Origin: an uncultured Gammaproteobacteria bacterium | GTDB taxonomy: Bacteria; Patescibacteriota; Microgenomatia; JALYQM01 | Assembly (NCBI GenBank): GCA_964403585.1 | Contig: CAYOFQ010000001.1 | Coordinates: 896,680 to 960,679 of the forward strand | Length of the DNA stretch: 64,000 nucleotides | Direction of reading: 5' to 3' | Shown here: positions 1-64,000 of the stretch, piece after piece | Numbering within the stretch: the stretch's first letter is position 1 | Layout of the letters: each line of letters begins with the position of its first letter | Translations under genes and position numbers: made by a program | Notes under the pieces: generated by a model | Databases searched by the model: none | Told to the model about the DNA's origin: nothing | What the model saw: only the letters and a program-made list of their open reading frames with translations

Positions 1-42
1 ATGACAGCTCGCAACAAAAACTATTGGAAACTGTCATTTTAA

Positions 43-234
43 TTACTTAATTTTTGTCTGAACAAACTCAACTCTCTTACGCAGAGCAGGTGAGTATTTC
101 TTTAATACTAACTTCTTGGTCTGACCACCGGCTGCTTGCTGGTTGATCACGTTCACTGTGGTAGTGTAGCGTGTTTTCGGGTCTTCTTTCGAAGTAAGTA
201 ATATTAATTGACGTGCACCTTTTTTCTTTGCCAT
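43..234 (-). CDS. rpmG: 50S ribosomal protein L33
   Basis: 63-aa basic protein starting MAKKKG...ILLTS...TRYTTT, typical L33 size and composition; immediately upstream of a tRNA, as in many bacteria. Confidence 0.75.
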   Translation of the reverse strand: MAKKKGARQLILLTSKEDPKTRYTTTVNVINQQAAGGQTKKLVLKKYSPALRKRVEFVQTKIK

Positions 235-271
235 ATAAATTCCCTTGCTGGCTATAAAAACTTAATTTTAC

Positions 272-346
272 TGGAGCCTGGAGCGGGGATCGGACCCGCG
301 CTCTCAGTCTTACCAAGACTGTGCTTTACCACTAAGCTATCCAGGC
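272..346 (-). tRNA. tRNA-Thr (anticodon GGU)
   Basis: Reverse complement reads GCCTGGATAGCTTAGTGGTAAAGCACAGTCTTGGTAAGACTGAGAGCGCGGGTCCGATCCCCGCTCCAGGCTCCA. Cloverleaf has a 7-bp acceptor stem, D-arm, anticodon stem CAGTC/GACTG with loop TTGGTAA (anticodon GGT), T-arm GGGTCCGATCCCC and encoded CCA. Confidence 0.8.
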
Positions 347-414
347 ATTGTACCACAATGAGCCCCATTTTACAAAATACCGGCTCACCGCGTCAATGAT
401 GTAGGCAGGGTTGG

Positions 415-702
415 TTACGGATTGAGTGCAATCTCGTTCTCGTCTACCTCAGTTTCGTCAATTTCAGCTCGTTTTTGAGGCTCAGTTGATTGCACAATCG
501 CGTTTAACTGCTCTAGCATATCACGAACATCCTCTTCTTCAATACCGAATTCGGCTATAGAGTCGCCAATGGTGTCATAGCTCGAAAAATGGCACGAAGC
601 ACAGGGGATACCATACTCAATCAGCACCTCCTGAGAGTCAGGATACTCGGAAATGAGCTCGTAAACATTCGTATCGACGGTTATAACTTTAATTGATTCC
701 AT
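415..702 (-). CDS. small CxxC redox-disulfide-like protein (DUF1858-like)
   Basis: 95 aa; N-terminal MxxITxDTxVxELIxxYP...VLxxYGIPCASCHF pattern resembles hybrid-cluster-protein-associated redox disulfide domain; acidic C-terminal tail. Confidence 0.4.
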   Translation of the reverse strand: MESIKVITVDTNVYELISEYPDSQEVLIEYGIPCASCHFSSYDTIGDSIAEFGIEEEDVRDMLEQLNAIVQSTEPQKRAEIDETEVDENEIALNP

Positions 703-871
703 ATTAATTACTCTTCGGTTTATCTTCTTTTTGTATATCTTCCTTGGTTTTTTTTCAAAGCATTCGTATCGTTCTGATCCTGCTTACCTCAGTCTCAGCC
801 TTAGCAGACTTAATTGGTTCTTTGATTAATTCTTTTAGAGGTAATTCTTTTTCTTCACCCATAATTCCTCC

Positions 872-1468
872 TTAAAACGCGTTTCGGCTCTCCATAGCCC
901 TTCTCAATGTTACCTCATCAGCATACTCAATATCCCCGCCAACCGGCAAACCGCGGGCAATACGGGTTAATTTTACCCCAAGCGGCTCAATTAAGCGATG
1001 GATATACATAGCCGTAGCCTCACCTTCAAGAGTAGGGTTAGTAGCCAGAATGATCTCTTTTACCACACCGTCACGCAATCGGGGCAATAATTGGCGTATA
1101 TACAGTTGATCGGGTCCAATATTATCTAAAGGGGAGATTGCCCCATGCAAAACATGGTACAGTCCCTTGAAATTGGTCTTTTCCAGGGCCAGAATGTCCA
1201 AAGGCGCCTCGACCACCGCAATCAGCGAGTGATCACGGTTATGGTCGGAACAGATATCACACTGCTCCTGATCACTCACATTAAAGCAGTCTTTACACAA
1301 ACGAACCTGGTTTTTTACCGCCAGAATAGTTTCGGCAAAGTTCTCCAGTTGCTCTTTGGGAGCATGGAGTAAATGATAGGCAAGACGTTGGGCAGATTTG
1401 GGGCCAATCCCGGGGAGTTTTTCAAATGCCTCGATGAGGTTGGTTATAGGTTTCGGAAGCTTAGCCAT
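872..1468 (-). CDS. recR: recombination protein RecR
   Basis: 198 aa; HhH N-terminus (LPGIGPKSAQRLAYHLL), C4 zinc finger (CKDCFNVSDQEQCDIC), Toprim domain; sits in classic dnaX-ybaB-recR order. Confidence 0.9.
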   Translation of the reverse strand: MAKLPKPITNLIEAFEKLPGIGPKSAQRLAYHLLHAPKEQLENFAETILAVKNQVRLCKDCFNVSDQEQCDICSDHNRDHSLIAVVEAPLDILALEKTNFKGLYHVLHGAISPLDNIGPDQLYIRQLLPRLRDGVVKEIILATNPTLEGEATAMYIHRLIEPLGVKLTRIARGLPVGGDIEYADEVTLRRAMESRNAF

Positions 1469-1742
1469 TATCTTTCATCATGCTCTGCATTTCTTTGGCT
1501 GCCATCTCCTGTGACTTCTTGATCGCTTCATTGAATGCAGTACGCAGTCTCTTATCTTCGTTTCCATCAACAGTTACCGACTGTATATCCTGATCTCCTG
1601 TGATAACAATTTCAACACCGTCTTTTTTGACAGTAGTTGTCATCTGTGCCAATACTTTTTTAATCGCCATTGCCTGCTGTGCCATCTTACCAAAATCGCC
1701 ACCCATAGCACCGGCTAATTTGCCTTTTAAATCATCAAACAT
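1461..1742 (-). CDS. ybaB: nucleoid-associated protein YbaB/EbfC
   Basis: 93 aa; typical YbaB length and composition; 8-nt overlap with recR. Confidence 0.8.
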   Translation of the reverse strand: MFDDLKGKLAGAMGGDFGKMAQQAMAIKKVLAQMTTTVKKDGVEIVITGDQDIQSVTVDGNEDKRLRTAFNEAIKKSQEMAAKEMQSMMKDNG

Positions 1743-1794
1743 ATAAATTTCCTTTCCTAATACTAGGCGTATTATACGATAAAACTATATTTTT

Positions 1795-2397
1795 TTACAG
1801 CTCAGATATGCGCTTTTGTATTGCTTGTATACTATTTTCTATCTGTTCGTCAACATCATCCCGGGAGGTATCAAACACATAGGTAAAATCAATATCCGCA
1901 TAATTAGCCTGATCCTTCCAGAAAAAATAGCGCTCGATGGCATGCTGTGCATCGCGAAACAGCCAGGTATGGTTAGAGCTTGAATGACGTTTGGTCAACA
2001 TACATAATATAAACTCCTCCGGAGGATTGATATGAATCCAGATAATTGGAATACCGGTTTTTCTCGAAATATTTTCAACAGAGTTCGGATCATTGCGACG
2101 TGGACCGCCGCAATTGGCGTCAATACCAATGCGATACCCCTGCTCCAGATATTTTAAAATAAACACTCGGGTTAAGTCTCTCGCATAGTTTGAGTCAAAA
2201 TTTCCCTGCGCCCGAAATAATTTTCGGGCATAATCATTCTCTACACGAATAACCGAAAGCCGCTCACACAGCGCTTTCATGATTGTCGTTTTCCCGGCTC
2301 CTATAAACCCTACCGGACACAGAAAAAACTGGGGCTTTTCGATACTGGGGGGAATTACGAGGCTCGTTTCAAATTGCTGCTCAATTGTTTCCTGCAT
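1795..2397 (-). CDS. P-loop kinase-like protein (AAA_33/zeta-toxin-like fold)
   Basis: Walker A GFIGAGKTT near N-terminus, ~200 aa; inserted between dnaX and ybaB. Confidence 0.5.
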   Translation of the reverse strand: MQETIEQQFETSLVIPPSIEKPQFFLCPVGFIGAGKTTIMKALCERLSVIRVENDYARKLFRAQGNFDSNYARDLTRVFILKYLEQGYRIGIDANCGGPRRNDPNSVENISRKTGIPIIWIHINPPEEFILCMLTKRHSSSNHTWLFRDAQHAIERYFFWKDQANYADIDFTYVFDTSRDDVDEQIENSIQAIQKRISEL

Positions 2398-2414
2398 AGG
2401 GGAAATTATACCAT

Positions 2415-4139
2415 TTACGCACCAAAAATCTCCTGCGCCATACTCACCAGATCTTCATCAGCCACCGGTTGAATATTCTCAACATTCTTCGGGGTAAGCT
2501 TGGTATTAGCCAGTTGGGTTTTGATACGAACCTGTGCCCCCAACAATTCATAGATTGCCTGCTCAATTACGGGGCGGTTTTTAGCCGACTCAATCATATC
2601 TTTATTAAACGAGTTCTGTGTTTCAATAATAACCTGCTTGCCATCCAAGCGGATCGGTTTACACTTACTGATCATCACCGCCATCGAAGCATGATATTTT
2701 TTTAACAACTTAACCACTTCCGGCCAGCGCTCCTGCATCAAATCGATGGTCAATTCTTCATTGGTCACCGTGGGAATAGTCGAGGAGGGAAGTACCGGCT
2801 CCCGTTGAACCTCAATAACTTCATCCGTCGCGATCACCACATCATCAACCTCGACAACTTCACTTTTTTCAATTATCACGGTCGTTTTCTCGGCCGGAGG
2901 ATCGGCAACAGACGTAACGGCTTTCTTAACAGTAACCGTTTGCGCAACTGGAGCCGGTGCCGGTACCGGTTGTGATACCGTAACGCGTGGTGCACTTTGC
3001 GAGACACCACTTAACTTCATGAATACTAATTCCAGAGGAAGTGATGGAATTGGAGTCGATTTTTGCTGACTCATCGCTTTGACCAGCGCATCGATATATT
3101 CCGATAAAAATCCTGCATCCAATATAGTGTTATATGTCTGTAATTCCTGTGTCGAAGCACCCGCTAAACATGCTACATCTCCCGCTTGAATAGCACCAAC
3201 TTTAAATAGCAGCAAATCCCGGGCATCGGTTACTAATGTTTTGAGCAATTCACTGAAATGTATACCGTTTGTTTCAAAACTCCGAACCAAGCTCAACAGT
3301 TCTTTGGTATTTCCCGAACGCAAAAAAGAGATGATTTGCATACTATCAACCCGGGCGTTACCAACCAGCATTTGACCGACATTTTCAGCGGTGATAGATG
3401 GAAATTGCACGGAAGCCATCTCCAGTAATTTCACCGCATCACGAAACGCACCGCCCGCATTCTTCGCCAGGGCAAACAAGGCCGCGTCTTCAATTTTGAT
3501 TTTCTCCTGCTGGGCAACATGTGCCAATAGAGTGGTGATTTCCGCCGTTCCCGGTTTTTGAAAAATCACTTTGGTACACCGGCTCTGAATAGTTTGCGGA
3601 ACTTTATGCAATTCAGTGGTACACAACACAAACAAACTATGCGCCGGCGGTTCCTCCAGGGTCTTCAGTAAGGCATTAAAGGCCTCGGTTGTTAACATAT
3701 GCACTTCGTCAATAATGTATACCTTTTTGTGTGCGTGCATCGGAGCAAGCCTAATCTTTTCTTTCAAATCACGAATCTCATCAATACCGCGATTTGACGC
3801 CGCGTCCATTTCGATCACATCCAAAAAGGATCCTGCAGTTATAGCTTTGCAGGCTTCACATTCATTACAGGGGACAGGGAAAGATTCAAACAGCTTCTGA
3901 AACTCTTTGTCCTTGTATGAATCCTTATATTCAGGAATCTTTTCAAACTTCTCACAGTTCACCGCTTTAGCTAAAATACGGGCAGTGGTTGTTTTTCCGG
4001 TGCCATGCGTTCCGGTAAATAGATACGCATGACTAACCTGCCGCTTAAGCAGCGACAACACCAATACCTCAGCTACTTTAGCCTGGGTAAGCTTAATATC
4101 ATTGAAGTTTTGTGGTCGGTAGGTATGGTAGAACGCCAT
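2415..4139 (-). CDS. dnaX: DNA polymerase III subunit gamma/tau
   Basis: 574 aa; LFTGTHGTGKTTTARILAKAVNC Walker A, zinc module CNECEACK, box VIHMLTTEAFNALLKTLEEPP, sensor motifs; upstream of ybaB-recR. Confidence 0.9.
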   Translation of the reverse strand: MAFYHTYRPQNFNDIKLTQAKVAEVLVLSLLKRQVSHAYLFTGTHGTGKTTTARILAKAVNCEKFEKIPEYKDSYKDKEFQKLFESFPVPCNECEACKAITAGSFLDVIEMDAASNRGIDEIRDLKEKIRLAPMHAHKKVYIIDEVHMLTTEAFNALLKTLEEPPAHSLFVLCTTELHKVPQTIQSRCTKVIFQKPGTAEITTLLAHVAQQEKIKIEDAALFALAKNAGGAFRDAVKLLEMASVQFPSITAENVGQMLVGNARVDSMQIISFLRSGNTKELLSLVRSFETNGIHFSELLKTLVTDARDLLLFKVGAIQAGDVACLAGASTQELQTYNTILDAGFLSEYIDALVKAMSQQKSTPIPSLPLELVFMKLSGVSQSAPRVTVSQPVPAPAPVAQTVTVKKAVTSVADPPAEKTTVIIEKSEVVEVDDVVIATDEVIEVQREPVLPSSTIPTVTNEELTIDLMQERWPEVVKLLKKYHASMAVMISKCKPIRLDGKQVIIETQNSFNKDMIESAKNRPVIEQAIYELLGAQVRIKTQLANTKLTPKNVENIQPVADEDLVSMAQEIFGA

Positions 4140-4195
4140 GCGGTGTACAGTATAGCGCCATCCGAAGAATAACAGAAGAAGAAATAAACGGCTGT

Positions 4196-4600
4196 TTAAT
4201 CACCTTCATGGTGAATACCAAGCAGATGAAGTATGGAATGTTCAACCAGTGTATCTATCTCATCATCAACCAGTCGATTGTAATTCGCAGCATTAACCAC
4301 AGCCTGCGGATATGAGATCACAATATCACCTAAATGAAGAACTTTATCCGGAGCATTAATAAAACCACTATCGGATCCGTCGGAACTTTCCTCCAGAGGG
4401 AACGACAACACATCGGTCGTATCATCAATATCCCGAAACTGTTTATTCAATTCCTTCATCTTACGATCACCAATAACCGTAATCGAAAGCTCGACATCGC
4501 CAACCACCCGCATTTCAGCCAGCGTTTTCTCAGTCTGGGCCTTGATACGGTCCTTGTTTATTGGATAGCGGGGATCAATAGTAAACAAAACGTTGATCAT
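4196..4600 (-). CDS. ybeY: rRNA maturation RNase YbeY
   Basis: 134 aa; C-terminal metal-binding motif HSILHLLGIHHEGD (HxxxHxxGxxH). Confidence 0.75.
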   Translation of the reverse strand: MINVLFTIDPRYPINKDRIKAQTEKTLAEMRVVGDVELSITVIGDRKMKELNKQFRDIDDTTDVLSFPLEESSDGSDSGFINAPDKVLHLGDIVISYPQAVVNAANYNRLVDDEIDTLVEHSILHLLGIHHEGD

Positions 4601-4603
4601 GAA

Positions 4604-5074
4604 TTATTGCAAAACCTCTTTAACGATCTTTTGGACAACCGTACCGTCGGCTTTACCTTTCAGTTCCTGCATTACCGGGCCCATTAACTTGCCCATTTCG
4701 GCAGGGGAGGAAACTCCGGCTGCTTCTTTATGCTTTAACACCACGGCACGAATGGCATCCTCACTCATCTGTTCAGGCAAGTACTCCTGAATGATGGTAG
4801 CTTCGGCATGCTCTTTATCGGCCAGTTCAGGACGGGAGGCTTCAGTATAACTCTGAATGGCATCCCGTCGCTGTTTTATCTGCTTGGTAAGTACATTTAA
4901 TACTTCTTCATCAGACAAGGCCTGATCCGATTGACCATATTTTTCAATTTTATAATTCTTGCAGGCAGCAATAGACATCCGGAGCACTTGTAATCTCACT
5001 TCGTCATGAGCTTTCATAGCACTCTTCATGTCTTCATACAAACGATCAAATAAAGTCATAATTTTTTCTCTCAA
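4604..5074 (-). CDS. GatB/YqeY domain protein
   Basis: 156 aa; helical GatB/YqeY-like composition (MTLFDRLYEDMKSAMKA...); often adjacent to rpsU. Confidence 0.65.
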   Translation of the reverse strand: MREKIMTLFDRLYEDMKSAMKAHDEVRLQVLRMSIAACKNYKIEKYGQSDQALSDEEVLNVLTKQIKQRRDAIQSYTEASRPELADKEHAEATIIQEYLPEQMSEDAIRAVVLKHKEAAGVSSPAEMGKLMGPVMQELKGKADGTVVQKIVKEVLQ

Positions 5075-5094
5075 CCCTACACAAAGTCGAAGGA

Positions 5095-5298
5095 TTAATA
5101 GGAATACGAATCTTTTCGGCTTTTGGCACGAATTTTTCGCGCTTTTTCTTTATTCTTCATCTGTTTGATCTGTGAAGGTTTAACGAAAAAACGCTTGTCA
5201 TTAACCTGAGTAAGAATCCCGTCTGTTTGAACTTTTTTGTTAAAAAGTCGAATAAAATAATCAATTGGTCGTGAATTATCTGTCTTTACGTAAATCAT
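5095..5298 (-). CDS. rpsU: 30S ribosomal protein S21
   Basis: 67 aa very basic; MIYVKTDNSRPIDYFIRLFNKK...KRFFVKPSQ matches S21 pattern (MPxIKVRENEPFDVALRRFKR...REFYEKPT). Confidence 0.75.
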   Translation of the reverse strand: MIYVKTDNSRPIDYFIRLFNKKVQTDGILTQVNDKRFFVKPSQIKQMKNKEKARKIRAKSRKDSYSY

Positions 5299-5325
5299 TG
5301 TCTAAAAAACACCCCCTCTCAACAA

Positions 5326-5670
5326 TTAAACCTCATGGTGAGATTTATCTTTCCAGCCTCCAACAACATGAACATGGAGATAGGGAATCACCTGTCCACC
5401 GTCAGAACCATTATTTATAGTAAGTCTAAAAGCATTACCAATGCCCAATTTTCGCGCAACCTCTCCGGCAACGTATACCAAATGACCGAGTAATGCTTCA
5501 TCATTTGGAATACTCACCCCAACATGCTCGATATATCTCTTAGGTATAACTAATACATGGACCGGGGCTTTCGGAGCAATGTCATGAATCACAATACACT
5601 GATCATCTTCATACTCTTTTTTTGACGGAATCTCTCCGGCAATAATTTTATGAAACACCGTATCTGCCAT
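5326..5670 (-). CDS. HIT family (histidine triad) hydrolase
   Basis: 114 aa; histidine triad HVHVVGG near C-terminus; N-terminus MADTVFHKIIAGEIP typical of HinT. Confidence 0.8.
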   Translation of the reverse strand: MADTVFHKIIAGEIPSKKEYEDDQCIVIHDIAPKAPVHVLVIPKRYIEHVGVSIPNDEALLGHLVYVAGEVARKLGIGNAFRLTINNGSDGGQVIPYLHVHVVGGWKDKSHHEV

Positions 5671-5671
5671 A

Positions 5672-6499
5672 TTAATTTACCTTTAATATATCAATAACTT
5701 CTTCTAAACTTAGTTTAGTAAATACATTATTCGGGTTTTTCGTATTCCCGTTCAAGAGCTGCTTTTTATCCGGGTGCAAAAACCAGGTGGCTTCCGGGTC
5801 CAAAGCAACTAATTTCTCATACACCACCGTCAAATCTATATCATCCCGATCCGGGCGTGCTTTAATACGTACATAGTGCTTGGACGGATCACGCCGGACA
5901 ACAATCACAAATCCCATCTTCTGACCAATTTTCAGCACATCATCGTTAAATGTCTGAATTGCCATTCCCGCACCCCACTGCGTCTCAAAACGAAATGATG
6001 ATTCCTCGATCCGGTGCTGGGCATCAATCTTGCTTTTCATTGACTGATACACACCGTCAAGACAGTTCAATCCCCATTCCACATACTCGGCATGTTTATT
6101 GGGATGCGCGACTTTCCATCCGGTCATAATATTTGTCAGATGAAAATCGTAGATATCCGACAACGGATCATTCCAGTTTACATCCTCGAAATGATCGATT
6201 GCAGTAACGTGGTCAACTAAACGCAGCAGAACCTCATCATCCAACCCTAAACCTTCGTACACTTTTCGCGCAGCACACGTATATTCGTTTTCCAAGTGGT
6301 GATCGTACAATCCCAAACCGGTATCGATATGAATCACATCCGGATCACTGTCGGCAGCCTGTCCTTGCCAGGTTGCCCTGGCCGGAACAAACGCGACATC
6401 ACTGTTTTCAAAGTGTTTGCCACCAAACCGTTTAAAGAGCCATATACCACAAATACCATCGAGATCGGGGTAAAAGTGTGTAACCAGCAGTTTCCCCAT
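5672..6499 (-). CDS. DHH-family phosphoesterase-like protein
   Basis: 275 aa; motif I HFYPDLDGICG (HxxPDxDGxxG) and motif III LYDHHL of the DHH superfamily; no clear DHHA1; adjacent to HIT. Confidence 0.5.
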   Translation of the reverse strand: MGKLLVTHFYPDLDGICGIWLFKRFGGKHFENSDVAFVPARATWQGQAADSDPDVIHIDTGLGLYDHHLENEYTCAARKVYEGLGLDDEVLLRLVDHVTAIDHFEDVNWNDPLSDIYDFHLTNIMTGWKVAHPNKHAEYVEWGLNCLDGVYQSMKSKIDAQHRIEESSFRFETQWGAGMAIQTFNDDVLKIGQKMGFVIVVRRDPSKHYVRIKARPDRDDIDLTVVYEKLVALDPEATWFLHPDKKQLLNGNTKNPNNVFTKLSLEEVIDILKVN

Positions 6500-6615
6500 T
6501 AATGAACCTTTCTAAGTTCAATCCAAGTTAGTTATTGCAATAGTAGTCGTATTATACCAAACTATCATTAGTATAAGCAACTTAGGTATAATGGAGCAAG
6601 AAGGAATCTAATTTT

Positions 6616-7050
6616 ATGGGAGACGGCGCGGGTGGTGTCGGCAAACAAATAGGCGATAGCCTGAAAGATATAGGCAAGGATCTGACAGTCAATCTGGCCA
6701 AGGACCTCTTCGAACAGGTCTCAGGCGGAAAGAGTAGTACCACAAATACCCAGAATCAGGGGAGCTCCAACGCCTCGGGCCAAATGTATCAGGCTCAAAA
6801 AAATATCCAGATGGCCAATATCTCTCGCCGTATCCAGCAGTTTGCCCAACGCCGTCGACAGGTCCAAATGCAGGCTAAACAGCAGGAACAGCAGCGGGTA
6901 CAGTCCATGCAACAGGAAAAACAACAAAAGATTCAGGAAGCACAGGGAAAGGGATTTGGTGGTAAAGTTAAGGATATCTTTGCCAATTGGGGGAATACAT
7001 TAGCCAGACGGGGTAAAGGGGAGCAGCGGGGCAACAAAGCTTCAGGATAA
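6616..7050 (+). CDS. hypothetical Gln/Gly-rich low-complexity protein
   Basis: 144 aa; Q-rich coiled-coil-like core (QQEQQRVQSMQQEKQQKIQEAQ) flanked by Gly-rich ends; RBS-like GGAGCAAGAAGG upstream. Confidence 0.4.
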   Translation: MGDGAGGVGKQIGDSLKDIGKDLTVNLAKDLFEQVSGGKSSTTNTQNQGSSNASGQMYQAQKNIQMANISRRIQQFAQRRRQVQMQAKQQEQQRVQSMQQEKQQKIQEAQGKGFGGKVKDIFANWGNTLARRGKGEQRGNKASG

Positions 7051-7052
7051 GA

Positions 7053-7529
7053 CTACTTTTTCAAATAGGAGTCCAGATTGCGTAATAATTCCTTACTGTT
7101 CACAAAGTTCGTGATATCCTCACGCAGGAAGCGTTTTTTCCCTTTAAAATCCTTGTAATGTATCTCAAACCACTCCTGGTGCCCCCCAAGTGGAAAAAGC
7201 TGGCGGATAGTTCCGCCCCACACCACCCGATGCCCGTCAACCGCATAGGATTTATACGCCACAATCCGGGAAAAGGGGATTTCAAACGTACGAAAAGCCG
7301 AAACAACGACCAAAGAATCTGCGGAAAGAACTATCTTCGACTTAACTAACTTCAAAACCAGATATAAGTTAAACCAGAACCAGACAACCAAAACCGCAGC
7401 CAGTACTACCCATTTTTCCGAGAAAGCCGACATCAAAACAATTAATGCCATGCCAAACATAAAAATTGAGGTGGGGAAAAAGAGGAAGTAGACCAAATAA
7501 AGCCACTTTGTATACTTATATTCAATCAT
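7053..7529 (-). CDS. hypothetical membrane protein (two N-terminal TM helices + PH-like C-terminal domain)
   Basis: 158 aa; two hydrophobic helices followed by a soluble ~90-aa domain. Confidence 0.4.
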   Translation of the reverse strand: MIEYKYTKWLYLVYFLFFPTSIFMFGMALIVLMSAFSEKWVVLAAVLVVWFWFNLYLVLKLVKSKIVLSADSLVVVSAFRTFEIPFSRIVAYKSYAVDGHRVVWGGTIRQLFPLGGHQEWFEIHYKDFKGKKRFLREDITNFVNSKELLRNLDSYLKK

Positions 7530-7614
7530 ACCAGTATAGTAATTGATTTATACCTTCGTTTACAATATAATCGTAAAAGCTGAAAACAGTTGCCATAGTA
7601 TAACACACGCATAT

Positions 7615-7688
7615 GGCCCCGTCGTCTAGCGGCCTAGGACGCCAGGTTTTCATCCTGGAGATCAGGGGTTCGATTCCCCTCGGGGCTA
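7615..7688 (+). tRNA. tRNA-Glu (anticodon UUC)
   Basis: GGCCCCGTCGTCTAGCGGCCTAGGACGCCAGGTTTTCATCCTGGAGATCAGGGGTTCGATTCCCCTCGGGGCTA; anticodon stem CCAGG/CCTGG, loop TTTTCAT (TTC); T-arm GGTTCGATTCC; CCA not encoded. Confidence 0.8.
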
Positions 7689-8142
7689 CAAAAAGCCTTA
7701 AACCTGTAATTCCGGATATACACTACACGTAGAATTGTGATTCTTTTTAGCTATCTTCAGGGGATCTTTACCCCAGTGTTTCATAACACTAATACTATTA
7801 GCGACACTAACCTGCACTGCACCGTGCGTACTTTTAACAGTCTCCAGGCACTGACCTAATGAATCAAGTTCTGCCTTTCGCTCAGTACATTTTAGGTGTG
7901 CATCGGGAGGGTCTGCTGCATATTTTTCAGCAAGTTCGCGTGTGTTTTTCGCACTCTCAACATACTATAGCTAAGGAAACCAAAAAACTTAAAACGACTA
8001 AAAAGATAATGAGAAAGTGCCAGTTACGAAATGAATCCAAACAGGAGTGAGTATGTGTTTTACGTCTTGCCATAATCACCATAAATATAGAATATGAGCA
8101 CTCCATCTAGCAACTTTATAAAAGTCTGCTTATACTAAAAGT

Positions 8143-8814
8143 ATGTATCCCGAAACCAGACAATCAATTATCACGCCTAAATTACTGATAATTATGGGCA
8201 TATTGGTTATTGCCATTACATTAGGATTAACGTATGGAGCGCAGTACATTTCCGATACTGTCGGTACCGGTGATTTTGATGAAAGCGGCGAAGAACTACC
8301 TCCGGGAACATCCGTAGAGGTGTCCTATGACACCGTGACCTATGAGTCGGAAGAACAGCGTTTTAGCGTTGACTATCCAAAAGAATACAAAGTTGCCGAG
8401 TTACCGAAAAAATATTATCAAAAAACAAAGCGATTCTTTGAAGGACAAACAATCTTTGCTTCAGATAAACGAACTAATGACCCCAATTATTTTCGGATGA
8501 CCATTAATTTCCAGCGCAATTACCAGGACACAACCGATCGAAACGAGATGCTTTCCAACATGCTCTCAGTAAACCGGTTCTGTAAAAAAGGTAACCTGAA
8601 AACACTTAAAGAGGGACGAGAAATAATTAACGACATAACCTATGTTGTTCGGACAGATGCAAAAGGATGTGACGCTCAATATACTACGTATTACGACACG
8701 ATTACCTGGCCGGGAACATATGTGATCGAAATCCGAACCAATCAGCCGTACGCTAAAGTGCGGGCCTATTCTGACCGGGTTCTCAAAAACCTTGCTCTGG
8801 ATTACACACCGTAA
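8143..8814 (+). CDS. hypothetical membrane-anchored protein
   Basis: 223 aa; single N-terminal TM (LLIIMGILVIAITLGLTYG) then soluble domain. Confidence 0.45.
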   Translation: MYPETRQSIITPKLLIIMGILVIAITLGLTYGAQYISDTVGTGDFDESGEELPPGTSVEVSYDTVTYESEEQRFSVDYPKEYKVAELPKKYYQKTKRFFEGQTIFASDKRTNDPNYFRMTINFQRNYQDTTDRNEMLSNMLSVNRFCKKGNLKTLKEGREIINDITYVVRTDAKGCDAQYTTYYDTITWPGTYVIEIRTNQPYAKVRAYSDRVLKNLALDYTP

Positions 8815-8831
8815 TCAAAAAATAATTCATC

Positions 8832-8860
8832 TTGATTTTCAGGAAATACCAAAGTACTAT
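8832..8860 (+). promoter_or_regulatory. candidate sigma70-like promoter upstream of glyA (TTGATT-17-TACTAT)
   Basis: Hexamers with 17-nt spacing ~90 nt upstream of the glyA ATG; RBS GAAAGGAAG precedes the ATG. Confidence 0.3.
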
Positions 8861-8951
8861 ACCCGTATATTTAAAGGAGCACCATATATGATCTAGCAAA
8901 GCCCTTTCACCATATTACTTAATTAACGCTTCTAGTGAAAGGAAGATCAGT

Positions 8952-10265
8952 ATGAGTTTGTCCAAAGTAGATCCCGCAATTTTCGAATTAATAAATAAAG
9001 AGAGAGAACGTCAGGAAAACGTTCTGGAAATGATACCCTCCGAAAACTATGCTTCAAAAGCAGTTATGGAAGCACTCGGCACCGAACTCACCAATAAATA
9101 TTCTGAAGGCTACCAGTACGCCCGGTATTACCAGGGAAACGGTATTATCGACGAGATCGAAGCTTTGGCCAGAGAAAGAATCAAAAAATTATTTAAAGTT
9201 CCCGAAGCCAATGTTCAACCGTATTCAGGCTCTCCGGCTAATTTGGCCGTCTACATGGCCTGTATGAAACCGGGAGATACCTTGCTCGGACTTAAGTTAG
9301 CTTTCGGTGGACATCTAACACACGGCGACCCCGTTTCGGCGACAGGAACTATTTTTAAGTCGGTACAATACGAACTGGATGCATCGGGCCGAATCGACAT
9401 TGAAGCAGTACGCAAGCTTGCCCTTGAATCCAAACCACAGGTAATCGTAATTGGTACCACAGCCTACCCAAGAGATCTTCCATATAAAGAATTTGCCGAA
9501 ATCGCCGATGAAGTAGGTGCGTATTTGCACGCCGACATTTCCCACATCGCCGGAATGGTGTGTGCCGGAGTACTTGAGTCTCCTAACCCCTACGTTCATT
9601 CGATAATGTTCACAACGCACAAAACGTTCCGCGGTCCACGAGGCGCAGTTATTATGGTAACCGAAAAAGGACTGACCAAGGATCCTGACCTGGCGAAAAA
9701 AATAAATAAGTGGGTATTCCCGGGATTACAAGGAGGTCCACACAATAACGTCACCGCTGCTATCGCAGTTGCGGCACAGGAAGCAATGACTGAGAAATTT
9801 GTTCAGGATCAAAAACAGACAGTACTTAACGGTCGTATACTCGGGGAAGAGCTGGTCAAACGTGGATACGATCTGATATCCGGAGGTACCGATAACCATC
9901 TTATACTCATGAGTCTGATTAAAACAGGAATTAACGGAAGATTGGCAGGCGAGTCCCTGGAAGCTGCAAACATAGTCTGCAACCGCAATTCGGTTCCGCA
10001 CGACCCGATGCCGCCGTTTTATCCGTCCGGACTGCGTTTTGGAACTACCTGTTTAACAACCCGCGGTATGAAAGAAAAAGAGATGGTAAAAGTCGCCGAA
10101 TGGATTGATATTGTGCTCCAGGAATCTGTGACTTTAGCCACGGGTCTGGACGTAAAAAATAAAGAGCACCGTGAGCAGTTTCTTAAAGAAGCTCAGAGTT
10201 CTGCAGTCATCAAGAAAGTACACCAGGAAGTCGTAGCACTGTGCAAAGAGTTTCCGTTGCCGTAA
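8952..10265 (+). CDS. glyA: serine hydroxymethyltransferase
   Basis: 437 aa; PLP-lysine motif TTHKTFRGPRGA, N-terminus ...DPAIFELINKERERQENVLEMIPSENY, full-length SHMT. Confidence 0.95.
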   Translation: MSLSKVDPAIFELINKERERQENVLEMIPSENYASKAVMEALGTELTNKYSEGYQYARYYQGNGIIDEIEALARERIKKLFKVPEANVQPYSGSPANLAVYMACMKPGDTLLGLKLAFGGHLTHGDPVSATGTIFKSVQYELDASGRIDIEAVRKLALESKPQVIVIGTTAYPRDLPYKEFAEIADEVGAYLHADISHIAGMVCAGVLESPNPYVHSIMFTTHKTFRGPRGAVIMVTEKGLTKDPDLAKKINKWVFPGLQGGPHNNVTAAIAVAAQEAMTEKFVQDQKQTVLNGRILGEELVKRGYDLISGGTDNHLILMSLIKTGINGRLAGESLEAANIVCNRNSVPHDPMPPFYPSGLRFGTTCLTTRGMKEKEMVKVAEWIDIVLQESVTLATGLDVKNKEHREQFLKEAQSSAVIKKVHQEVVALCKEFPLP

Positions 10266-10321
10266 TTGACAAAAGCAGTACAATATACCTACCATAAAAG
10301 TATAATCTTTAACTGCAAAGG

Positions 10322-11323
10322 ATGTATATGCAACCAGTCAGTTCCAAAAAGTACTTTTTACTTGCATGCCTGATCGCCTTTGTCGTGCTCATCATCGCGG
10401 TAGCCGGCAAAGTTATGCTCGGGCACGGGGGACGCAACATGGTCCTGTACAATCAGAAGTACGGCTACGGTGTAGCTCCAAGTACACCACAAACAGCCCC
10501 CGAAATGTCCTCCTACGGCGAAGGTAGTTTTGGTCGTGGAGCCGACTCCAAAATTGCAATTGATAGCACCGGCCAAACCGCCGATCTGATCGCCCCGGGG
10601 GTGCCGGTACCAATTCCGCCACGCGACTCCACACCCGTTGCCGGAGCCGACCGCAAAATTATCAAGAACGGCAATGTCAGCGTAGTTGTTAAGGACGTCG
10701 ATCAAGCCAGCAAAGCAATCGAAAACAAAGCTAAAGAATTAGGTGGATACCTATCGGCAACAAATATAAATTCGAGTGGGAATAACACCAAGTCAGGCTA
10801 TGTTTCGGCCCGCATTCCGGTAGATAAAGTAAACGATTTCCTGGCCTTCCTACGTTCATCATCGGTTAAAGTTTCCAGCGAAAATATCAATTCTGATGAC
10901 GTAACCAGCCAGTATATCGATTTACAGGCTAAAATTACGAATCTTGAAGCAACGGCAACTCAATATCGTGATTTGCTCAAGAGAGCAGTTAAAGTTGAAG
11001 AAGTACTACAAGTACAACGTGAATTAAATAACGTTCAAACAGAGATTGATTCATATAAAGGACAACTTAAATATCTGGAAGGCAATGCCTCCTTATCCAA
11101 TATTACGGTCAACTTGGCAGTTGATGAAGGTGAACTCCCGATCGCGCCTGAAAACAAATGGGAACCGGGCAATGTGTTCAAAGCTTCAATACGCGGATTA
11201 ACCACACTCGCTCAAAACCTATCGTACGCCGTAATTATGCTGGCTGTCTATGCAGTAGTCTGGATTCCGGTTACCATTGGATTGATCTTACTCTATAAAT
11301 TCTTACGAAAGAGAATCCAATAG
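10322..11323 (+). CDS. DUF4349-like membrane-anchored protein
   Basis: 333 aa; N-terminal TM, central coiled coil (DLQAKITNLEATATQYRDLLKRA...), C-terminal TM; architecture typical of DUF4349. Confidence 0.45.
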   Translation: MYMQPVSSKKYFLLACLIAFVVLIIAVAGKVMLGHGGRNMVLYNQKYGYGVAPSTPQTAPEMSSYGEGSFGRGADSKIAIDSTGQTADLIAPGVPVPIPPRDSTPVAGADRKIIKNGNVSVVVKDVDQASKAIENKAKELGGYLSATNINSSGNNTKSGYVSARIPVDKVNDFLAFLRSSSVKVSSENINSDDVTSQYIDLQAKITNLEATATQYRDLLKRAVKVEEVLQVQRELNNVQTEIDSYKGQLKYLEGNASLSNITVNLAVDEGELPIAPENKWEPGNVFKASIRGLTTLAQNLSYAVIMLAVYAVVWIPVTIGLILLYKFLRKRIQ

Positions 11324-11333
11324 CTTTTTTCTT

Positions 11334-11370
11334 CCGGGGGCTTTCGTATACCGCTATATAAAGCCCCCGG
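11334..11370. other. inverted repeat / hairpin after DUF4349 gene
   Basis: CCGGGGGCTTT...AAAGCCCCCGG 11-bp arms with 15-nt loop, preceded by a T-run; not a canonical terminator on either strand. Confidence 0.3.
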
Positions 11371-11417
11371 AATAGGCTAAATTTGCCTAAACTGTTTAAA
11401 ACACGTATAATATTCCA

Positions 11418-11768
11418 ATGCACTATAAGAAAAAACCCAAGAAAATGATCGCACTCAACGAAGACTTTGAATGTGGACATTGCGGAAAGCATGTCGACCC
11501 GATTGTCTATGGAGGTTCATACCGCAACCATTGTCCCTATTGTCTGTACTCAAAACACGTGGATACAGACACCCCAGGTGACCGTAAAAACCAGTGCAAG
11601 GGTCTGATGAAACCAATCTCTTCATACACCAAAAAGTCCGGTGAATATGTATTATCCCATCAGTGTGAACTCTGCGGGTTTATCCGCTATAACCGTATTG
11701 CCGGAGATGATAATTTTGATTTAGTTGTAGAATTAAGCAAGAATCCAACCCATCCTGCTTCAGCCTAA
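11418..11768 (+). CDS. RNHCP-domain zinc-ribbon protein
   Basis: 116 aa; literal RNHCPYCLYSKHVD motif plus second CxxC pair (CGHCGK ... CELCGF); stop 1 nt before tgt start. Confidence 0.55.
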   Translation: MHYKKKPKKMIALNEDFECGHCGKHVDPIVYGGSYRNHCPYCLYSKHVDTDTPGDRKNQCKGLMKPISSYTKKSGEYVLSHQCELCGFIRYNRIAGDDNFDLVVELSKNPTHPASA

Positions 11769-11769
11769 A

Positions 11770-13125
11770 ATGTCCTTTTCCTATAAAACGATTGCTCAAG
11801 ACAAACACTCCCGCGCCCGTGCCGGAGTACTGGAAATTAACGGTAATTTTGTCGAAACACCGGTCTATATGCCGGTGGGAACACAGGCAACAGTAAAATC
11901 CTTAACTCCCGACGATCTGGAACAAATCGGAGCACAAATTATTCTTGCCAATACCTATCATTTGTACCTGCGTCCGGGTGCTGAAATTATCGAGAAAATG
12001 GGTGGACTGCACAATTTTGTGAATTGGAAAAAACCGATTCTCACCGACAGCGGGGGATTTCAGGTATTTTCACTGGGCTATGCCATCGAACATCAGGTCG
12101 GAAAAATCGCCAATATTTTTCCTGCCGAAAAAGGGGGCATTCTTAATCTCCCAGCTAAAATTAAAGAGGAAATTATGGACACACCTCGCAGATTCGGTGA
12201 AAATGAACACGCGATACAACTCCGCAATCCGCAAAACACTGCCGTGAGTTTGGATGTAAAACTGGCGAAAATCCACGATGACGGAGTAACCTTTACCTCA
12301 CATATTGACGGAACTAAGCACCAGTTTAACGCCGATGTATCAATTAGAACACAACACAAACTTGGGGCAGATATCATTCTGGCATTTGACGAATGTCCTT
12401 CACCTTTACATGATTACGACTATACAAAAACATCACTTGAACGCACCAACCGCTGGGAAAAAGAATCACTGGAAGTTCACCGGAAACTCGAATCACAGAA
12501 ACACCGTGAAACAACAACGCAGCGTTATCCATATCCGCATGCTCAATATCTGTTTGGTATCCCGCATGGTGGTGCCTGGCAGGATCTGCGTGAAGCATCG
12601 GCCCGCTATATTTCAGGATTAGATTTTGCCGGATTTTCGATTGGCGGATCCTTAGGCAATACCAAATCCGATATGCATAAAGTTCTTGAATGGCAAATTC
12701 CTCTCCTCGGCGAAGAACGGCCACGGCATTTACTCGGCATCGGTGACGTCGACGACTTTTTTGAATGTATTGAACGGGGTATTGATATGTTTGATTGCGT
12801 AGCACCCACCCGCATTGCCCGCAATGGGGCACTGCACATTTCACCATCTGAAGGGGGAAATAAAGGAAATAAATTCCGTCTCCTCATTTTAAATGCCGAA
12901 TACAAAGAAGATGCGCAACCAGTCGACAAAACCTGCACCTGTTATACGTGTCAGAACTTCTCGCGTGCATACATTCGCCATCTGTTTGTGGCCAAAGAAT
13001 TACTGGCCTATCGTCTCGCAACAATCCACAATGTTCATTTCATGATCCAGCTGGTCAAACAAGTCCGGCAGGCTATTCTGGAAGACCGGTTTGCAAAAAT
13101 GAAGGAAGAGTGGCTTAATAGATAG
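11770..13125 (+). CDS. tgt: queuine tRNA-ribosyltransferase
   Basis: 451 aa; TPVYMPVGTQATVK, ANTYHLYLRPG, Zn site CTCYTCQNFSRAYIRHL; ~50-aa insertion after FQVFSLGY relative to canonical Tgt. Confidence 0.9.
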   Translation: MSFSYKTIAQDKHSRARAGVLEINGNFVETPVYMPVGTQATVKSLTPDDLEQIGAQIILANTYHLYLRPGAEIIEKMGGLHNFVNWKKPILTDSGGFQVFSLGYAIEHQVGKIANIFPAEKGGILNLPAKIKEEIMDTPRRFGENEHAIQLRNPQNTAVSLDVKLAKIHDDGVTFTSHIDGTKHQFNADVSIRTQHKLGADIILAFDECPSPLHDYDYTKTSLERTNRWEKESLEVHRKLESQKHRETTTQRYPYPHAQYLFGIPHGGAWQDLREASARYISGLDFAGFSIGGSLGNTKSDMHKVLEWQIPLLGEERPRHLLGIGDVDDFFECIERGIDMFDCVAPTRIARNGALHISPSEGGNKGNKFRLLILNAEYKEDAQPVDKTCTCYTCQNFSRAYIRHLFVAKELLAYRLATIHNVHFMIQLVKQVRQAILEDRFAKMKEEWLNR

Positions 13126-13128
13126 TAT

Positions 13129-13872
13129 ATGAAAAAATATCTATCGGTCCTCACCGTAACTATTGTTTTAACTGCGTGTACAACAAGTAATCCTCCTGAC
13201 AACAACAGCCCTACAGCAACACCTGAAGTGACTTCCACCACGGCAACAGTCACTCCGGTAAAAACAGCATCTCCTTCACCGACAATTACTACTTCATCCT
13301 GGAAAATACATACCCTTCCGGCAATCGGACTTTCATTTCGGCTACCTCCAAAAATGGATGGACTCGGAGTCGCCAAACAGGAAATAGCCGTTGGTGAAAC
13401 CGGAACACAACTGTGTGTACAGTTTGCCAAATCAACCGCCTGGTACGAAAACCTCATTCCGGTGGTCGAAGCAGGTGGCGGCTGTGGAACCGCACCAAAT
13501 AAATTTATTGCCATTGGAACAACCTCAACCGATTATTCTGCCGGCCGCGAAGGGACATTTCTGGATATGCAGGGATTTGCCAAACAGGACGGCAAATATA
13601 TGGAACGCTTCGTACGGGGAGCGCTAAACGAATCATTCCCGCAGGAAAATATTATTCCGGTTAACAATCCGAACGGAGTCGAAGTAATCAAAATCTTAGG
13701 TAGAACTGAGATGGACGACGGACCCACGATAGCCAATTCACTTGGCGACCGTACCGGGGCGCTGGTTAACACCAAAGAAAAAACATATCCGGGACTCGCG
13801 TTTATGTTCGAGGAGACACTCACTCAAGAAGAGATCGACGGGATTCTTATGTCAATCAAGTTTTCGAAGTAA
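13129..13872 (+). CDS. hypothetical lipoprotein
   Basis: 247 aa; signal peptide with lipobox LTAC, Thr/Pro/Ser-rich linker then globular domain. Confidence 0.5.
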   Translation: MKKYLSVLTVTIVLTACTTSNPPDNNSPTATPEVTSTTATVTPVKTASPSPTITTSSWKIHTLPAIGLSFRLPPKMDGLGVAKQEIAVGETGTQLCVQFAKSTAWYENLIPVVEAGGGCGTAPNKFIAIGTTSTDYSAGREGTFLDMQGFAKQDGKYMERFVRGALNESFPQENIIPVNNPNGVEVIKILGRTEMDDGPTIANSLGDRTGALVNTKEKTYPGLAFMFEETLTQEEIDGILMSIKFSK

Positions 13873-13891
13873 TTGATGATATAATCAAGAA

Positions 13892-14737
13892 ATGATTGTT
13901 TCAGGCAAACCGATAGCGCAAAAAATTCTCGAAGACGTTCGTCAGCAAATCGAAACCAACCATCTCCATCCGGACCTGGCCATTATTCTGGCCGGCGAGA
14001 ATCCGGCCTCCCGGATGTATATCAAACATAAAACCAAAGTCGGAGCAGAGATTGGCATCAATGTCATAACCTACGAGTTTGCAGCGTCCGTTCCCGATGA
14101 ATGCATGCGAACAATCGATGCGTTAAACAACGACCCGCAAACCAACGGTATTATTGTCCAATTGCCACTTTACCCGAATTGGGTAACAGATAATTTCGTC
14201 AACCGTGTAGCGCCACAAAAAGATGTCGATGGCTTTGTTCCGAGGACTCCGTTCATCCCGGCTACAGCAGAAGCAACCTGGGAAATGCTGAGCGAATTTG
14301 CCCGCCTTGAGGGCTACCCGATCACCGAAAGTTTTCTTCAAGGCAAAAAAATTGTCGTGCTGGGCAAAGGGAAAACTGCCGGCAAACCGGTACGGGAACT
14401 ACTCAAAACCAAAGGCTTTGATTCAGCATTAATCGACTCAAAAACAAAACACCCCGATGATATTATCAGAGAATCAGACATTATCGTTTCCGCCACCGGC
14501 AAGAAAAATATTATCAACGCCACTAACGTCAAAGACAGTTCCTATGTTATCGGCATCGGTGTTGGCAAAGAAATTGTCGGCGATACCACAAAAACTTTTG
14601 GCGACATTGATGAGGAGGGTATCGAAAACAGAGCAAAACTCATCTGCCCGACAATCGGCGGTATTGGTCCGTTAACCATTGCCTGTCTATTAAGAAACGT
14701 CTCCACAGCTACGCTAAAACAGGCTAGTGAACAATAA
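13892..14737 (+). CDS. folD: bifunctional methylenetetrahydrofolate dehydrogenase/cyclohydrolase
   Basis: 281 aa; MIVSGKPIAQKILEDVRQQIE start, Rossmann GKGKTAGKP, typical FolD length. Confidence 0.9.
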   Translation: MIVSGKPIAQKILEDVRQQIETNHLHPDLAIILAGENPASRMYIKHKTKVGAEIGINVITYEFAASVPDECMRTIDALNNDPQTNGIIVQLPLYPNWVTDNFVNRVAPQKDVDGFVPRTPFIPATAEATWEMLSEFARLEGYPITESFLQGKKIVVLGKGKTAGKPVRELLKTKGFDSALIDSKTKHPDDIIRESDIIVSATGKKNIINATNVKDSSYVIGIGVGKEIVGDTTKTFGDIDEEGIENRAKLICPTIGGIGPLTIACLLRNVSTATLKQASEQ

Positions 14738-15728
14738 TTCCACGAGCTTCCACTTGAATAGGCAAAATTCCCTCGCTCCCGAGGATTTTTTCAAATTCAG
14801 ATACAATAGTGGTTCTATCTTCAGCCTTCTCACATAAAACCCACACACATCCACCATCTCCGGCACCAACTGCCGCGAACCCCGCCGGATACTCATCGAC
14901 AACTTTCTTCAATTCATTAGCAGTACCGTTCAATCGCTCGGGAACTAACTCAACACGGAGTTCGTTTTCCCGCCTAACTAACGCTGCGGCTTGTGCCCAA
15001 TCACACGTATACAGTGCATCATAAAACCGGTGCGAGACTTCATTAATCGCAAACCAGTTCTTTCGTGTCGCAACATTCCAAAACGAAGCCAGTTGCTTCT
15101 CATTTACCACATTCGAATTATGACTTTTACCTAAATAAGCAACCAGTAATCGGTCGTTCAATCCCGAAAATACCTGCCGTCCGCTAATCTCCTCAGATTC
15201 AAATACCTGTTGAGAAGCATATTTCCATAACCATTTGTGAATTCCGCCAAATGCCGCTGCACAATGGTCCTGCATGCCACATAACGAAACATGCATACCG
15301 TCTTCAATCATATAGGCTAACCGCGCCACCATAGCCGCATCAACCGGGGTCTGTTCAGATGTGATGTGACGTTGCGCTTCATAGAGAGCTGCAGCAAAAG
15401 CAACCGCTACAGTACCCGAACCTCCAAGTCCGGCAAAAGGAGGAGCTTCATATTCCAACTGTAATACATATCCGTGTAACCCAAAATGCGACGCAATACT
15501 TGCCAGCAAGCGCAAATCACCATCCAGATTTGCTTGCTCAATCGCAAACTCTTCTGTAGTTAATGTATTTGTTAGTTTAACCCGTCCAAATTCGTAGGGG
15601 ACCAACCGGGCATGCGTTCGCAGAGAAATAGCAATATTGGTAGTACACGGCACAACCCACTCATGAGTCAAAGCGAGGCCTTTAATATCCCACGTTCCGC
15701 CAATATCCAAACGGGCCGGAGCAGACAC
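14724..15728 (-). CDS. GHMP-family sugar kinase
   Basis: GHMP motifs VSAPARLDIGGTWD (N-terminal) and GLGGSGTVAVAFAAAL (motif 2). ORF track extends to 15821 but would overlap the divergent GT2 start. Likely start is GTG at 15728, preceded by AAGGAAAG; the alternative is ATG at 15785. Confidence 0.6.
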   Translation of the reverse strand: MSAPARLDIGGTWDIKGLALTHEWVVPCTTNIAISLRTHARLVPYEFGRVKLTNTLTTEEFAIEQANLDGDLRLLASIASHFGLHGYVLQLEYEAPPFAGLGGSGTVAVAFAAALYEAQRHITSEQTPVDAAMVARLAYMIEDGMHVSLCGMQDHCAAAFGGIHKWLWKYASQQVFESEEISGRQVFSGLNDRLLVAYLGKSHNSNVVNEKQLASFWNVATRKNWFAINEVSHRFYDALYTCDWAQAAALVRRENELRVELVPERLNGTANELKKVVDEYPAGFAAVGAGDGGCVWVLCEKAEDRTTIVSEFEKILGSEGILPIQVEARGIIVH

Positions 15729-15779
15729 ATGAATCTGACTTTCCTTCAACACGTCACCAATATATAATTCTTTCAACGC

Positions 15780-16472
15780 ATGCATATAAGTATTATCGTT
15801 CCTGCTAAAAACGAATCCCAAAATATTAGTAATTTATTCACCCGAATACACACCGCCTGCAGTACGGCAGGACTACCGTATACTATCATTTTTATTAACG
15901 ACGGCTCAACCGATACAACTGCAGACATTCTGAAACAAATCGGTTCTGATTACCCACTAACTATAATTACGCACGAACAAAGCCGGGGCAAAGCAAACTC
16001 GATTCTGGAGGGTGTCGAAGCTGCGCAAACAGATTTTGTCGTGATGATCGATGCCGACCTTCAGTACCCGCCTGAAGCTATTCCTGGAATGGTACAAAAA
16101 ACCCCTGAAGTCCAAATAGTAGTAGCAAGAAGAACAATCAATAATGAAAAAATAGTTCGAAAAGCACTCAGCAAAATTCATGCTTACCTTTTTGGACACC
16201 TTCTATTTGGACTTGACTGTGATATTCAATCGGGACTCAAACTATTGCCGCGGGAGTTAGTAACTCATTTAGACAGATCGAATATCACTGCCTGGACACT
16301 GGATTTATCACTACTTCATACTGCCAAACAGCTCGAATATAAAATAGGAGAGGTACCCATTACTTTTACCGAACGATCCGCAGGGCAATCAAAAGTGAAT
16401 ATCTTCCGATCGATATATGAACACACCTACACAGCCCTGAAGATTAAGTTCTTCAGCAAAAAAATAGTATAA
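15780..16472 (+). CDS. family 2 glycosyltransferase (DPM1-like)
   Basis: 230 aa; ISIIVPAKNE...IIFINDGSTDTT...DAD motif typical GT2 polyprenyl-phosphate sugar transferase. Confidence 0.8.
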   Translation: MHISIIVPAKNESQNISNLFTRIHTACSTAGLPYTIIFINDGSTDTTADILKQIGSDYPLTIITHEQSRGKANSILEGVEAAQTDFVVMIDADLQYPPEAIPGMVQKTPEVQIVVARRTINNEKIVRKALSKIHAYLFGHLLFGLDCDIQSGLKLLPRELVTHLDRSNITAWTLDLSLLHTAKQLEYKIGEVPITFTERSAGQSKVNIFRSIYEHTYTALKIKFFSKKIV

Positions 16473-16481
16473 TGAAAATCT

Positions 16482-16889
16482 ATGAACTACTTTCTCGCTA
16501 AAACCGATCCTGAAACGTATTCCATCACTGATCTGGAAAAAGATAAACAAACGACCTGGGACGGAGTCCGTAATCCCCAGGCAGTAATTTTCTTGAAACA
16601 GATGCAACCGAAGGATAAAGTACTCATTTACCATTCTCAAGGCGAATCCGCCATCGTCGGCCTCGCCGAAGTTGTCGGTAATTCCCGACCAGATCCCAAA
16701 GACACTCGCAGCTGGCTCGTGGATTTTAAGTTCGTTAAGAAGTTTAAAGAACCATACGTAACCTTACAGCAAATTAAAGAATCGGGTAAATTCGACGATT
16801 TTCGCCTGGTTCGCCAGGGGAGATTATCCACTATGGATGTCCCGGAAAAATTTATCGAGTATCTCAAGAAATGCGGCGTTGCACTGTAA
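16482..16889 (+). CDS. EVE (PUA-like) domain protein
   Basis: 135 aa; MNYFLAKTDPETYSITDLEKD...VLIYHSQGESAIVGLAEVVG matches EVE/thymocyte nuclear protein fold. Confidence 0.7.
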   Translation: MNYFLAKTDPETYSITDLEKDKQTTWDGVRNPQAVIFLKQMQPKDKVLIYHSQGESAIVGLAEVVGNSRPDPKDTRSWLVDFKFVKKFKEPYVTLQQIKESGKFDDFRLVRQGRLSTMDVPEKFIEYLKKCGVAL

Positions 16890-17999
16890 TTAACTTTGTA
16901 TTCTTCGGACATTCGTCCGCTGTGAAAGAATTCCCGTCAATCCCGCACCAAGCAAACAGGCATTTGACGTAAACTCATGCGTGGCAAACGCCGGGATAGT
17001 TAATCCGGTATAATGCGCCATGATCTGCTGCACACGCTCGACATACCCCGGAACACTAAATATTCCACCATGCAAAGCAATTTGAGAAGCCCCTTCAAAG
17101 CGAATCTGTTCGGCATTAGCTACACCCAAGGCAGTAAAAGCAACAATATGAGCTGAAAGATCATATAACTGCCGGGCGATTGGGTGCCCTTTTTGAAATT
17201 CTTTACTAATATCTAATCCGGTCAAATTTGCCTCAGTACTAAACTCACCCTGTACCGCTGGAGCAAGCTCAGCCCATAACGCTTCGACACCTGCTTTACT
17301 TGAACCAACCCGTTCTAAGCACGTAAACTCCTGTCCAAAAACCCCACACGCTTGTTGCATATCAAACAAATTAAGTGCAGGGGAAAGAGCAATATGACCA
17401 CCTTCTGCAGCAATCATCTCACCGCGGCGGTAAGCAGCCGTTCCAAGCCCGCTGCCGCAAATAATATAGACAATATTCTCAACCTGCGGATTATTGGTTT
17501 GCGCGTATAAAACCGCTGCAGTAAGTCCGGCAATCGCGTCGTTACGCACAAAGGGAGTAATACTACTCAAATCCCCACCAAGGCGGTCCTGCACATCGGC
17601 AACAAACTGTCGAACATTCGGCCCATCTTGCGGACGTGTTCCATCCAAAGGACCGGCATAGGAGATCGCGACAGGAACACCCATAGCCTCAGCTTTATGT
17701 CCAACCTCAAGCAATAAATCTAGATAACCGGCGCCATGTGTACTGTTGAATTTTTCGGGCGGAGCCACAAATTCCAGATGATCACCTTCGGCGACAAGAT
17801 GGGCCCAGGAAAACTTGTCGCCTCCCATATCGACTGCGATGACCTCCCGGCCTTCCCGACGACGAAGAGCCTCTACCAATTTAAGCTGAAGTTTGCCGGC
17901 TTCCCGGGCATGCAAGTTTTTTTCCGTGAAACGGTTCCACTGGTCATACGGAATGCGCATAATATGTTCAGGAAATAATGATGAAGACTCAACAAGCAT
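16890..17999 (-). CDS. BadF/BadG/BcrA/BcrD-type ATPase (N-acetylglucosamine-kinase-like)
   Basis: 369 aa; ASKHA-fold motifs VIAVDMGGDKFSW (phosphate 1) and IICGSGLGTAAY. Confidence 0.5.
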   Translation of the reverse strand: MLVESSSLFPEHIMRIPYDQWNRFTEKNLHAREAGKLQLKLVEALRRREGREVIAVDMGGDKFSWAHLVAEGDHLEFVAPPEKFNSTHGAGYLDLLLEVGHKAEAMGVPVAISYAGPLDGTRPQDGPNVRQFVADVQDRLGGDLSSITPFVRNDAIAGLTAAVLYAQTNNPQVENIVYIICGSGLGTAAYRRGEMIAAEGGHIALSPALNLFDMQQACGVFGQEFTCLERVGSSKAGVEALWAELAPAVQGEFSTEANLTGLDISKEFQKGHPIARQLYDLSAHIVAFTALGVANAEQIRFEGASQIALHGGIFSVPGYVERVQQIMAHYTGLTIPAFATHEFTSNACLLGAGLTGILSQRTNVRRIQS

Positions 18000-18264
18000 A
18001 AATTCGACCCTCGGATAAATAATGTCAATTCTATCACAACTAATTGCGCGGTATTTCTAAACCTGCTACAAATTAAGAAGTGCTATTAAAATTGCCAAAA
18101 CTTGCCGCAACACTAACTACTCTTTCACTCATAACCCTTTCAATACCGTCTCTTACTTTGCAGCTGCCCCCGGTGTTCACACGGGAACTTCTTCAGGGAA
18201 TGTATTTTTAGGAGGCAATTATATTGAAGTCGGCATTAGCCGGTATGGCTCGTTCGGAACTTCG

Positions 18265-19698
18265 GTGGCCAAACCAAGCGGTTTCTATGGCTCACCGGCA
18301 CGTACCGCAATTGGATTAGTAACAAATCCGGGCGAATTTGACCATAGTCCTGATAAACGCATCGACTTTTTTATGCCCGGTTCGCATGAAGAACGCTGGG
18401 TAGTCGGGTATAAAATTAGCGGCACAGCATATAAAGGTTCAAATGCTGCGCGCATGAACGTAACCGATATCTCCGACAACACAGTTACCGATACCAGTAG
18501 CGTAAATACATTATCGGCATATAGTGTTGGCACGTTCAATTCGGTATTAAAAGTGGAGCAAACATACCAATTCGACGTTAATGATGCTTTCTTTAAAACA
18601 ACTGTTATTCTCACCAACACCAGCGGAGGCTCAATCGATAGCGTCCGGTATATGCGTACATTTGATCCTGACAATACCTCTGATCAGGGCGGAGCCACGT
18701 CAACCCGCAACGAAGTGCAGTATACCTATGCCGCAGACGGTAAAGCCGTAGTTGAAGCACGTACCAGTAGTGATTCCGACCCGGTCTACACGGCAACCGG
18801 CTCCCAGGCACCGATCCTTTTTTACTCAACCGACAGTCGTGCAGTCACTTCAACATTTGGATTCAGCAACAACGATCCCTATGCGGCCTTAGCCTACGAC
18901 AGTCCACGAGCCAAAAACTCGGTACTCACGGGAGACAACGCCATAACCATAGCCTTCGATGTTGGCACACTCGCAGCTGCATCTTCCTCGACTTTTGTAT
19001 ATTACACCAGTTTAGATAGCCGAGATTTTAACACCGTTATCAGCGCCATCAGCGGAACAAGCGCAACACCAACACCAACCACAACACCGGTTATCCATAC
19101 TGCCGTTACACCACCGGTCTGTTCAGACACCAAACCATTGGGCGTACCGGACCTCTATCAAATCGACACTACCCAGAACAACGCCGCGCTCTATTTTACC
19201 CCGGTCCCAGACCAGGCCACATACTATTACGCAGCCTACGGCTATACACCCGAGGCCAAGGAATTCGGCGTTAAGATTGACTTGCCTGACGCACACGGAG
19301 CTCAGAAATATACGATCAACAAACTTGAAAAAAATATTGAATATTACTTTAAACTACGCGCCGGAAACGGCTGTGCTACCGGGGAATGGAGTCCACCATT
19401 CAAAGCCAAGACCTCCTCCAATACGGTCGCGTATTATAAAAACACCAATTCACTTTTCTCACTCAGTGGCGCTCGGGCAGTATTAGGAACCAGAACAACC
19501 GCCCCAGAACAATCAAACAGCAACACTTCGTGTGACTATACGGTACAAGCAGGGGATTCTTTGTGGTCAATATCAGCAAAATTTTTAGGAAAGGGAAGTG
19601 CATATGCTACACTGCGAAGCAAAAACACTTCAAACTATCCAACATTACACGAATCCACCAGACTGCGAACCGGTTGGACATTAAATACCTGTACATAA
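18265..19698 (+). CDS. surface protein with C-terminal FN3-like + LysM module (start uncertain)
   Basis: C-terminal LysM (CDYTVQAGDSLWSISAKF...) preceded by an FN3-like domain (YYFKLRAGNGCATGEWSP). First in-frame start is GTG at 18265 and no signal peptide is evident; strong GGAGG at 18211-18215 precedes an in-frame ATT. Confidence 0.55.
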   Translation: MAKPSGFYGSPARTAIGLVTNPGEFDHSPDKRIDFFMPGSHEERWVVGYKISGTAYKGSNAARMNVTDISDNTVTDTSSVNTLSAYSVGTFNSVLKVEQTYQFDVNDAFFKTTVILTNTSGGSIDSVRYMRTFDPDNTSDQGGATSTRNEVQYTYAADGKAVVEARTSSDSDPVYTATGSQAPILFYSTDSRAVTSTFGFSNNDPYAALAYDSPRAKNSVLTGDNAITIAFDVGTLAAASSSTFVYYTSLDSRDFNTVISAISGTSATPTPTTTPVIHTAVTPPVCSDTKPLGVPDLYQIDTTQNNAALYFTPVPDQATYYYAAYGYTPEAKEFGVKIDLPDAHGAQKYTINKLEKNIEYYFKLRAGNGCATGEWSPPFKAKTSSNTVAYYKNTNSLFSLSGARAVLGTRTTAPEQSNSNTSCDYTVQAGDSLWSISAKFLGKGSAYATLRSKNTSNYPTLHESTRLRTGWTLNTCT

Positions 19699-19708
19699 TA
19701 CAAAAACT

Positions 19709-20038
19709 ATGAACAATCAATCAAAAATACCCGCAAAAGTAACGTACCAGATCCAACTTGGCCGTTTCAGTATCGTCTATGTATTACTACTGATGGGGAT
19801 TTCTTCAATCACCGCCGCCATAATCACCGGAATGATACTCTTCCCGCAGAAACGGACCAGAGAACATTTATACCGATACACACTCATAGGCATAGCCAAC
19901 TATCTCAGTCTCATTGGAGCATATGTGGCCATGAAGAAATTACTCCCGGGGAAGCAGCGCACGTTTCTACTAACTTTCTCACTAAGTGTTCTGCTAATCG
20001 GCGCACTTATTACCGCAGTAATGAACATGACCCTATAA
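19709..20038 (+). CDS. hypothetical small membrane protein
   Basis: 109 aa, three predicted TM helices. Confidence 0.35.
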   Translation: MNNQSKIPAKVTYQIQLGRFSIVYVLLLMGISSITAAIITGMILFPQKRTREHLYRYTLIGIANYLSLIGAYVAMKKLLPGKQRTFLLTFSLSVLLIGALITAVMNMTL

Positions 20039-21526
20039 GCGAATCAGTAATCGAACTTCATCACGCAGAAAATATAACCCAACCAAACTCCCGGCAACCA
20101 CTGCAGCTAAAGAAGAAATCACTGCCGGAGCAGGGAACACATACATGATCGCATACATAATTGCCGCACTGCCGAAACACGACGCTCCCGTCCGGATCAG
20201 GGTACGCCGCACCACCCATAAAACAGGCATCGATTTACTGAGCAGATAAAACAACGCTCCGACCTCAAAGGCCACGGTCAAAGAATCGAAGAAGGCCAAA
20301 CCGACCGCGCCCCACGGTTCCAGAAACACAATACTCAAACCAATATACAAAAACATTCGTACCAGTGTAATCATAAAGGGAGTACGACTATCCTGCTGCG
20401 CGTAGTATGCCCGGGTAACTATCTCCAGCAAACACTGGGCAAATAGACCGACTAAATACGCTTTAGTCGTTAAACTAAGAAGAGTGCTGGCTTCTGTAGA
20501 AAAATGAAAGAGCGGACCGATCAGGGAATCCAAACCAACCGAAAGTACAACAGTTATTAAAACTGAGATTGAAAAAACAACCCGAATTGCCGTATGCAGG
20601 GTATCGGCAAACGCTTCAGTTTTTTTTTCATCGGCAAAATGGGCCAGCGTCGGCAACAGGGCTGTAGCAATAGCAGTCCCGATTAACGTTTCAGGGACCT
20701 GCAGAATAAAATACCCGTACGTTAAAGCTGAAACTGCACCTTCATGCAGCCGGGAGGCCAAATTATCGCGGGTAAGAAAGATTATCTGGATAAAAAGTAC
20801 GGTCAAAATCCGCGGGCCCATTAACCGCAATACTTTACGGACGCCTTCATCATGCCAACCGAATGTAGGGGACCAGACAAACCCGTATTTAATCATCCCG
20901 GGGATCTGAACCATCAGGTGGAGCACGGCACCAAGAATTACCCCATACGCTAACCCATACACTCCTAGATTGAAATAGGGAGCGAGTATGACTGCTCCAA
21001 AAATTTGACCAACGTTATACAGTATCGGAGCAATCGCCGGCAAGACAAAACTTTTGTGTGACTGCAACGCAGCCATTACCAAACCGCCTAAGGAAAAAAT
21101 AAGTGTAGCAATTAAATTTAACTGCATCAGCCGTGCCGTCAGTTGCTGCTGCTGGGGAGAAAAACCGGGAGCAATACCAAATTCGGCCGAGACAATTTGC
21201 CGGGCGAATATTGCCACAAGAATTGATAAGATTGCCGTAGCCACAAACACCAGATTCGCGATTCGTGAAAAGAGCAGCCAGGCATCCGAACGACCGCGCT
21301 TATCGATATATTCAGTTAACACCGGAATAAAGGCTAAAGCGAGTGCACCACCGGAAATGAGGGAAAATAAAAGATCAGGAACATTATTCGCCACGTTAAA
21401 TGCATCAATCGCCGGGCTTAAGCCAAACTCGCGGGCAATCAACCCCTGACGAACAAGCGCTACCAGTTTATTTACCCCAAAGAAAAAAGAGAGCAGTAGC
21501 GTTATGCGGAATAAGCGCGACATCAT
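20033..21526 (-). CDS. murJ: lipid II flippase MurJ (MviN family)
   Basis: 497 aa polytopic membrane protein; N-terminus MMSRLFRITLLLSFFFGVNKLVALVRQGLIAREFG and length typical of MurJ/MviN. Confidence 0.75.
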   Translation of the reverse strand: MMSRLFRITLLLSFFFGVNKLVALVRQGLIAREFGLSPAIDAFNVANNVPDLLFSLISGGALALAFIPVLTEYIDKRGRSDAWLLFSRIANLVFVATAILSILVAIFARQIVSAEFGIAPGFSPQQQQLTARLMQLNLIATLIFSLGGLVMAALQSHKSFVLPAIAPILYNVGQIFGAVILAPYFNLGVYGLAYGVILGAVLHLMVQIPGMIKYGFVWSPTFGWHDEGVRKVLRLMGPRILTVLFIQIIFLTRDNLASRLHEGAVSALTYGYFILQVPETLIGTAIATALLPTLAHFADEKKTEAFADTLHTAIRVVFSISVLITVVLSVGLDSLIGPLFHFSTEASTLLSLTTKAYLVGLFAQCLLEIVTRAYYAQQDSRTPFMITLVRMFLYIGLSIVFLEPWGAVGLAFFDSLTVAFEVGALFYLLSKSMPVLWVVRRTLIRTGASCFGSAAIMYAIMYVFPAPAVISSLAAVVAGSLVGLYFLRDEVRLLIRL

Positions 21527-21610
21527 GGTAAGTATACCAAATAATCAATATCTGAGTTGAAGTTGTAAAGCCTATTGCAATAGGAGTAAAATAGCAGCAT
21601 CATAATACCA

Positions 21611-24600
21611 ATGGCTTCTGAAATTAACGAACTGATTGCGCTATTAAATAAAAAGGGAGTATCAACCGATACAATTCGTCAGGAACTTACTTCTTCGGTC
21701 CGCGAAGCCTATGATCTCTGGACTCACCAGCATGACGATTCGGTAACGGTTGATATTGACAAGCACTCCGAAGCGATTCATATTTCCAAAGATGGAAAAG
21801 ATATCACCCCGCCTGACTTTACTCCCGCAGCCCAACAGGCCGCCCGTAAGAAACTCATCGCCTTAATTGCCCAGGCCGATACACAGAATCATGTGATTCG
21901 GGCCAGCCGTGGCTTTGGCGGCCTTATTCATGTTGTATTCTGGTTTTACAACGGACTGTACATTTTGTTCACCATTCTTTTTGCGACCTATATTCTTCCA
22001 TCCATCACAATTACAGACTGGATTGAACTCATCACCACCCAACCGATAATGCGTACCGTTATTCCGTTGCTCGTGATGTGTTTACCGTACATTACGTTGG
22101 CAGTAGTAATCAGAAAAAAAGTATACACATCAACTACTGGATTGGCTAAACTATTTTTCCTTTTTGAAATTCCACTGTTAGCACTGAGTTTTATCTCATT
22201 TAATGTCTTAAGCGAAGCCATCCTGCCAGTCTGGGTACTTTTCACCATCCTGCTTCTGATTCCTTTTTACTGGCTGTTTGAAACACTACACCTGGCTAAA
22301 ATCAACGCGGTTACTCTGATTCTTTCGCATGGCATAAAAATAATAATCTTGGGGACAACTGCGTATATCGGACTGATACTCGCGTTTTTCCTTCCTCTTA
22401 TCGTAACCGGATTCATTAAAATGCTCTGGACCATTGTTACCGAAATAGGGAACGGTTCCGGCTATTTCTATTTCAACTTCTTCTCGGTAATAATGGGACT
22501 GATCTTCGGATCTTTAATAGTATTATCAATCGCGCTCTTAATCGCGCTTCCATACTTCTTAACCTACACAATGTGGAAGTCTGCCCAAAAAAGTTGGAAG
22601 GAAATTGCCCAGCGATTTAACGTAGGCACCGCTCAACTGATAACCACCAGCCCAGCACTGCTGTTATTCGTAGCATTATTCTTCTCTGCAATACAGCCGG
22701 ATACGCTGCCCTTGATTAACAAAACCGAACTGGTAAAAAATCTCCCCACCTTTGAACAACGCTCACAATTAGCCGGAGAACTGCGTCCGCACAAAGAAAC
22801 TCTGCGCAAAGGAATTCTTGATTCTGCTAATGCCAACAACCGCTATCTGTTTATTAAAGGCGACAACATGCTCCAGGACATGTATGAAAGCGTCTTCGAA
22901 ACCAATCTAAACTCCTTTTGGCTTATACAGGAGGCGTTTGATGTCGTTGTCTATCCGTTTGTCTACCGGGGACCGCAATTAGGATACAACTCGGTTGTAC
23001 AAAATAACTATCAGTATCTCTTTGGCAAAACAATTTATGCTCAGGACAACACCAACACATCCGGCACGGTTAAACGCACCGAACGAAAAATAACCGCCAA
23101 AAGTATCCGTAACGGGTTATTCGCCGATGTCACGATCGAAGAAAGCTTTACCAACTCCTCATTTTCCGATGAGGAAGTAATCTACGAATTTTCGCTACCA
23201 CCAGATGCCGTAATTACCGGACTTAAACTGGGTCCACAGCTCGAGTACCCAGGAATAATTGCACCACGCGGGGCAGCAGCTTCAACCTACCAGCGGGAAG
23301 TTAACCGGTTCCGTGACCCTGCCTTGCTTGAACAAACCGGACCGCAACAATACCGGTTGCGGATATTTCCTATTCCGGGTAAGGTCAACTCCGGAAGCAC
23401 CACTGCAGAAAAGCAAAAAGTACAGTTTACCTATCTGGTAAGTCTTAATCAGGATGGCTTCGCACTCCCGGCCTATACGAAAGAACAAAACATTAATAGT
23501 ACTGCGAAGGGAACAATCACCGGTCAACTGGACAATACTTCGGTTAAGCTTGACGCAAAATCGATGGTAATTCCTGTCAAAAATGCCCGGGCAACGCTGT
23601 GTAACAATACTCCCGGCGACATCCAGATTAAAAGCAGTACCTATGAAGGACTTCTGCACTACACCAAAGCTGGCTGCAATAGCCCCACCGCAGTGAAAGA
23701 CCAACGCATCGCCATTCTCTACGACACTTCCGCACTACGTGAAGAAACGACACAGTGGCGGGAACTGCTAAGTTTCATCAGGGATAATCCTTCATTTATT
23801 ACAAATAATACCGTCGATCTTTATTTCTTTAACGATTTGGTCAGTACAAAAATCCCGTTGAACGCAACCAACCTCCCCAAAGAACCAACCTATTTTGGCC
23901 AGCGCGAAAAAACACTGCCGGTACCGCGGGTACCGGAAAATTACTCCGCACTCGTGATCCTGACCGACAAGGAATTCACCATACCAACAAATTCATCCGA
24001 TCCTTCCGGAACCGGAACTAGGATGCATATTGCGTATGCTGAAGGCAAAGTCCCACCATTCAATCAGGCATTAACCCGCTTGATAGTTCAGTCTGAAACC
24101 GGTATCTATACCAGCGTACAGGACGCTTTATTGAACACCGGCGCAGTGCCGTCTGATAACGAGGACGTAATCCTCACCAAAACACCGTATTGGACATTAA
24201 GCCGTACATCCGATCTCAATGCACCGGTCGCTGACAAACAATTCTCGGCACTGCTGATTAATAAAGAAATAGAGAAGATCATTAGCGAGTACGATGGTGC
24301 TCTGGAACAAAATATTGCCTATGCCGATACACTATACCTGGAAGCCAAGAATGTGCAGGTCGTAACCTTACTTTCATCGCTTATCGCACTCGTAAATGAA
24401 CGTCAGGAGCAGGATCTGTATTACGATTCCCAAAAATACGACCGGTATACCGACCCGAATTCTCCGTCGGGTTCACAAATACAGTTACCACTGCCAACAC
24501 GATCAACGAACGGGTTCAACAGCCTCGATACTGTCGGAAGCAGTGCGTATGGGTTCTCGGATATCGGCAGTGCAATTGGGGGAATTGTTAATTTGTTCCT

Positions 24601-24682
24601 GCTTGCTAATGCCGCACTCGTCGGCTTAGCAGCCCTTATTTATGGAGTCCGGAAGATTAGAGCCCGCAATTATCCGCAATAA
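21611..24682 (+). CDS. large polytopic membrane protein with VIT-like and vWA-like extracytoplasmic domains
   Basis: 1023 aa. N-terminal ~100 aa soluble, then ~8 TM helices. Central VIT-like segment (YEFSLPPDAVITGLKL...RDPALLEQTGPQQYRLRIFPIP), then a vWA-like segment with partial MIDAS (IAILYDTSAL). C-terminal TM anchor GGIVNLFLLANAALVGLAALIYGV. Confidence 0.6.
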   Translation: MASEINELIALLNKKGVSTDTIRQELTSSVREAYDLWTHQHDDSVTVDIDKHSEAIHISKDGKDITPPDFTPAAQQAARKKLIALIAQADTQNHVIRASRGFGGLIHVVFWFYNGLYILFTILFATYILPSITITDWIELITTQPIMRTVIPLLVMCLPYITLAVVIRKKVYTSTTGLAKLFFLFEIPLLALSFISFNVLSEAILPVWVLFTILLLIPFYWLFETLHLAKINAVTLILSHGIKIIILGTTAYIGLILAFFLPLIVTGFIKMLWTIVTEIGNGSGYFYFNFFSVIMGLIFGSLIVLSIALLIALPYFLTYTMWKSAQKSWKEIAQRFNVGTAQLITTSPALLLFVALFFSAIQPDTLPLINKTELVKNLPTFEQRSQLAGELRPHKETLRKGILDSANANNRYLFIKGDNMLQDMYESVFETNLNSFWLIQEAFDVVVYPFVYRGPQLGYNSVVQNNYQYLFGKTIYAQDNTNTSGTVKRTERKITAKSIRNGLFADVTIEESFTNSSFSDEEVIYEFSLPPDAVITGLKLGPQLEYPGIIAPRGAAASTYQREVNRFRDPALLEQTGPQQYRLRIFPIPGKVNSGSTTAEKQKVQFTYLVSLNQDGFALPAYTKEQNINSTAKGTITGQLDNTSVKLDAKSMVIPVKNARATLCNNTPGDIQIKSSTYEGLLHYTKAGCNSPTAVKDQRIAILYDTSALREETTQWRELLSFIRDNPSFITNNTVDLYFFNDLVSTKIPLNATNLPKEPTYFGQREKTLPVPRVPENYSALVILTDKEFTIPTNSSDPSGTGTRMHIAYAEGKVPPFNQALTRLIVQSETGIYTSVQDALLNTGAVPSDNEDVILTKTPYWTLSRTSDLNAPVADKQFSALLINKEIEKIISEYDGALEQNIAYADTLYLEAKNVQVVTLLSSLIALVNERQEQDLYYDSQKYDRYTDPNSPSGSQIQLPLPTRSTNGFNSLDTVGSSAYGFSDIGSAIGGIVNLFLLANAALVGLAALIYGVRKIRARNYPQ

Positions 24683-24683
24683 C

Positions 24684-25865
24684 TTATTCAACAAAAGTTA
24701 AAGCTTTACCCATTTTATTCGCGCGACCGGTACGGCCGATGCGATGGATATAATCCTCGTATGTCTCAGGAAGTTCGTAATTGATAACGTGCGAAACATC
24801 CGGAATATCCAAACCACGTGCCGCAACATCAGTAGCAACCAGAATCATAATATGATCTTTTTTGAACTTGTTGAGCGCCTGCTGGCGGGCATTCTGTGTT
24901 TTGTCTCCATGAATGGAGTCCACGCGGAACCCGCGGTCGCGAAGCGTATTTGATAATTTATTGACGCCGCGTTTCGTGCGGCCAAAAATCAATACCTTGG
25001 TAAAATCTTCCTGAATCAGCAGTTCGTGTAATACATCAACTTTGTTATCACCGGGGGTCAAACGTACCACATCCTGGTCAACAGTCGCAGCCGTATCGCG
25101 TTTTTTCAAAGAAACAACTACTGGATTCAGCATTTCGGCTCGTACCAGCGCATCGATTTCCCGCGACAGGGTAGCCGAGAAAAACAGCGATTGACGTTGT
25201 TTCGGTAACATACTCAAGAGTTGCTGGATATCTTTGACAAATCCCATATCAAACATCTGATCAACTTCATCAAGTACGACACTGTTAAATCGTGACAGCG
25301 AGATAACTCTTTGATTCAGCAAATCCTTCAATCGGCCCGGAGTAGCAATCACAAAGTTATAGCGGCGTTTTCGCAGATTCTGAATCTGCACGTTCATACT
25401 CGATCCCCCAATACAAACAACGGAGTACAATCCCATGCCATGAGTAAAGGCACGGAATTCATCTTCAATTTGCACTGCCAGTTCACGGGTTGGGGCAATA
25501 ATCAGCACCATTTCCGAACGCTGCAGTAATACTTTATTAATAAGCGGTAACAAAAAAGCTGCCGTTTTACCGGTACCAGTATTAGCAATACCAAGCACAT
25601 CACGACCGGCCAGACCATGAGCAATCGTCTGATCCTGAATCGGTGTTGGGTGTTCGTACCCTCGTTGTGCAATACTGTTTTTTAATTCGGGCACGAAGTT
25701 GAAGTCGGCAAACGCATGCTGCGCAACATATTCCTCTTCGACCTGAAATTCAGGTGTTTTGTTGATAAATTTAGTAATATCGGCAAAAACACCACGCGGG
25801 CGCTTACCTTGATTAAAATTGCCACGTTTAGGTCGTGACTGACCGTTAAAACTACGGAAAGACAT
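24684..25865 (-). CDS. DEAD-box ATP-dependent RNA helicase
   Basis: 393 aa; Q-motif, motif I ANTGTGKTAAF, Ia PTRELA, motif II as DEVD (VLDEVDQMF), III SAT, VI HRIGRTGRA. Confidence 0.9.
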   Translation of the reverse strand: MSFRSFNGQSRPKRGNFNQGKRPRGVFADITKFINKTPEFQVEEEYVAQHAFADFNFVPELKNSIAQRGYEHPTPIQDQTIAHGLAGRDVLGIANTGTGKTAAFLLPLINKVLLQRSEMVLIIAPTRELAVQIEDEFRAFTHGMGLYSVVCIGGSSMNVQIQNLRKRRYNFVIATPGRLKDLLNQRVISLSRFNSVVLDEVDQMFDMGFVKDIQQLLSMLPKQRQSLFFSATLSREIDALVRAEMLNPVVVSLKKRDTAATVDQDVVRLTPGDNKVDVLHELLIQEDFTKVLIFGRTKRGVNKLSNTLRDRGFRVDSIHGDKTQNARQQALNKFKKDHIMILVATDVAARGLDIPDVSHVINYELPETYEDYIHRIGRTGRANKMGKALTFVE

Positions 25866-26058
25866 AAAAATCCTTACAATTGGTTATAATACAAATTGAA
25901 ACCAATTCAGGAGAAAATACGTAGGGGAATAGACTCAAAAATCAGTTACCTAAAGCCACGCTTTAGAATCAATTTAGAGGAGTATACCAGAAACAGAGCA
26001 AAAAGTCAACTTACTATAGGATATTGAAGTTACCGTACAATCAGTTTAGGATAAAAAT

Positions 26059-26595
26059 ATGATGCAATCAAAAAAATCTCCAATCCTGTGGTTAGCAATA
26101 CTGTGGGTCATCGCCGTCATTATCGTTGCAGGCACCATGCTTTTCGGTAAAAAACCGGAAAATTCACCCGCCCCAACCGGCAACCCTGTCATCAAAACTC
26201 CAACCATCACGACGTTCGAAGAATGTATAAAAGCCGGCTATCCGGTCATGGAAAGCTATCCGCGACAATGCAAAGCACCCAATGGTATTACCTACACCGA
26301 AACTATTAATCAGACTTTTGCACCGGAGGAACGTATCACTAAAAAAGGGAAACTGGTCTGCCTGCCGCACAAAAACCCCGGCGAAGTGCAAACCATGGAA
26401 TGCGCGTATGGTCTCCTTGCCGAAGACAATAAATATTACTCACTCAACGATACTGATCCCGAATATAAAAATATCTCAACAGCCCCTATGAATGAACCTG
26501 TTCAAGTCACCGGAAAGCTTACACTAAAAGAGGATCGAATATATGCGTCTATTGGAGTTATCGATGTAGTGGAAATTACAAAAGCTTTAAACTGA
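26059..26595 (+). CDS. hypothetical secreted/membrane-anchored protein
   Basis: 178 aa; N-terminal TM/signal, Cys-containing soluble domain. Confidence 0.4.
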   Translation: MMQSKKSPILWLAILWVIAVIIVAGTMLFGKKPENSPAPTGNPVIKTPTITTFEECIKAGYPVMESYPRQCKAPNGITYTETINQTFAPEERITKKGKLVCLPHKNPGEVQTMECAYGLLAEDNKYYSLNDTDPEYKNISTAPMNEPVQVTGKLTLKEDRIYASIGVIDVVEITKALN

Positions 26596-27714
26596 ATTTA
26601 ACGCGTCGCGAGCCGCCTGCATCGAATCATTATACTGCACAGCTTTTTTATACTCTTCCCGGGCAGCTTCGCGCTTTCCCTGTTTTATATATACATCACC
26701 ACGCAACAAATACAACTCTGAAAAAGCACGATTGTGATTATTCAAAATAGACTCTGATATCGATAATACCTTGTCATATTGTCCAAGTTCATAATATGCA
26801 CGGAGAGGCTCGATCTGATACCACAAAGTACGAAACGACAATCTGGATTGCACTTTTTCAAATTCCTGCACCGATCGACGGTAATCTCCGGTATAGTAGG
26901 CGGCTACGGATAAATTGAATCGGGCATCCACATTTTCCGGATCCTGTTGCAGCTGTTTCTCAGATAACTCGATAGCATGGGTCCAGGCAGTCTTCTCATC
27001 CAAATCAGCACCCAAAATTGTCTCGGCGAGGGTTTGTTTATCTTTCGGCACCAGCACCAGATATTCATAATTGAATTTATCCCAGATTTCATTGAAGGCT
27101 TCATAGGTATAGACTAAGTTTTTTCCCTGATACGAATCATCCTGAATAAATACCCGCTGGTTATCGTCATACCCGCGCATCATCCGGTAATGGCCAATAT
27201 CATCATTCGGTTTCAGCCAGGTTACCGTAATCACCGGCATATCGTGCGCTATAAACTGCTTCAGCAATTCCGGAGTACCATTCGGCCGATGATAGGCGAG
27301 CAGACCAAATTCCTCTGCCTTAGCCCCCAACTCATCCAGCGAAACAGATTTATCATCATTATCTCCATTTTTTACCTGATACGGCCGTAAGGCTTTTCCA
27401 AGCTCTTCCTGACTTTTATATATGCCATAATAGGAAAGTGCCATCGACAGTGACGCCGGACCGCAGTTATTAAATGTTTGAAACACATGACGGGATTCCG
27501 GCAATACTTTTACCCGAGGAATCGCTCCTACTGTGGGGGTTGGATCACCGTCCGGCTCGGCACTGACAACCGGCCGCGGCGAGGTACTCACTGCCGGAAT
27601 TGGGGCATACGTAGGAAAAACCTCATGCCGATCCAGAAATTTTTTGCCCAAAAAGGCAACCGGTAATCCCGCAAAAACGAGAACAATCACACCACCAAGC
27701 AGATATTTTTTCAT
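26587..27714 (-). CDS. peptidase C39-like domain protein with TPR repeats
   Basis: 375 aa; N-terminal TM; FQTFNNCGPASLSMALSYYG catalytic Cys region of C39_2-like peptidases; C-terminal TPR repeats. Confidence 0.55.
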   Translation of the reverse strand: MKKYLLGGVIVLVFAGLPVAFLGKKFLDRHEVFPTYAPIPAVSTSPRPVVSAEPDGDPTPTVGAIPRVKVLPESRHVFQTFNNCGPASLSMALSYYGIYKSQEELGKALRPYQVKNGDNDDKSVSLDELGAKAEEFGLLAYHRPNGTPELLKQFIAHDMPVITVTWLKPNDDIGHYRMMRGYDDNQRVFIQDDSYQGKNLVYTYEAFNEIWDKFNYEYLVLVPKDKQTLAETILGADLDEKTAWTHAIELSEKQLQQDPENVDARFNLSVAAYYTGDYRRSVQEFEKVQSRLSFRTLWYQIEPLRAYYELGQYDKVLSISESILNNHNRAFSELYLLRGDVYIKQGKREAAREEYKKAVQYNDSMQAARDALNSV

Positions 27715-27767
27715 AAGCTACAACAAACTCTATACGGTCATATAACAATTATATTATACTAGAGTGT

Positions 27768-28844
27768 ATGATCCAGGGTAAGAAAATTTCCTGCCTCAAG
27801 GTAAGTCTCGCGCTTGCACTCCTAATTTCACTCACCGCCTGTACACCATCTATGAACAAAGGTGAAGAAACTAGTAAACCAACCACTTCACCTGCTCCTA
27901 CAGAGGAAGGTACCAAAATACAACCAAATATTGAAGCGCGTAATATACCTTTTTATGAAATGACTATCCCGTACTTACGCGAACGAACCTACTCGTCATC
28001 AATAGGTGCTCTCCAAAAATATTCAGAGGCAGCTAATTTTACTTCCTTCCTTACCAGCTACACTTCGGACAACTTAAAAATTAATGCATTACTCACCCAA
28101 CCGAAAGGGGAGCGACCTGCCGGAGGGTGGCCGGCAATTGTTTTTGTACACGGCTACATTCCTCCTCAACAATACCGCACCACCGAAAAATATGTCGACT
28201 ATGTTAACACCTTAGCCAGAAATGGTTTCGTTGTTTTCAAAATAGATTTACGCGGACACGGCAGCTCTGAAGGCGACGCCGGCGGCGGCTACTATTCTTC
28301 GGATTATGTCATCGACACGTTAAATGCCTATGCCGCACTCCAGTCAACAGATTTTGTTGATCCGCAACGGGTAGGCTTATGGGGACACAGTATGGCCGGA
28401 AATGTTTTATCACGAAGCTTTTCAGCCAGGCCCGAAATCCCCGCCGTGGTCATCTGGGCAGGCGCCGGGTTTACCTACCAGGATTTACGGGACTATCGCA
28501 TTAGCGACAACAGCTATCGCCCGCAACCAAGCGATTCACCAACACAGCGCCGCCGGCAACAACTATTTGCCGCACACGGGCAGTTTGATCCGAATAATGA
28601 TTTCTGGAAACAGGTCGCCCCAAGTAATTACTTACATGAGTGGAAAGGTGCAATTCAGCTAGACCATGCCGTCGACGACGATGTAGTCAGCGTTAACTAC
28701 AGCCGGAATTTAAACAATCTCCTCGATCAAACTTCAGTGACACATGAATTGAAAGAATATCCAAATGGTGGCCATAATATTTCCGGGGCCAATTTTACCC
28801 AAGCCATGAACAACACTGTTAGATTTTATAAAGAGCACCTCTAA
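27768..28844 (+). CDS. alpha/beta hydrolase lipoprotein (S9/dienelactone-hydrolase-like)
   Basis: 358 aa; lipobox LTAC; nucleophile elbow GHSMAGN; FVHGY oxyanion region. Confidence 0.65.
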   Translation: MIQGKKISCLKVSLALALLISLTACTPSMNKGEETSKPTTSPAPTEEGTKIQPNIEARNIPFYEMTIPYLRERTYSSSIGALQKYSEAANFTSFLTSYTSDNLKINALLTQPKGERPAGGWPAIVFVHGYIPPQQYRTTEKYVDYVNTLARNGFVVFKIDLRGHGSSEGDAGGGYYSSDYVIDTLNAYAALQSTDFVDPQRVGLWGHSMAGNVLSRSFSARPEIPAVVIWAGAGFTYQDLRDYRISDNSYRPQPSDSPTQRRRQQLFAAHGQFDPNNDFWKQVAPSNYLHEWKGAIQLDHAVDDDVVSVNYSRNLNNLLDQTSVTHELKEYPNGGHNISGANFTQAMNNTVRFYKEHL

Positions 28845-28845
28845 A

Positions 28846-29343
28846 TTACTGCAGTAATCCGAACACCACACCCATTAGCGTAAACGCAACTGTATGAAAA
28901 CCGGCATCAATGAGAAAAAGTTTCATTGACCGTTTTGCGAACATATAGTTCATGGCAATCGAACCACCTACCCAAACTAAACCAACCGAAAGAGAAGCCA
29001 GAACATCGCCAACAAGCGGCAAGGCATCTCCTAAAAACATTCCCAGCACGTAGGATGAGACCAAAGAAATAACAAACATGGCCATAAGTAATTTAGCCAA
29101 TCCGGTTTTTTCTCCATGCATATCGGCATTAATTTCGTTCATCCAGGCTTTGCTAAACAAAGGTCCATACCATAGCGCACCTAAAATAAAACGAACCACA
29201 GTTGCAAGAAGTACCGCCAGTATGTTGACAGTCATAAAGATCACCTCATAAAAAGCATAATACAGTAATTTTAACATGATAGAGCCAAAATTATGCAATA
29301 CCAGCGCTGCCAAACATCCGCCGGTTACACCAGCGAATAACAC
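28846..29343 (-). CDS. DUF1761-like membrane protein
   Basis: 165 aa, 4 TM; N-terminal pattern LGALWYGPLFSKAWM characteristic of DUF1761. Confidence 0.5.
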   Translation of the reverse strand: MLFAGVTGGCLAALVLHNFGSIMLKLLYYAFYEVIFMTVNILAVLLATVVRFILGALWYGPLFSKAWMNEINADMHGEKTGLAKLLMAMFVISLVSSYVLGMFLGDALPLVGDVLASLSVGLVWVGGSIAMNYMFAKRSMKLFLIDAGFHTVAFTLMGVVFGLLQ

Positions 29344-29788
29344 CGTCCGCCAGGAACTCGAACGGTTAGCTTATCAGTCAACGACGCCGATCGTCGGAAT
29401 CATACTGGAAGGCTACCGCAAGATCGCCTGGCAGCGAAACCTCATTAATCTCGTCGGCTACGTTTTCGCCGGCCTCGTGGTGATCTCGATCGAACTGGAG
29501 GCCCAGCTGCCAAACCCGGCCGAGGCCATCCTCATTCTGGTCACCTTCGCGCTATATATCCTGGCGGCGTGGAAGTCGACTCATAAACGCGTCACCCGAG
29601 GGCTGTTTCGTCGCACACTCAAAGTCGGGACGCTGGTCGCGCTCCCTGTTGTCGTGATGACAAGCGAACTGCTGGGTGTGAACATAACCACGGTCACGCA
29701 GCCGGTTTTGATCGACGCCGTCAGCCGCGGTCTTGCCTGGTGGGCAGTGATGCTCGCGATCACGTTCATCGTGGTCGACCAGGCCTAG
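29276..29788 (+). CDS. hypothetical 4-TM membrane protein within GC-rich patch (start uncertain, possibly fragment)
   Basis: ORF body from ~29343 is ~58-60% GC versus ~42% background. The only ATG (29276) lies in the AT-rich part and overlaps DUF1761 head-to-head; no in-frame start occurs inside the GC-rich portion. Confidence 0.35.
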   Translation: MIEPKLCNTSAAKHPPVTPANNTVRQELERLAYQSTTPIVGIILEGYRKIAWQRNLINLVGYVFAGLVVISIELEAQLPNPAEAILILVTFALYILAAWKSTHKRVTRGLFRRTLKVGTLVALPVVVMTSELLGVNITTVTQPVLIDAVSRGLAWWAVMLAITFIVVDQA

Positions 29789-29973
29789 ACAACATGAGGT
29801 ATAGACAGCAGCAGCTTGTAAAACGGATGGACGACACCAAGTCGGGAAGATTAGCCGCTCTGCGACTAAGCCTTTCTTACTTACCGTCGCTCACCCGCGC
29901 TGTTGCTCTCTATACCTCATCCTCAAAAGATATTCTTGATTTATATAAAACCTGTAGCTACGCTAGAGTAGCT

Positions 29974-31560
29974 ATGCTAAAACTAAAATTGAAGTATATT
30001 CTTCTTCTGGGAGTTCTCTTCTTAATATATCCTCATACCATTTCAGCTGCAGTAACTTGGAACGAAACACAGCCCGCCGGTAACACCAATATCTTTTGGC
30101 ACACACTTTCAATATCTTCAGACGGAACAACACTACTAACCGGCGCCGAAAACGGACGACTGTACCGCTCTACCAACGGCGGAAGTTCCTGGACTGAAAC
30201 ACAGCCTGCAGGAAACACAACCGCATATTGGTATGCCAGCGCAATTTCATCAAACGGACAAAAAATGATTGTCGGCGCATCTTCAGGAAGACTATATCTT
30301 TCATCAGACTACGGCGCCAATTGGACCGAAACCCAACCCGATGGCAACAGCACCCGTAGGTGGTCAACTGCTTCAATGTCATCAGATGGACAAACGATAT
30401 TAGTCACCGAGGATAGCGGATTATCCACCAACGGTCGAGCTTTCATCTCTACAAACGGGGGATCAGCATGGACTGAAACGCAGCCTGCGGGAAATGCAGA
30501 CCGCCGATGGATTGCTGCGGGAATATCTTCCGACGGTACAAAAATGGTTCTCACAACCTGGCAGGGATATGGCAGGATTTTTATATCATCAAACAGCGGC
30601 GGAAGCTGGACTGAAGCTCAACCCGCCGGGAATACGGATAAAAACTGGTATGCCGCAGCCGTTTCCGCCGATGGTCAAAAAATCGTCGTGGGATATTCCA
30701 CCGGAAGAATATATCTATCCACGAACGGAGGAAGCACCTGGGCCGAAACACAACCAGCAGGAGACACCAACATCGCCTGGCAGACAGCAGCGATATCATC
30801 TGATGGCCAAACAATTATCGCGGCAGCCTATTCCGGTAGAATGTACTTGACCACCGATGGAGGAACAAACTGGGCGGAAACACAACCCGCAGGTAATACC
30901 AATAGACCATGGATTTATACCGTCATGTCTGCGGATGCAACCGTACTGGCTGGGAACGTTTTCAATGGAAGAGTATATGTAGCAAGCAACCCACTACCGT
31001 CGCCAACACCGGTGCCAACTCGCTACGAGGCACCTGCACCACCAGTCGAAACGCCAAAATGCACTGTAGCAAAACCATCAACACCTGAACTATTCCAAAT
31101 CAGTACAACCGGAACTACAGCCAAACTGTACTATACCCCGAAATTAGGGCCGGGTAATAAAATAGCTATTGCCTACGGATATAAGCCCGGCGAGAACCGC
31201 TTTGGCATTGAGTTTCCCTCATCAAATACACTGGGGATACAAACCTATTCTATCAACTATCTCACACCTAATACGACATATTATTTTCGTCTTCGAGCCG
31301 GCAATGACTGTATGCCCGGAGAGTGGGGAACAGAATTGAAAGCGACAACAAACAACTCAAAACAGGTTACCAAAACGCAGGTACTAGGAACAATCAACTC
31401 AACAACATGCGGAGATTATTCTGTCCAACCGGGTGATTCTCTGTGGAGCATCGCCCGCAACAATCTCGGCTCCGGATCAAAATATCACTATTTGCTCGAG
31501 CAGAATAAACTCTCCTCAGATAAAATTCGCGTTGGGCAAAAACTGAATCTCGGGTGCTGA
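29974..31560 (+). CDS. secreted BNR/Asp-box repeat beta-propeller protein with C-terminal FN3-like + LysM module
   Basis: Signal peptide MLKLKLKYILLLGVLFLIYPHTISA from ATG 29974 (ORF track over-extends to 29740). Eight repeats of (S/T)xNGGxxWTETQPAGNT (BNR SxDxGxTW). C-terminus has an FN3-like domain (YYFRLRAGNDCMPGEWG) and LysM (CGDYSVQPGDSLWSIARN). Confidence 0.7.
   Translation: MLKLKLKYILLLGVLFLIYPHTISAAVTWNETQPAGNTNIFWHTLSISSDGTTLLTGAENGRLYRSTNGGSSWTETQPAGNTTAYWYASAISSNGQKMIVGASSGRLYLSSDYGANWTETQPDGNSTRRWSTASMSSDGQTILVTEDSGLSTNGRAFISTNGGSAWTETQPAGNADRRWIAAGISSDGTKMVLTTWQGYGRIFISSNSGGSWTEAQPAGNTDKNWYAAAVSADGQKIVVGYSTGRIYLSTNGGSTWAETQPAGDTNIAWQTAAISSDGQTIIAAAYSGRMYLTTDGGTNWAETQPAGNTNRPWIYTVMSADATVLAGNVFNGRVYVASNPLPSPTPVPTRYEAPAPPVETPKCTVAKPSTPELFQISTTGTTAKLYYTPKLGPGNKIAIAYGYKPGENRFGIEFPSSNTLGIQTYSINYLTPNTTYYFRLRAGNDCMPGEWGTELKATTNNSKQVTKTQVLGTINSTTCGDYSVQPGDSLWSIARNNLGSGSKYHYLLEQNKLSSDKIRVGQKLNLGC
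30040..30960 (+). repeat. eight tandem ~138-bp coding repeats (BNR blades)
   Basis: Periodic recurrence of ...aacggngga...tggactgaaacncagcctgcnggnaacac... at DNA level; the minus-strand ORFs 30033-30554 are shadows of this repeat. Confidence 0.6.
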
Positions 31561-31618
31561 GACTCTATTTGCATGAGAATGTATTTTTCTGTTACTGTAA
31601 TACCAGGAGGTATTATTA

Positions 31619-32509
31619 ATGAAAAAATACATGTTCAGCGCGGCTGTTGTGGTAGCAAGTGTCGCATTTCTTGCCACTAGAACCTCAGCCCATTCCGTAA
31701 TCATCGTTACCCCATCAAATACACAAGGCTTTAGCGCAGCCGATACCCGACCGGGCGGAGCAGTGTCTTTTGTAAATGACCCGACATCACCTTTTCCGGA
31801 TGATGCGCTCCAATTAACTACCGACGCAACCACGACATCCAAAGCTCAATACATGCATGCGGCCGATAATATTCCACTCGGAACCGTGTCAACATTATCC
31901 TATCAAACCAAACAGGTTTCCGGGCCAACCTTTGCCGATCCTTCGTACCAGTTAGCCGTAGACTTAAATGGTGCAGCCGACGGTGGCTTCACTACCTTTG
32001 TCTATGAACCATATCAAAATGGAACTGTCACTCCGGGCGTCTGGCAGGAGTGGGATGTTGATGCCGGACAATTCTGGTCCAGCCGAACCTTCTCCGAAGG
32101 TGGTTGTGCTGTTGTTGCCGGGGCCGGAGGAGCACCGTTCTACACATTGGCAGGAGTACAGGCAATGTGTCCGAATGCCGTTGTTGTCGGCTATGGCGTG
32201 AATATCGGTAGCAATAACCCAAGCTACGTAGTACAAACCGATGCCTTCAATTTTAACGGTACTACCTACGATTTTGAAAACGATCCGGTTGCTTCACCAA
32301 GTCCGTCAGTTGAGCCAAGTGCCTCACCAAGTGCTTCACCATCAGTATCGCCATCAGCCAGTCCAACAGTAGCACCATCTATTTCACCAAGCCCAACACC
32401 GGCAGTACTTGGGGATAAGGATGAATGTAAAAACAACGGCTGGAAAAACTTCACTAACCCGGCATTCAAAAATCAGGGTCAGTGCGTAGCCTACTTTAAT
32501 CACCAATAG
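31619..32509 (+). CDS. hypothetical secreted protein with Ser/Pro-rich repeat linker
   Basis: 296 aa; signal peptide MKKYMFSAAVVVASVAFLATRTSA; tandem SPSxS repeats (ASPSPSVEPSASPSASPSVSPSASPTVAPSISPSPTP); small Cys-containing C-terminal domain. Confidence 0.5.
   Translation: MKKYMFSAAVVVASVAFLATRTSAHSVIIVTPSNTQGFSAADTRPGGAVSFVNDPTSPFPDDALQLTTDATTTSKAQYMHAADNIPLGTVSTLSYQTKQVSGPTFADPSYQLAVDLNGAADGGFTTFVYEPYQNGTVTPGVWQEWDVDAGQFWSSRTFSEGGCAVVAGAGGAPFYTLAGVQAMCPNAVVVGYGVNIGSNNPSYVVQTDAFNFNGTTYDFENDPVASPSPSVEPSASPSASPSVSPSASPTVAPSISPSPTPAVLGDKDECKNNGWKNFTNPAFKNQGQCVAYFNHQ
32285..32405 (+). repeat. short tandem coding repeats (SPSxS units)
   Basis: Repeated agtgc(c/t)tcacca / agtccaaca units encoding Ser-Pro-Ser-Ala/Val linker in the 31619-32509 gene. 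Confidence 0.5.
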
Positions 32510-32525
32510 TATACAGACATTAAGC

Positions 32526-32556
32526 GAAAAACCCCCTCTAGACAGGGGGTTTTTCT
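32526..32556 (+). terminator. rho-independent terminator
   Basis: GAAAAACCCCCTCTAGACAGGGGGTTTTTCT: GC stem CCCCC/GGGGG flanked by A-tract and T-tract (potentially bidirectional). Confidence 0.6.
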
Positions 32557-32607
32557 GTAATGACCTGCATCACAGTAATACCAGGGAATTTAGTGTATCC
32601 CAAGCGC

Positions 32608-33072
32608 ATGAAGACACTGGTTCTATATGACTCCGTATACGGTAATACCGAAAAAATCGCCCAGGCAATCGCCGAAGGCATCGCCAAAGATGTCGAAGTA
32701 AAAACGATCAAAGACGTTACTCCAGACGAACTACGCAGATATGAGTTGCTGGTGATTGGCTCACCGGTGCACGGCGGGATGCCTACTCCGGCCATGGATA
32801 AGTACATCAAAGGATTGCCTAAGAAATCCCTGGAAAATGTACTGGTTACAACCTTTGATACCCGATTTGCGGTTGAGGGACAATCATTCGGCATAAAACT
32901 GCTTCTCAATCTCATCCAGTATGCCGCCGAGAAAATGTCTGCCGAGCTGGTAAAAAAAGGCGCCACTCTGCGAGCCAACCCCCAGGGATTTATTGTTCAG
33001 GAAAAAGAAGGTCCGCTCCGGACAGGGGAACTTGAACGTGCTAAAACCTGGGGAGCTACTCTCGTCGGCTAA
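32608..33072 (+). CDS. flavodoxin
   Basis: MKTLVLYDSVYGNTEKIAQAIAEGI FMN-binding N-terminus; the ORF-track ATG at 32560 abuts the terminator, so ATG 32608 is preferred. Confidence 0.7.
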   Translation: MKTLVLYDSVYGNTEKIAQAIAEGIAKDVEVKTIKDVTPDELRRYELLVIGSPVHGGMPTPAMDKYIKGLPKKSLENVLVTTFDTRFAVEGQSFGIKLLLNLIQYAAEKMSAELVKKGATLRANPQGFIVQEKEGPLRTGELERAKTWGATLVG

Positions 33073-33100
33073 GCTACAGCATCTGATATAATTATCCGTA

Positions 33101-33865
33101 ATGAGTGTCAAAAAGTTCAAAATCTTCAATGAAACCCTTTTCATCGTACTTATTCTGGTAGGCCTTAAGATAATTCTCCAAAACCTCGGCTGGGAATTTC
33201 TTTCCACAACACCATTGCACACCGGTCTATTGGCAGGGAGTGTCTTTGTCTTAGGATTCATACTTTCCAGTGCCCATGCAGATTACAAAGAGAGCGAAAA
33301 AATGCCGGTAGAGCTTACTACAGCGCTCGAAAGCATGTATTCCGACGGATATTTGTGCAAACAGGAGCACCCGGAATTTAATCTTGACGGTTTGAGAAAC
33401 TCAATCGTCGATTTATTAGCACATATAATCCAGGACGCCCACCGAAATACCGACAGTTCACTGGTGAAAGCCAAGCAGCTGATAGTCTACATTACCGATA
33501 TGGAAAAATTAGGTCTCCCGGCCAACTATATCGTTAAACTTAAAACCGAACACAACATAATTTTAAAAGTAGTATCCCGGATGCGCTATGTGCAGCGAAT
33601 TCAAACACTTCCTTCCGCGTTTATTCTGGTTGAATCAATTGTCGCCATACTGATTGTAATGATGTTGCTTACCAAAATTGGCAATCTGGTGGATGAAATC
33701 ACCGTAACCGCATTTCTTTCATTCATATACATCTATCTTGTGAAGCTGATAAAAGTCATGGACCGCCCATTCCACCCCGAAGGCTCAACCCAGGATGATG
33801 TCAGTCTGTTTTTACTCGAAGACCTTCAGCAGCGCATGCAAGCCACTCCATCTGAAACTCAGTAA
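33101..33865 (+). CDS. hypothetical polytopic membrane protein
   Basis: 254 aa; 2 N-terminal and 2 C-terminal TM helices with a central soluble region. Confidence 0.4.
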   Translation: MSVKKFKIFNETLFIVLILVGLKIILQNLGWEFLSTTPLHTGLLAGSVFVLGFILSSAHADYKESEKMPVELTTALESMYSDGYLCKQEHPEFNLDGLRNSIVDLLAHIIQDAHRNTDSSLVKAKQLIVYITDMEKLGLPANYIVKLKTEHNIILKVVSRMRYVQRIQTLPSAFILVESIVAILIVMMLLTKIGNLVDEITVTAFLSFIYIYLVKLIKVMDRPFHPEGSTQDDVSLFLLEDLQQRMQATPSETQ

Positions 33866-33910
33866 AATTTCTGTCTTGTCTGTAATTTTTTCTCTGTTTA
33901 CAATTAATTC

Positions 33911-34369
33911 ATGCACAACAGAAAAAATCTCGTACTCTACCTTGTACCAATATCTATTGCCCTGGCAATCACTGTTATAGTAGCGTGTGTTGCTTTTAAA
34001 CAAAATCAACCGGTCGTGTACCAGCCTATTGATCCGGTCCCGGCCGCCACTGAAACTCCCGTACAGGAACCACAACACACCCACCTCGAAGGCACAATCA
34101 TTTGCTTGGAACATAAAGAGCACTACGCACCGACTACCGATGAATGCGTAATTGGCGTACAAACTCCCGACAGCAAAGAATACGCTCTCGATACAAATTT
34201 ATTGCAATCAACAACGGTTTCAGTTTTATACAGTCCGGGAAACACCATCAGCGCCAACGGCATCCTCACACCAATTGAGTTTCTCAGCACAGACAAGTGG
34301 CAACAGTACAACATTCAGGGGATATTTTCAGTAACGGATTCAACGGAGCTAGTAAACAATACTCCTTAA
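33911..34369 (+). CDS. hypothetical membrane-anchored protein
   Basis: 152 aa; single N-terminal TM. Confidence 0.4.
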   Translation: MHNRKNLVLYLVPISIALAITVIVACVAFKQNQPVVYQPIDPVPAATETPVQEPQHTHLEGTIICLEHKEHYAPTTDECVIGVQTPDSKEYALDTNLLQSTTVSVLYSPGNTISANGILTPIEFLSTDKWQQYNIQGIFSVTDSTELVNNTP

Positions 34370-34391
34370 AATAAAATTTCGGCACGGTAGG

Positions 34392-35936
34392 TTAATTACT
34401 TAAAATTTGTTCTAACCAGATATTCGAAAAGAGCATTTCCGGATCCTGTTCTTTCTTCAATTTAATAAAATCATCCCACCCCGGATACATATTCCTAACC
34501 ACTTCGTGATCCAAATAAGAACCGTAACATAAATAATAGGAACTATCTAATTGGAGGAGTGTTTTCCCAAGTTCTTTAGTAAAAGAGGCTAGATTATGCT
34601 GAGATTCATCAGCCGTGCTCAGGGAATAATAGGCAACGATACCATATCGATCTACAGGTACATAGGACAGTGTCGAAAGGGTCTCAGCCGGAACTTTACG
34701 AACAGTAACATTTATCAAATTTAGTTTATAGTTCTTAACCAGTGATTTATATGCATCAAGAAATGCGTAAAATTTATCCGGCGGAACAAAATATTCCTGC
34801 AACACATCTGTATGCTGCGGGTCGCTATGTTCAAGAAACGAAACTGAGGCAGCCATCGCTTCATTTCGCTGAATTTGTTTTTTTTCAATGAGTGGAGTAA
34901 TCTCAGACTCCATCATCCACCTGAATTTTTTACCAAAATCATGCAACTTAGAAAATTCAATAACACTTTTTCGAACCCACTTTGAAGAATTCCCTGAAAG
35001 ATCAGGATCAGAAACAATCGGCGACATCGACCTTTCCCGATACTCATACACTAAAGATTTTTCAAACATCATTTCAGAATCTATATTCAAATGTGCTTCA
35101 TACATTCCAATCGCAGGATCATTGCTCCGCTTTTCCAGCTCATTCAATAACTCCAAGGTCGGGTATTCCTGGAGCTTAAAAGAATAAGTTGAGTTAGGTA
35201 CGGTGATCAAATTAATCTCGGAAATATAGCCAAACACCCCGTATCCACCAACAACAGCATTGAACAAATCTGATTTTTGAGTTCGCGAAAGCTGCACCTC
35301 TTCACCGGTAGCGGTAATAATTTTAAGATAATTAATGGTCTCAACAAGCGGACCAAAGTGCGGGTCTTTACCGTGTGCATTTACACTAACCGAACCTCCA
35401 ACAGTGAAAATATTAGAGTCCTGCATGACAGCGACAGCACGATTATGTTTATTCAATACTGTTTGAACTTGTTTCCAGGTCGCACCAGGCTGGACAGTAA
35501 CTGAACTGTCACTATCATTGTATTCCACTGCATCCATTTTAAGCGTAGAAATATGCAGTGAGTCACGTAATAGAATCTGTCCTCCCATACTATGCCGAAC
35601 TCCGGAAAATGAAACTTTTTTTCCAAGCTTTCTGGCATAATCGATAATCTGAATAACTTCTGTAGAAGAAACCGGTTGATACAGCCCGCTTACTTCACTA
35701 CTGTTAAGCCAACTAGCATCAGTCAACGTTGTCGATCCAAGCGCAGGGTAGGGAAGTACTTTAGGCAAAACCGGCGCAATGGTTAATTTATGGTTATCAG
35801 GATAACTCTGAAACAGGTCAGTCAAAATCCAGCGCCTAGTTTTATCCAACCACAGTGTTGATATGGTTATTAGAGCTACACAAGCGAGAAAAGCGAATAA
35901 ATAGCTCCAATTAATAATTCTTCGTCGTTTTAGCAT
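34392..35936 (-). CDS. FAD-linked oxidase (FAD_binding_4 / PCMH-type) membrane-anchored
   Basis: 514 aa; N-terminal TM; FAD-binding segment VSFSGVRHSMGGQ and VGGYGVFGYI typical of vanillyl-alcohol-oxidase/DprE1/ALO-like flavoenzymes. Confidence 0.65.
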   Translation of the reverse strand: MLKRRRIINWSYLFAFLACVALITISTLWLDKTRRWILTDLFQSYPDNHKLTIAPVLPKVLPYPALGSTTLTDASWLNSSEVSGLYQPVSSTEVIQIIDYARKLGKKVSFSGVRHSMGGQILLRDSLHISTLKMDAVEYNDSDSSVTVQPGATWKQVQTVLNKHNRAVAVMQDSNIFTVGGSVSVNAHGKDPHFGPLVETINYLKIITATGEEVQLSRTQKSDLFNAVVGGYGVFGYISEINLITVPNSTYSFKLQEYPTLELLNELEKRSNDPAIGMYEAHLNIDSEMMFEKSLVYEYRERSMSPIVSDPDLSGNSSKWVRKSVIEFSKLHDFGKKFRWMMESEITPLIEKKQIQRNEAMAASVSFLEHSDPQHTDVLQEYFVPPDKFYAFLDAYKSLVKNYKLNLINVTVRKVPAETLSTLSYVPVDRYGIVAYYSLSTADESQHNLASFTKELGKTLLQLDSSYYLCYGSYLDHEVVRNMYPGWDDFIKLKKEQDPEMLFSNIWLEQILSN

Positions 35937-36027
35937 AAGTGTTTAACTAATAATAATATATATGAATTACACAGCTGCACACTACACGCGAACCAGTAAC
36001 TAAAAGTTTATGATATACTGAGCCGAT

Positions 36028-36642
36028 ATGAAAAAACTAGTTATCGCCAGCCAAAACGCAGCCAAAATAAAAGAGTTCGCCGAATTCTTATCGGATCTTC
36101 CTCTTGAAATTGTTTCTCTCACGGATCTTGCTATTACTGATGACGTCGAAGAAGACGGTGAGACATACGAAGCTAACTCTCAAAAAAAAGCTTTGTTTTA
36201 CGCTCATAAGAGTGGACTCCCCGCCATATCCGATGATGGCGGTCTGGAGATTGCGGCACTTAACGGGGAACCGGGCGTAAAAACAAAACGGTGGTTGGGG
36301 TATGAAGCAACTCAAGAAGAATTAATGAATAATATGCGAAAAGTAGCACTCGCGCTTCCCGAAAATAATCGCCAGGCGCAATTCAGAACCGTTGTTACCG
36401 TTGCACTGCCTGATGGCAGATTCTGGAGTGTGGAAGGTAAGTCAGTCGGTATAATTGCCAGAGAACCCTACAAGAATGCACTGAACGGGTATCCCTACCG
36501 TGCATTTTTCTTCCTTCCCGATATAAATAAATACCACCACAAAGATGAATTAACTGCTGAAGAACAAAAGAAATATAATCACCGTCTTATTGCAATAGAA
36601 AAACTCAAGGGAGTAATAGCTAAGGAAATTATCCCCGAATAG
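36028..36642 (+). CDS. rdgB: non-canonical purine NTP pyrophosphatase (Ham1/RdgB ITPase)
   Basis: 204 aa; MKKLVIASQNAAKIKEF...ETYEANSQKKA...ISDDGGLEIAALNGEPGVKTKRW matches Ham1 family motifs. Confidence 0.8.
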   Translation: MKKLVIASQNAAKIKEFAEFLSDLPLEIVSLTDLAITDDVEEDGETYEANSQKKALFYAHKSGLPAISDDGGLEIAALNGEPGVKTKRWLGYEATQEELMNNMRKVALALPENNRQAQFRTVVTVALPDGRFWSVEGKSVGIIAREPYKNALNGYPYRAFFFLPDINKYHHKDELTAEEQKKYNHRLIAIEKLKGVIAKEIIPE

Positions 36643-37432
36643 CACAGACACGAACTTCTCTCGTATTGTTATCGCCGTCAAAAACTATATGAGTATAACC
36701 CCGTGCTTCGAGCTGTGCCCGCATTTGCTCAACAGTGAATGTTGCCTTAGGCGCAGAGACAGCCGAAGGATTGACGGTTTGATCATTAAGGAAATCAAAA
36801 AGTACTACACCACCTGGTCGGACTATTCTCGACATTTCATCAAGGAACGTTCCACTTAGTTCGGAGCCAACATGAGAGACGACAATCCCTCTACTTATAG
36901 CATAATCAACTGAACTGTCAGGTAAAGGAATACTTGTCGCTGATGCAGGTAGGGTAACGGCATCGGGATATTTTCCTGCTGCAATAGCAAGCATTTCAGG
37001 GGCTATGTCGAGCAAATATAACCGACTTACCTTCCCGGCAAGTGGTCGTGTTGCTTCTGCAGTACCGCAACCAATATCAATACCCGTTCCTGCCTGGGCT
37101 AAGGAGCCAAAAACATCGCCGGCGAATTTATTAAATCTCGCGTAAGTCGCAGCCGTGTAGTGATCAGAGCGTTTAATTTGCTGATCCCATGTGGCAGCTC
37201 TTGAGCCCCACCGAGCGGCTAATGAAGCCAATGATTCAGTAGTAGAAATTCCTTCAACAATAGGCCGGATACTTGGTGCCTGATCAGCCTGCGCACTGCC
37301 TGTCTCGGAAGTAGTAATGTTTTCTTTTGTCGCCATAGATGTCGGGGATAGTATCATTGTAATTTCTAAAAAGCAATGGCTTAATATCCTTGATTTTTCT
37401 AAACAGTTTGATATACTCGCCCAATTGTACAA
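36629..37432 (-). CDS. class I SAM-dependent methyltransferase (start uncertain)
   Basis: Motif I GIDIGCGTAEATRP, post-I acidic LLDIA, motif RPGGVVLFD. Alternative starts MILSP (37357) and MATKEN (37336); none has a clear RBS. Confidence 0.6.
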   Translation of the reverse strand: MYNWASISNCLEKSRILSHCFLEITMILSPTSMATKENITTSETGSAQADQAPSIRPIVEGISTTESLASLAARWGSRAATWDQQIKRSDHYTAATYARFNKFAGDVFGSLAQAGTGIDIGCGTAEATRPLAGKVSRLYLLDIAPEMLAIAAGKYPDAVTLPASATSIPLPDSSVDYAISRGIVVSHVGSELSGTFLDEMSRIVRPGGVVLFDFLNDQTVNPSAVSAPKATFTVEQMRAQLEARGYTHIVFDGDNNTREVRVCAIRG

Positions 37433-37467
37433 TCAATAGCTGGAGTATCAGCGGAATTCGAACTAGC

Positions 37468-38121
37468 ATGAAAATCGACCGAAATATTATAGCAGTGCTC
37501 GGGATTAATGGCGTAGGCAAGACGACCATCATTAACAATGCACTTGCATATGCTCCGGAAGGAAGTGTCGCCTTTAATGCTGCTGATTTAATGCTTGCTT
37601 ACCTAGGGCTGGAAAGCAGAAGTCAGCTTGAACAAGTCCCCTCAGCTATTAAAGAGGAAGCTCGCCGGGACTCCATTCTGCATATGGCAAGACAATATGC
37701 GGATCGTCCACTGGTTTTCCTCGACACCCATATGCAAATTGGAATAGGCAAGGGTACGGAACGTACAAAACATGTGACATGGGCACCGGAATTTAACCTC
37801 ATTATTGCGAAAGGAATTTTTATCCACGGCTGCACTGACGACATCCAAATGAGAAGGTCTCAGCGACCAGGGGGTGGCCGGAGCCTGGATCCAATGACAA
37901 TTCAGGCTGATCAGGCTGAAGAACTGCAATTATTCGAGGCTATGGTTTCAGGCGAAGTACCAACTTCCCGTATTTTTAATCCTCAGGATCAACTTGATAC
38001 TACCGTTGCCTTATTTTTAGCCGAACTGGGCATTAGCAGATTCCGCAGGGTAGAAAGTCAGCAAATTCTCCCGGTATCTCTTGAATCACAACATACTCCA
38101 AGATACGGAAAGGAATTCTAA
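37468..38121 (+). CDS. archaeal-type adenylate-kinase-like P-loop NMP kinase
   Basis: From ATG 37468 (ORF track over-extends to 37390). IAVLGINGVGKTT Walker A, LDTHMQIGIGKGT and IHGCTDDIQMRRSQRPGGGRSLD segments align with archaeal AdkA (VDTHSTV...; [22 protein letters not shown]). Confidence 0.5.
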   Translation: MKIDRNIIAVLGINGVGKTTIINNALAYAPEGSVAFNAADLMLAYLGLESRSQLEQVPSAIKEEARRDSILHMARQYADRPLVFLDTHMQIGIGKGTERTKHVTWAPEFNLIIAKGIFIHGCTDDIQMRRSQRPGGGRSLDPMTIQADQAEELQLFEAMVSGEVPTSRIFNPQDQLDTTVALFLAELGISRFRRVESQQILPVSLESQHTPRYGKEF

Positions 38122-38127
38122 ATTCAT

Positions 38128-38523
38128 ATGAAAACGATCGACAAATTGAGTTTCGTAACTATCAAGGACCGTAAAGTTTTATTTGTTTTAGAGAAAAATA
38201 ATACGATCTGGTATACCCCGGGTGGTAAGCGCGAAGAAGGTGAACTTGATCATGAAACCTTACTGCGCGAGACTAAAGAGGAACTAAATATCGATTTGGT
38301 TCCCGAATCCATTTCTCACATACATACGATAACCGTTGAGTCAGTCGATAAACCTGACGTGATGGTAAATCTTATCTGCTACACCGCAGAATATTCGGGA
38401 GAAATAAACCCTCAAAATGAAATTGAAAAAGTTGCCTATCTTACACATAGTGACACCCACCTTGTAGCACAAGGCGGGAATTTACTGCTTCAGTATTTAA
38501 AACAAAACAATCTTATTGATTAG
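38128..38523 (+). CDS. Nudix hydrolase
   Basis: 131 aa; Nudix box GGKREEGELDHETLLRETKEELNI (Gx5Ex7REUxEExGU). Confidence 0.7.
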   Translation: MKTIDKLSFVTIKDRKVLFVLEKNNTIWYTPGGKREEGELDHETLLRETKEELNIDLVPESISHIHTITVESVDKPDVMVNLICYTAEYSGEINPQNEIEKVAYLTHSDTHLVAQGGNLLLQYLKQNNLID

Positions 38524-38551
38524 TATTATTATTTTTTTATAGGAGAAATAT

Positions 38552-39289
38552 ATGAAAGTATATTTAGATAATTTTGGGTATCAAGTACATGGAGAGACTA
38601 TCGGTGAGATGTGGCTCTCATTGGTTGATGCAGTTATCTCACATGGCACCCATAGTTTAGACGAGGACCGCGACCGGATAGCCCTGCAAAATATTCGGGT
38701 CCGATCGTCACAACAGAACTTTGATGATCCAATCATCGCAAAGTACGGGAAAAAAGAAAATGTTGACGCAATCATCAATTTAACCTTTCAGGAAGCAAAA
38801 ATGACCGACATCGACATCAAGCCAAGCTTTAGCCCAGGAGCTAAAAGTTATTTCCAGCGCATTGTTGAAGGTCGAATGGTAGAGTTTGTGATTAAGCGGT
38901 TAAGCATGATTCCTGAAAGCAAAAAAGCGGTTATTGTCTTTCCTACATACGAAGACTACGAGGCAGTGCTGAAGACTCCAAAAGATGACTACTTACCATG
39001 TATTGTATCTATTCAGTTTAGACTGATGCCGGTTGAGAATGGTGCATATGTTCTTGATACCACATTCTATGCACGCTCACTTGATATTTTCCAAAAAGGG
39101 TACGGAAATTTTGTGGCTATCACATTGCTCTCAAAAAATATCGCCCAGGAAATATCTAAAAACCTGGGAGTTCCTGTTACCTTAGGCTTTCTCGACGGGC
39201 TTATTGCTGACGCTCATGTTTACGGTGAATTAACTACTAAAGCAGAAGAAACTTTGACACAGGCTAAAACCGACGGCGATTTAAAATAA
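38552..39289 (+). CDS. divergent thymidylate-synthase-fold enzyme (ThyA / dUMP-hydroxymethylase family)
   Basis: 245 aa. Aligns by eye to ThyA landmarks: DRDRIALQNIRVRS ~ DRTGTGTLSIFGHQMRF; ESKKAVIVFPT ~ DSRRIIVSAWN; catalytic-Cys region DYLPCIVSIQF ~ LAPCHAFFQF (His replaced by Ile); RSLDIFQKGYGNF ~ RSCDVFLGLPFNI (Asn kept, so uracil specificity); ADAHVY ~ GDTHLY. Confidence 0.55.
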   Translation: MKVYLDNFGYQVHGETIGEMWLSLVDAVISHGTHSLDEDRDRIALQNIRVRSSQQNFDDPIIAKYGKKENVDAIINLTFQEAKMTDIDIKPSFSPGAKSYFQRIVEGRMVEFVIKRLSMIPESKKAVIVFPTYEDYEAVLKTPKDDYLPCIVSIQFRLMPVENGAYVLDTTFYARSLDIFQKGYGNFVAITLLSKNIAQEISKNLGVPVTLGFLDGLIADAHVYGELTTKAEETLTQAKTDGDLK

Positions 39290-39376
39290 ATCAGAATCTG
39301 TACACTATCACGATATCTGTTACAAATTACTATAATGAGGCTTCTTTGCAAGCCTCATTATAGTATAAATAATTAG

Positions 39377-39952
39377 CTATTTATCCAGACTACATTGGCC
39401 AGTATGCCACGCACTAGGATTTACTGCATATAGTGTGCACCATAATTCCTTAGCCGTCTGAGTGTATAAGGTCGGAAAAATCTTAGCCTTCCTAAACTCA
39501 TACCAATTCTCTTTGAAACTATTACCCTGACTAGATTGTTCCATTATCTCCAAATCTACATCCAAACTATCCGCATCTCTTACAATTTTGGCTTCTTTCG
39601 ATTCCCTTTGTTCAAATTCAACCCATAATGCAAACAGTTCTGCCTGGAATACTGTGTCCGACAGAATATCTTGTAATGCACTATTATCGTTTCTGTTCGT
39701 GTAATACCTGGCAACATAATGGCAATCTCCGGTTCGAACTTCGGGCACGTCATGAATAAGAGCCATCTTCATAAGCTTTTCTGTATTTACTTTCTCCTCA
39801 TAGCTTGCTAGCGTTAAGGCTATCCATAACACTCGTAGCGTATGCTCACTAACATTGGCAACATGTGGAGCAAGAAATTGTCGCCAGGTACGCTGCACCA
39901 GACGTAAAGTTCCTATTTCATAGAGAAATACCGCATTTCTTTTGTAATTCAT
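39377..39952 (-). CDS. HD-domain 5'-deoxynucleotidase (YfbR-like)
   Basis: 191 aa; RTWRQ...NVSEHTLRV...ALIHDVPEVRTGD HD motif pattern typical of YfbR/HDDC2. Confidence 0.7.
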   Translation of the reverse strand: MNYKRNAVFLYEIGTLRLVQRTWRQFLAPHVANVSEHTLRVLWIALTLASYEEKVNTEKLMKMALIHDVPEVRTGDCHYVARYYTNRNDNSALQDILSDTVFQAELFALWVEFEQRESKEAKIVRDADSLDVDLEIMEQSSQGNSFKENWYEFRKAKIFPTLYTQTAKELWCTLYAVNPSAWHTGQCSLDK

Positions 39953-40053
39953 TAGTTACTTTGTAGTACAAATAACAGGAATAAAAAAGTCGAGACAACT
40001 TTAGTCGAGAAGAGTCGACTGGAATTTGAATAGAAATAAGATAATATAGGGGC

Positions 40054-40761
40054 ATGAAACATCCACATCCTACACAAATGGGGATTCTGAAGAAGTTAGT
40101 CTTTGCCGAGTCACTCAGGTATACGGAATTAAAACCCACCGAGGACCTGGAAAATAACACATTCGATTTCCATCTCGACCAATTAATAGCACAAAAATTT
40201 ATCGTTAAACACGACGGCAAGTACAAACTTACCAACATAGGCAAGGAATACGCAGGAAGAATGGATACCGAAAAAGCGCTTATAACCAACCAGGCAAAGG
40301 TATCAGTGCTTCTTTTTGCAACCAAGGAGATTAACGGCGAATTGTATTATCTTATTTACACCCGACTAAAACAACCGTTTTACGGCGCTCAAGGTCTCAT
40401 TTCCGGGAAGGTCGGGTGGGGAGAGAAAATAATTGACGCCGCCGAACGCGAACTGTTTGAAGAGTCAGGATTAGTAGGCAAAGCAGAAATTGCAGGGATG
40501 AGACACTACATGGTAAAAAACGAAAATACCACTGAACTACTAGATGACAAAATGATGTTTTTTTGTATTTTCCGTAATCCGCGTGGGGAAATAGTCGCAG
40601 GAGACGAGGGTCGCTATGAGTGGGTAGCGCAAAGTAAAATAAATTCGTTCATTACAAAACCTATAGAAGATGATTTGGATATTTTGTTTGATAACCTGAA
40701 CAAATACAATGGTACGAACCTTTTTATAGAAGAATTTGAACATGTTACAGATAAATTCTAA
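40054..40761 (+). CDS. winged-helix-Nudix fusion protein
   Basis: 235 aa; N-terminal ~70 aa wHTH-like (GILKKLVFAESLRYTEL), C-terminal Nudix box GKVGWGEKIIDAAERELFEESGL. Confidence 0.65.
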   Translation: MKHPHPTQMGILKKLVFAESLRYTELKPTEDLENNTFDFHLDQLIAQKFIVKHDGKYKLTNIGKEYAGRMDTEKALITNQAKVSVLLFATKEINGELYYLIYTRLKQPFYGAQGLISGKVGWGEKIIDAAERELFEESGLVGKAEIAGMRHYMVKNENTTELLDDKMMFFCIFRNPRGEIVAGDEGRYEWVAQSKINSFITKPIEDDLDILFDNLNKYNGTNLFIEEFEHVTDKF

Positions 40762-40781
40762 TCTGATATAATCCCTCAAGT

Positions 40782-41861
40782 ATGGAAATCGGCATCGTCG
40801 GCCTGCCCAATGTAGGCAAATCAACATTATTTAACGCCCTGCTCAAAAAGCAGGTCGCCTTAGCCGCGAACTATCCCTTCGCAACCATCGAACCAAACAC
40901 CGGCATTGTTGACGTTCCTGATGACCGGCTCGAAGCACTTAAAGGTGTGATCGAGAAATCCGAAGGACTGGAAAAAGGCTTCAAAATAATCCCTGCAACC
41001 ATAAAGTTCATTGATATCGCCGGAATAGTCAAAGGTGCCTCTGAAGGACAAGGACTTGGCAACAAATTTCTCAGCCATATCCGTGAAGTGGACGCCATTG
41101 CCCAGGTCGTGCGCGAATTCTCCGATGCCGATGTAGTCCAAGCAGGGGAGAACCCCAAGTCCGATATCGAAACCATTAACACCGAGCTCATCCTTGCCGA
41201 TATGGACACTATGACTAAGCTCATCGATAACGCAACCACTGACCTCAAGCGGGTCACCATGGACAAAGCAACTACTCAAATGCGCATTGATGCGCTAAAA
41301 CGGATTAAGGAATCTCTCGATGCCGGGAAGCTTGCTTCCGAAACAAAGTTAACCGATGAAGAAAAAAACGCTCTCGGCAATCTACCGCTCATTACGACCA
41401 AGCCAATGATCTACGTCTATAACGTCGACGAAACTGAGGCTGCACGGGAAGCCGCGAATGAAAACGAACTCATTATTTCAGCAAAAATCGAATCTGAGCT
41501 TGCTAACCTCGACGACGCAGAATCACAAGAGTATCTCGATTCACTCGGGCTCAAACAGTCAGGTTTGCATAGACTTGCACTAAAGGCCTACCAGATTCTT
41601 GGCCTGCAAAGCTTCCTCACCGCCGGCCCGAAGGAAGTTCGAGCGTGGACAATCAAAAAAGGCACCAAAGCACCCAAAGCCGCGGCGATTATTCATACCG
41701 ACTTCGAAAAGGGATTTATCAAAGCCGAAACCATCCACTGGGAGAAACTGGTTGAAGCCGGAAGCTATGCCAAAGCCCGCGAAAACGGCTGGTTACGCAT
41801 TGAAGGAAAAGAGTACGTCGTCCACGACGGCGACGTTATCGAGTTTAAGGTTAATGCCTAG
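40782..41861 (+). CDS. ychF: ribosome-binding ATPase YchF
   Basis: 359 aa; MEIGIVGLPNVGKSTLFNAL G1, Obg-like GTPase core, C-terminal TGS domain (VRAWTIKKGTKAPKAAAIIHTDFEKGFIKAE). Confidence 0.9.
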   Translation: MEIGIVGLPNVGKSTLFNALLKKQVALAANYPFATIEPNTGIVDVPDDRLEALKGVIEKSEGLEKGFKIIPATIKFIDIAGIVKGASEGQGLGNKFLSHIREVDAIAQVVREFSDADVVQAGENPKSDIETINTELILADMDTMTKLIDNATTDLKRVTMDKATTQMRIDALKRIKESLDAGKLASETKLTDEEKNALGNLPLITTKPMIYVYNVDETEAAREAANENELIISAKIESELANLDDAESQEYLDSLGLKQSGLHRLALKAYQILGLQSFLTAGPKEVRAWTIKKGTKAPKAAAIIHTDFEKGFIKAETIHWEKLVEAGSYAKARENGWLRIEGKEYVVHDGDVIEFKVNA

Positions 41862-41878
41862 TACTATATACTGATACT

Positions 41879-42268
41879 ATGTCCCGTCAGTCAGCCAAAT
41901 ATATAGTTATTACTCTGTTACGCTGGTCAATTATTCTCCCGACAGCTATTACCGTCTCGGTTACATTCTTATATTGGCTTATTTATCAGCCAACAGGGTG
42001 GGGAGTCCTAACAATCTTCCTGATAGCATACTACACAGTGCTATTAAGCGGTATCATCTGTAATGCCGTTGTTTTACGACATATTTACAACCACCTTCAG
42101 AGCAAATACCCCCAACTCGTCTATAATGCCGGAAAATACTATTTTATCCTGCTTTTTGGATATTTCTGCCTCATACCGCTACTCGGATTCGGAGTACTTG
42201 CGTTATTTACCATAGCTAACCCTATAATTATTATACTTTCCATTATTCTGGCAGAATTCGTCCATTAG
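41879..42268 (+). CDS. hypothetical 4-TM membrane protein (tandem paralog A)
   Basis: 129 aa; shares TM topology and spaced motifs with the next gene. Confidence 0.45.
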   Translation: MSRQSAKYIVITLLRWSIILPTAITVSVTFLYWLIYQPTGWGVLTIFLIAYYTVLLSGIICNAVVLRHIYNHLQSKYPQLVYNAGKYYFILLFGYFCLIPLLGFGVLALFTIANPIIIILSIILAEFVH

Positions 42269-42275
42269 GAGCTCT

Positions 42276-42692
42276 ATGAACAAAAAGGATTGGGACAACC
42301 AAATTTTAAAAGTACTAGTCAAATGGTGCTTCTTCTACCCGCTGGGAGCAGCTGTTACTGTCGCGGCGCTCCTGACGCTGGCCGGCGGACATTTCGACGG
42401 GTGGGCGCTGGTGGGGGCAATTTTCATCGGTTATTACGCATTATTGGTACTGGGAACCGTCGGCAACCTCAACGCGGTAGGCAAAACTTACACCATTCTC
42501 GAACAACAGGAGCCCAAAATCCTTAATAAAGTTGTCCTGTACTATTGCCTGATCATGGGTACCTATTTGTGCTTACTTCCATTCATGATCAGCATTTGGT
42601 TCCTCGGGTTTCTGATTATTAACCCCGGAACTATCCTGTTATCCATCACCATAGCTACGCTCATTGAACCTAAAAAGAAAAACGGACGGTAA
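42276..42692 (+). CDS. hypothetical 4-TM membrane protein (tandem paralog B)
   Basis: 138 aa; paralog of 41879-42268; N-terminal half (42300-42530) is conspicuously GC-rich. Confidence 0.45.
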   Translation: MNKKDWDNQILKVLVKWCFFYPLGAAVTVAALLTLAGGHFDGWALVGAIFIGYYALLVLGTVGNLNAVGKTYTILEQQEPKILNKVVLYYCLIMGTYLCLLPFMISIWFLGFLIINPGTILLSITIATLIEPKKKNGR

Positions 42693-42704
42693 CTTACCTG
42701 AAAC

Positions 42705-42733
42705 TTGCGTTTTTCCCTCAAAGATGATATATT
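42705..42733 (+). promoter_or_regulatory. candidate sigma70-like promoter of rpsF-ssb-rpsR operon (TTGCGT-17-TATATT)
   Basis: -35/-10 hexamers with 17-nt spacer ~85 nt upstream of the rpsF ATG; inverted repeat TTGGCC...GGCCAA in the leader. Confidence 0.4.
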
Positions 42734-42818
42734 CTCCCAAGTCTAAGCCCGATTTGGCCACTATTTAAGGCCAAACGTCCAATTATCCTAAGGCTCAGAC
42801 AAGAAAGGATTATAGTTA

Positions 42819-43106
42819 ATGGATAAGTACGAACTTACCGTCATCGTACGGCCGGAGCTTACCGAAGAAGAGCGCGATAAGGTCCTGAGTAAAGTAGAAG
42901 AGCTCATTACCACCCCTGGTGGAACCATTCTCTCCCGCGACATGTGGGGACGCCGGGAATTGGCCTATCCCATCAAAAAGTACACCGAAGGGGTCTACGT
43001 ATTATTCACATTCAATTCAGAAAGAACACCAATCAAAGATATTGACTACAGAGTCAAAATCAACGACGATATCATCAGATATTTACTTGTTAAAGCTGAC
43101 AAATAA
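42819..43106 (+). CDS. rpsF: 30S ribosomal protein S6
   Basis: 95 aa; MDKYELTVIVRPELTEEE...ILSRDMWGRRELAYPIKK typical S6. Confidence 0.9.
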   Translation: MDKYELTVIVRPELTEEERDKVLSKVEELITTPGGTILSRDMWGRRELAYPIKKYTEGVYVLFTFNSERTPIKDIDYRVKINDDIIRYLLVKADK

Positions 43107-43121
43107 GAGGAGGAAAGAGGT

Positions 43122-43598
43122 ATGGCTTCACGATCATTAAATAAGGTTCAGTTAATTGGTAATTTGACAAGAGATCCCGAACTCAAATACATTCAACAGG
43201 GAAATGCGGTTTGTACATTCGGCTTAGCAACTAATCGGTCCTGGGTACCTTCAGAAGGTCAGGAACGACGCGAAGAGACAGAATATCACAAATTAGTCGC
43301 CTGGGGTAAACTTGCCGAACTCTGCTCCCAGCTTCTTACCAAAGGCCGCAAGGTCTACATTGAAGGTCGCCTGCAAACACGTAACTGGGAAACAGCCGAC
43401 GGACAGCAGCGCAGCACAACCGAAATTGTTGTTGAGGACATGATTCTTTTGGACAGCAAGAAACCGGAAAGCTCCGGTGCGACACGCATGGATGACATGC
43501 AGGACGACGTTACTCCTCCGGTAGGGGACGCAGTAGCTCCCAAAGCTTCACGCGATCCAATGGATGAGAAAATTAATATTGATGACATACCGTTTTAA
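43122..43598 (+). CDS. ssb: single-stranded DNA-binding protein
   Basis: 158 aa; OB-fold N-terminus (KVQLIGNLTRDPELKY...), Gly/Pro-poor acidic tail ending DDIPF. Confidence 0.9.
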   Translation: MASRSLNKVQLIGNLTRDPELKYIQQGNAVCTFGLATNRSWVPSEGQERREETEYHKLVAWGKLAELCSQLLTKGRKVYIEGRLQTRNWETADGQQRSTTEIVVEDMILLDSKKPESSGATRMDDMQDDVTPPVGDAVAPKASRDPMDEKINIDDIPF

Positions 43599-43609
43599 AG
43601 GATTATTAT

Positions 43610-43840
43610 ATGGCAATGCAAAGAAAAACATATTTCAAAAAGAGAACATGCCAATTCACGGAAGAGGGTGTTACTCCGGATTACAAAGATATCAACCGCT
43701 TAAAGAAACTCGTTTCCGACCGCGGGAAGATCCTTCCTAAGGCTCGCACCGGTACTTCCAGCAAGTACCAGCGACAGGTAGCGATCGCCGTCAAACGCGC
43801 TCGTCACCTGGCACTCCTCCCATTCGTGGCACGAGGATAA
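43610..43840 (+). CDS. rpsR: 30S ribosomal protein S18
   Basis: 76 aa; CQFTEEGV...YKDINRLKKLVSDRGKILPKARTG...QRQVAIAVKRARHLALLPF. Confidence 0.9.
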   Translation: MAMQRKTYFKKRTCQFTEEGVTPDYKDINRLKKLVSDRGKILPKARTGTSSKYQRQVAIAVKRARHLALLPFVARG

Positions 43841-43864
43841 GCCCTACGTAAACAAAAAACAGAA

Positions 43865-43891
43865 AGCTCCGGACCACCCGGAGCTTTTTTG
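43865..43891 (+). terminator. rho-independent terminator after rpsR
   Basis: AGCTCCGG-ACCAC-CCGGAGCT stem-loop followed by TTTTTTG. Confidence 0.65.
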
Positions 43892-44752
43892 TACTAGAAA
43901 TAAAAATGACCTATAGTATTGGAATTTAGGTTAGAAAATGATAACTATGCTGGCTTTTATAGGTATTCCCTTAATTGAAAGGGAGAGCACTTATTATGGC
44001 CGGGTTCAAAAAAGAGCTCGAAATGTTCATTAACAACGAGTAAGCAAACACGTAATATCTCCCTCGCAGTACTATTTTCAAGTAGAGGAGCTTAAATCTA
44101 TGAACTTTCGTAGTTTTAAATTCGTCTATTTGAAAAACAAGTTATAGAACAGAAGGGAGCTCAATGTGAGGACGCTAATCCTAGGCCAACCAGCGTTCGT
44201 AGACGGAGTTCTTAGTGGCAAACTAACCCCAGATAAGCTAAATAACTCGATCATGTATTTTCGGTTGGACGTACCACGCAGGAATGACTCGGGTACTAGC
44301 AGCAGGGATCGACGGTTCATGGTGGATCATGATCAACCAACTACATAGTGCTACTATCGAAGGACGAATCCGCTGGCGAGCTGAACATGAAATGGCATGC
44401 TTCGATCACCTGGTCGGGCTACTGCAAACCCATGGCTACACGCTAGTCATTCCTCCCGACATTTCCTACTACACTCACCGAACTGCCGCTCAACTCGTTC
44501 GCGAGCAGCTTGGCAACCACTTCGAGGTTGTTGTCATTGAGTAGCTCACCCTACGGAACTACACACCGAGTACGCAAGAGAGAGCAGGAGATATTACGTA
44601 AAAAACGTGAATACCTTAAGGCTGTTGAAGCTTTAATGTGTTTATTATTTTTTGTAATAGTTCCTTACCTGTCTTGCTTACTCGTTGTGTAGTTAATTTC
44701 AGTAAATCACCCCCAACTTGACGCTACCCTCCAAACCTTCTAATCTATACCT

Positions 44753-45427
44753 ATGTGGACCTCACAAGAAATCGCCGCGGTTTCGCCTATCGCTATTCAA
44801 AAACGCCTGCCTTTCGCGATCAGTCTGAACGAAATCAGTAATTACATCGGTAATTACTCATTAACCCCCAGTGGCGTACCGACAACCGCCCGCAGCAAAT
44901 ACATCTTACAAGCCATAGTCAAAGAAATATTAACCGCACAACAAAAAATTGAAACCAAAGAAACCTGTATTATTCCTGAAGAAATTTGTACCGTATCCGC
45001 CTCTGACGATGAATGCTGCAGTATCTGCATCGACAGCATGCAACTCCCGGATATCTGCAACATTAAGAAAACCAAAGACGGCGAAATTTTAGCCACGCTC
45101 TTGCAAATCCATCCCGAAAACGGGGCTGCCCGAGGACTCTGTATTATCGATTTCGAATTAACCGAAAAACAGGTCATTCACTTATCCGCACAGCAACTCA
45201 TCAAAATTCCAACACCACCACAAACCCAATTACATATTTCCCTGGCGCTAACCAAAGGCACCACGTCAATCATGCAGAACAAATCCTTCCCGATACCACG
45301 CAGCAAACTTGGATTAATTATTGATACCCGGGAAAATGATGTCCTGGTCAGATCATCAACCGAGGCATCCAAAAAATTATCTGCAGCCTGGCTGGAAAGT
45401 TTCGACCTGATATACAACGAAGGATAA
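44753..45427 (+). CDS. hypothetical protein (Cys-rich central segment)
   Basis: 224 aa; no recognisable family; CIIPEEICTVSASDDECCSICIDSMQLPDICN cluster. Confidence 0.4.
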   Translation: MWTSQEIAAVSPIAIQKRLPFAISLNEISNYIGNYSLTPSGVPTTARSKYILQAIVKEILTAQQKIETKETCIIPEEICTVSASDDECCSICIDSMQLPDICNIKKTKDGEILATLLQIHPENGAARGLCIIDFELTEKQVIHLSAQQLIKIPTPPQTQLHISLALTKGTTSIMQNKSFPIPRSKLGLIIDTRENDVLVRSSTEASKKLSAAWLESFDLIYNEG

Positions 45428-45430
45428 ACA

Positions 45431-46477
45431 ATGAAACCCTTGTACCGGATACAAAAAGTAAATAAAAAAATAATCTCCCGCAAACTCCCCGGCCGGGGAA
45501 AAATCTTCGTTGAAGTAGGAGAGCAGGTCACACCTGCAGATTTGCTCGGAGAATATAAACAGGCCGCCGGATTTCATATTGTTAACACCGCGTTGCAGCT
45601 TGGAGTTGCACCCAATAAAGCCGCCAACTATATTATCCGCAAAGTAGGGGAACACATTTTCAAAGGTGAAATTCTGGCCGAACGCAAACAAATGTTCAAA
45701 AAGGAATCCGACCGAGTATATGCTTCAATCGACGGAACCATCGACAATATCAACGAAAAGACCGGACAAATAATGTTTAAGATAACCAAGAAGGCGGAAG
45801 GGATTCCTGCCGGCGTGTGGGGAAAAGTTGTCAATATTTCCGACAGTGCTTCCGTGGATATCGAAACTCAGGTGGTACAAATACAAGGGAAACTCGGTCG
45901 TGGATTCGAACGCGAAGGAAGTATCAAAATAATTGCCAGCAAACACGAAGTGATCAAAGAACATATGATCAAAGAAGAACACGCAGGGAAAATACTCATT
46001 GGCGGAAGCATGTTGCCGAAAACAGCCATCGCCCGTGCCATCAATCTTGGCGTTATGGGAATTATAACCGGCGGCATTGATTACCAGGACCTCATTGCCA
46101 TCGGCGAGCAAAGTGATATCGGTATCACCATCATCGCGCTGGAGGGATACGGAACCATTTCAATCAATAGCGACCTGTATGATCAATTGATGAAGTACGA
46201 AAATTACTACAGTTTCATCAATGGCCAGGATCATACGCTGGTTATTCCACTCGATAAAACTGATGAAAAAGAAATTAAAAAGGAAGAAGACAAAAATATT
46301 ACCGTTGATACCAAAGTTCGTATCGTTTTTGATCAGGATATCGGACAAATCGGCAGCGTTACGCAGCTGATCGAAAACTACACCTTCCGTTCAGGAATTA
46401 CAGCACCGGCATTGAAGATTGCCTATAATAATAACGAATACGTTATTCCGCAAAGCAATGTTGAGATCCTGGAATAA
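45431..46477 (+). CDS. hypothetical protein
   Basis: 348 aa. N-terminal barrel-sandwich/hybrid-like segment (GKIFVEVGEQVTPADLLGEY...KGEILAERKQ) and a Gly-rich core LIGGSMLPKTAIARAINLGVMGIITGG; 4 nt after the previous gene, likely co-translated. Confidence 0.4.
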   Translation: MKPLYRIQKVNKKIISRKLPGRGKIFVEVGEQVTPADLLGEYKQAAGFHIVNTALQLGVAPNKAANYIIRKVGEHIFKGEILAERKQMFKKESDRVYASIDGTIDNINEKTGQIMFKITKKAEGIPAGVWGKVVNISDSASVDIETQVVQIQGKLGRGFEREGSIKIIASKHEVIKEHMIKEEHAGKILIGGSMLPKTAIARAINLGVMGIITGGIDYQDLIAIGEQSDIGITIIALEGYGTISINSDLYDQLMKYENYYSFINGQDHTLVIPLDKTDEKEIKKEEDKNITVDTKVRIVFDQDIGQIGSVTQLIENYTFRSGITAPALKIAYNNNEYVIPQSNVEILE

Positions 46478-46516
46478 ATCTAGACAAGAAGCCATGTTAT
46501 CTATACAATAGCTCTT

Positions 46517-47725
46517 ATGTCTTTATCCCCGTACCAAAAATGGATTATTTCTATTGGCGCGACCAGTATACTTTCGTTACTGATCGGATGGAAGCTAGGT
46601 CATAACGACTCGCTGTATGCGGCTAAAATTCCGACCATTCCGTTTATCAATGACACTAAAAAATCTTCTGGAGCACCTGATATGTCCCGCTTCTGGGAAG
46701 TGTACAGTATTGTTCGCGAAAAATATGTCGAAAAAGATAAAATCGACAACGCCAAATTAATTGAAGGCGCCACTGCCGGAATGGTTAATGCACTTGACGA
46801 TCCGTATTCTGTGTATCTCAATACCAAGCAGAATACTGCAGTTACTGAGGAACTGGGCGGCAGTTTTGAAGGAATCGGCGTACAGCTTGGCTTTGATAAA
46901 GATAAAAACCTGGTTGTGATTGCACCACTTAAAGACACCCCCGGCGAACGGGCAGGTATGCGGCCGGGAGATATCATCTGGATGATCAACGACAAAGATA
47001 CCGTTGGTATCTCACTCCAGGAGGCAGTCGATCAGATCAAAGGACCCAAGGGAACAAAAGTCAAACTCAAAGTTCAGCACGAAGGTGAAAAAGAATTAAA
47101 GGATATTGAAATTGTTCGTGATTCAATAACCGTAAAAAGTGTTGAAGTTGAAATGCTTGAAAATAACACTATTGCCCATATCACCATTAACCGTGTCGGC
47201 GATCAAACCAAGGCCGAGTGGAACCAGGCAGTCGATAAAGTACTCAAAGGCAATATTAATAAGATCATCCTCGACGTGCGAAACAACCCGGGCGGATATC
47301 TGGATACGGCCAAATACATCAACTCCGATTTTATGGATGGCAATGTTGTCGGCTCAGAAAATTATAAGGGCGTCCGAACCTTCGAAAAAGCCGATCATGC
47401 ACCACGACTCAAGGGCATACAGGTAGTAGCACTGATTAACAAGGGCTCCGCTTCGGCAGCCGAAATTATCAGCGGTGGATTACAGGATCGGGGATTAGCT
47501 AAACTCGTCGGAGAAACTTCATTTGGCAAGGGGACTGTTCAGGAAGTCGAAAATCTTTCCGGAGGAGCCGGATTACACATTACAACTGCCAAATGGCTCT
47601 TACCTTCCGGCAAATGGATTCATAAAGTCGGATTAAAGCCCGATGTCGAAGTAAAGATGACACCGGAGGATATTGAAGCCAAACGCGATCCACAGTTGGA
47701 AAAAGCCATAGAAGTGATAAAATAG
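46517..47725 (+). CDS. ctpA: carboxyl-terminal processing protease (S41) with PDZ domain
   Basis: 402 aa; N-terminal TM; PDZ (GIGVQLGFDKDKNLVVIAPLKDTPGERAGMRPGDII); S41 catalytic region LINKGSASAAEIISGGLQD and K-containing TSFGKGTVQ. Confidence 0.85.
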   Translation: MSLSPYQKWIISIGATSILSLLIGWKLGHNDSLYAAKIPTIPFINDTKKSSGAPDMSRFWEVYSIVREKYVEKDKIDNAKLIEGATAGMVNALDDPYSVYLNTKQNTAVTEELGGSFEGIGVQLGFDKDKNLVVIAPLKDTPGERAGMRPGDIIWMINDKDTVGISLQEAVDQIKGPKGTKVKLKVQHEGEKELKDIEIVRDSITVKSVEVEMLENNTIAHITINRVGDQTKAEWNQAVDKVLKGNINKIILDVRNNPGGYLDTAKYINSDFMDGNVVGSENYKGVRTFEKADHAPRLKGIQVVALINKGSASAAEIISGGLQDRGLAKLVGETSFGKGTVQEVENLSGGAGLHITTAKWLLPSGKWIHKVGLKPDVEVKMTPEDIEAKRDPQLEKAIEVIK

Positions 47726-47729
47726 GCGC

Positions 47730-48140
47730 ATGAAAGTAATCTTACTGAAAGACAACGTGGTGAAAGATGTCAGCGAAGGGTATGCTCGCAACTATCTTTT
47801 ACCCAATAAATTAGCCATTATCGCTACCCCCGCCGATCTGAAGAAGCGCGAATTGGAGCTTCAGGAAGCCGAAAAACATCGTCGTCAGCAAATCAAAGAA
47901 AACCAATCCATGATCAGCGAATTCTCAGGAAAATCCTTTACCATTCAGGTAGATAAGCTTGGAGAAAACGGAAAGTTATTCGGATCTATAACCGCCAAAG
48001 ATATCGCCGAGGCAGCCGGACTGAAAAAAGAAAATATCCTACTGAAAGATCCGATCAAGACTTCAGGCAAACATGAAATTGAAATTAAAATTGGTCAATT
48101 TCATGAAAAGATTTCCGTTGATATAATAAAAAAATCATAA
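47730..48140 (+). CDS. rplI: 50S ribosomal protein L9
   Basis: 136 aa; MKVILLKDNVVKDVSEGYARNYLLPNKLAIIATP matches L9 N-domain. Confidence 0.85.
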   Translation: MKVILLKDNVVKDVSEGYARNYLLPNKLAIIATPADLKKRELELQEAEKHRRQQIKENQSMISEFSGKSFTIQVDKLGENGKLFGSITAKDIAEAAGLKKENILLKDPIKTSGKHEIEIKIGQFHEKISVDIIKKS

Positions 48141-48160
48141 GCATATAAAGGGAGAGGGAC

Positions 48161-49312
48161 ATGAGAAATCCAGTGAGAGCAATACTATTGCTCATTATCG
48201 GCATCGGCTTAGGCGTTGGGCTTTTTGCAGCCGTTCGCTCGTCTAAACTTAAACTCGGCAACATTTCGCTCCCGCAAAGCAATAACTCGCCAATCGAAAC
48301 TAAAACGATTCTCAAAGAAAAATCCGACGTCATTGACGTTGTTAAAAAAGACGGACCATCGGTGGTATCCATCGCCATAAAACGCACCGGTTCAGGACGC
48401 AGCCCATTCTCACAATCACCATTCGGGGGACTGTTTGGACAGGACCTGCAACAACCGCCCAGCAACAAAACCGAGTCGGGGATAGGTACCGGATTTATAG
48501 TTGCTCCCAACGGCGTTATCGTGACTAACAAGCACGTTGTTGATACCGAAGGACAATACGTCGTTATTAGCAACGACAATAAGAAGTATGATGTCCAACG
48601 GGTCTACAAAGATCCGCTTAACGACCTGGCAATCATCAAAATTGATGCCAATGGTCTACGCGCCATGGAACTCGGCGACTCTTCACAACTGGACGTCGGA
48701 CAAACCGTTATTGCCATGGGTAACGCCCTCGGCGAATTTAAAAACACCGTTACCGTCGGCGTGGTATCCGGATTGGATCGCCAAATCGAAGCATCAGACC
48801 AACTTGGTGGAAATGCCGAAAAACTCGGTAATGTTATCCAAACCGATGCCGCTATTAACCCTGGGAACTCAGGTGGCCCGTTACTTAATATCGGTGGACA
48901 GGTAATCGGTATTAATACTGCCGTCGCAGCCTCCGGTATTGCTCAAAACATCGGCTTTGCAATTCCGATCAATTCAGCCAAGCCAATTATCAATGAATTC
49001 CTGACCAGCGGCAAAATCTCCAGCCCGTATCTTGGAGTACGCTATCAGATGATCAGCAAGCGCATGGCACTGTTAAACGAGCTCCCCGAAGGTGCGTATG
49101 TAGCAGAAGTAGTACAAGGTGGACCTGCCGACAAAGCTGGACTCAAAGCAGATGATATTATTACCGAAATTGATGGGAAGAAATTGACCGAGGAGAGCCA
49201 GCTTTCCGATGTTATCCGAACACTCAAAGTAGGACAAACCGTCGAAATCAAATATTTCCGTGACGATAAGCCACAATCAACACAGGCAACAATTGGCGAT
49301 GCGGGACAATAA
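48161..49312 (+). CDS. htrA: HtrA/DegP-family serine protease with PDZ domain
   Basis: 383 aa; N-terminal TM; catalytic triad context TNKHVV / DLAIIKI / GNSGGPLLN; C-terminal PDZ. Confidence 0.85.
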   Translation: MRNPVRAILLLIIGIGLGVGLFAAVRSSKLKLGNISLPQSNNSPIETKTILKEKSDVIDVVKKDGPSVVSIAIKRTGSGRSPFSQSPFGGLFGQDLQQPPSNKTESGIGTGFIVAPNGVIVTNKHVVDTEGQYVVISNDNKKYDVQRVYKDPLNDLAIIKIDANGLRAMELGDSSQLDVGQTVIAMGNALGEFKNTVTVGVVSGLDRQIEASDQLGGNAEKLGNVIQTDAAINPGNSGGPLLNIGGQVIGINTAVAASGIAQNIGFAIPINSAKPIINEFLTSGKISSPYLGVRYQMISKRMALLNELPEGAYVAEVVQGGPADKAGLKADDIITEIDGKKLTEESQLSDVIRTLKVGQTVEIKYFRDDKPQSTQATIGDAGQ

Positions 49313-49315
49313 AAC

Positions 49316-50386
49316 TTACTCCTGCTGAGCTAACGCAGTCATTCCGGCTTTAACATCGGTGATCACATCACCCAGGACACCGTCCATAATCTGATCAATA
49401 TTAAACCAGGACTTATTGATACGGTGATCGGTAACACGGGATTGGGGAAAGTTATAAGTACGTATCTTCTCGGAACGGTCACCGGTGCCAACCTGGGCCT
49501 TACGATCAGACTCCACTGCCGACACCTGTTTCTCACGCTCCATTTCCCACAATCGGGAACGCAACATATTTTCGGCAATTTCACGGTTTCGCCCCTGATA
49601 CCGCTCGGTACGGCAGACAACTACGATACCGGTAGGGCGGTGTGTCAAGCGAACAGCAGTTTCAACTTTGTTAACATTCTGACCACCATGACCACCGGCA
49701 CGAAAGGTTTCAAAATCGATATCGGCCGGATTCAAATGGAATTCTTTTTCTTCAATTTCCGGCATCACGGCAACGGTTACCGTTGACGTATGAATGCGTC
49801 CGGATGATTCGGTCTTTGGTACACGTTGTACCCGGTGAACACCGGATTCCCATTTTAAGTCACCATAGACATTTTTACCGTTTATTTTCGCCACTACCAT
49901 TTTTATATTGCCAATACCACCTTCATTAAGATCAAGTTCGACAACTTCCCAGCCTTTACTTTCAGCATACCGGGAATACATCCGGTACAATTCGGACGCA
50001 AATAAGCCGGATTCGTCACCACCGGCAGCGGCACGGATTTCCAGGGTAACACCTTTTTTATCCAAAGCCGCATCAGGTGAAGGGTACAACAATTCCTGCA
50101 GTTGTTTATGCAGTACTTCCAGCCGAGAAGTTATATCCTCATTTTCAACCCGGGCAATTTCGGCCAATTCGGCATCCAGGGATTTATCTGAAAGCATCTC
50201 CTCATTGGAGCGCAGTTGCTCTTCAAGCTTCTTCACTTCGTTGGCTACGGTAACCGTATCAGTTATTTCGCTGATCTCTTTACCAATAGCTGCCAATCGT
50301 TCAGGATTATTTGCCACTTCATCTGAGGCATAGGAAGCGGTCAACTCATTGTACCGGGCAAGAATTGAGTCGAGTTTAGAGTCCAT
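49316..50386 (-). CDS. prfA: peptide chain release factor 1
   Basis: 356 aa; GGQ motif ([20 protein letters not shown]), PxT-type tripeptide region [17 protein letters not shown]; no frameshift. Confidence 0.9.
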
Positions 50387-50389
50387 AAA

Positions 50390-50704
50390 TTAGGAATTGG
50401 TGACTTCTGACATCTCAAGCATCTCTTTGATTGTGCGAGGTGCTGTAGCTTTTTCAGTCTTTTCTTCCTTCTTATTCTTTTTCTTGGCATTAGCTTGTGC
50501 AGCTGCAGCGGCATTCTTAGCCATGTTGAATTTATCAACACGTCCGAGAGTGTCAATTAATCGCTTCACACCGGTGTATACCGGGTGACAGGAAGAACAG
50601 ATTTCAACGCGGATTTCCTGCTTGGTTGAACCTGTATTAAAGGTACTGCCACAGGAACAGATTACTTTAGCGTCAGTATAATAGGTAGGATGTATAGCTT
50701 GCAT
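50390..50704 (-). CDS. rpmE: 50S ribosomal protein L31 with Ala/Lys-rich C-terminal extension
   Basis: From internal ATG ([27 protein letters not shown]...[11 protein letters not shown]...GRVDKFN); the ORF-track N-terminal 37 aa are unlikely. ~35-aa tail [24 protein letters not shown] beyond the canonical L31 end. Confidence 0.7.
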
Positions 50705-51037
50705 ACGAAAAACCCTTCTTTTTGAAACTAATCGATAATACCATAAAACCGGTTGAAAGTAAACGGCAAGGAAAAAGCTCCTTTTGTGATTGGGAGCAAC
50801 TGTTTTCGCCTTCATTTCGGCTCATCAGGTAGCGATTCGTTAACGCTACGAACAGCAGAGGACAATAGCACAACTCAAAAACAACAACTTCAAAAACAAC
50901 AAGCGGCAAACCGCAGGGCTTCATGGGATGGTATCCATGTCGATTTTACAAGTTTCACCTCTAGCCGGTAGAGCGCAAGCTCAATTGGCGCGTCCTGCGC
51001 TCCACCGACAGTAAGCTTCAAATTCAGCGCGAAGTGG

Positions 51038-51286
51038 CTAGCTGTTAAACAGCTGCCACACGAGGAGGTACTCCAGGAACGTTCCAGCGGCCATCACCCC
51101 GCAGAGAGCAACGGACTGAACTTCGCTCCAGCCGAACTTGTATCCCCATATCTGATGACCCAGTTGGCCGATGCCAACAGGAGCGGCTGCCGACGCGGCA
51201 ATCATGAGGATCGCGTCACCCAGCGACAGCCCGGCCAGCATGGCCAAAACAACTGCTGTCGCGAATAGAAATCCGGCCATCAGCAA
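51038..51286 (-). CDS. hypothetical small membrane protein in GC-rich patch
   Basis: 82 aa, 2-3 TM helices; local GC ~60%. Confidence 0.4.
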   Translation of the reverse strand: MLMAGFLFATAVVLAMLAGLSLGDAILMIAASAAAPVGIGQLGHQIWGYKFGWSEVQSVALCGVMAAGTFLEYLLVWQLFNS

Positions 51287-51340
51287 TTAGAACCACCAGG
51301 GGCGGGTAGTGTGCGTTTTCATGGTTATTCCTTTATGTGC

Positions 51341-51652
51341 TTATTGGAGGGGAATCAGGTGTTGACCGAGTACCAACTCAGCCAACAGTATCGCTTCGAC
51401 AATCAGCACACCCAGAAGGTAGCACAACTGCGTGCCCCACTGGCCGAGTGAAAGGAACCGGTTCAAAACCACCGCCAATACGTTGACGATGACTGCTCCG
51501 GCGATCAGGCCGACGATAAGTTGACCCAGCGAACGGTTGCCGTACAGCCCCAGGTAGAGCCCGACGATAACTGCGATAAGCTCTAGTAGCTCCTGCCAGT
51601 AAACCAGGAGGGAGAGCCCCAGTGCTCGCCCCAGAAGCCTGAGGAAATTCAT
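51341..51652 (-). CDS. hypothetical small membrane protein in GC-rich patch (start uncertain)
   Basis: ~103 aa from MNFLRLLG (ORF track begins at TTG 51811); 3-4 TM helices; ~55-60% GC. Confidence 0.4.
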   Translation of the reverse strand: MNFLRLLGRALGLSLLVYWQELLELIAVIVGLYLGLYGNRSLGQLIVGLIAGAVIVNVLAVVLNRFLSLGQWGTQLCYLLGVLIVEAILLAELVLGQHLIPLQ

Positions 51653-51678
51653 GCGCTTCTCCTTGTTAGAGTGGTTCC

Positions 51679-51732
51679 GTTTGGCTACCAACAAAATGAG
51701 CCTAATAAGGTTCACTTTATAGGTAGCCAAAC
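51679..51732. promoter_or_regulatory. 11-bp perfect inverted repeat (GTTTGGCTACC-N32-GGTAGCCAAAC) upstream of GC-rich small membrane genes
   Basis: Seen directly; located in the 5' region of the minus-strand gene; candidate operator or insertion boundary. Confidence 0.3.
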
Positions 51733-51876
51733 CAGGGGATTTGAGCTTGAGGTATAACTTGTCTATTGTCACTCTGTTAAAGAACAGGTCATCCAGCGTG
51801 AGCTGAATCAAGCCACAAATAAGGCTTTATAAGTATACCATATTTTAGTACAAAAATAAATACTATAGGTCAAAAA

Positions 51877-52494
51877 TTAGAACTGTGGAGTGGGAGTACC
51901 GGTAACAGAACCGGAACCAGTTGTACTTGCAGCCGAAGGAGCAGGGGAGGCCGACGGATCCGGTTTCAAAGCATTCGGATCTTTATTCAAGTCTTCCAAT
52001 ACATAGCTGCTCAACAGGGTAACTGTATCCGAACCCTCTTTGGTCGCGTAATTATAGTCACCGTCAAGTGTTGTTCCGCCAACTTTGATTACTTCAGTGG
52101 AATTGTCTTTTTTCTTAACTGTTACGGTCAGCACAGGAGAATCTAACTTGGTATTAGCCTGAGCTAATTCGGATGCCTTATACTTTCGCATTCCGGTTAA
52201 CGAGTTTATACTCCCTAAATAGGTACTAACTTTTGTATCGTCAACAGGAATTGCCGGCTGTGCTAATTTCCATTTCTGGTTACCAAGACTCTGCAAAGTA
52301 GCCGAATAGGAAGCCGATTTCCATGAAATTTCCGTAATATCATCAAGTTTATACGAAGTTAGGGGTACAGTCTCGGTTGTATCGGTAGGAGTGTCCGGTT
52401 CAGGAGCTTTCTTATCTTTTTGATATACCCAAAAATAACTGAATAGGGCAACAAAAACCAGAACTAACAAAAATGTATTACGAAAGCGTGACAT
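51877..52494 (-). CDS. DUF4340-like protein (Gld-type ABC cassette accessory)
   Basis: 205 aa; N-terminal TM; last gene of the ABC ATPase / ABC-2 permease / GldG-like cassette, the position usually held by DUF4340. Confidence 0.45.
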   Translation of the reverse strand: MSRFRNTFLLVLVFVALFSYFWVYQKDKKAPEPDTPTDTTETVPLTSYKLDDITEISWKSASYSATLQSLGNQKWKLAQPAIPVDDTKVSTYLGSINSLTGMRKYKASELAQANTKLDSPVLTVTVKKKDNSTEVIKVGGTTLDGDYNYATKEGSDTVTLLSSYVLEDLNKDPNALKPDPSASPAPSAASTTGSGSVTGTPTPQF

Positions 52495-52506
52495 AGGGAC
52501 ACTCCA

Positions 52507-53979
52507 TTATTTCTTTAATCGTGCCTGTCGTCGAAGTCTCCATACAATCAAACCAGCCAGGAGCGACAATACCGGCATGCCAATGAGCACTAAATACATC
52601 AGTTGACGTTGCTGGGCATCACTCATCGTGAGTGTTGCCGGAGTACGATCTTTTGGCACGATATTAAACAGCGATTCCTGAGACGACAACCAGTTTATTG
52701 AATTAACTACCAAATCCAGGTTCGCAGGTGCATATAACTCTTTGGAAGGATCGTAGGCAACGATCACATTGCTGGCCAAATCCGAGTCACCCAAGACAAC
52801 TAAGCGTGTTTTGTATTTAGAATCTTTATTATCTTTCGGCACGGTATAGTTCAAGGCCACACCCATACTGATTGGACCATCTTCATCGCCGCTGGCCAGG
52901 TTCTTAGTTGGCTGCTGATCCAGTTGTAACGGTGAAACTTCAAAGTAAGATGCATTCGAACTCTTCATTAAACTCTGCACATTGGCATTATCCGGAAGTT
53001 TAGCGGCCGGCTTAACTTCTTCAACTCCGGCGAATATTGCCGGCGAAAGACCTTCAGTAATTTGATGCGGCATAAATTCCTTAACCCCCGGGTTAAGTGG
53101 GCTGCGATAATACAATTCCGGATTTCCTTCAATTACCAGTCCCGGTTTCACTTCGATACCATAACCGGTAAAGATATCTTCCAGTCCGGTTTTGGTATTA
53201 TTCTTGGTAGCGTCAAGCATAACCAGGGCTTTACCACCGGCGTTAAGATAATTTTTCACCATGTCGATTTGTTTATTGATATAGGGAGTCTGCGGACCGG
53301 CAATCACTAGGACACCGGCATCGGAAGCTACTGCCGGATCCTTCAACGAATCCTGAATCACAACCTGATAATTAAGTCGTTCCAGTGTTGCTTTCAATTC
53401 CGAATAGCCAATGTCTGTGGTGTCGGTAACACTTTTTTCACCATTGGCCTGCCAGAAAACAACTTTGACTTTCTGGGGATTCTGGAGTTTAAGCAACGCC
53501 GTAGTGTAGTCAGATTCAGTAGTATTAGTTGTCTGTTCCGATCTTCCGGCCAAAGTAAACAATGTTGTACCCAAGCGGGTGACATTATATTGCTCGGCCA
53601 TCGAACGATTTGTGTACGGATCAATGTATTCAACTTTAAAATTAGAATTACGGGTGGAATATTCTTTTAACAGATCCTGTGCTTCCTGACGCTGATTCGG
53701 CGGACTAAAGACATATACTTTAACCGGTTCCTTAATGTTCTTGATTACTTTAATTGTTTCCGGAGAAAGTGAATACAGTTTATTTTTCGTGGTATCCAGT
53801 CGCCATCCCTGATTTTTCACAATCAAATTAAGAACAACCAGAATACCGGCAAAAGCCAGAATCGACAGGAGCGAATTTCCGCCAAATTTTGCCTGACGGG
53901 AAGTAGCAGCACCAAGTGCGCCCCGACCACCTTTTTTACCAAGTTGTGCAATGTTTCCTAAAATATTTTTAGCATTCAT
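52507..53979 (-). CDS. GldG-like ABC transporter auxiliary protein (ABC_transp_aux)
   Basis: 490 aa; N- and C-terminal TM anchors, large periplasmic domain; follows ABC-2 permease as in gldA-gldF-gldG arrangement. Confidence 0.6.
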   Translation of the reverse strand: MNAKNILGNIAQLGKKGGRGALGAATSRQAKFGGNSLLSILAFAGILVVLNLIVKNQGWRLDTTKNKLYSLSPETIKVIKNIKEPVKVYVFSPPNQRQEAQDLLKEYSTRNSNFKVEYIDPYTNRSMAEQYNVTRLGTTLFTLAGRSEQTTNTTESDYTTALLKLQNPQKVKVVFWQANGEKSVTDTTDIGYSELKATLERLNYQVVIQDSLKDPAVASDAGVLVIAGPQTPYINKQIDMVKNYLNAGGKALVMLDATKNNTKTGLEDIFTGYGIEVKPGLVIEGNPELYYRSPLNPGVKEFMPHQITEGLSPAIFAGVEEVKPAAKLPDNANVQSLMKSSNASYFEVSPLQLDQQPTKNLASGDEDGPISMGVALNYTVPKDNKDSKYKTRLVVLGDSDLASNVIVAYDPSKELYAPANLDLVVNSINWLSSQESLFNIVPKDRTPATLTMSDAQQRQLMYLVLIGMPVLSLLAGLIVWRLRRQARLKK

Positions 53980-53991
53980 ATAAATTTTCCC

Positions 53992-54699
53992 TTATGCCCA
54001 TCGCTTCGAATCAATAATTCGAGCAGTCACAAATAGCCAAAACAAAATAAATGACACATAAAAGACAACATCACGGGCATCAATTACGCCGGTAATTAAA
54101 TCGTTAAAGTGACTGGAAACCGCAAAGTAACTGATTATATTGTCCGGACCAAGAGAACTTGTTATCCAGTTCAACAACCAGAGAATTAGAATAAAGGAAA
54201 ACGCAATTACCGCTGACACAATCTGATTTTCACTGAGTGACGAGGCGAATAGTCCCAAGGCGATAAAAGCTAAACCAACGAGATATACAGCAGCATATTG
54301 CGTTATCATCGGGTACAAGTCCGGTTTACCCAGTCGGCTTAAGATAATTCCATAGACAACAGTAGGCAGCAACATTACCAGAAAAACTGTCGCGGCCGCG
54401 AAATATTTCCCTAAAACAATATCCATTTCCCGAATGGGGCGGGTCAGCAGTAGCTCTAAAGTCCCGCTTTTCTTCTCTTCAGAGATAAGTCGCATACTCA
54501 AAAGCGGCATGAGAAAAATCAGCACAATCACAACATTTGAGAAAGGAGCGTCAAGCGAAGCCTGTCGGTAACCGACTACGGCAGTATAAAAGAAAAAACC
54601 AGCAAGGAATAAAAACATCGCAATAACAATGTAGGCAATTGGCGAGCTGAAATATGAACGCAATTCTTTACGGTAAATCGCAGAAATATTACTAAACAT
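53992..54699 (-). CDS. ABC-2 family permease (GldF-like)
   Basis: 235 aa, 6 TM helices. Confidence 0.65.
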   Translation of the reverse strand: MFSNISAIYRKELRSYFSSPIAYIVIAMFLFLAGFFFYTAVVGYRQASLDAPFSNVVIVLIFLMPLLSMRLISEEKKSGTLELLLTRPIREMDIVLGKYFAAATVFLVMLLPTVVYGIILSRLGKPDLYPMITQYAAVYLVGLAFIALGLFASSLSENQIVSAVIAFSFILILWLLNWITSSLGPDNIISYFAVSSHFNDLITGVIDARDVVFYVSFILFWLFVTARIIDSKRWA

Positions 54700-54701
54700 A
54701 A

Positions 54702-55637
54702 CTATTTTGCACCTTTCTCTTCAGTAACAAGCTTAAGAAAGACACTCTCAAGATCAACTTTTTCACTGGTAAATTCAAGCACATCGACACCCTGGGTGAC
54801 CAGCTCTTTAAGTAACGGTTGTCGGACGTCGCTCTTGGACTCAATAGTAATAATATTTTCACTGCCTTCAGCTTTAACATCGGATTTATCAATACCGTTA
54901 AATTCCTTAATAACTGAAAGGGCTTTTTGCGAACCGCCAGCAACCACAAATTTAACGACATTACGTGTTTTATCACCACTGGTGAGTTCACGAACATTAC
55001 TATCAGCAACGATTGATCCTTTATTAATAATCAGTACCCGGTCACAAATTTGACTGACTTCCGGCAGGATATGCGTACTCAGAATAACCGTTTGATTCTG
55101 AGCGAGGGTCTTAATCAACTCCCGGATTTCAATAATCTGTACCGGATCCAAACCGACAGTCGGCTCGTCGAGAATCAGCACTTCGGGTTTACCAATCAAT
55201 GCCTGACCAAGACCAACACGCTGCCGATACCCGCGTGACAGGGAACCGATTAATTTTTCCGAAACACCGGAAAGACCGGTTTTATCCATAACTTCCTGTA
55301 CTTCACGCTTAATTGAGGCGCGGGGAATTTTCATAATCTTACCGAAGAAGGTTAGATACTCCCGAACCGTTAAATCGGTATACAACGGCACCAGCTCAGG
55401 CAAATATCCGATATGCCGCCTGGCATGCAGAGAATCATTCACAATATCATATCCGGCAATTTTTACTTTTCCCGATGACGGGGGAATATACCCTGTCAGG
55501 ATACGCATGGTCGTGGTCTTACCGGCGCCATTGGGACCGAGAAAACCAACAATCTCTCCTTTATTAATTGAAAACGAGATGCCGTGTAGTGTTTCAACGC
55601 CGGCGTAAGATTTGTGTAGATCGTGGACTGTAATCAT
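54702..55637 (-). CDS. ABC transporter ATP-binding protein (GldA-like)
   Basis: From MITVHDL (ORF track over-extends to 55742). Walker A GPNGAGKTTT, signature LSRGYRQRV, Walker B LILDEPT; C-terminal ~90-aa extra domain. Confidence 0.85.
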   Translation of the reverse strand: MITVHDLHKSYAGVETLHGISFSINKGEIVGFLGPNGAGKTTTMRILTGYIPPSSGKVKIAGYDIVNDSLHARRHIGYLPELVPLYTDLTVREYLTFFGKIMKIPRASIKREVQEVMDKTGLSGVSEKLIGSLSRGYRQRVGLGQALIGKPEVLILDEPTVGLDPVQIIEIRELIKTLAQNQTVILSTHILPEVSQICDRVLIINKGSIVADSNVRELTSGDKTRNVVKFVVAGGSQKALSVIKEFNGIDKSDVKAEGSENIITIESKSDVRQPLLKELVTQGVDVLEFTSEKVDLESVFLKLVTEEKGAK

Positions 55638-55708
55638 AATTCTATTTATATTAGATTTTAACGCAAAAATTTCGCGTAAAGCAATAGTATAGTAAACACA
55701 TACTACGG

Positions 55709-56050
55709 TCAAGTCCTGAGAATTTCCTGAAAAATTGAACACAGTTCAGGAAGACGATCCTCCGGAAAATGAACTGACGTTTCAAGCGTATATGAGGCCT
55801 TGAACACCCAAGGCGAAAACCTGTTCGGTAAAAACGGATCAACCTGAGTAACCAAGGAAAAGTCTGATGACAAAAAATACAATTTAATTGGATTTTTTAA
55901 AAAGTAGCTGTGAACCCAGTTACACCGGGGGAATAACATACACCCGTTATCCATTAATAATTCCTGAAAAAGAATTCCGCGGGATTTTTCCCATACTGTT
56001 TCAGGTATATATATGGTTAACGATAGAGCAGGATACGTGTAGTGCTTCAT
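55709..56050 (-). CDS. DUF192 domain protein
   Basis: 113 aa; SRGILFQELLMDNGCMLFP matches the DUF192 core (RxxGLMxR...GMLF). Confidence 0.5.
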   Translation of the reverse strand: MKHYTYPALSLTIYIPETVWEKSRGILFQELLMDNGCMLFPRCNWVHSYFLKNPIKLYFLSSDFSLVTQVDPFLPNRFSPWVFKASYTLETSVHFPEDRLPELCSIFQEILRT

Positions 56051-56056
56051 GAATAA

Positions 56057-56446
56057 CTACCGGCGCACACGAACATGATCGGTATTATAGAGCTGGTGCC
56101 GGATACGAATTTCCAATTCGGAGAGATCAAAAGGCTTGGAAATAAAATCGTCAAAGCTTAGATCAATACTTTCCCACAAGTTGTTCTTAGTATCCTGCGC
56201 GGTGAACATAATATAGCGGGTATTAGACAATTCAGGCATTTGCTTCAGAATCGTGAAGAATTCAAAACCATCATATTCGGGCATCATCAAATCAAGCAGA
56301 ATAACTGCCGGCTTATGTTTTTTGGCCAGTTTAATGGCAGTTTTGGCATTGGAAGCAGTGTAAATTGCAGTATCTTCGATCTCCAGTGCGTTAGAAAGGA
56401 GTTCCAATATCGCATCATCATCATCAATGGCAAGTACGGTTTTCAT
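56057..56446 (-). CDS. single-domain response regulator (CheY-like receiver)
   Basis: 129 aa; acidic pocket AIDDDD, phospho-acceptor context ILLDLMMPEYDG, conserved T/K region FTAQDT...FISKP. Confidence 0.75.
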   Translation of the reverse strand: MKTVLAIDDDDAILELLSNALEIEDTAIYTASNAKTAIKLAKKHKPAVILLDLMMPEYDGFEFFTILKQMPELSNTRYIMFTAQDTKNNLWESIDLSFDDFISKPFDLSELEIRIRHQLYNTDHVRVRR

Positions 56447-56511
56447 AGGCGATCAAAAGTATACCACAAGTATAACATAAAAAACGAGAAAACAGCATAA
56501 CGAGAAGGTGA

Positions 56512-56814
56512 TTAGCCAAATATCTTGCGTATATCGTTCAATTCTTCAATCATTTTATCAACTTTTTCCAAAACAGCCGTATTATTGGTATCCTCATTGA
56601 AAAAGAACGCAATTGGCTTACTGGTTACTGCGCTTATCTTCTTTAACACATCAAGTGGCGGAATCGCGCGTCCCACTTCGTACGAACTAATGGCTTTGTC
56701 AGAAACACCTACCAGATTCGCAAGATCAATCTGTGAGAGATTCGCCAGTTTACGCGCATTCCGGATCCGTTCTGAAAGCAAATTTACATCTAATAGGTCG
56801 GGCAACGTAGACAT
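56512..56814 (-). CDS. XRE-family helix-turn-helix transcriptional regulator
   Basis: 100 aa; LSQIDLANLVGVSDKAISSYEVGRAIPP HTH_3 signature. Confidence 0.7.
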   Translation of the reverse strand: MSTLPDLLDVNLLSERIRNARKLANLSQIDLANLVGVSDKAISSYEVGRAIPPLDVLKKISAVTSKPIAFFFNEDTNNTAVLEKVDKMIEELNDIRKIFG

Positions 56815-56900
56815 GGTTCTATCTTAGTAGAGTTTGTTGCGATTTGTCTAATAATATTGTAGGCGAGAAAAATGTTATTTAGCCTATAAATAAGGCAGAA

Positions 56901-58295
56901 TTATACAATCCTCTTACCATACTTACTTGTCAGTTTCTCTAATTCTGTTTCCCTTTTTTCAAAACCCTTTCTATGCAGTAATGCATACACATTGTGTTTA
57001 CCTAATTCGACTGCGGGCTGGTCATAGGCATTAATATGAAGGAGACCTCCCATATATGCGGTTGCAATTTCAAAGAACTGGAAAAGTTGACCAACAGCGT
57101 GCGCATTTAATTCTGGTATTGAAATGATTCCCACCGGACGCCCCCGTTCGGCCATCGCCAACGCAGCACCTTTCAGCTCAGTGTTAAGAATAGTTCCAAA
57201 ATCGAACCCTTTCATATACGAGATACCCTCTATATCTTCGAATGCACCGGGTACAGTCAGCTTGTCGGCAAATTTTTCTACTTGGATAAATGTAAAGATT
57301 TTATCAAACGGTCCATGGTAATACAGCTGGAACTGTGAGTGCTGATCGGTAGCCCCTAGGGCTGCCACCGGAGTCGGACCAACGAATACTTCGTTACCAT
57401 CGAGCGAATCTTTCTTTCCAAGACTCTCTGCCCACAGCTGACGAAACCAGAAACCAACTTCTTTAAGATGAGCGGCATATGGTACCAGTACATGCACGTT
57501 TTGTTTCTTTTGAGTTAATCCCAAAAAATGAAACGCGGCAAACAGTTCTGTCGCATGAAGTTCACCACCACCATTTACTAAACTATTACACACAGCTGCA
57601 GCTCCTTCGAGCAACTCAGGGATGGAAATACCGGCACACGCGATAGGGAAGAGGCCGACTGCAGTAAGCACCGAGAATCTTCCCCCTACATTATCGGGGA
57701 CAACCAAACTATCATAACCTTCACGGTCAACAATCGTACGTAAAGTTCCTTTGGATGCATCAGTCGTCGCAATAATCTGCTTGGCGTGCTGCTCAACACC
57801 AACGTGTTTAATCAGCTGATCACGAAGGAATATAAATGTCGACATTGTCTCAACGGTATCTCCTGATTTCGAAATAACATTTATTACCGTCTTCGACCAG
57901 TCAATCACGTCCAAAACATGCTGTATTTCACTTGGATCGGTATTTCCCCCTAAAAAGAAAACTTTCATTCCCGAATCGTTGTGAACAAAGTTGGCATAAG
58001 GGTGACGCAAGGCAGAAATGGCTGCGCGGGCACCAAGATCCGAACCACCAATTCCCAAAACAAGTAATGTGTCGTAATGTTCACGATAATAGGCAGCTTT
58101 CCGGGAAACCGCCTCCACCGTCTCAGCAGCGTAGGGGAGCTGCATAAAACCCAACTGGTGTTCGGGCGATACAAAGTAGTCGTGACGCATTGATACAAGT
58201 TTCGGCCGCACGGACTCAAGATCTTGCGCGGATGTACCCGTTTTCCCGACCGCATCTTCTAACATAAAACTATAGTCATAGCGTAATAAATCCAT
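56901..58295 (-). CDS. pgi: glucose-6-phosphate isomerase
   Basis: 464 aa; SIS-domain motifs (GIGGSDLG, VISKSGDTVET), catalytic region GGRFSVLTAVG, length typical of short-form PGI. Confidence 0.85.
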   Translation of the reverse strand: MDLLRYDYSFMLEDAVGKTGTSAQDLESVRPKLVSMRHDYFVSPEHQLGFMQLPYAAETVEAVSRKAAYYREHYDTLLVLGIGGSDLGARAAISALRHPYANFVHNDSGMKVFFLGGNTDPSEIQHVLDVIDWSKTVINVISKSGDTVETMSTFIFLRDQLIKHVGVEQHAKQIIATTDASKGTLRTIVDREGYDSLVVPDNVGGRFSVLTAVGLFPIACAGISIPELLEGAAAVCNSLVNGGGELHATELFAAFHFLGLTQKKQNVHVLVPYAAHLKEVGFWFRQLWAESLGKKDSLDGNEVFVGPTPVAALGATDQHSQFQLYYHGPFDKIFTFIQVEKFADKLTVPGAFEDIEGISYMKGFDFGTILNTELKGAALAMAERGRPVGIISIPELNAHAVGQLFQFFEIATAYMGGLLHINAYDQPAVELGKHNVYALLHRKGFEKRETELEKLTSKYGKRIV

Positions 58296-58436
58296 ATGCC
58301 TCCTTTAACGTACTTTCTGAGTATACTACGCCACCACCCAAACAATACACGAAATAATTTGACAGATGGTTAATGCTTTAACTATCGTAGAGTATACAAA
58401 TACTACTCATTCCCAAAACAGCTATCAACCTTATTT

Positions 58437-59525
58437 ATGGTCAAGAAGAGAAAAGTTAAAAAGAAAAAGAGCCTTAAACACGTAAAGAAGCGTATCACCA
58501 CGTTTCTGGTTACGGTTGGATTAGTGTCTACAGCGGGGATTTTAGTATACGGCGTGTGGACAATGCGCGATATCTATAAACCCATTGCCACCTTTGCCGC
58601 CGACGAACACACCGAAGCACTGACCTCATCCGAAGACACACAATTCGCATTCTTCAGTATTACCGTGGACGAAAATGATTATGTACATGAAGCCAGACTG
58701 GTCGCGATTGATCAGGACGACCACACCGTAAAAGAGCTGGTACTCCCCGAAGATACCAATATCCATTTACCCTACGGGCTCAAAGACTTTAAATTGAAGT
58801 CGCTGTATAAAATTGCCCAACTGGAAAAACCGAACAATCCATTACCGTTAATCAAACAAACCTTAACCGATTACTTCGGTGTCAGTACCAAAAACCTCTA
58901 TGTCGTTATGGATGGAACTGAAAGTCAGCCAATGTATGAATGGCTCACGAACCCATTTACTATGTTCCACCTGGCATTTGACCCCGATTGGACTCAGGCG
59001 CACTTTACCGGAAACGCTTCGCGCTGGGATATGCTCAGCTTAGCCCGGACAATTCAAAGTATTCCGGATCAGCAAAAAACCTCAATTACAATTTTGGACA
59101 ATGATATCGGTACGGTAGAAACCGATGTTGATAATTCCAAAAATATTGTCACCGATCAAAACAAGCTTGACAGTTATATCCGAAAAGCATTCGAAAACAA
59201 AGACCTCGTTGACGAAAAAGCCAATATTTCCATACAAAATGCCACTTCAACCCAGGGGTTAGCCCGCGGAGTAGCCCGAATCATAACCAATATGGGCGGT
59301 ATCGTCATCGACCTGCATAATTCCGAAGTGGAAAAAGAGACTACCGTTATTACAGTCAGCGATAAAAAATGGTTACAATCGGTAACCATGCAAAAGATCG
59401 TCAAATCGCTTCCCAATTCAAAGACCGAAGTTATAACAACCAGTGAAACCATCTCCAAATCGGACATCACAATTACACTCGGCAAAGACTATGCAGTATT
59501 TATTACCGGTTCAGCCGAAGAATAG
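58437..59525 (+). CDS. LytR/CpsA/Psr (LCP) family protein
   Basis: 362 aa; basic N-terminus + TM, extracytoplasmic domain, C-terminal LytR_C-like segment (ANISIQNATSTQGLARGVARIITNMGGIVIDLHN). Confidence 0.5.
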   Translation: MVKKRKVKKKKSLKHVKKRITTFLVTVGLVSTAGILVYGVWTMRDIYKPIATFAADEHTEALTSSEDTQFAFFSITVDENDYVHEARLVAIDQDDHTVKELVLPEDTNIHLPYGLKDFKLKSLYKIAQLEKPNNPLPLIKQTLTDYFGVSTKNLYVVMDGTESQPMYEWLTNPFTMFHLAFDPDWTQAHFTGNASRWDMLSLARTIQSIPDQQKTSITILDNDIGTVETDVDNSKNIVTDQNKLDSYIRKAFENKDLVDEKANISIQNATSTQGLARGVARIITNMGGIVIDLHNSEVEKETTVITVSDKKWLQSVTMQKIVKSLPNSKTEVITTSETISKSDITITLGKDYAVFITGSAEE

Positions 59526-59583
59526 CCACGACCACTAAAATAAATAGTTTGCCTCATTACGAAGCCTATAGTATAATACAGGT

Positions 59584-60186
59584 ATGTGGACTATCTTAGG
59601 TGTTTCAGTTACCGCCGGGCTCATAACCCTCAGATCAATGAGGTCGCTGGTCCACACACCACTGCCTTCAGTCACACAAAACAGTTCCACACAACCACAG
59701 ACAATTGAATATACTCACTATTTAATCCTGCATAAAGAAGAACTAAGCTCAATTATAACAACTGTTATCCGGCAGCTGCATCATATTCGAACCGAAATAA
59801 CCATCGAAGTACTGATACTGCCGGGACAAACCGAATACATACTCTACATACCATCATCAGTTATTTTGTCTCAACAACAATATGCCGCCCTGTTACCAAT
59901 CGGACCAATCTGGAGTGAACAATACATACCCGACTATGTGGTCGACGACGCGGAAACCATCTATAATTCAGTTTTGGCACACCAGATCATACTCCATAGT
60001 AAAACACATAACCTTGCGTATCTAACAACACGCGGCATCAAAAGAACCCCGGCAAGTTACCGGATCAGTGGAATAGATGAGTACAAGTGGAAACAGTTCG
60101 TACAGAAACAAAGCGACCACACACCCGATTTAATACCGCACGATCGTATTTATAATCTTATCCAGGAAAAATCAGCAACTTACTGA
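59584..60186 (+). CDS. hypothetical protein
   Basis: 200 aa, no recognisable motif. Confidence 0.35.
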   Translation: MWTILGVSVTAGLITLRSMRSLVHTPLPSVTQNSSTQPQTIEYTHYLILHKEELSSIITTVIRQLHHIRTEITIEVLILPGQTEYILYIPSSVILSQQQYAALLPIGPIWSEQYIPDYVVDDAETIYNSVLAHQIILHSKTHNLAYLTTRGIKRTPASYRISGIDEYKWKQFVQKQSDHTPDLIPHDRIYNLIQEKSATY

Positions 60187-60914
60187 TCTTCTTCATTACC
60201 GTCAGTATCTTCTTCAATTGGCTCGGGAGATTCCAAATCCACCGGAGATGCGGAGATATACTTTTCGCCGGTCAAGGCAAAACTTGGCCGGTTAGAAAAT
60301 TTTTCAGAACGGCTCACTTCACGAAGAAACACATACACCGTGTTCTGTAAAACCTGCTTAATAAACGCCTCATAGCTGTTGCCGTTTTTAATAAAGTACT
60401 GCAACTGAAAAGCAAGATCATCCGGTAAACGGCCAACATAGACATTCGCTTCGGTCATTATCTGAATACCCCGAGCTTTGGGCGCCATTAACGCCCGTTC
60501 TCCCGAATGGAGCGTAAATAAGGTTGCCGGAGACGCCGGACGGACTAACTGCACCACTTTGGTTTTACCGGGTTCTTCAATAAAGTTGATAATATGATTA
60601 GAAGTCGAGCCATTACTTTTAAGCGATTTGACTATTTTGTTGGAAATCTCAGTAGTACTTCCTTTAATGGCCTGAAAGCGTTTCACATTTTTTAATGCAA
60701 TGACATTATAGGGATCAAGGCTCAGTACTTCCTTATATGTCTTTTTCGATTTAACAATATCTCCGAGTTCCAGATACGCACGCGCCAAACGGTTGAGCGA
60801 TTCCAGGTCCTGAGGATGTTGTTCGAGGATTTGTTTATTAATTTCTATCGCGTTGGTCCATTCGGATTGCAACGCCGCCTTAATGGCTTTTTGTACAAGG
60901 GCAGATTGAATCAT
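60180..60914 (-). CDS. TPR-repeat protein
   Basis: 244 aa; N-terminal TPR repeats (AIEINKQILEQHPQDLESLNRLARAYLELGD...), unknown C-terminal domain. Confidence 0.45.
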   Translation of the reverse strand: MIQSALVQKAIKAALQSEWTNAIEINKQILEQHPQDLESLNRLARAYLELGDIVKSKKTYKEVLSLDPYNVIALKNVKRFQAIKGSTTEISNKIVKSLKSNGSTSNHIINFIEEPGKTKVVQLVRPASPATLFTLHSGERALMAPKARGIQIMTEANVYVGRLPDDLAFQLQYFIKNGNSYEAFIKQVLQNTVYVFLREVSRSEKFSNRPSFALTGEKYISASPVDLESPEPIEEDTDGNEEDQ

Positions 60915-61035
60915 AACTGAAATAGTACAGAGTCAAATGAGAATTTGTCAAGCAGAATATTACAGTATTATAATAACCTTTTTTAATAGGGTAGAGGACC
61001 CAAAATTGCAGGAAGTATGATAAAATACTAAAGCT

Positions 61036-61827
61036 ATGAATTTGCAAAAGTTTGGATTAACAAAGCGAAAACGCTTTATTATAGCCAGTGCGGTAATCAC
61101 CCTGGCAATATTCTTTTTTCCTTCATTACTCAAAATACACGGCCCGGTTATCATTGTCATATACCTGGCTTTGACCTATTTAGTCAGTATATTTGCACTC
61201 AAGGAAGATATCTCCGGAATCGAATATATTACCTTATTTATTCTGCCGGTTTTATTTACCCTCGGCATGGGCTTATTTATATCGATTGTTCCGGAGCGTA
61301 AACTGTACCGCTGGCCGCTGTACGCCCTGGTACCACTCAGTATTTATTCCATCTATTTGACAGAGAACATCTTTAATGTAGCTGCCATCCGCACAATTCA
61401 GCTACTCAGGATGGCCAACGTTTTCTGCTATATTATTACATTGGTAACCTCGGTATTTCTGTTCTGGTTTGTGCTTTCATTGAGGCTGCAAATCATCGAA
61501 AATGTCTTATTAATCTGCTTAATTGTCACTTTGCTAACTATTCAGTTTTTGTGGTCATTTGAGCTTACTCCTAAATTTACATTTAAGACCTTCCTGTATA
61601 CAACGGTAATCATCCTGGTATTTGCGCAAATAGGTATTATTATCAATTTTTACGCCATTTCGACCATTTATGCGACATTGTTCCTGGTATCCATATATTA
61701 TGTATTGCTGGGAATTATTCATCATTACAACGAGAAGAAACTGACCCGCAAAGTTGCAGTGGAGTACACCTTGGCTGCATTTATAGTTTTCGTTTTCATG
61801 ATTTTATCAATTCAGTGGCAGGGATAG
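61036..61827 (+). CDS. hypothetical polytopic membrane protein
   Basis: 263 aa; ~8 predicted TM helices. Confidence 0.45.
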   Translation: MNLQKFGLTKRKRFIIASAVITLAIFFFPSLLKIHGPVIIVIYLALTYLVSIFALKEDISGIEYITLFILPVLFTLGMGLFISIVPERKLYRWPLYALVPLSIYSIYLTENIFNVAAIRTIQLLRMANVFCYIITLVTSVFLFWFVLSLRLQIIENVLLICLIVTLLTIQFLWSFELTPKFTFKTFLYTTVIILVFAQIGIIINFYAISTIYATLFLVSIYYVLLGIIHHYNEKKLTRKVAVEYTLAAFIVFVFMILSIQWQG

Positions 61828-62111
61828 AGAAGAGTGGGATCCCGGAGGATCCTCAGCATTAATTATATATTATGTCGCACAATAATTCTTTTACGACATC
61901 AGGCAAGGCCTTCTCCTGGTCAGAGGGGGTCAGAGAAGCCGGCCAAGTACCTTACCACATTAAATAAACCCGTTATAAGTCACTACAGAAGGTCGTTTTG
62001 AGCCTGTTTTTAAGGTATTCTACATATTTCCGTAATCTGTAAAAATGTATAAAAATATAAAAAAAATATAGATTTTAAGGCTGAATTTAATACTAATAGC
62101 ACAACCCTCTT

Positions 62112-62128
62112 ATAGCACAGTGTGCTAT
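62112..62128. promoter_or_regulatory. perfect palindrome ATAGCACAGTGTGCTAT upstream of recombinase gene
   Basis: 8-bp arms around a central G, ~170 nt upstream of the xer-like ATG inside a 430-bp AT-rich noncoding gap. Confidence 0.3.
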
Positions 62129-62294
62129 TCTCCCGCTTTCCTGATTGTGTAACAAAAATCCCCACCGGAGCGATAACAAGGGACTCACATTTGGCATACC
62201 CCCTTACCCGTCTCCCCTCTACTCATGTCGCACAACGTTAAAATCGTGAAAAAACCCTTTCCACACTTGCCTATAGTATGTTATATATATCCTA

Positions 62295-63242
62295 ATGCCC
62301 CAGCAAAGTCTTGATGATTACATAGAAGATTTTTTGAGCCACCTTCAAATTGAAAAGGGCTCTTCCCTACTCACTATCCGCAACTACAAACATTATTTGG
62401 AGAGATTTAAAGAATGGATGGAAAGTGAGAACATCCCCCCTACTCCGCAGAGCATAGATTTGCCTTTAATAAAACAATATCGAGTATATTTGAGCTCATA
62501 TACCGACGAAAAAGGTGAACCGCTCAAACGTTTGACCCAAAATTACTATATCATCGCCATACGCTCATTTTTGAGGTACTTGATGAAGAACGATGTCAAC
62601 ACACTCACGCCCGAAAAAATCGACCTTCCCAAAGCCCAGTCCCGCGAGGTCATGGCGTTAGACAAAGATCAGCTCTACAAACTTCTGAACTGTGTCGACC
62701 TCACCGATACGCTTGGAATGCGCGACAAAGCCATACTCGAGACACTATTCAGCACCGGACTTCGCGTCTCCGAGCTCATTAAGCTCGACCGTGACAAGCT
62801 CGACCTGACGAAGCGGGAAATCACCATCCTCGGTAAAGGCGGCCGACACCGTATCGTATTCTTTACCGAAGATGCAGTCTATTGGATCAACCGGTACCTG
62901 CAAACCCGCACCGACACATTTAAACCCCTATTTATTCGGTATTCGCGAGGCATTGATGCCAACTTAGGCGGAGAGAAAATGCGGCTCACCCAGCGCAGCA
63001 TTCAGCGTGTCGTACAAAAATATGCCAAAAAAGCCAGAATCGATATCAACACCACACCACACGTTCTCAGACATTCCTTTGCTACCGACCTGCTCGTAAA
63101 CGGTGCCGATCTCAGATCAATTCAGGAACTCCTCGGGCATAAATCCATTACAACCACACAAGTCTATACCAACGTCTCAAATAAACACCTCCGCGAAGTC
63201 CACGACGCCTTCCACAGCGGCAATAAAGAACCGAAAGAATAA
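62295..63242 (+). CDS. tyrosine site-specific recombinase (XerC/XerD family)
   Basis: 315 aa. N-terminal SAM-like core-binding domain. Catalytic R (GLRVSEL), K, HVLRHSFATDLLVNGADLRSIQELLGH, and tyrosine in TTTQVYTNV. Confidence 0.85.
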   Translation: MPQQSLDDYIEDFLSHLQIEKGSSLLTIRNYKHYLERFKEWMESENIPPTPQSIDLPLIKQYRVYLSSYTDEKGEPLKRLTQNYYIIAIRSFLRYLMKNDVNTLTPEKIDLPKAQSREVMALDKDQLYKLLNCVDLTDTLGMRDKAILETLFSTGLRVSELIKLDRDKLDLTKREITILGKGGRHRIVFFTEDAVYWINRYLQTRTDTFKPLFIRYSRGIDANLGGEKMRLTQRSIQRVVQKYAKKARIDINTTPHVLRHSFATDLLVNGADLRSIQELLGHKSITTTQVYTNVSNKHLREVHDAFHSGNKEPKE

Positions 63243-63417
63243 CTTACTTTATGTGCAGCTTTAGCGGCTTTGCGCCGCCAAACTTCCGCCTGGATAGTGA
63301 TTAAGGGGGCTGAAGAGCGCGCGGTCCACAAAACTATAAGGAAGAAAGTCTGGAGCATGTTCGACGAGTCGAAGATCCCCTAAGGGGATAAAACGACTAG
63401 CAAGCAAATAGCTACGC

Positions 63418-64000
63418 TCAATTCACTACCGACTCTTCCGAAATCCCCCCCTGCGCATTAACATGAAAGATCGTATATAAATTCGGATAATCATCTGAAG
63501 AAATCTGAATATCGATAGTATTCCCAATCACATTACCGTTCGGATCGTACACCACTACGGTACCGTTAATATTCGCAAAGAAAATATTCACTTCCGGATA
63601 CGATGAAGAATACTGGTGCGTTACCGAGAAACGTGATGGGAAGTCTTCCAGGACATAGTCCGCAGTGCCGCAATTCAAAAATTGATACCGCTGATCATAA
63701 TTCGCGCTGGCGGCATCAACATTTACCGGACAACCACCCGTTTCATATTCATAATTGAAAGAATTATTGTGAATATGTATTACCCAATGCACCATCGTAC
63801 CATCCGTAGAAGCCACACCGTTCAAAGCCTTATTATGGGCACTGCGCAAAACACTTCGCATTTCCACCGTAATATTCTTTAGTTGTGTTTGGGCTACATA
63901 CCGCCGGTAAAACGGCAACAACGTCATAAAGACCAGCGCCATAATCGTGAGGACTATGAGAAGTTCAATGAAAGTAAAACCACGCTGGTCTTTAAACGTG
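63418..64000 (-). CDS. type IV pilin/pseudopilin-like protein (5' end beyond window)
   Basis: Reading frame continues upstream of the track ORF to the window edge, giving ...QRGFTFIELLIVLTIMALVFMTLLP. This is the prepilin peptidase site G/FTxIE plus hydrophobic helix; the C-terminal domain is ~150 aa. Confidence 0.65.
   Translation of the reverse strand, partial: TFKDQRGFTFIELLIVLTIMALVFMTLLPFYRRYVAQTQLKNITVEMRSVLRSAHNKALNGVASTDGTMVHWVIHIHNNSFNYEYETGGCPVNVDAASANYDQRYQFLNCGTADYVLEDFPSRFSVTHQYSSSYPEVNIFFANINGTVVVYDPNGNVIGNTIDIQISSDDYPNLYTIFHVNAQGGISEESVVN

Follow-up and report, generated by a model that had tools for sequence, protein, structure and literature searches.

An insertion with putative IS-like inverted ends between the rpsR terminator and the next promoter

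What is the DNA that separates rpsR from the next gene at this locus? Between the rpsR terminator and a gene for a 224-aa protein (start 44753) lie 860 bp without a long open reading frame (ORF), within a 64,000-nucleotide stretch of DNA that was analysed as a whole (hereafter the window) and in which all features located below are given on the + strand. The gene order near this tract is ychF, two small unknown genes, rpsF, ssb, rpsR and then the terminator, with rpsR (ribosomal protein S18; 43610-43840, taken from the ORF list, the identical product matching Pfam Ribosomal_S18) as the upstream flanking gene. A preliminary description of the tract had proposed a structured non-coding RNA (ncRNA), a leader with regulatory upstream ORFs (uORFs) or a decayed gene, inserted behind a clean terminator. 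These proposals are weighed here against comparison with related loci, repeat and folding analysis, and homology searches.

The spacer behind rpsR in the window and in relatives

The intrinsic terminator of rpsR (43859-43893) was found in the terminator scan and in the inverted-repeat list, and consists of a hairpin (AAAGCTCCGG / CCGGAGCTTT) followed by a T-run; its fold, with a z-score of -6.3 against shuffles, bears out the clean terminator of the preliminary description. It aligns with the terminators of three related loci (L003, L006 and L007) and, being homologous to these, is ancestral. At the other end of the spacer, the promoter of the 224-aa gene (44718-44755) is composed of TTGACG (44718-44723), 17 nt, TAATCT (44741-44746) and a further 6 nt to the ATG (44753), a geometry that is conserved in L002-L004, L006 and L007, all of which are without the tract. 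To judge from its sequence, this promoter is a leaderless-type arrangement that lies outside the insertion, and the placing of its -10 box is typical for the host genome, 17 of the 50 genes in the window having a -10 box 5-9 nt upstream of the start.

Relatives were gathered by exact-protein look-ups together with a species-representative scan, which yielded 11 loci, falling into seven groups, that reach this position. The rpsF-ssb-rpsR block was kept in all 11 and the genes for the 224-aa and a 348-aa protein that follow rpsR were kept in six of the seven groups. Up to the next gene, the spacer behind rpsR measured 912 bp in the window against 64-245 bp in the related loci, in agreement with the earlier remark that the tract had been inserted after the terminator. 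Loci L002-L004, in which the S18 protein is identical and the DNA ~86% identical, have spacers of 204-205 bp; L006 and L007, each with ~75% identity in the 224-aa protein, have spacers of 106 bp and 245 bp, respectively; L008/L009 and L010-L012, with ~49% identity in the same protein, have spacers of 64 bp and 177 bp; and in L014, where the two unknown genes (224-aa and 348-aa) are missing, a spacer of 183 bp leads straight to ctpA. After rpsR, the window could be aligned with its relatives only at the two signals, the terminator and the 224-aa gene promoter. Comparison of the extra DNA with the related loci, with the remainder of the window and with the upstream genes gave nothing significant, and phage and plasmid collections contained no homologue of the tract DNA. 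The short spacers of the relatives, and extra DNA that is unlike any of them, argue for insertion of the tract in one lineage, between the rpsR terminator and the next promoter, and relatives exhibit the empty site with intact flanks, terminator and promoter both being kept. Two Logan contigs (SRR16481187) matched the window with 100% identity, which rules out an assembly artefact confined to one record.

The arrangement of the empty site varies among the relatives: in L006 the promoter follows directly after the terminator, and the two are separated in L002-L004 and L007 by a 95-140-nt hairpin unrelated in sequence. The window carries a hairpin at the same relative position, H1 (43950-44003; z -3.8), whose tip is CCCTTAATTGAAAGGG at 43968-43983 and which is contained in an AT-rich spacer at 43894-44019. 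In-silico excision of 44020-44700 leaves 231 nt that comprise the terminator, H1 and the promoter, and this restored spacer matches those of L002-L004 and L007 in layout and size (204-245 nt). The stretch 43894-44019 is without sequence similarity to the spacers of the relatives; we infer that it probably belongs to the pre-insertion intergenic region. Neither the ribosomal-protein operon nor the downstream gene is evidently affected by the insertion.

Hairpins and inverted ends of the inserted unit

Two further hairpins were found: H2 (44075-44136), a 62-nt near-palindrome with 30-nt arms of 80% complementarity (z -6.4), and H3 (44557-44694), which spans 138 nt with 47-nt arms of 79% complementarity (z -9.6) and is without a terminal T-run. 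H3 forms the right inverted end, with the right terminal repeat at ~44665-44700, and its counterpart, the left inverted end (the A-region, 44020-44075), has a robust core at 44033-44062. Two perfect inverted matches join these ends, 15 of 15 nt between 44033-44047 and 44674-44688 and 13 of 13 nt between 44050-44062 and 44587-44599, the left partners being 2 nt apart, and the inverted match extends to 24 nt at 92%. H2, H3 and the 15-nt and 13-nt perfect long-range inverted repeats had been overlooked in the preliminary description.

When 44020-44085 was aligned with the reverse complement of H3, the alignment was colinear with two internal gaps and scored 65.8, ~7 SD above a null of 35.1 +/- 4.4 (maximum 52.9 in 500 shuffles), and the left segment is therefore read as a copy of H3 that is inverted and has lost internal sequence. 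Over its outer 13 nt (44020-44032) the left end matches only weakly, so that the boundaries are approximate, and the IS/MITE-like inverted ends would lie near 44020-44033 and 44688-44700. Within the left end is a sigma-70-like promoter match (44030-44058, TTAACA-17-TAATAT; 9 of 12 matches), a likeness to the consensus only, which is directed into the cassette. The fold of the whole tract had z-scores of -6.1 and -4.9 on the two strands, values that stem from the DNA-level inverted repeats; homology between H3 and the hairpins of the relatives was not significant.

The best explanation of these features, which we hold with belief and doubt in about equal measure, is that the tract is a relic or minimal IS-like cassette inserted in one lineage. 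The inserted unit would run from ~44020/44033 to 44688/44700 (0.66-0.68 kb) and would be built like a very small insertion sequence or the relic of one, its order being the left inverted end with the promoter-like site, H2, a core of 51% GC with an 86-codon ORF, and H3 closing the unit. It may have arrived by transposition or by another illegitimate insertion, and its hairpins may have served both as element ends and as expression dampers, like the left-end hairpins of IS200. The element would now be neutral in the transcriptionally 'dead' space between terminator and promoter, because neither flanking gene has been separated from its own signals.

Terminal inverted repeats, a criterion for insertion sequences and MITEs, are present in the unit. 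Inspection of the sequence revealed no target-site duplication at 44020/44700 or at 44033/44688; some IS families make none. No second copy of the unit was found in the 64-kb window or in ~80 kb of the relatives' loci, and the end motif had 0 matches in scans of metagenome and viral contigs, so that the unit is at most putatively mobile. No recognisable transposase was detected by Pfam in six frames, or by NCBIfam, PHROGs and PADLOC on the ORFs tested. The tract is, on this evidence, an unclassified IS-like or ORFan insertion, ordinary in kind.

The inverted ends might also have formed without any mobile element. The tract would then be non-mobile local junk, with neither element identity nor function, produced by hairpin-driven rearrangement and the capture of random or foreign DNA in the spacer, through template switching, inverted duplication and slipped deletions at a hot spot between terminator and promoter. 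Spacer length and sequence differ in every relative, two groups of relatives carry unrelated long hairpins in the spacer and L014 is without the next two genes, all of which would suit such a hot spot, as would the resemblance of the left end to H3 minus its 74-nt tip, a classic slippage product, and the finding of neither target-site duplication nor second copy. However, this explanation does not account for the origin of 380 bp at 51% GC with gene-like codon-position GC and a long ORF, and neither the window nor the relatives yielded a donor sequence; we regard it as unlikely, and the IS-like cassette remains the preferred reading.

The GC-rich core and its reading frames

The GC content of the core (44160-44545) is 50.8%, against 33.6% and 39.1% in its flanks and a window mean of 44.2% +/- 3.9. 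The markedly higher GC reported previously for the core is thus correct in relation to the flanks, and the core falls within the top 5% of 386-nt windows, yet its GC is similar to that of rpsR (49.8%). The core contains an 86-aa orphan ORF (44284-44544), which public gene sets (NCBI, Logan) include as a called protein. With a codon usage model trained on 46 window genes, this ORF ranked among the top 5% of spurious stop-free ORFs but the bottom 3% of real-gene segments, near rpsR, and its GC by codon position (0.64/0.40/0.53) follows the same ordering as that of real genes (0.52/0.38/0.45). The earlier statement that the tract holds no convincing CDS was too strong, because the 86-aa ORF is publicly called as a protein and its codon statistics are intermediate. 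Its ATG (44284) is without a usable Shine-Dalgarno sequence (SD), an AGGA abutting the start, and without a -10 box 5-9 nt upstream, these being the two start types of the genome.

Homology searches with the 86-aa ORF returned only the ORF itself, both in a word-indexed search of 5.8 billion clustered proteins and in a phmmer search of 1.84 billion cluster representatives. The six-frame Pfam scan of the tract was empty; Pfam, NCBIfam, PHROGs, PADLOC, PDB sequences and tblastn against plasmids gave nothing credible for the ORFs tested; an ORF-based scan of viral contigs gave no match; and the neighbour-gene family was found in none of the JGI metagenome contigs. The preliminary description had named beforehand, as evidence contrary to its reading, a frameshift-corrected ORF with protein homologues; none was found, and a fusion of the 86-aa ORF with a 60-aa ORF that lies in a different frame had no homologue in the word-indexed search. 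A programmed frameshift between these two ORFs was rejected, there being no slippery motif by eye and an offset of +1, not -1. A decayed gene was the nearer of the options put forward earlier; the libraries searched contained no homologue of any frame. Decayed duplicates of rpsR, ssb or rpsF (local alignment below the null) and of the terminator module (terminator echo, P = 0.14) were also considered and rejected.

A single-sequence AlphaFold model of the 86-aa ORF, of low confidence (pLDDT 49.7), exhibited a coherent beta-beta-beta-alpha-beta-alpha-beta domain, unlike the one control, and the best PDB matches of this low-confidence model in Foldseek were YqgF and RuvC. By eye on the same low-confidence model, Asp residues are placed in the first strand (GID, 8-10) and after the fourth strand (PPD, 56-58). 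A RuvX HMM built from four PDB sequences ranked the ORF below most of its own shuffles, hhalign against RuvX gave a probability of 0.04, and Pfam showed no RuvX match at E<=10. With the RuvX HMM and hhalign negative, an RNase H-like fold is therefore a lead, not a finding: the model suggests that the 86-aa ORF may encode such a fold, and the ORF may be truncated. Motifs picked out by eye were rejected, 'DERLST' as a RuvX motif being unsupported by the RuvX profile and hhalign, and an IS110 DEDD domain or an IS200 'IPP..S' having no matching Pfam or NCBIfam model. Within the IS-like cassette, the ORF would be the remnant or minimal form of an RNase H-fold nuclease or transposase-type protein. 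Were the fold true, it would represent a small, highly diverged nuclease or transposase relic invisible to sequence searches, and a candidate for minimal mobile elements in a poorly sampled lineage with a small genome (~1.57 Mb).

The same ORF could instead belong to a functional orphan-gene cassette, similar to a phage 'moron', that was horizontally acquired and is still expressed, its parts being the promoter at 44030-44058, H2 as a 5'UTR hairpin, the 86-aa protein (a possible RNase H-like nuclease) and H3 as stabiliser or terminator. In outline as in these parts, we consider this improbable: the promoter-like site, the calling of the ORF in public gene sets, a codon score comparable to those of genuine small genes such as rpsR, a fold model that is coherent where that of the control is not, and the atypical core GC speak for it, whereas the ATG has neither of the start signals described above, no homologue exists among the 1.84 billion cluster representatives, the ORF stops short of the C-terminal catalytic part that RuvX-type proteins require, and H3 has no T-run with which to terminate.

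It is very unlikely that the ORF is the pseudogene fragment of a housekeeping family, either the N-terminus of HisRS/HisZ or ruvX. Residues 32-65 matched Pfam tRNA-synt_His with E 0.003 (17.3 bits, below the gathering score of 25 bits) and NCBIfam HisZ was matched with E 0.07 (12.1 bits against a cutoff of 318), a sub-threshold, motif-1-like similarity; however, the HisRS match extends over no more than a generic helix-strand unit and does not account for the first 30 residues, the RuvX HMM and hhalign were negative, and neither phmmer nor the six-frame Pfam scan provided a relative.

The features on which the RNA explanations had been based (a small hairpin, the mini-ORFs, a start-stop, and 60- and 86-aa ORFs in different frames) are all in the sequence. 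Mini-ORF 1 (MAGFKKELEMFINNE, 43996-44043, 15 codons) is preceded by the SD GGGAGAG (43981-43987), which stands 8 nt from the ATG at 43996 and not 6 nt as given before; this SD is paired inside H1, and the ORF extends over the proposed left junction, its stop codon lying within the left inverted repeat. Mini-ORF 2 (MNFRSFKFVYLKNKL, 44100-44147, 15 codons) lies inside H2, where its SD-like GAGGAGC (44085-44091) is paired and its start is in the loop, the spacing to the ATG at 44100 being 8 nt as described. The start-stop ATG-TGA (44164-44169) has GGGAG upstream (44155-44159), which also precedes, by 6 nt, the GTG start of the 60-aa ORF (44166-44348), an ORF with a good SD and spurious-like codon usage (score -0.21, with 60% of spurious ORFs scoring at least as high). 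Both mini-ORFs look non-coding, and the codon score of mini-ORF 2 is typical of non-coding frames. We infer that they arose incidentally, from the purine-rich arms of hairpins and from the junction, and are not regulatory uORFs.

A novel structured ncRNA or cis-regulatory leader with uORFs would draw on the strong hairpins, on a possible 28-bp long-range helix (44033-44062 with 44587-44599 and 44674-44688) that competes with H3, and on an enrichment of strong-SD and ATG combinations (4 occurrences at 3 distinct sites, where dinucleotide shuffles would lead one to expect 0.2; P = 0.002, in a test run after the sites had been noticed). However, stable folding is confined to the inverted repeats that flank the core, and these fold equally on both strands, as expected of DNA-level repeats; the core is unstructured, the fold of 44150-44550 being no better than that of dinucleotide shuffles (z +0.13 on the + strand and -0.20 on the - strand). 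The Rfam scan that had been suggested as a check gave nothing in the tract at gathering thresholds, the two tRNAs found in the whole window both lying elsewhere. At E<=10, a scan of 43700-44900 gave far-sub-threshold matches only, the best being a plant miRNA precursor model with 29 bits against a 211-bit cutoff, which is a generic long-hairpin match; ARAGORN detected no tmRNA. As the tract is absent from all 11 related loci, nothing is conserved. Nor is it the leader of the 224-aa gene, because it is situated between a terminator and a conserved promoter that abuts the start codon, and mini-ORF 1, as a putative uORF, straddles the insertion junction. Neither the ncRNA nor the leader of the preliminary description is upheld by these results, and we leave them only a slender chance. 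The locus is a cautionary case in which hairpins, SD-led mini-ORFs and a GC-rich core mimic a riboregulator, and a few relatives reveal the insertion in one lineage.

Hardly credible, finally, is an intact ultra-compact element smaller than IS200, with an 86-aa minimal RNase H-fold nuclease or transposase that acts on the long palindromic ends, or control of the unit by an RNA or DNA switch in which the perfect 28-bp helix competes with H3.

Comparison with known systems

In leader-peptide or uORF attenuators, such as the erm and cat leaders, short SD-led ORFs overlap hairpins that pair the SD, and in this respect the tract is similar, its SD-led short ORFs overlapping SD-pairing hairpins. It differs from them in lying outside the 5'UTR of a conserved gene, the downstream gene having a promoter at its own ATG, in being missing in relatives, and in that one of its mini-ORFs is a junction artefact. 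With RuvX/YqgF and other RNase H-fold nucleases (RuvC, and the DDE and DEDD transposase cores), the 86-aa ORF would share the predicted beta-beta-beta-alpha-beta-alpha-beta topology and two Asp residues, both read from the low-confidence model, but it has no detectable sequence similarity to these proteins and ends before their C-terminal catalytic region.

What defines a MITE family is a high copy number and, as a rule, a target-site duplication. The unit resembles MITEs and palindromic repeats of the Correia, RUP and ERIC types in that H3 is a 138-nt imperfect palindrome in a spacer near a terminator, with a partial second copy 0.5 kb away and other long hairpins at the same site in two groups of relatives; in contrast to MITEs, it displays neither many copies nor a target-site duplication, and it carries 380 bp of coding-like cargo.

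IS200, which is 707 bp long, has a single ORF; its left end carries a terminator hairpin, and a stem-loop in the 5'UTR sequesters the SD (PMC4513863). The preferred reading, a relic or minimal IS-like cassette, finds several parallels in this element, the smallest autonomous insertion sequence (IS200/IS605): the size class (707 bp and 0.66-0.68 kb), one short coding region, inverted repeats and hairpins at the left end, with an SD paired in one hairpin, the lack of a target-site duplication, and the condition of a silent intergenic passenger. The signature of the Y1 HuH transposase (TnpA) is, however, absent from all frames of the tract, and the unit is known as a single copy; IS200 is without terminal inverted repeats whereas the unit has inverted ends of ~24-28 nt, and the HuH fold of IS200 differs from the RNase H-like fold predicted for the 86-aa ORF by the low-confidence model. 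Membership of IS200/IS605 was rejected, as no Y1_Tnp or IS200 model matched, and the likeness is architectural only; by this analogy of architecture, the systems to which the unit appears closest are very small insertion sequences such as IS200.

Hairpins downstream of the rpsR terminator

Two groups of related loci (L002–L004 and L007) have a long hairpin, 95–140 nt in length, after the rpsR terminator and ahead of the promoter that follows (for example, L003 555–647, representing L002–L004, and L007 3808–3945), occupying the same position as the first hairpin of the tract in the window (H1, 43950–44003) and unrelated to it in sequence; no hairpin was present between terminator and next promoter in a further relative, L006. 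Two explanations are possible for this site: it is a hot spot for palindromic elements, or the shape of the hairpin is what is being maintained.

At 44620–44660, the third hairpin (H3, 44557–44694) has GAAGCTTTAATGTGTTTAT...TTTTTTGTAATAG in its loop and descending arm. This sequence resembles the terminator flank of relatives (ATAAACAATTAAAGCTCC, as the reverse complement), and TTTTTTGTAMTAG, from the end of the window's own terminator (43859–43893), recurs in this same segment. Taken as a whole, the two terminator modules were not significantly similar (P = 0.14).

The second hairpin (H2, 44075–44136) coincides with a break in the independent Logan assembly of SRR16481187, which falls within its right arm: one contig (L001) ends at 44135 and the other (L005) begins at 44114, giving an overlap of 22 nt. 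The palindrome, coverage or a variant could have caused this break.

Gene content on either side of the ribosomal protein genes

Two neighbouring small hydrophobic ORFs (41879–42692), 129 and 138 aa long, separate ychF from rpsF; neither matched a Pfam family, and the identical Logan contig has both annotated as genes. Relatives differ from the window in this slot: L008 has a short-chain dehydrogenase, L010 has a 145-aa ORF with a second S41 peptidase, and L014 has approximately 500 bp without a called gene.

Downstream of rpsR, the genes encoding proteins of 224 and 348 aa (44753–46477) received no family assignment and were represented by only seven 90%-identity clusters among 5.8 billion proteins. 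Most relatives keep the two genes together with rpsR...ctpA-rplI; both are absent from L014 (6390–6573), where an S41 peptidase gene directly follows rpsR.

Gene starts and possible leaderless mRNAs

A -10-like TAnnnT box ending 5–9 nt upstream of the start codon was found at 17 of 50 genes in the window, approximately one-third, compared with 8.5% at random positions, and approximately one-third of the genes have a Shine-Dalgarno sequence in place of such a box (example gene starts in the window: 13892, 27768, 33101, 40782, 41879, 44753 and 59584). The frequency of -10-like boxes so close to start codons suggests that this organism commonly uses leaderless mRNAs.

Follow-up and report, generated by a model that had tools for sequence, protein, structure and literature searches.

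A GC-rich patch upstream of rpmE is probably the cargo of a small moron-like cassette that ends in a predicted hammerhead ribozyme

Background and related systems

Phage morons are extra transcription units of deviant base composition that are inserted between phage genes. Integron gene cassettes are promoterless units of approximately 1 kb that carry variable, often orphan cargo and a conserved, structured, strand-specific site. RiboJ is a synthetic ribozyme insulator that was derived from the type III hammerhead of sTRSV. Hammerhead ribozymes encoded in bacterial genomes are often neighbours of small ORFs that lack conservation, and they have been associated with phages and integrated elements (PMC6155905, PMC3088659); their function is still an open question (PMC6155905). 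No report of a hammerhead in Patescibacteria was found in the literature searched.

The locus described here lies within a 64-kb stretch of a 1.57-Mb genome, called the window throughout, in the spacer between a DUF4340 gene and the rpmE-prfA genes. The GC-rich patch in this spacer is probably the cargo of a moron-like cassette of approximately 1.06 kb, with conserved RNA-processing ends and exchangeable contents. Like a phage moron, it is a small extra gene unit of deviant composition that is absent from relatives, and it holds a weak terminator-like hairpin. Unlike a moron, it sits between chromosomal DUF4340 and rpmE genes in conserved synteny and not among phage genes, has no evident promoter of its own, and carries a ribozyme and conserved non-coding ends. 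It resembles an integron cassette in its length of about 1 kb, the lack of a promoter, the variable orphan cargo and a structured, strand-specific conserved site. It differs from one in that no integron integrase adjoins the insert, there is no array, the flanks are housekeeping genes in synteny, and conserved structures are present at both ends, the 3' structure being a hammerhead and thus an RNA feature. By eye, the 3' hairpin does not have the GTTRRRY/RYYYAAC ends of attC cores. Comparison with non-autonomous IS200/IS605-type (PATE) elements finds strand-specific hairpins near both ends of the cassette, the termini of which are approximate.

As in RiboJ, a type III hammerhead separates the transcript on its upstream side from the gene that follows. 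Cleavage would give the downstream mRNA a standard 5' end and uncouple this mRNA from the sequence upstream. Unlike RiboJ, the window hammerhead is natural rather than engineered, and any insulation of rpmE-prfA from the cassette transcript is inferred. With bacterial genomic hammerheads (Perreault et al. 2011, PMC3088659; de la Pena et al. 2017, PMC6155905) it shares a canonical core, an intergenic position near small orphan ORFs of foreign composition, and a presumed role in the processing of polycistronic or read-through transcripts. In contrast to them, the window holds a single type III hammerhead rather than clusters; this hammerhead belongs to a solitary 1-kb insert in a housekeeping operon spacer and not to a prophage, and it is coupled to a structured leader and a 3' hairpin that recur with other cargo.

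Base composition and codon usage

The mean GC content of the window is 44.2%, and the core of the patch (50950-51660) reaches 56.3%, which no other 700-bp window in the 64 kb exceeds and which lies 3.9 SD over the mean. The initial annotation had described the interval 50950-51811 as a block of approximately 58-60% GC. The discontinuity itself is real, but this value is somewhat overstated: the interval stands at 53.8%, and levels of 58-66% occur only locally, in sub-windows of 50-200 nt and in ORF1 (58.6%).

The two ORFs of the patch exhibit GC3 values of 0.69-0.70, compared to a host mean of 0.45 +/- 0.07 and to the 0.47-0.50 expected for both under host codon usage. Their overall GC would be 0.47-0.51 with host codons and is observed at 0.565-0.593. 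By codon position (GC1/2/3), ORF2 has 0.68/0.30/0.69 and ORF1 has 0.63/0.43/0.70. Amino-acid composition explains about half of the GC excess and codon choice the remainder; Ala, Gly and Leu content is therefore not the sole source of the elevation, as codon usage also raises GC (GC3 0.70). The window contains a second GC-rich patch (29281-29920), and neither this nor the rest of the window has similarity to the 50950-51811 patch.

Insertion site and boundaries

The gene order ABC - ABC2 - GldG-like - DUF4340 - L31 - PrfA is kept in all six relatives compared, the PrfA proteins of which are 85, 81, 74, 73, 72 and 71% identical to that of the window. In these six genomes the DUF4340-rpmE spacer measures 56-142 bp, versus 1172 bp in the window, and the GC-rich block is missing from every one while the gene order is otherwise identical. 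Conservation of the block across relatives is thus not observed. The proposal that the patch was horizontally acquired is well supported, because its codon usage deviates (GC3 0.70 vs 0.45) and the block is absent from the six syntenic relatives. The nearest named PrfA relatives of the host belong to Patescibacteria (53-59% identity), and a scan of genome contigs with the GldG-like protein gave only proteins of 24-30% identity and no close relative.

The features that delimit the insert are as follows.

~51828 to ~50770, minus strand: whole inserted cassette, ~1.06 kb, with approximate ends (roughly +/-15 nt)
50735-50763, minus strand: host rpmE promoter TTTACT-17-TATTAT with TG, just downstream of the insert and outside the cassette

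At the left breakpoint, homology to the DUF4340-rpmE spacer of the relatives ends near 51828 (alignment against the related locus L011 scores 32, versus 18.5 +/- 2.6 for shuffles). At the right breakpoint, spacer homology restarts at 50764, which is the -35 box of rpmE, GTTTACTTT. The patch is largely as annotated, but the acquired segment (~50770-51828) is wider than the 50950-51811 first flagged. The rpmE promoter is conserved in L009, L011 and L012, and the ATG at 50704 is the true start codon of rpmE. Promoter-like sites are found only in the ancestral DNA just upstream (51889-51862) and at rpmE, and none lies within the insert, which has the same orientation as the flanking ABC-transporter operon and rpmE-prfA.

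No integrase, transposase or reverse transcriptase is encoded near the insert. No target duplication or terminal repeat was found that agrees between the window and L011 copies, and the candidate direct repeats at the insert ends differ between them. An integration site in a tRNA or tmRNA gene was rejected, as none is near the block and the only tRNAs of the window are located at 272-346 and 7615-7689. A MAFFT alignment hinted that the rpmE promoter had been duplicated at the left junction; this was rejected because local alignment scores do not surpass those of shuffles (p = 0.6). The segments 50948-50984 and 51741-51762 were rejected as terminal inverted repeats, as they are not at the insertion ends.

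The 5' leader

The upstream end of the cassette is composed of the following elements.

51653-51828, minus strand: conserved 5' non-coding module (leader), homologous to L011:17041-17221
51764-51782, minus strand: conserved box CTTTAACAGAGTGACAATA, with 18 of 19 bases the same as in L011, CTTTAACAGAGAGACAATA
51679-51732, minus strand: long leader hairpin of 21-23 bp
51659-51664, minus strand: Shine-Dalgarno sequence AAGGAG of ORF2, kept in L011 along with the ATGAAT start

The leader exhibits a Smith-Waterman score of 42 against L011, versus 21.7 +/- 2.6 (maximum 32) for shuffles, is also matched by nhmmer, and has a folding z-score of -4.9. The 11-bp perfect inverted repeat noted earlier, GTTTGGCTACC / GGTAGCCAAAC at 51679-51689 / 51722-51732, is indeed present, but it sits not at the edge of the block but inside the conserved leader, where it forms the base of the long hairpin. 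The arms of this hairpin span 25 nt and are 84% complementary as DNA, and 21-23 pairs form on the minus-strand RNA when G-U pairs are included. The hairpin is specific to the minus (sense) strand because of these G-U pairs. RNAalifold predicts a consensus of 21 pairs with L011, with six compensatory double changes, three single changes that keep pairing and no broken pairs. The inverted repeat is a strand-specific conserved leader stem, not an element boundary.

The 3' module and hammerhead ribozyme

Three structures follow the cargo genes at the downstream end of the insert.

50966-51007, minus strand: 3' module hairpin CGGTGGAGCGCAGG...CTTGCGCTCTACCG, ~14 bp, conserved in L011
50873-50914, minus strand: weak intrinsic-terminator-like element, GCGG-UUUG-CCGC plus a U-rich run, with CGGTTTGCCG invariant in L011
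50795-50858, minus strand: type III hammerhead ribozyme at the downstream end of the insert, beyond the coordinates flagged initially

All changes in the L011 copy of the 3' hairpin preserve pairing (C-G to U-G, U-A to U-G, and G-U to A-U), and the base of the terminator-like stem contains a compensatory change from G-C to A-U. Without the hammerhead, the 3' module aligns to L011 with a score of 31, versus 16.3 +/- 2.3 for shuffles (p < 0.001). In a terminator scan the L011 copy passes and the window copy, with its 4-bp stem, fails.

The segment 50795-50858 is predicted to be a type III hammerhead ribozyme with an intact core. The core motifs CUGAUGA and GAAA are in the correct places (C3-U4-G5-A6-N7-G8-A9 and G12-A13-A14), the A15.1-U16.1 pair is present between U50851 and the A of GAAA-A, and H17 is C50850, a non-G residue. 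Stems I, II and III have 6, 3 and 6 bp, respectively; stems I and II are closed by loops and stem III is open. Self-cleavage is predicted between C50850 and G50849 on the minus strand. The Rfam model RF00008 aligns over its full length with the core intact at 25.6 bits, below the gathering score of 48.5 because of a 9-nt loop I and the short stem II. An E-value scan of 50600-52000 with Rfam found only the hammerhead and a spurious microRNA match on the hairpin, and a custom hammerhead descriptor matches the window exactly once and is never matched in 600 simulated windows.

Model R1 was built from six metagenomic relatives with the window left out. This model scores the window hammerhead at 67.6 bits (E 2.7e-22) and detects a second copy at L011:17936-17996 with 39.3 bits. 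Among the six model sequences, compensatory changes occur in 5/6 pairs of stem I and 2/3 pairs of stem II, and 100% of cells are paired. Eight metagenomic loci share the hammerhead motif, seven of them with the same architecture. Members of the hammerhead subfamily also occur inside ribosomal-protein operons of DPANN-like archaea.

A type III hammerhead is typical of viroid-like RNAs and retrozymes, and the insert could be regarded as the DNA copy or template of a hammerhead-processed viroid-like, retrozyme-like or Obelisk-like RNA, in the circular form of which the conserved 3' and 5' modules would be contiguous. The size of approximately 1 kb, the conserved non-coding parts at the two ends and a folding z-score of -6.5 for the whole insert are consistent with this origin, which we nevertheless hold to be very improbable. 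Mixed composition and the leader hairpin inflate this z-score. The coding parts fold like shuffles (z -0.5 and -1.6) with no rod-like structure, and a viroid-like or Obelisk-like rod was rejected as the main reading on this ground. Moreover, the single hammerhead is intact and not split across the ends, no reverse transcriptase is present, and the long-range 5'/3' pairing of 50948-50984 with 51741-51762 is only marginal as an RNA helix (p ~0.0125), with an RNAduplex energy that is not significant.

A second copy with different cargo

Both non-coding ends recur in L011, beside ychF, around a different and AT-rich cargo. Homology of the window to the L011 cassette covers 51829-51647 and 51019-50780, and the 5' and 3' modules are both significantly similar. 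The L011 5' end consists of the conserved box, a 21-pair hairpin, the Shine-Dalgarno sequence and ATGAAT, and its 3' end of the hairpin, weak terminator and hammerhead. Beginning with the ATGAAT start, the cargo is enclosed exactly by the conserved ends. Because the same ends surround unrelated cargo at a different locus, the ends and not the genes define the element. These two copies are the only ones found, so that a cassette family rests on n=2. No further copy is present in L009, L010, L012, L023-L026, viral loci or the rest of the window, a search that covered ~130 kb of DNA from other relatives in addition to the remaining window sequence.

The L011 copy occupies one edge of a variable island that is at least 3.5 kb long and contains further small orphan ORFs, which suits a second explanation: the insert may be the decayed remnant of a larger phage or island insertion, a moron left after deletion, with ends that are ordinary phage intergenic expression signals. 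Under this explanation the ends recur because the same phage family visited both genomes and not because a 1-kb unit is mobile. Related hammerheads are located in intergenic regions of IMG/VR viral contigs, bacterial hammerheads have been tied to prophages (PMC3088659), and the cassette has no mobility gene. Against these points, the window insert is clean, with conserved housekeeping synteny on both sides and no other phage remnant. There is no DNA similarity of the patch to 50,697 phage records or to plasmids, neither the 5' box nor the 3' hairpin is found in IMG/VR, and the exact bracketing of the cargo also speaks for a defined unit. We consider a phage remnant possible and the strongest of the alternatives, with clearly less weight than the exchangeable-cargo cassette.

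An assembly artefact, in which DNA of a high-GC organism was chimerically joined into the host genome, would account for the sharp change in composition and for the occurrence of the ORF1 sequence only in the source and in one 976-bp Logan contig. This scarcely merits belief, given that the independent Logan contig L001 is 100% identical over ORF2, ORF1, the hammerhead and the rpmE start; L001 covers 51660-50685 only, and the left junction is outside it. The low-GC leader and tail are also homologous to the cassette in a related genome, and for this reason the element belongs to the gene pool of the lineage.

Proposed model and significance

On the preferred reading of an exchangeable-cargo cassette, the unit entered the short gap that separates the DUF4340 gene from rpmE-prfA, an event specific to this lineage. 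It would consist of three parts: a 5' leader with the 19-nt box, the 21-23-bp hairpin, the AAGGAG site and the ATGAAT start; an exchangeable cargo, here two GC3-rich orphan membrane-protein genes from a higher-GC donor; and a 3' tail with the 14-bp hairpin, the weak terminator and the type III hammerhead. With no recognisable promoter of its own, the cassette would depend for transcription on promoter-like sites of the host that remain just upstream. The cassette 5' end may be freed at the long 5' hairpin, which could serve for stabilisation or for processing of the RNase III type. In RNA that reads through the weak terminator, the hammerhead would cleave 146 nt before the rpmE start codon, which would separate the cassette mRNA from the rpmE-prfA mRNA and leave a structured 5'-OH end on the downstream RNA, as RiboJ does. 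Since the terminator lies upstream of the hammerhead, the ribozyme would matter only for read-through RNA, a point that weighs against this model.

A broader and rather speculative reading is that the window and L011 copies represent an undescribed class of small, non-autonomous, promoterless mobile cassettes of ultra-small or streamlined bacteria, with a structured leader and a hammerhead tail, that swap cargo. Such cassettes could settle within essential operons because their own processing would release them from the host transcript. The DPANN-like archaeal occurrences hint at a shared, possibly cross-domain pool of RNA-processing modules.

The locus is a compact test case: a single ribozyme marks the downstream border of a clean insertion, directly upstream of essential rpmE-prfA, and both the empty sites of six relatives and a second cassette with other contents can serve for comparison. 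If the ends are a portable "expression and self-insulation" kit, they would explain how foreign genes enter packed operons without polar damage, and would provide natural RNA parts for engineering (a leader hairpin and a ribozyme insulator). If they are not, the locus still records a recent gene gain in a poorly known lineage.

Cargo genes and predicted proteins

The cargo of the window cassette is encoded as follows.

51341-51652, minus strand: ORF2, 103 aa, Leu-rich (29%), orphan, with 3 or 4 predicted transmembrane helices
51287-51322, minus strand: 11-codon mini-ORF MKTHTTRPWWF, between ORF2 and ORF1
51038-51286, minus strand: ORF1, 82 aa, Ala/Leu/Gly-rich, orphan, with 2 or 3 predicted transmembrane helices

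The two small hydrophobic minus-strand ORFs are both present as first annotated, with GRAVY values of 1.18 and 1.32. ORF2 starts with ATG at 51652, with AAGGAG upstream, and ORF1 starts with TTG, with GGTGG 6 nt upstream; ORF1 is uncalled in the NCBI record. Both are orphans and are predicted to be coding genes. The 103-aa form of ORF2 is favoured because of the strong Shine-Dalgarno sequence and ATG at 51652 and the NCBI call, and an N-terminally extended form of 156 aa is disfavoured, as the extension crosses the conserved non-coding leader and hairpin. Single-sequence AF2 analysis of ORF2 predicts three long helices (pLDDT 73.5, pTM 0.34), too weak a model for a fold comparison to be meaningful. 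The cargo proteins would act in the membrane.

The cargo proteins do not exhibit significant matches in Pfam, NCBIfam, PHROGs or PADLOC, including the SMR, holin and defence models; holin PHROGs match at E-values of 0.52 and 0.67 at best. Leaving aside the proteins themselves, no homologue was found among 5.8 billion protein clusters, and ORF2 has none except itself among 1.84 billion representatives. These results bear on an account of the patch as a plain acquired island, in which the protein pair, a transporter or a holin/antiholin-like system, is the point and the RNA structures are incidental. Such an island would fit the adjacent pair of small polytopic membrane proteins, the good ribosome-binding sites and clear foreign codon usage of their genes, and the faint holin matches. 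It is nonetheless unlikely, since no family match is significant, homologues are lacking in these collections, no endolysin or spanin is present, and structural selection has conserved the ends although L011 carries other cargo between them, the reverse of what incidental structures would show. The comparison to two-component small transporters or holin-like pairs made in the initial annotation thus finds no support. For a paired SMR transporter, which would have paralogous partners of about 105-120 aa, no SMR/EmrE match was obtained in Pfam or NCBIfam, and ORF1 and ORF2 are mutually dissimilar. For a holin pair, no endolysin or other lysis gene is adjacent: the insert holds ORF1 and ORF2, and its neighbours are DUF4340 and rpmE. 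Paralogy of ORF1 and ORF2, or a single gene broken by stops, was likewise rejected as the two have no mutual similarity (BLASTP E 1.4). ORF2, the mini-ORF and ORF1 are in one reading frame with two TAA stops between them; a shared frame of ORF1 and ORF2 has a one-in-three chance of occurring.

Insertion in the DUF4340-rpmE spacer

Relatives of the window were found through PrfA, which is encoded two genes downstream of the block, and six independent ones (PrfA 85, 81, 74, 73, 72 and 71% identical) were compared. All six share the gene order ABC ATPase, ABC2 permease, GldG-like, DUF4340, L31, PrfA, trypsin/PDZ and L9, and none carries the block. In these relatives 56-142 bp separate the DUF4340 gene from rpmE, versus 1172 bp in the window. 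Homology to the relatives' spacer ends near 51828 and restarts at 50764, where the -35 box of rpmE lies. Because of this difference in length and the breaks in spacer similarity, the block is an insertion in the window's lineage that measures 1063 bp at most and is wider than the interval flagged in the initial annotation (50950-51811). A metagenomic contig matching part of the insert (L001) independently confirms 51660-50685 only, and the left junction rests on the window assembly. The named matches of PrfA, at 53-59% identity, belong to the Patescibacteria group and Curtissbacteria, and the placement of the host follows from these names alone. By comparison with the relatives, the true start of rpmE is the ATG at 50704 (MQAIHPTYY...); the mechanically called 141-aa L31 ORF (50390-50815, minus strand) is over-extended. 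The L31 protein of the window also has a Lys/Glu-rich C-terminal extension past the Pfam L31 domain.

Cargo genes and their composition

The insert carries the two small hydrophobic ORFs that had been described on the minus strand:

51341-51652, minus strand: ORF2, 103 aa, ATG start with AAGGAG upstream, GRAVY 1.32
51038-51286, minus strand: ORF1, 82 aa, TTG start with GGTGG upstream, GRAVY 1.18

Neither protein has a significant match in Pfam, NCBIfam, PHROGs or PADLOC, and a word index of 5.8 billion protein clusters gave nothing beyond self-matches. Exhaustive phmmer of ORF2 against 1.84 billion representatives returned itself and one low-complexity match (E 4e-5), and single-sequence AF2 predicts three long helices for this protein (pLDDT 73.5, pTM 0.34). 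The two proteins show no similarity to each other. The best description for them is small, polytopic orphan membrane proteins; with no family match for either, the earlier idea of a holin or two-component transporter remains a guess. Between ORF2 and ORF1 (within 51038-51652, minus strand) lies a mini-ORF of 11 codons (MKTHTTRPWWF), which has an AAAGGA ribosome-binding site of its own; all three share one reading frame with two TAA stops between.

The GC-rich patch itself stands: the core (50950-51660) has 56.3% GC against a window mean of 44.2%, which is 3.9 SD above the mean and the highest among all 700-bp windows in the 64 kb. The figure of about 58-60% first given for the patch is true only locally: the flagged interval has 53.8% GC, and 58-66% is reached in sub-windows of 50-200 nt. 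GC at codon positions 1/2/3 is 0.63/0.43/0.70 in ORF1 and 0.68/0.30/0.69 in ORF2; across 54 long ORFs of the window, GC3 averages 0.45 +/- 0.07. Re-encoding the proteins with host codon usage predicts a GC of 0.51 for ORF1 and 0.47 for ORF2, versus 0.59 and 0.565 observed; therefore roughly half of the GC excess comes from foreign codon choice and roughly half from Ala/Gly/Leu content. The discontinuity thus goes beyond amino acid content, with GC3 at 0.69-0.70 versus 0.47-0.50 predicted under host codon usage. No comparable shift was seen in host membrane-protein genes.

Hammerhead ribozyme motif

A permissive Rfam scan gave one notable match in the region, Hammerhead_3 at 50857-50798 (minus strand), with 25.6 bits versus a gathering score of 48.5. 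The match runs the full length, and its core is intact.

Elements of the predicted hammerhead, 5' to 3' (50857-50798, minus strand)
Stem III, first strand: CUGUU, then the cleavage-site C
Stem I: 6 bp, GUAGCG/CGCUAC, with a 9-nt loop
Segment between stem I and stem II: CUGAUGAG
Stem II: 3 bp, GCC/GGC, with loop GAAAUGAA
3' part: CGAAA, then the second stem III strand ACAG

A hand-written type III descriptor matched once in the window, at this site, and not at all in 600 Markov-simulated windows. Scanning metagenome contigs for CTGATGAGNNGAAATGAANNCGAAA gave eight loci, seven of which have the same hammerhead architecture: their loops are nearly identical and their stems covary freely. A covariance model (R1) was built from six of these metagenomic hammerheads with the window left out; compensatory changes are found in 5/6 stem I pairs and 2/3 stem II pairs, and 100% of cells pair across the six sequences. 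R1 scores the window hammerhead at 67.6 bits (E 2.7e-22), and the motif is regarded, at the sequence level, as truly belonging to a natural subfamily of hammerheads. The predicted cleavage site, between C50850 and G50849, precedes the rpmE start codon by 146 nt. The motif was not found in the relatives' DUF4340-rpmE spacers, and in the literature searched hammerheads are not reported for Patescibacteria or DPANN.

Conserved ends and a second copy

R1 also identifies a hammerhead (39.3 bits) at L011:17936-17996, in the contig of the relative whose PrfA is 81% identical. This is a different locus, an AT-rich variable island beside ychF, and the non-coding flanks of the window cassette match the DNA around the L011 cargo on both sides:

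51829-51647, minus strand: 5' module, matching L011 17041-17221; box CTTTAACAGAG(T/A)GACAATA, long hairpin, AAGGAG, ATGAAT
51019-50780, minus strand: 3' module, matching L011 17778-18008; 14-15-bp hairpin GGTGGAG(C/U)GCA...CUUGCGCUCU(A/G)CC, invariant CGGTTTGCCG hairpin with a T-run, then the hammerhead

The 5' modules align with a Smith-Waterman score of 42 versus 21.7 +/- 2.6 for shuffles; the 3' modules, with the hammerhead removed, score 31 versus 16.3 +/- 2.3 (p < 0.001). The perfect 11-bp inverted repeat noted at the upstream edge was recovered (51679-51689 / 51722-51732) and forms the base of the longer leader hairpin, in which 21/21 consensus pairs are kept in both copies, with six double compensatory and three single changes. 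The 3' hairpins of the two copies differ only by wobble-type changes, which preserve pairing on the sense strand alone. Both structures are under selection.

The content between the modules is unrelated: two GC-rich membrane-protein genes in the window, and in L011 a mini-ORF of 10 codons plus an AT-rich ORF (146-161 aa) that has two hydrophobic helices at its C-terminal end. No family match was obtained for either cargo. The L011 mini-ORF (MNDRKLLESV) begins at the conserved ATGAAT. The island (L011:16899-20438) spans at least 3.5 kb at 26-39% GC, holds several small orphan ORFs and shows no similarity at the DNA level to either the window or L009, the contig of another relative; the second cassette copy is located at its ychF-proximal edge.

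The rest of the window, approximately 130 kb from other relatives and the viral loci yielded no further copy, so that the cassette family has two members. Its termini are imprecise, and the flanking direct repeats of the two copies disagree. The window repeats GTATACTTATAA / GTTTACTTTCAA match at 9/12 positions (51825-51836 and 50753-50764), and L011 has a perfect pair, ATTTAAAT (17034-17041 and 17992-17999), with the right copy directly after hammerhead stem III. Since the two pairs imply different 3' ends, neither can be called a target-site duplication.

Proposed working of the cassette

No promoter-like site was found within the insert. Ancestral DNA immediately before the insert has one at 51889-51862, and the rpmE promoter follows shortly after the insert, which has the same orientation as the flanking operons. 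Host transcription would drive cassette expression, with a weak terminator halting most transcripts and the hammerhead cutting the read-through RNA. The cut would free the rpmE-prfA message from cassette RNA, leaving a compact 5'-OH structure at its start. The leader hairpin of 21-23 bp, which directly precedes the SD, could serve as a site of RNase III-type processing or of stabilisation. Engineered hammerhead insulators behave in the way proposed here. The proposal also agrees with a report that bacterial hammerheads sit between genes of polycistronic phage transcripts (PMC3088659).

Other contexts of the subfamily are consistent with transcript processing. One member lies in a phage-like contig with a primase (L015), and others lie in archaeal-type ribosomal-protein operons, flanked by rpo3, in some cases together with a tRNA, and by rpl18e. 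The position inside these operons suggests that ribozymes may process r-protein operon transcripts in DPANN-like archaea. The operon sites (L013:364-427, L018:501-564, L019:3051-3114 and L020:551-614) are on low-GC (28-36%) metagenomic contigs, with an Rpb3/RpoD-like subunit gene on one side and rpl18e-rpl13-rps9 on the other. A conserved CTGCGAGTT...GCG element follows just downstream of the ribozyme, and in L020 a tRNA is immediately upstream. R1 also finds related intergenic hammerheads at L027:6365-6424 (46 bits), L029:5688-5747 (46), L028:9826-9887 (36) and L017:6729-6789 (33; type I by Rfam), on three IMG/VR viral contigs and one human-gut contig. Small hydrophobic ORF clusters lie a few kb from those of L027 and L029.

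The closest known situation is the reported link of bacterial hammerheads to small ORFs that are not conserved and to integrated phage-like DNA (PMC6155905, PMC3088659). The unit is similar to a phage moron and, in formal terms, to an integron cassette, but each has a defining feature absent here (prophage context, an integrase or array, its own promoter). What appears to be new is a discrete unit of 1 kb whose structured ends are conserved and whose cargo is swapped, the clean insertion of this unit into a housekeeping operon spacer, and the lineage that carries it.

Other features of the window

A second GC-rich patch (29281-29920, 56.4% GC), flanked by DUF1761 and BNR/LysM genes, is unlike the first in sequence and gave no match to the hammerhead or the end modules. 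It contains a hydrophobic orphan ORF of 170 aa (29276-29788, plus strand, GC3 0.72), followed by a 22-nt inverted repeat (91% complementary, 83-nt spacer) at 29794-29920. A sub-threshold Rfam match to the plant microRNA precursor MIR8562 (44557-44694, plus strand, 29 bits, E 0.25) is probably just a long intergenic hairpin near 44.6 kb.
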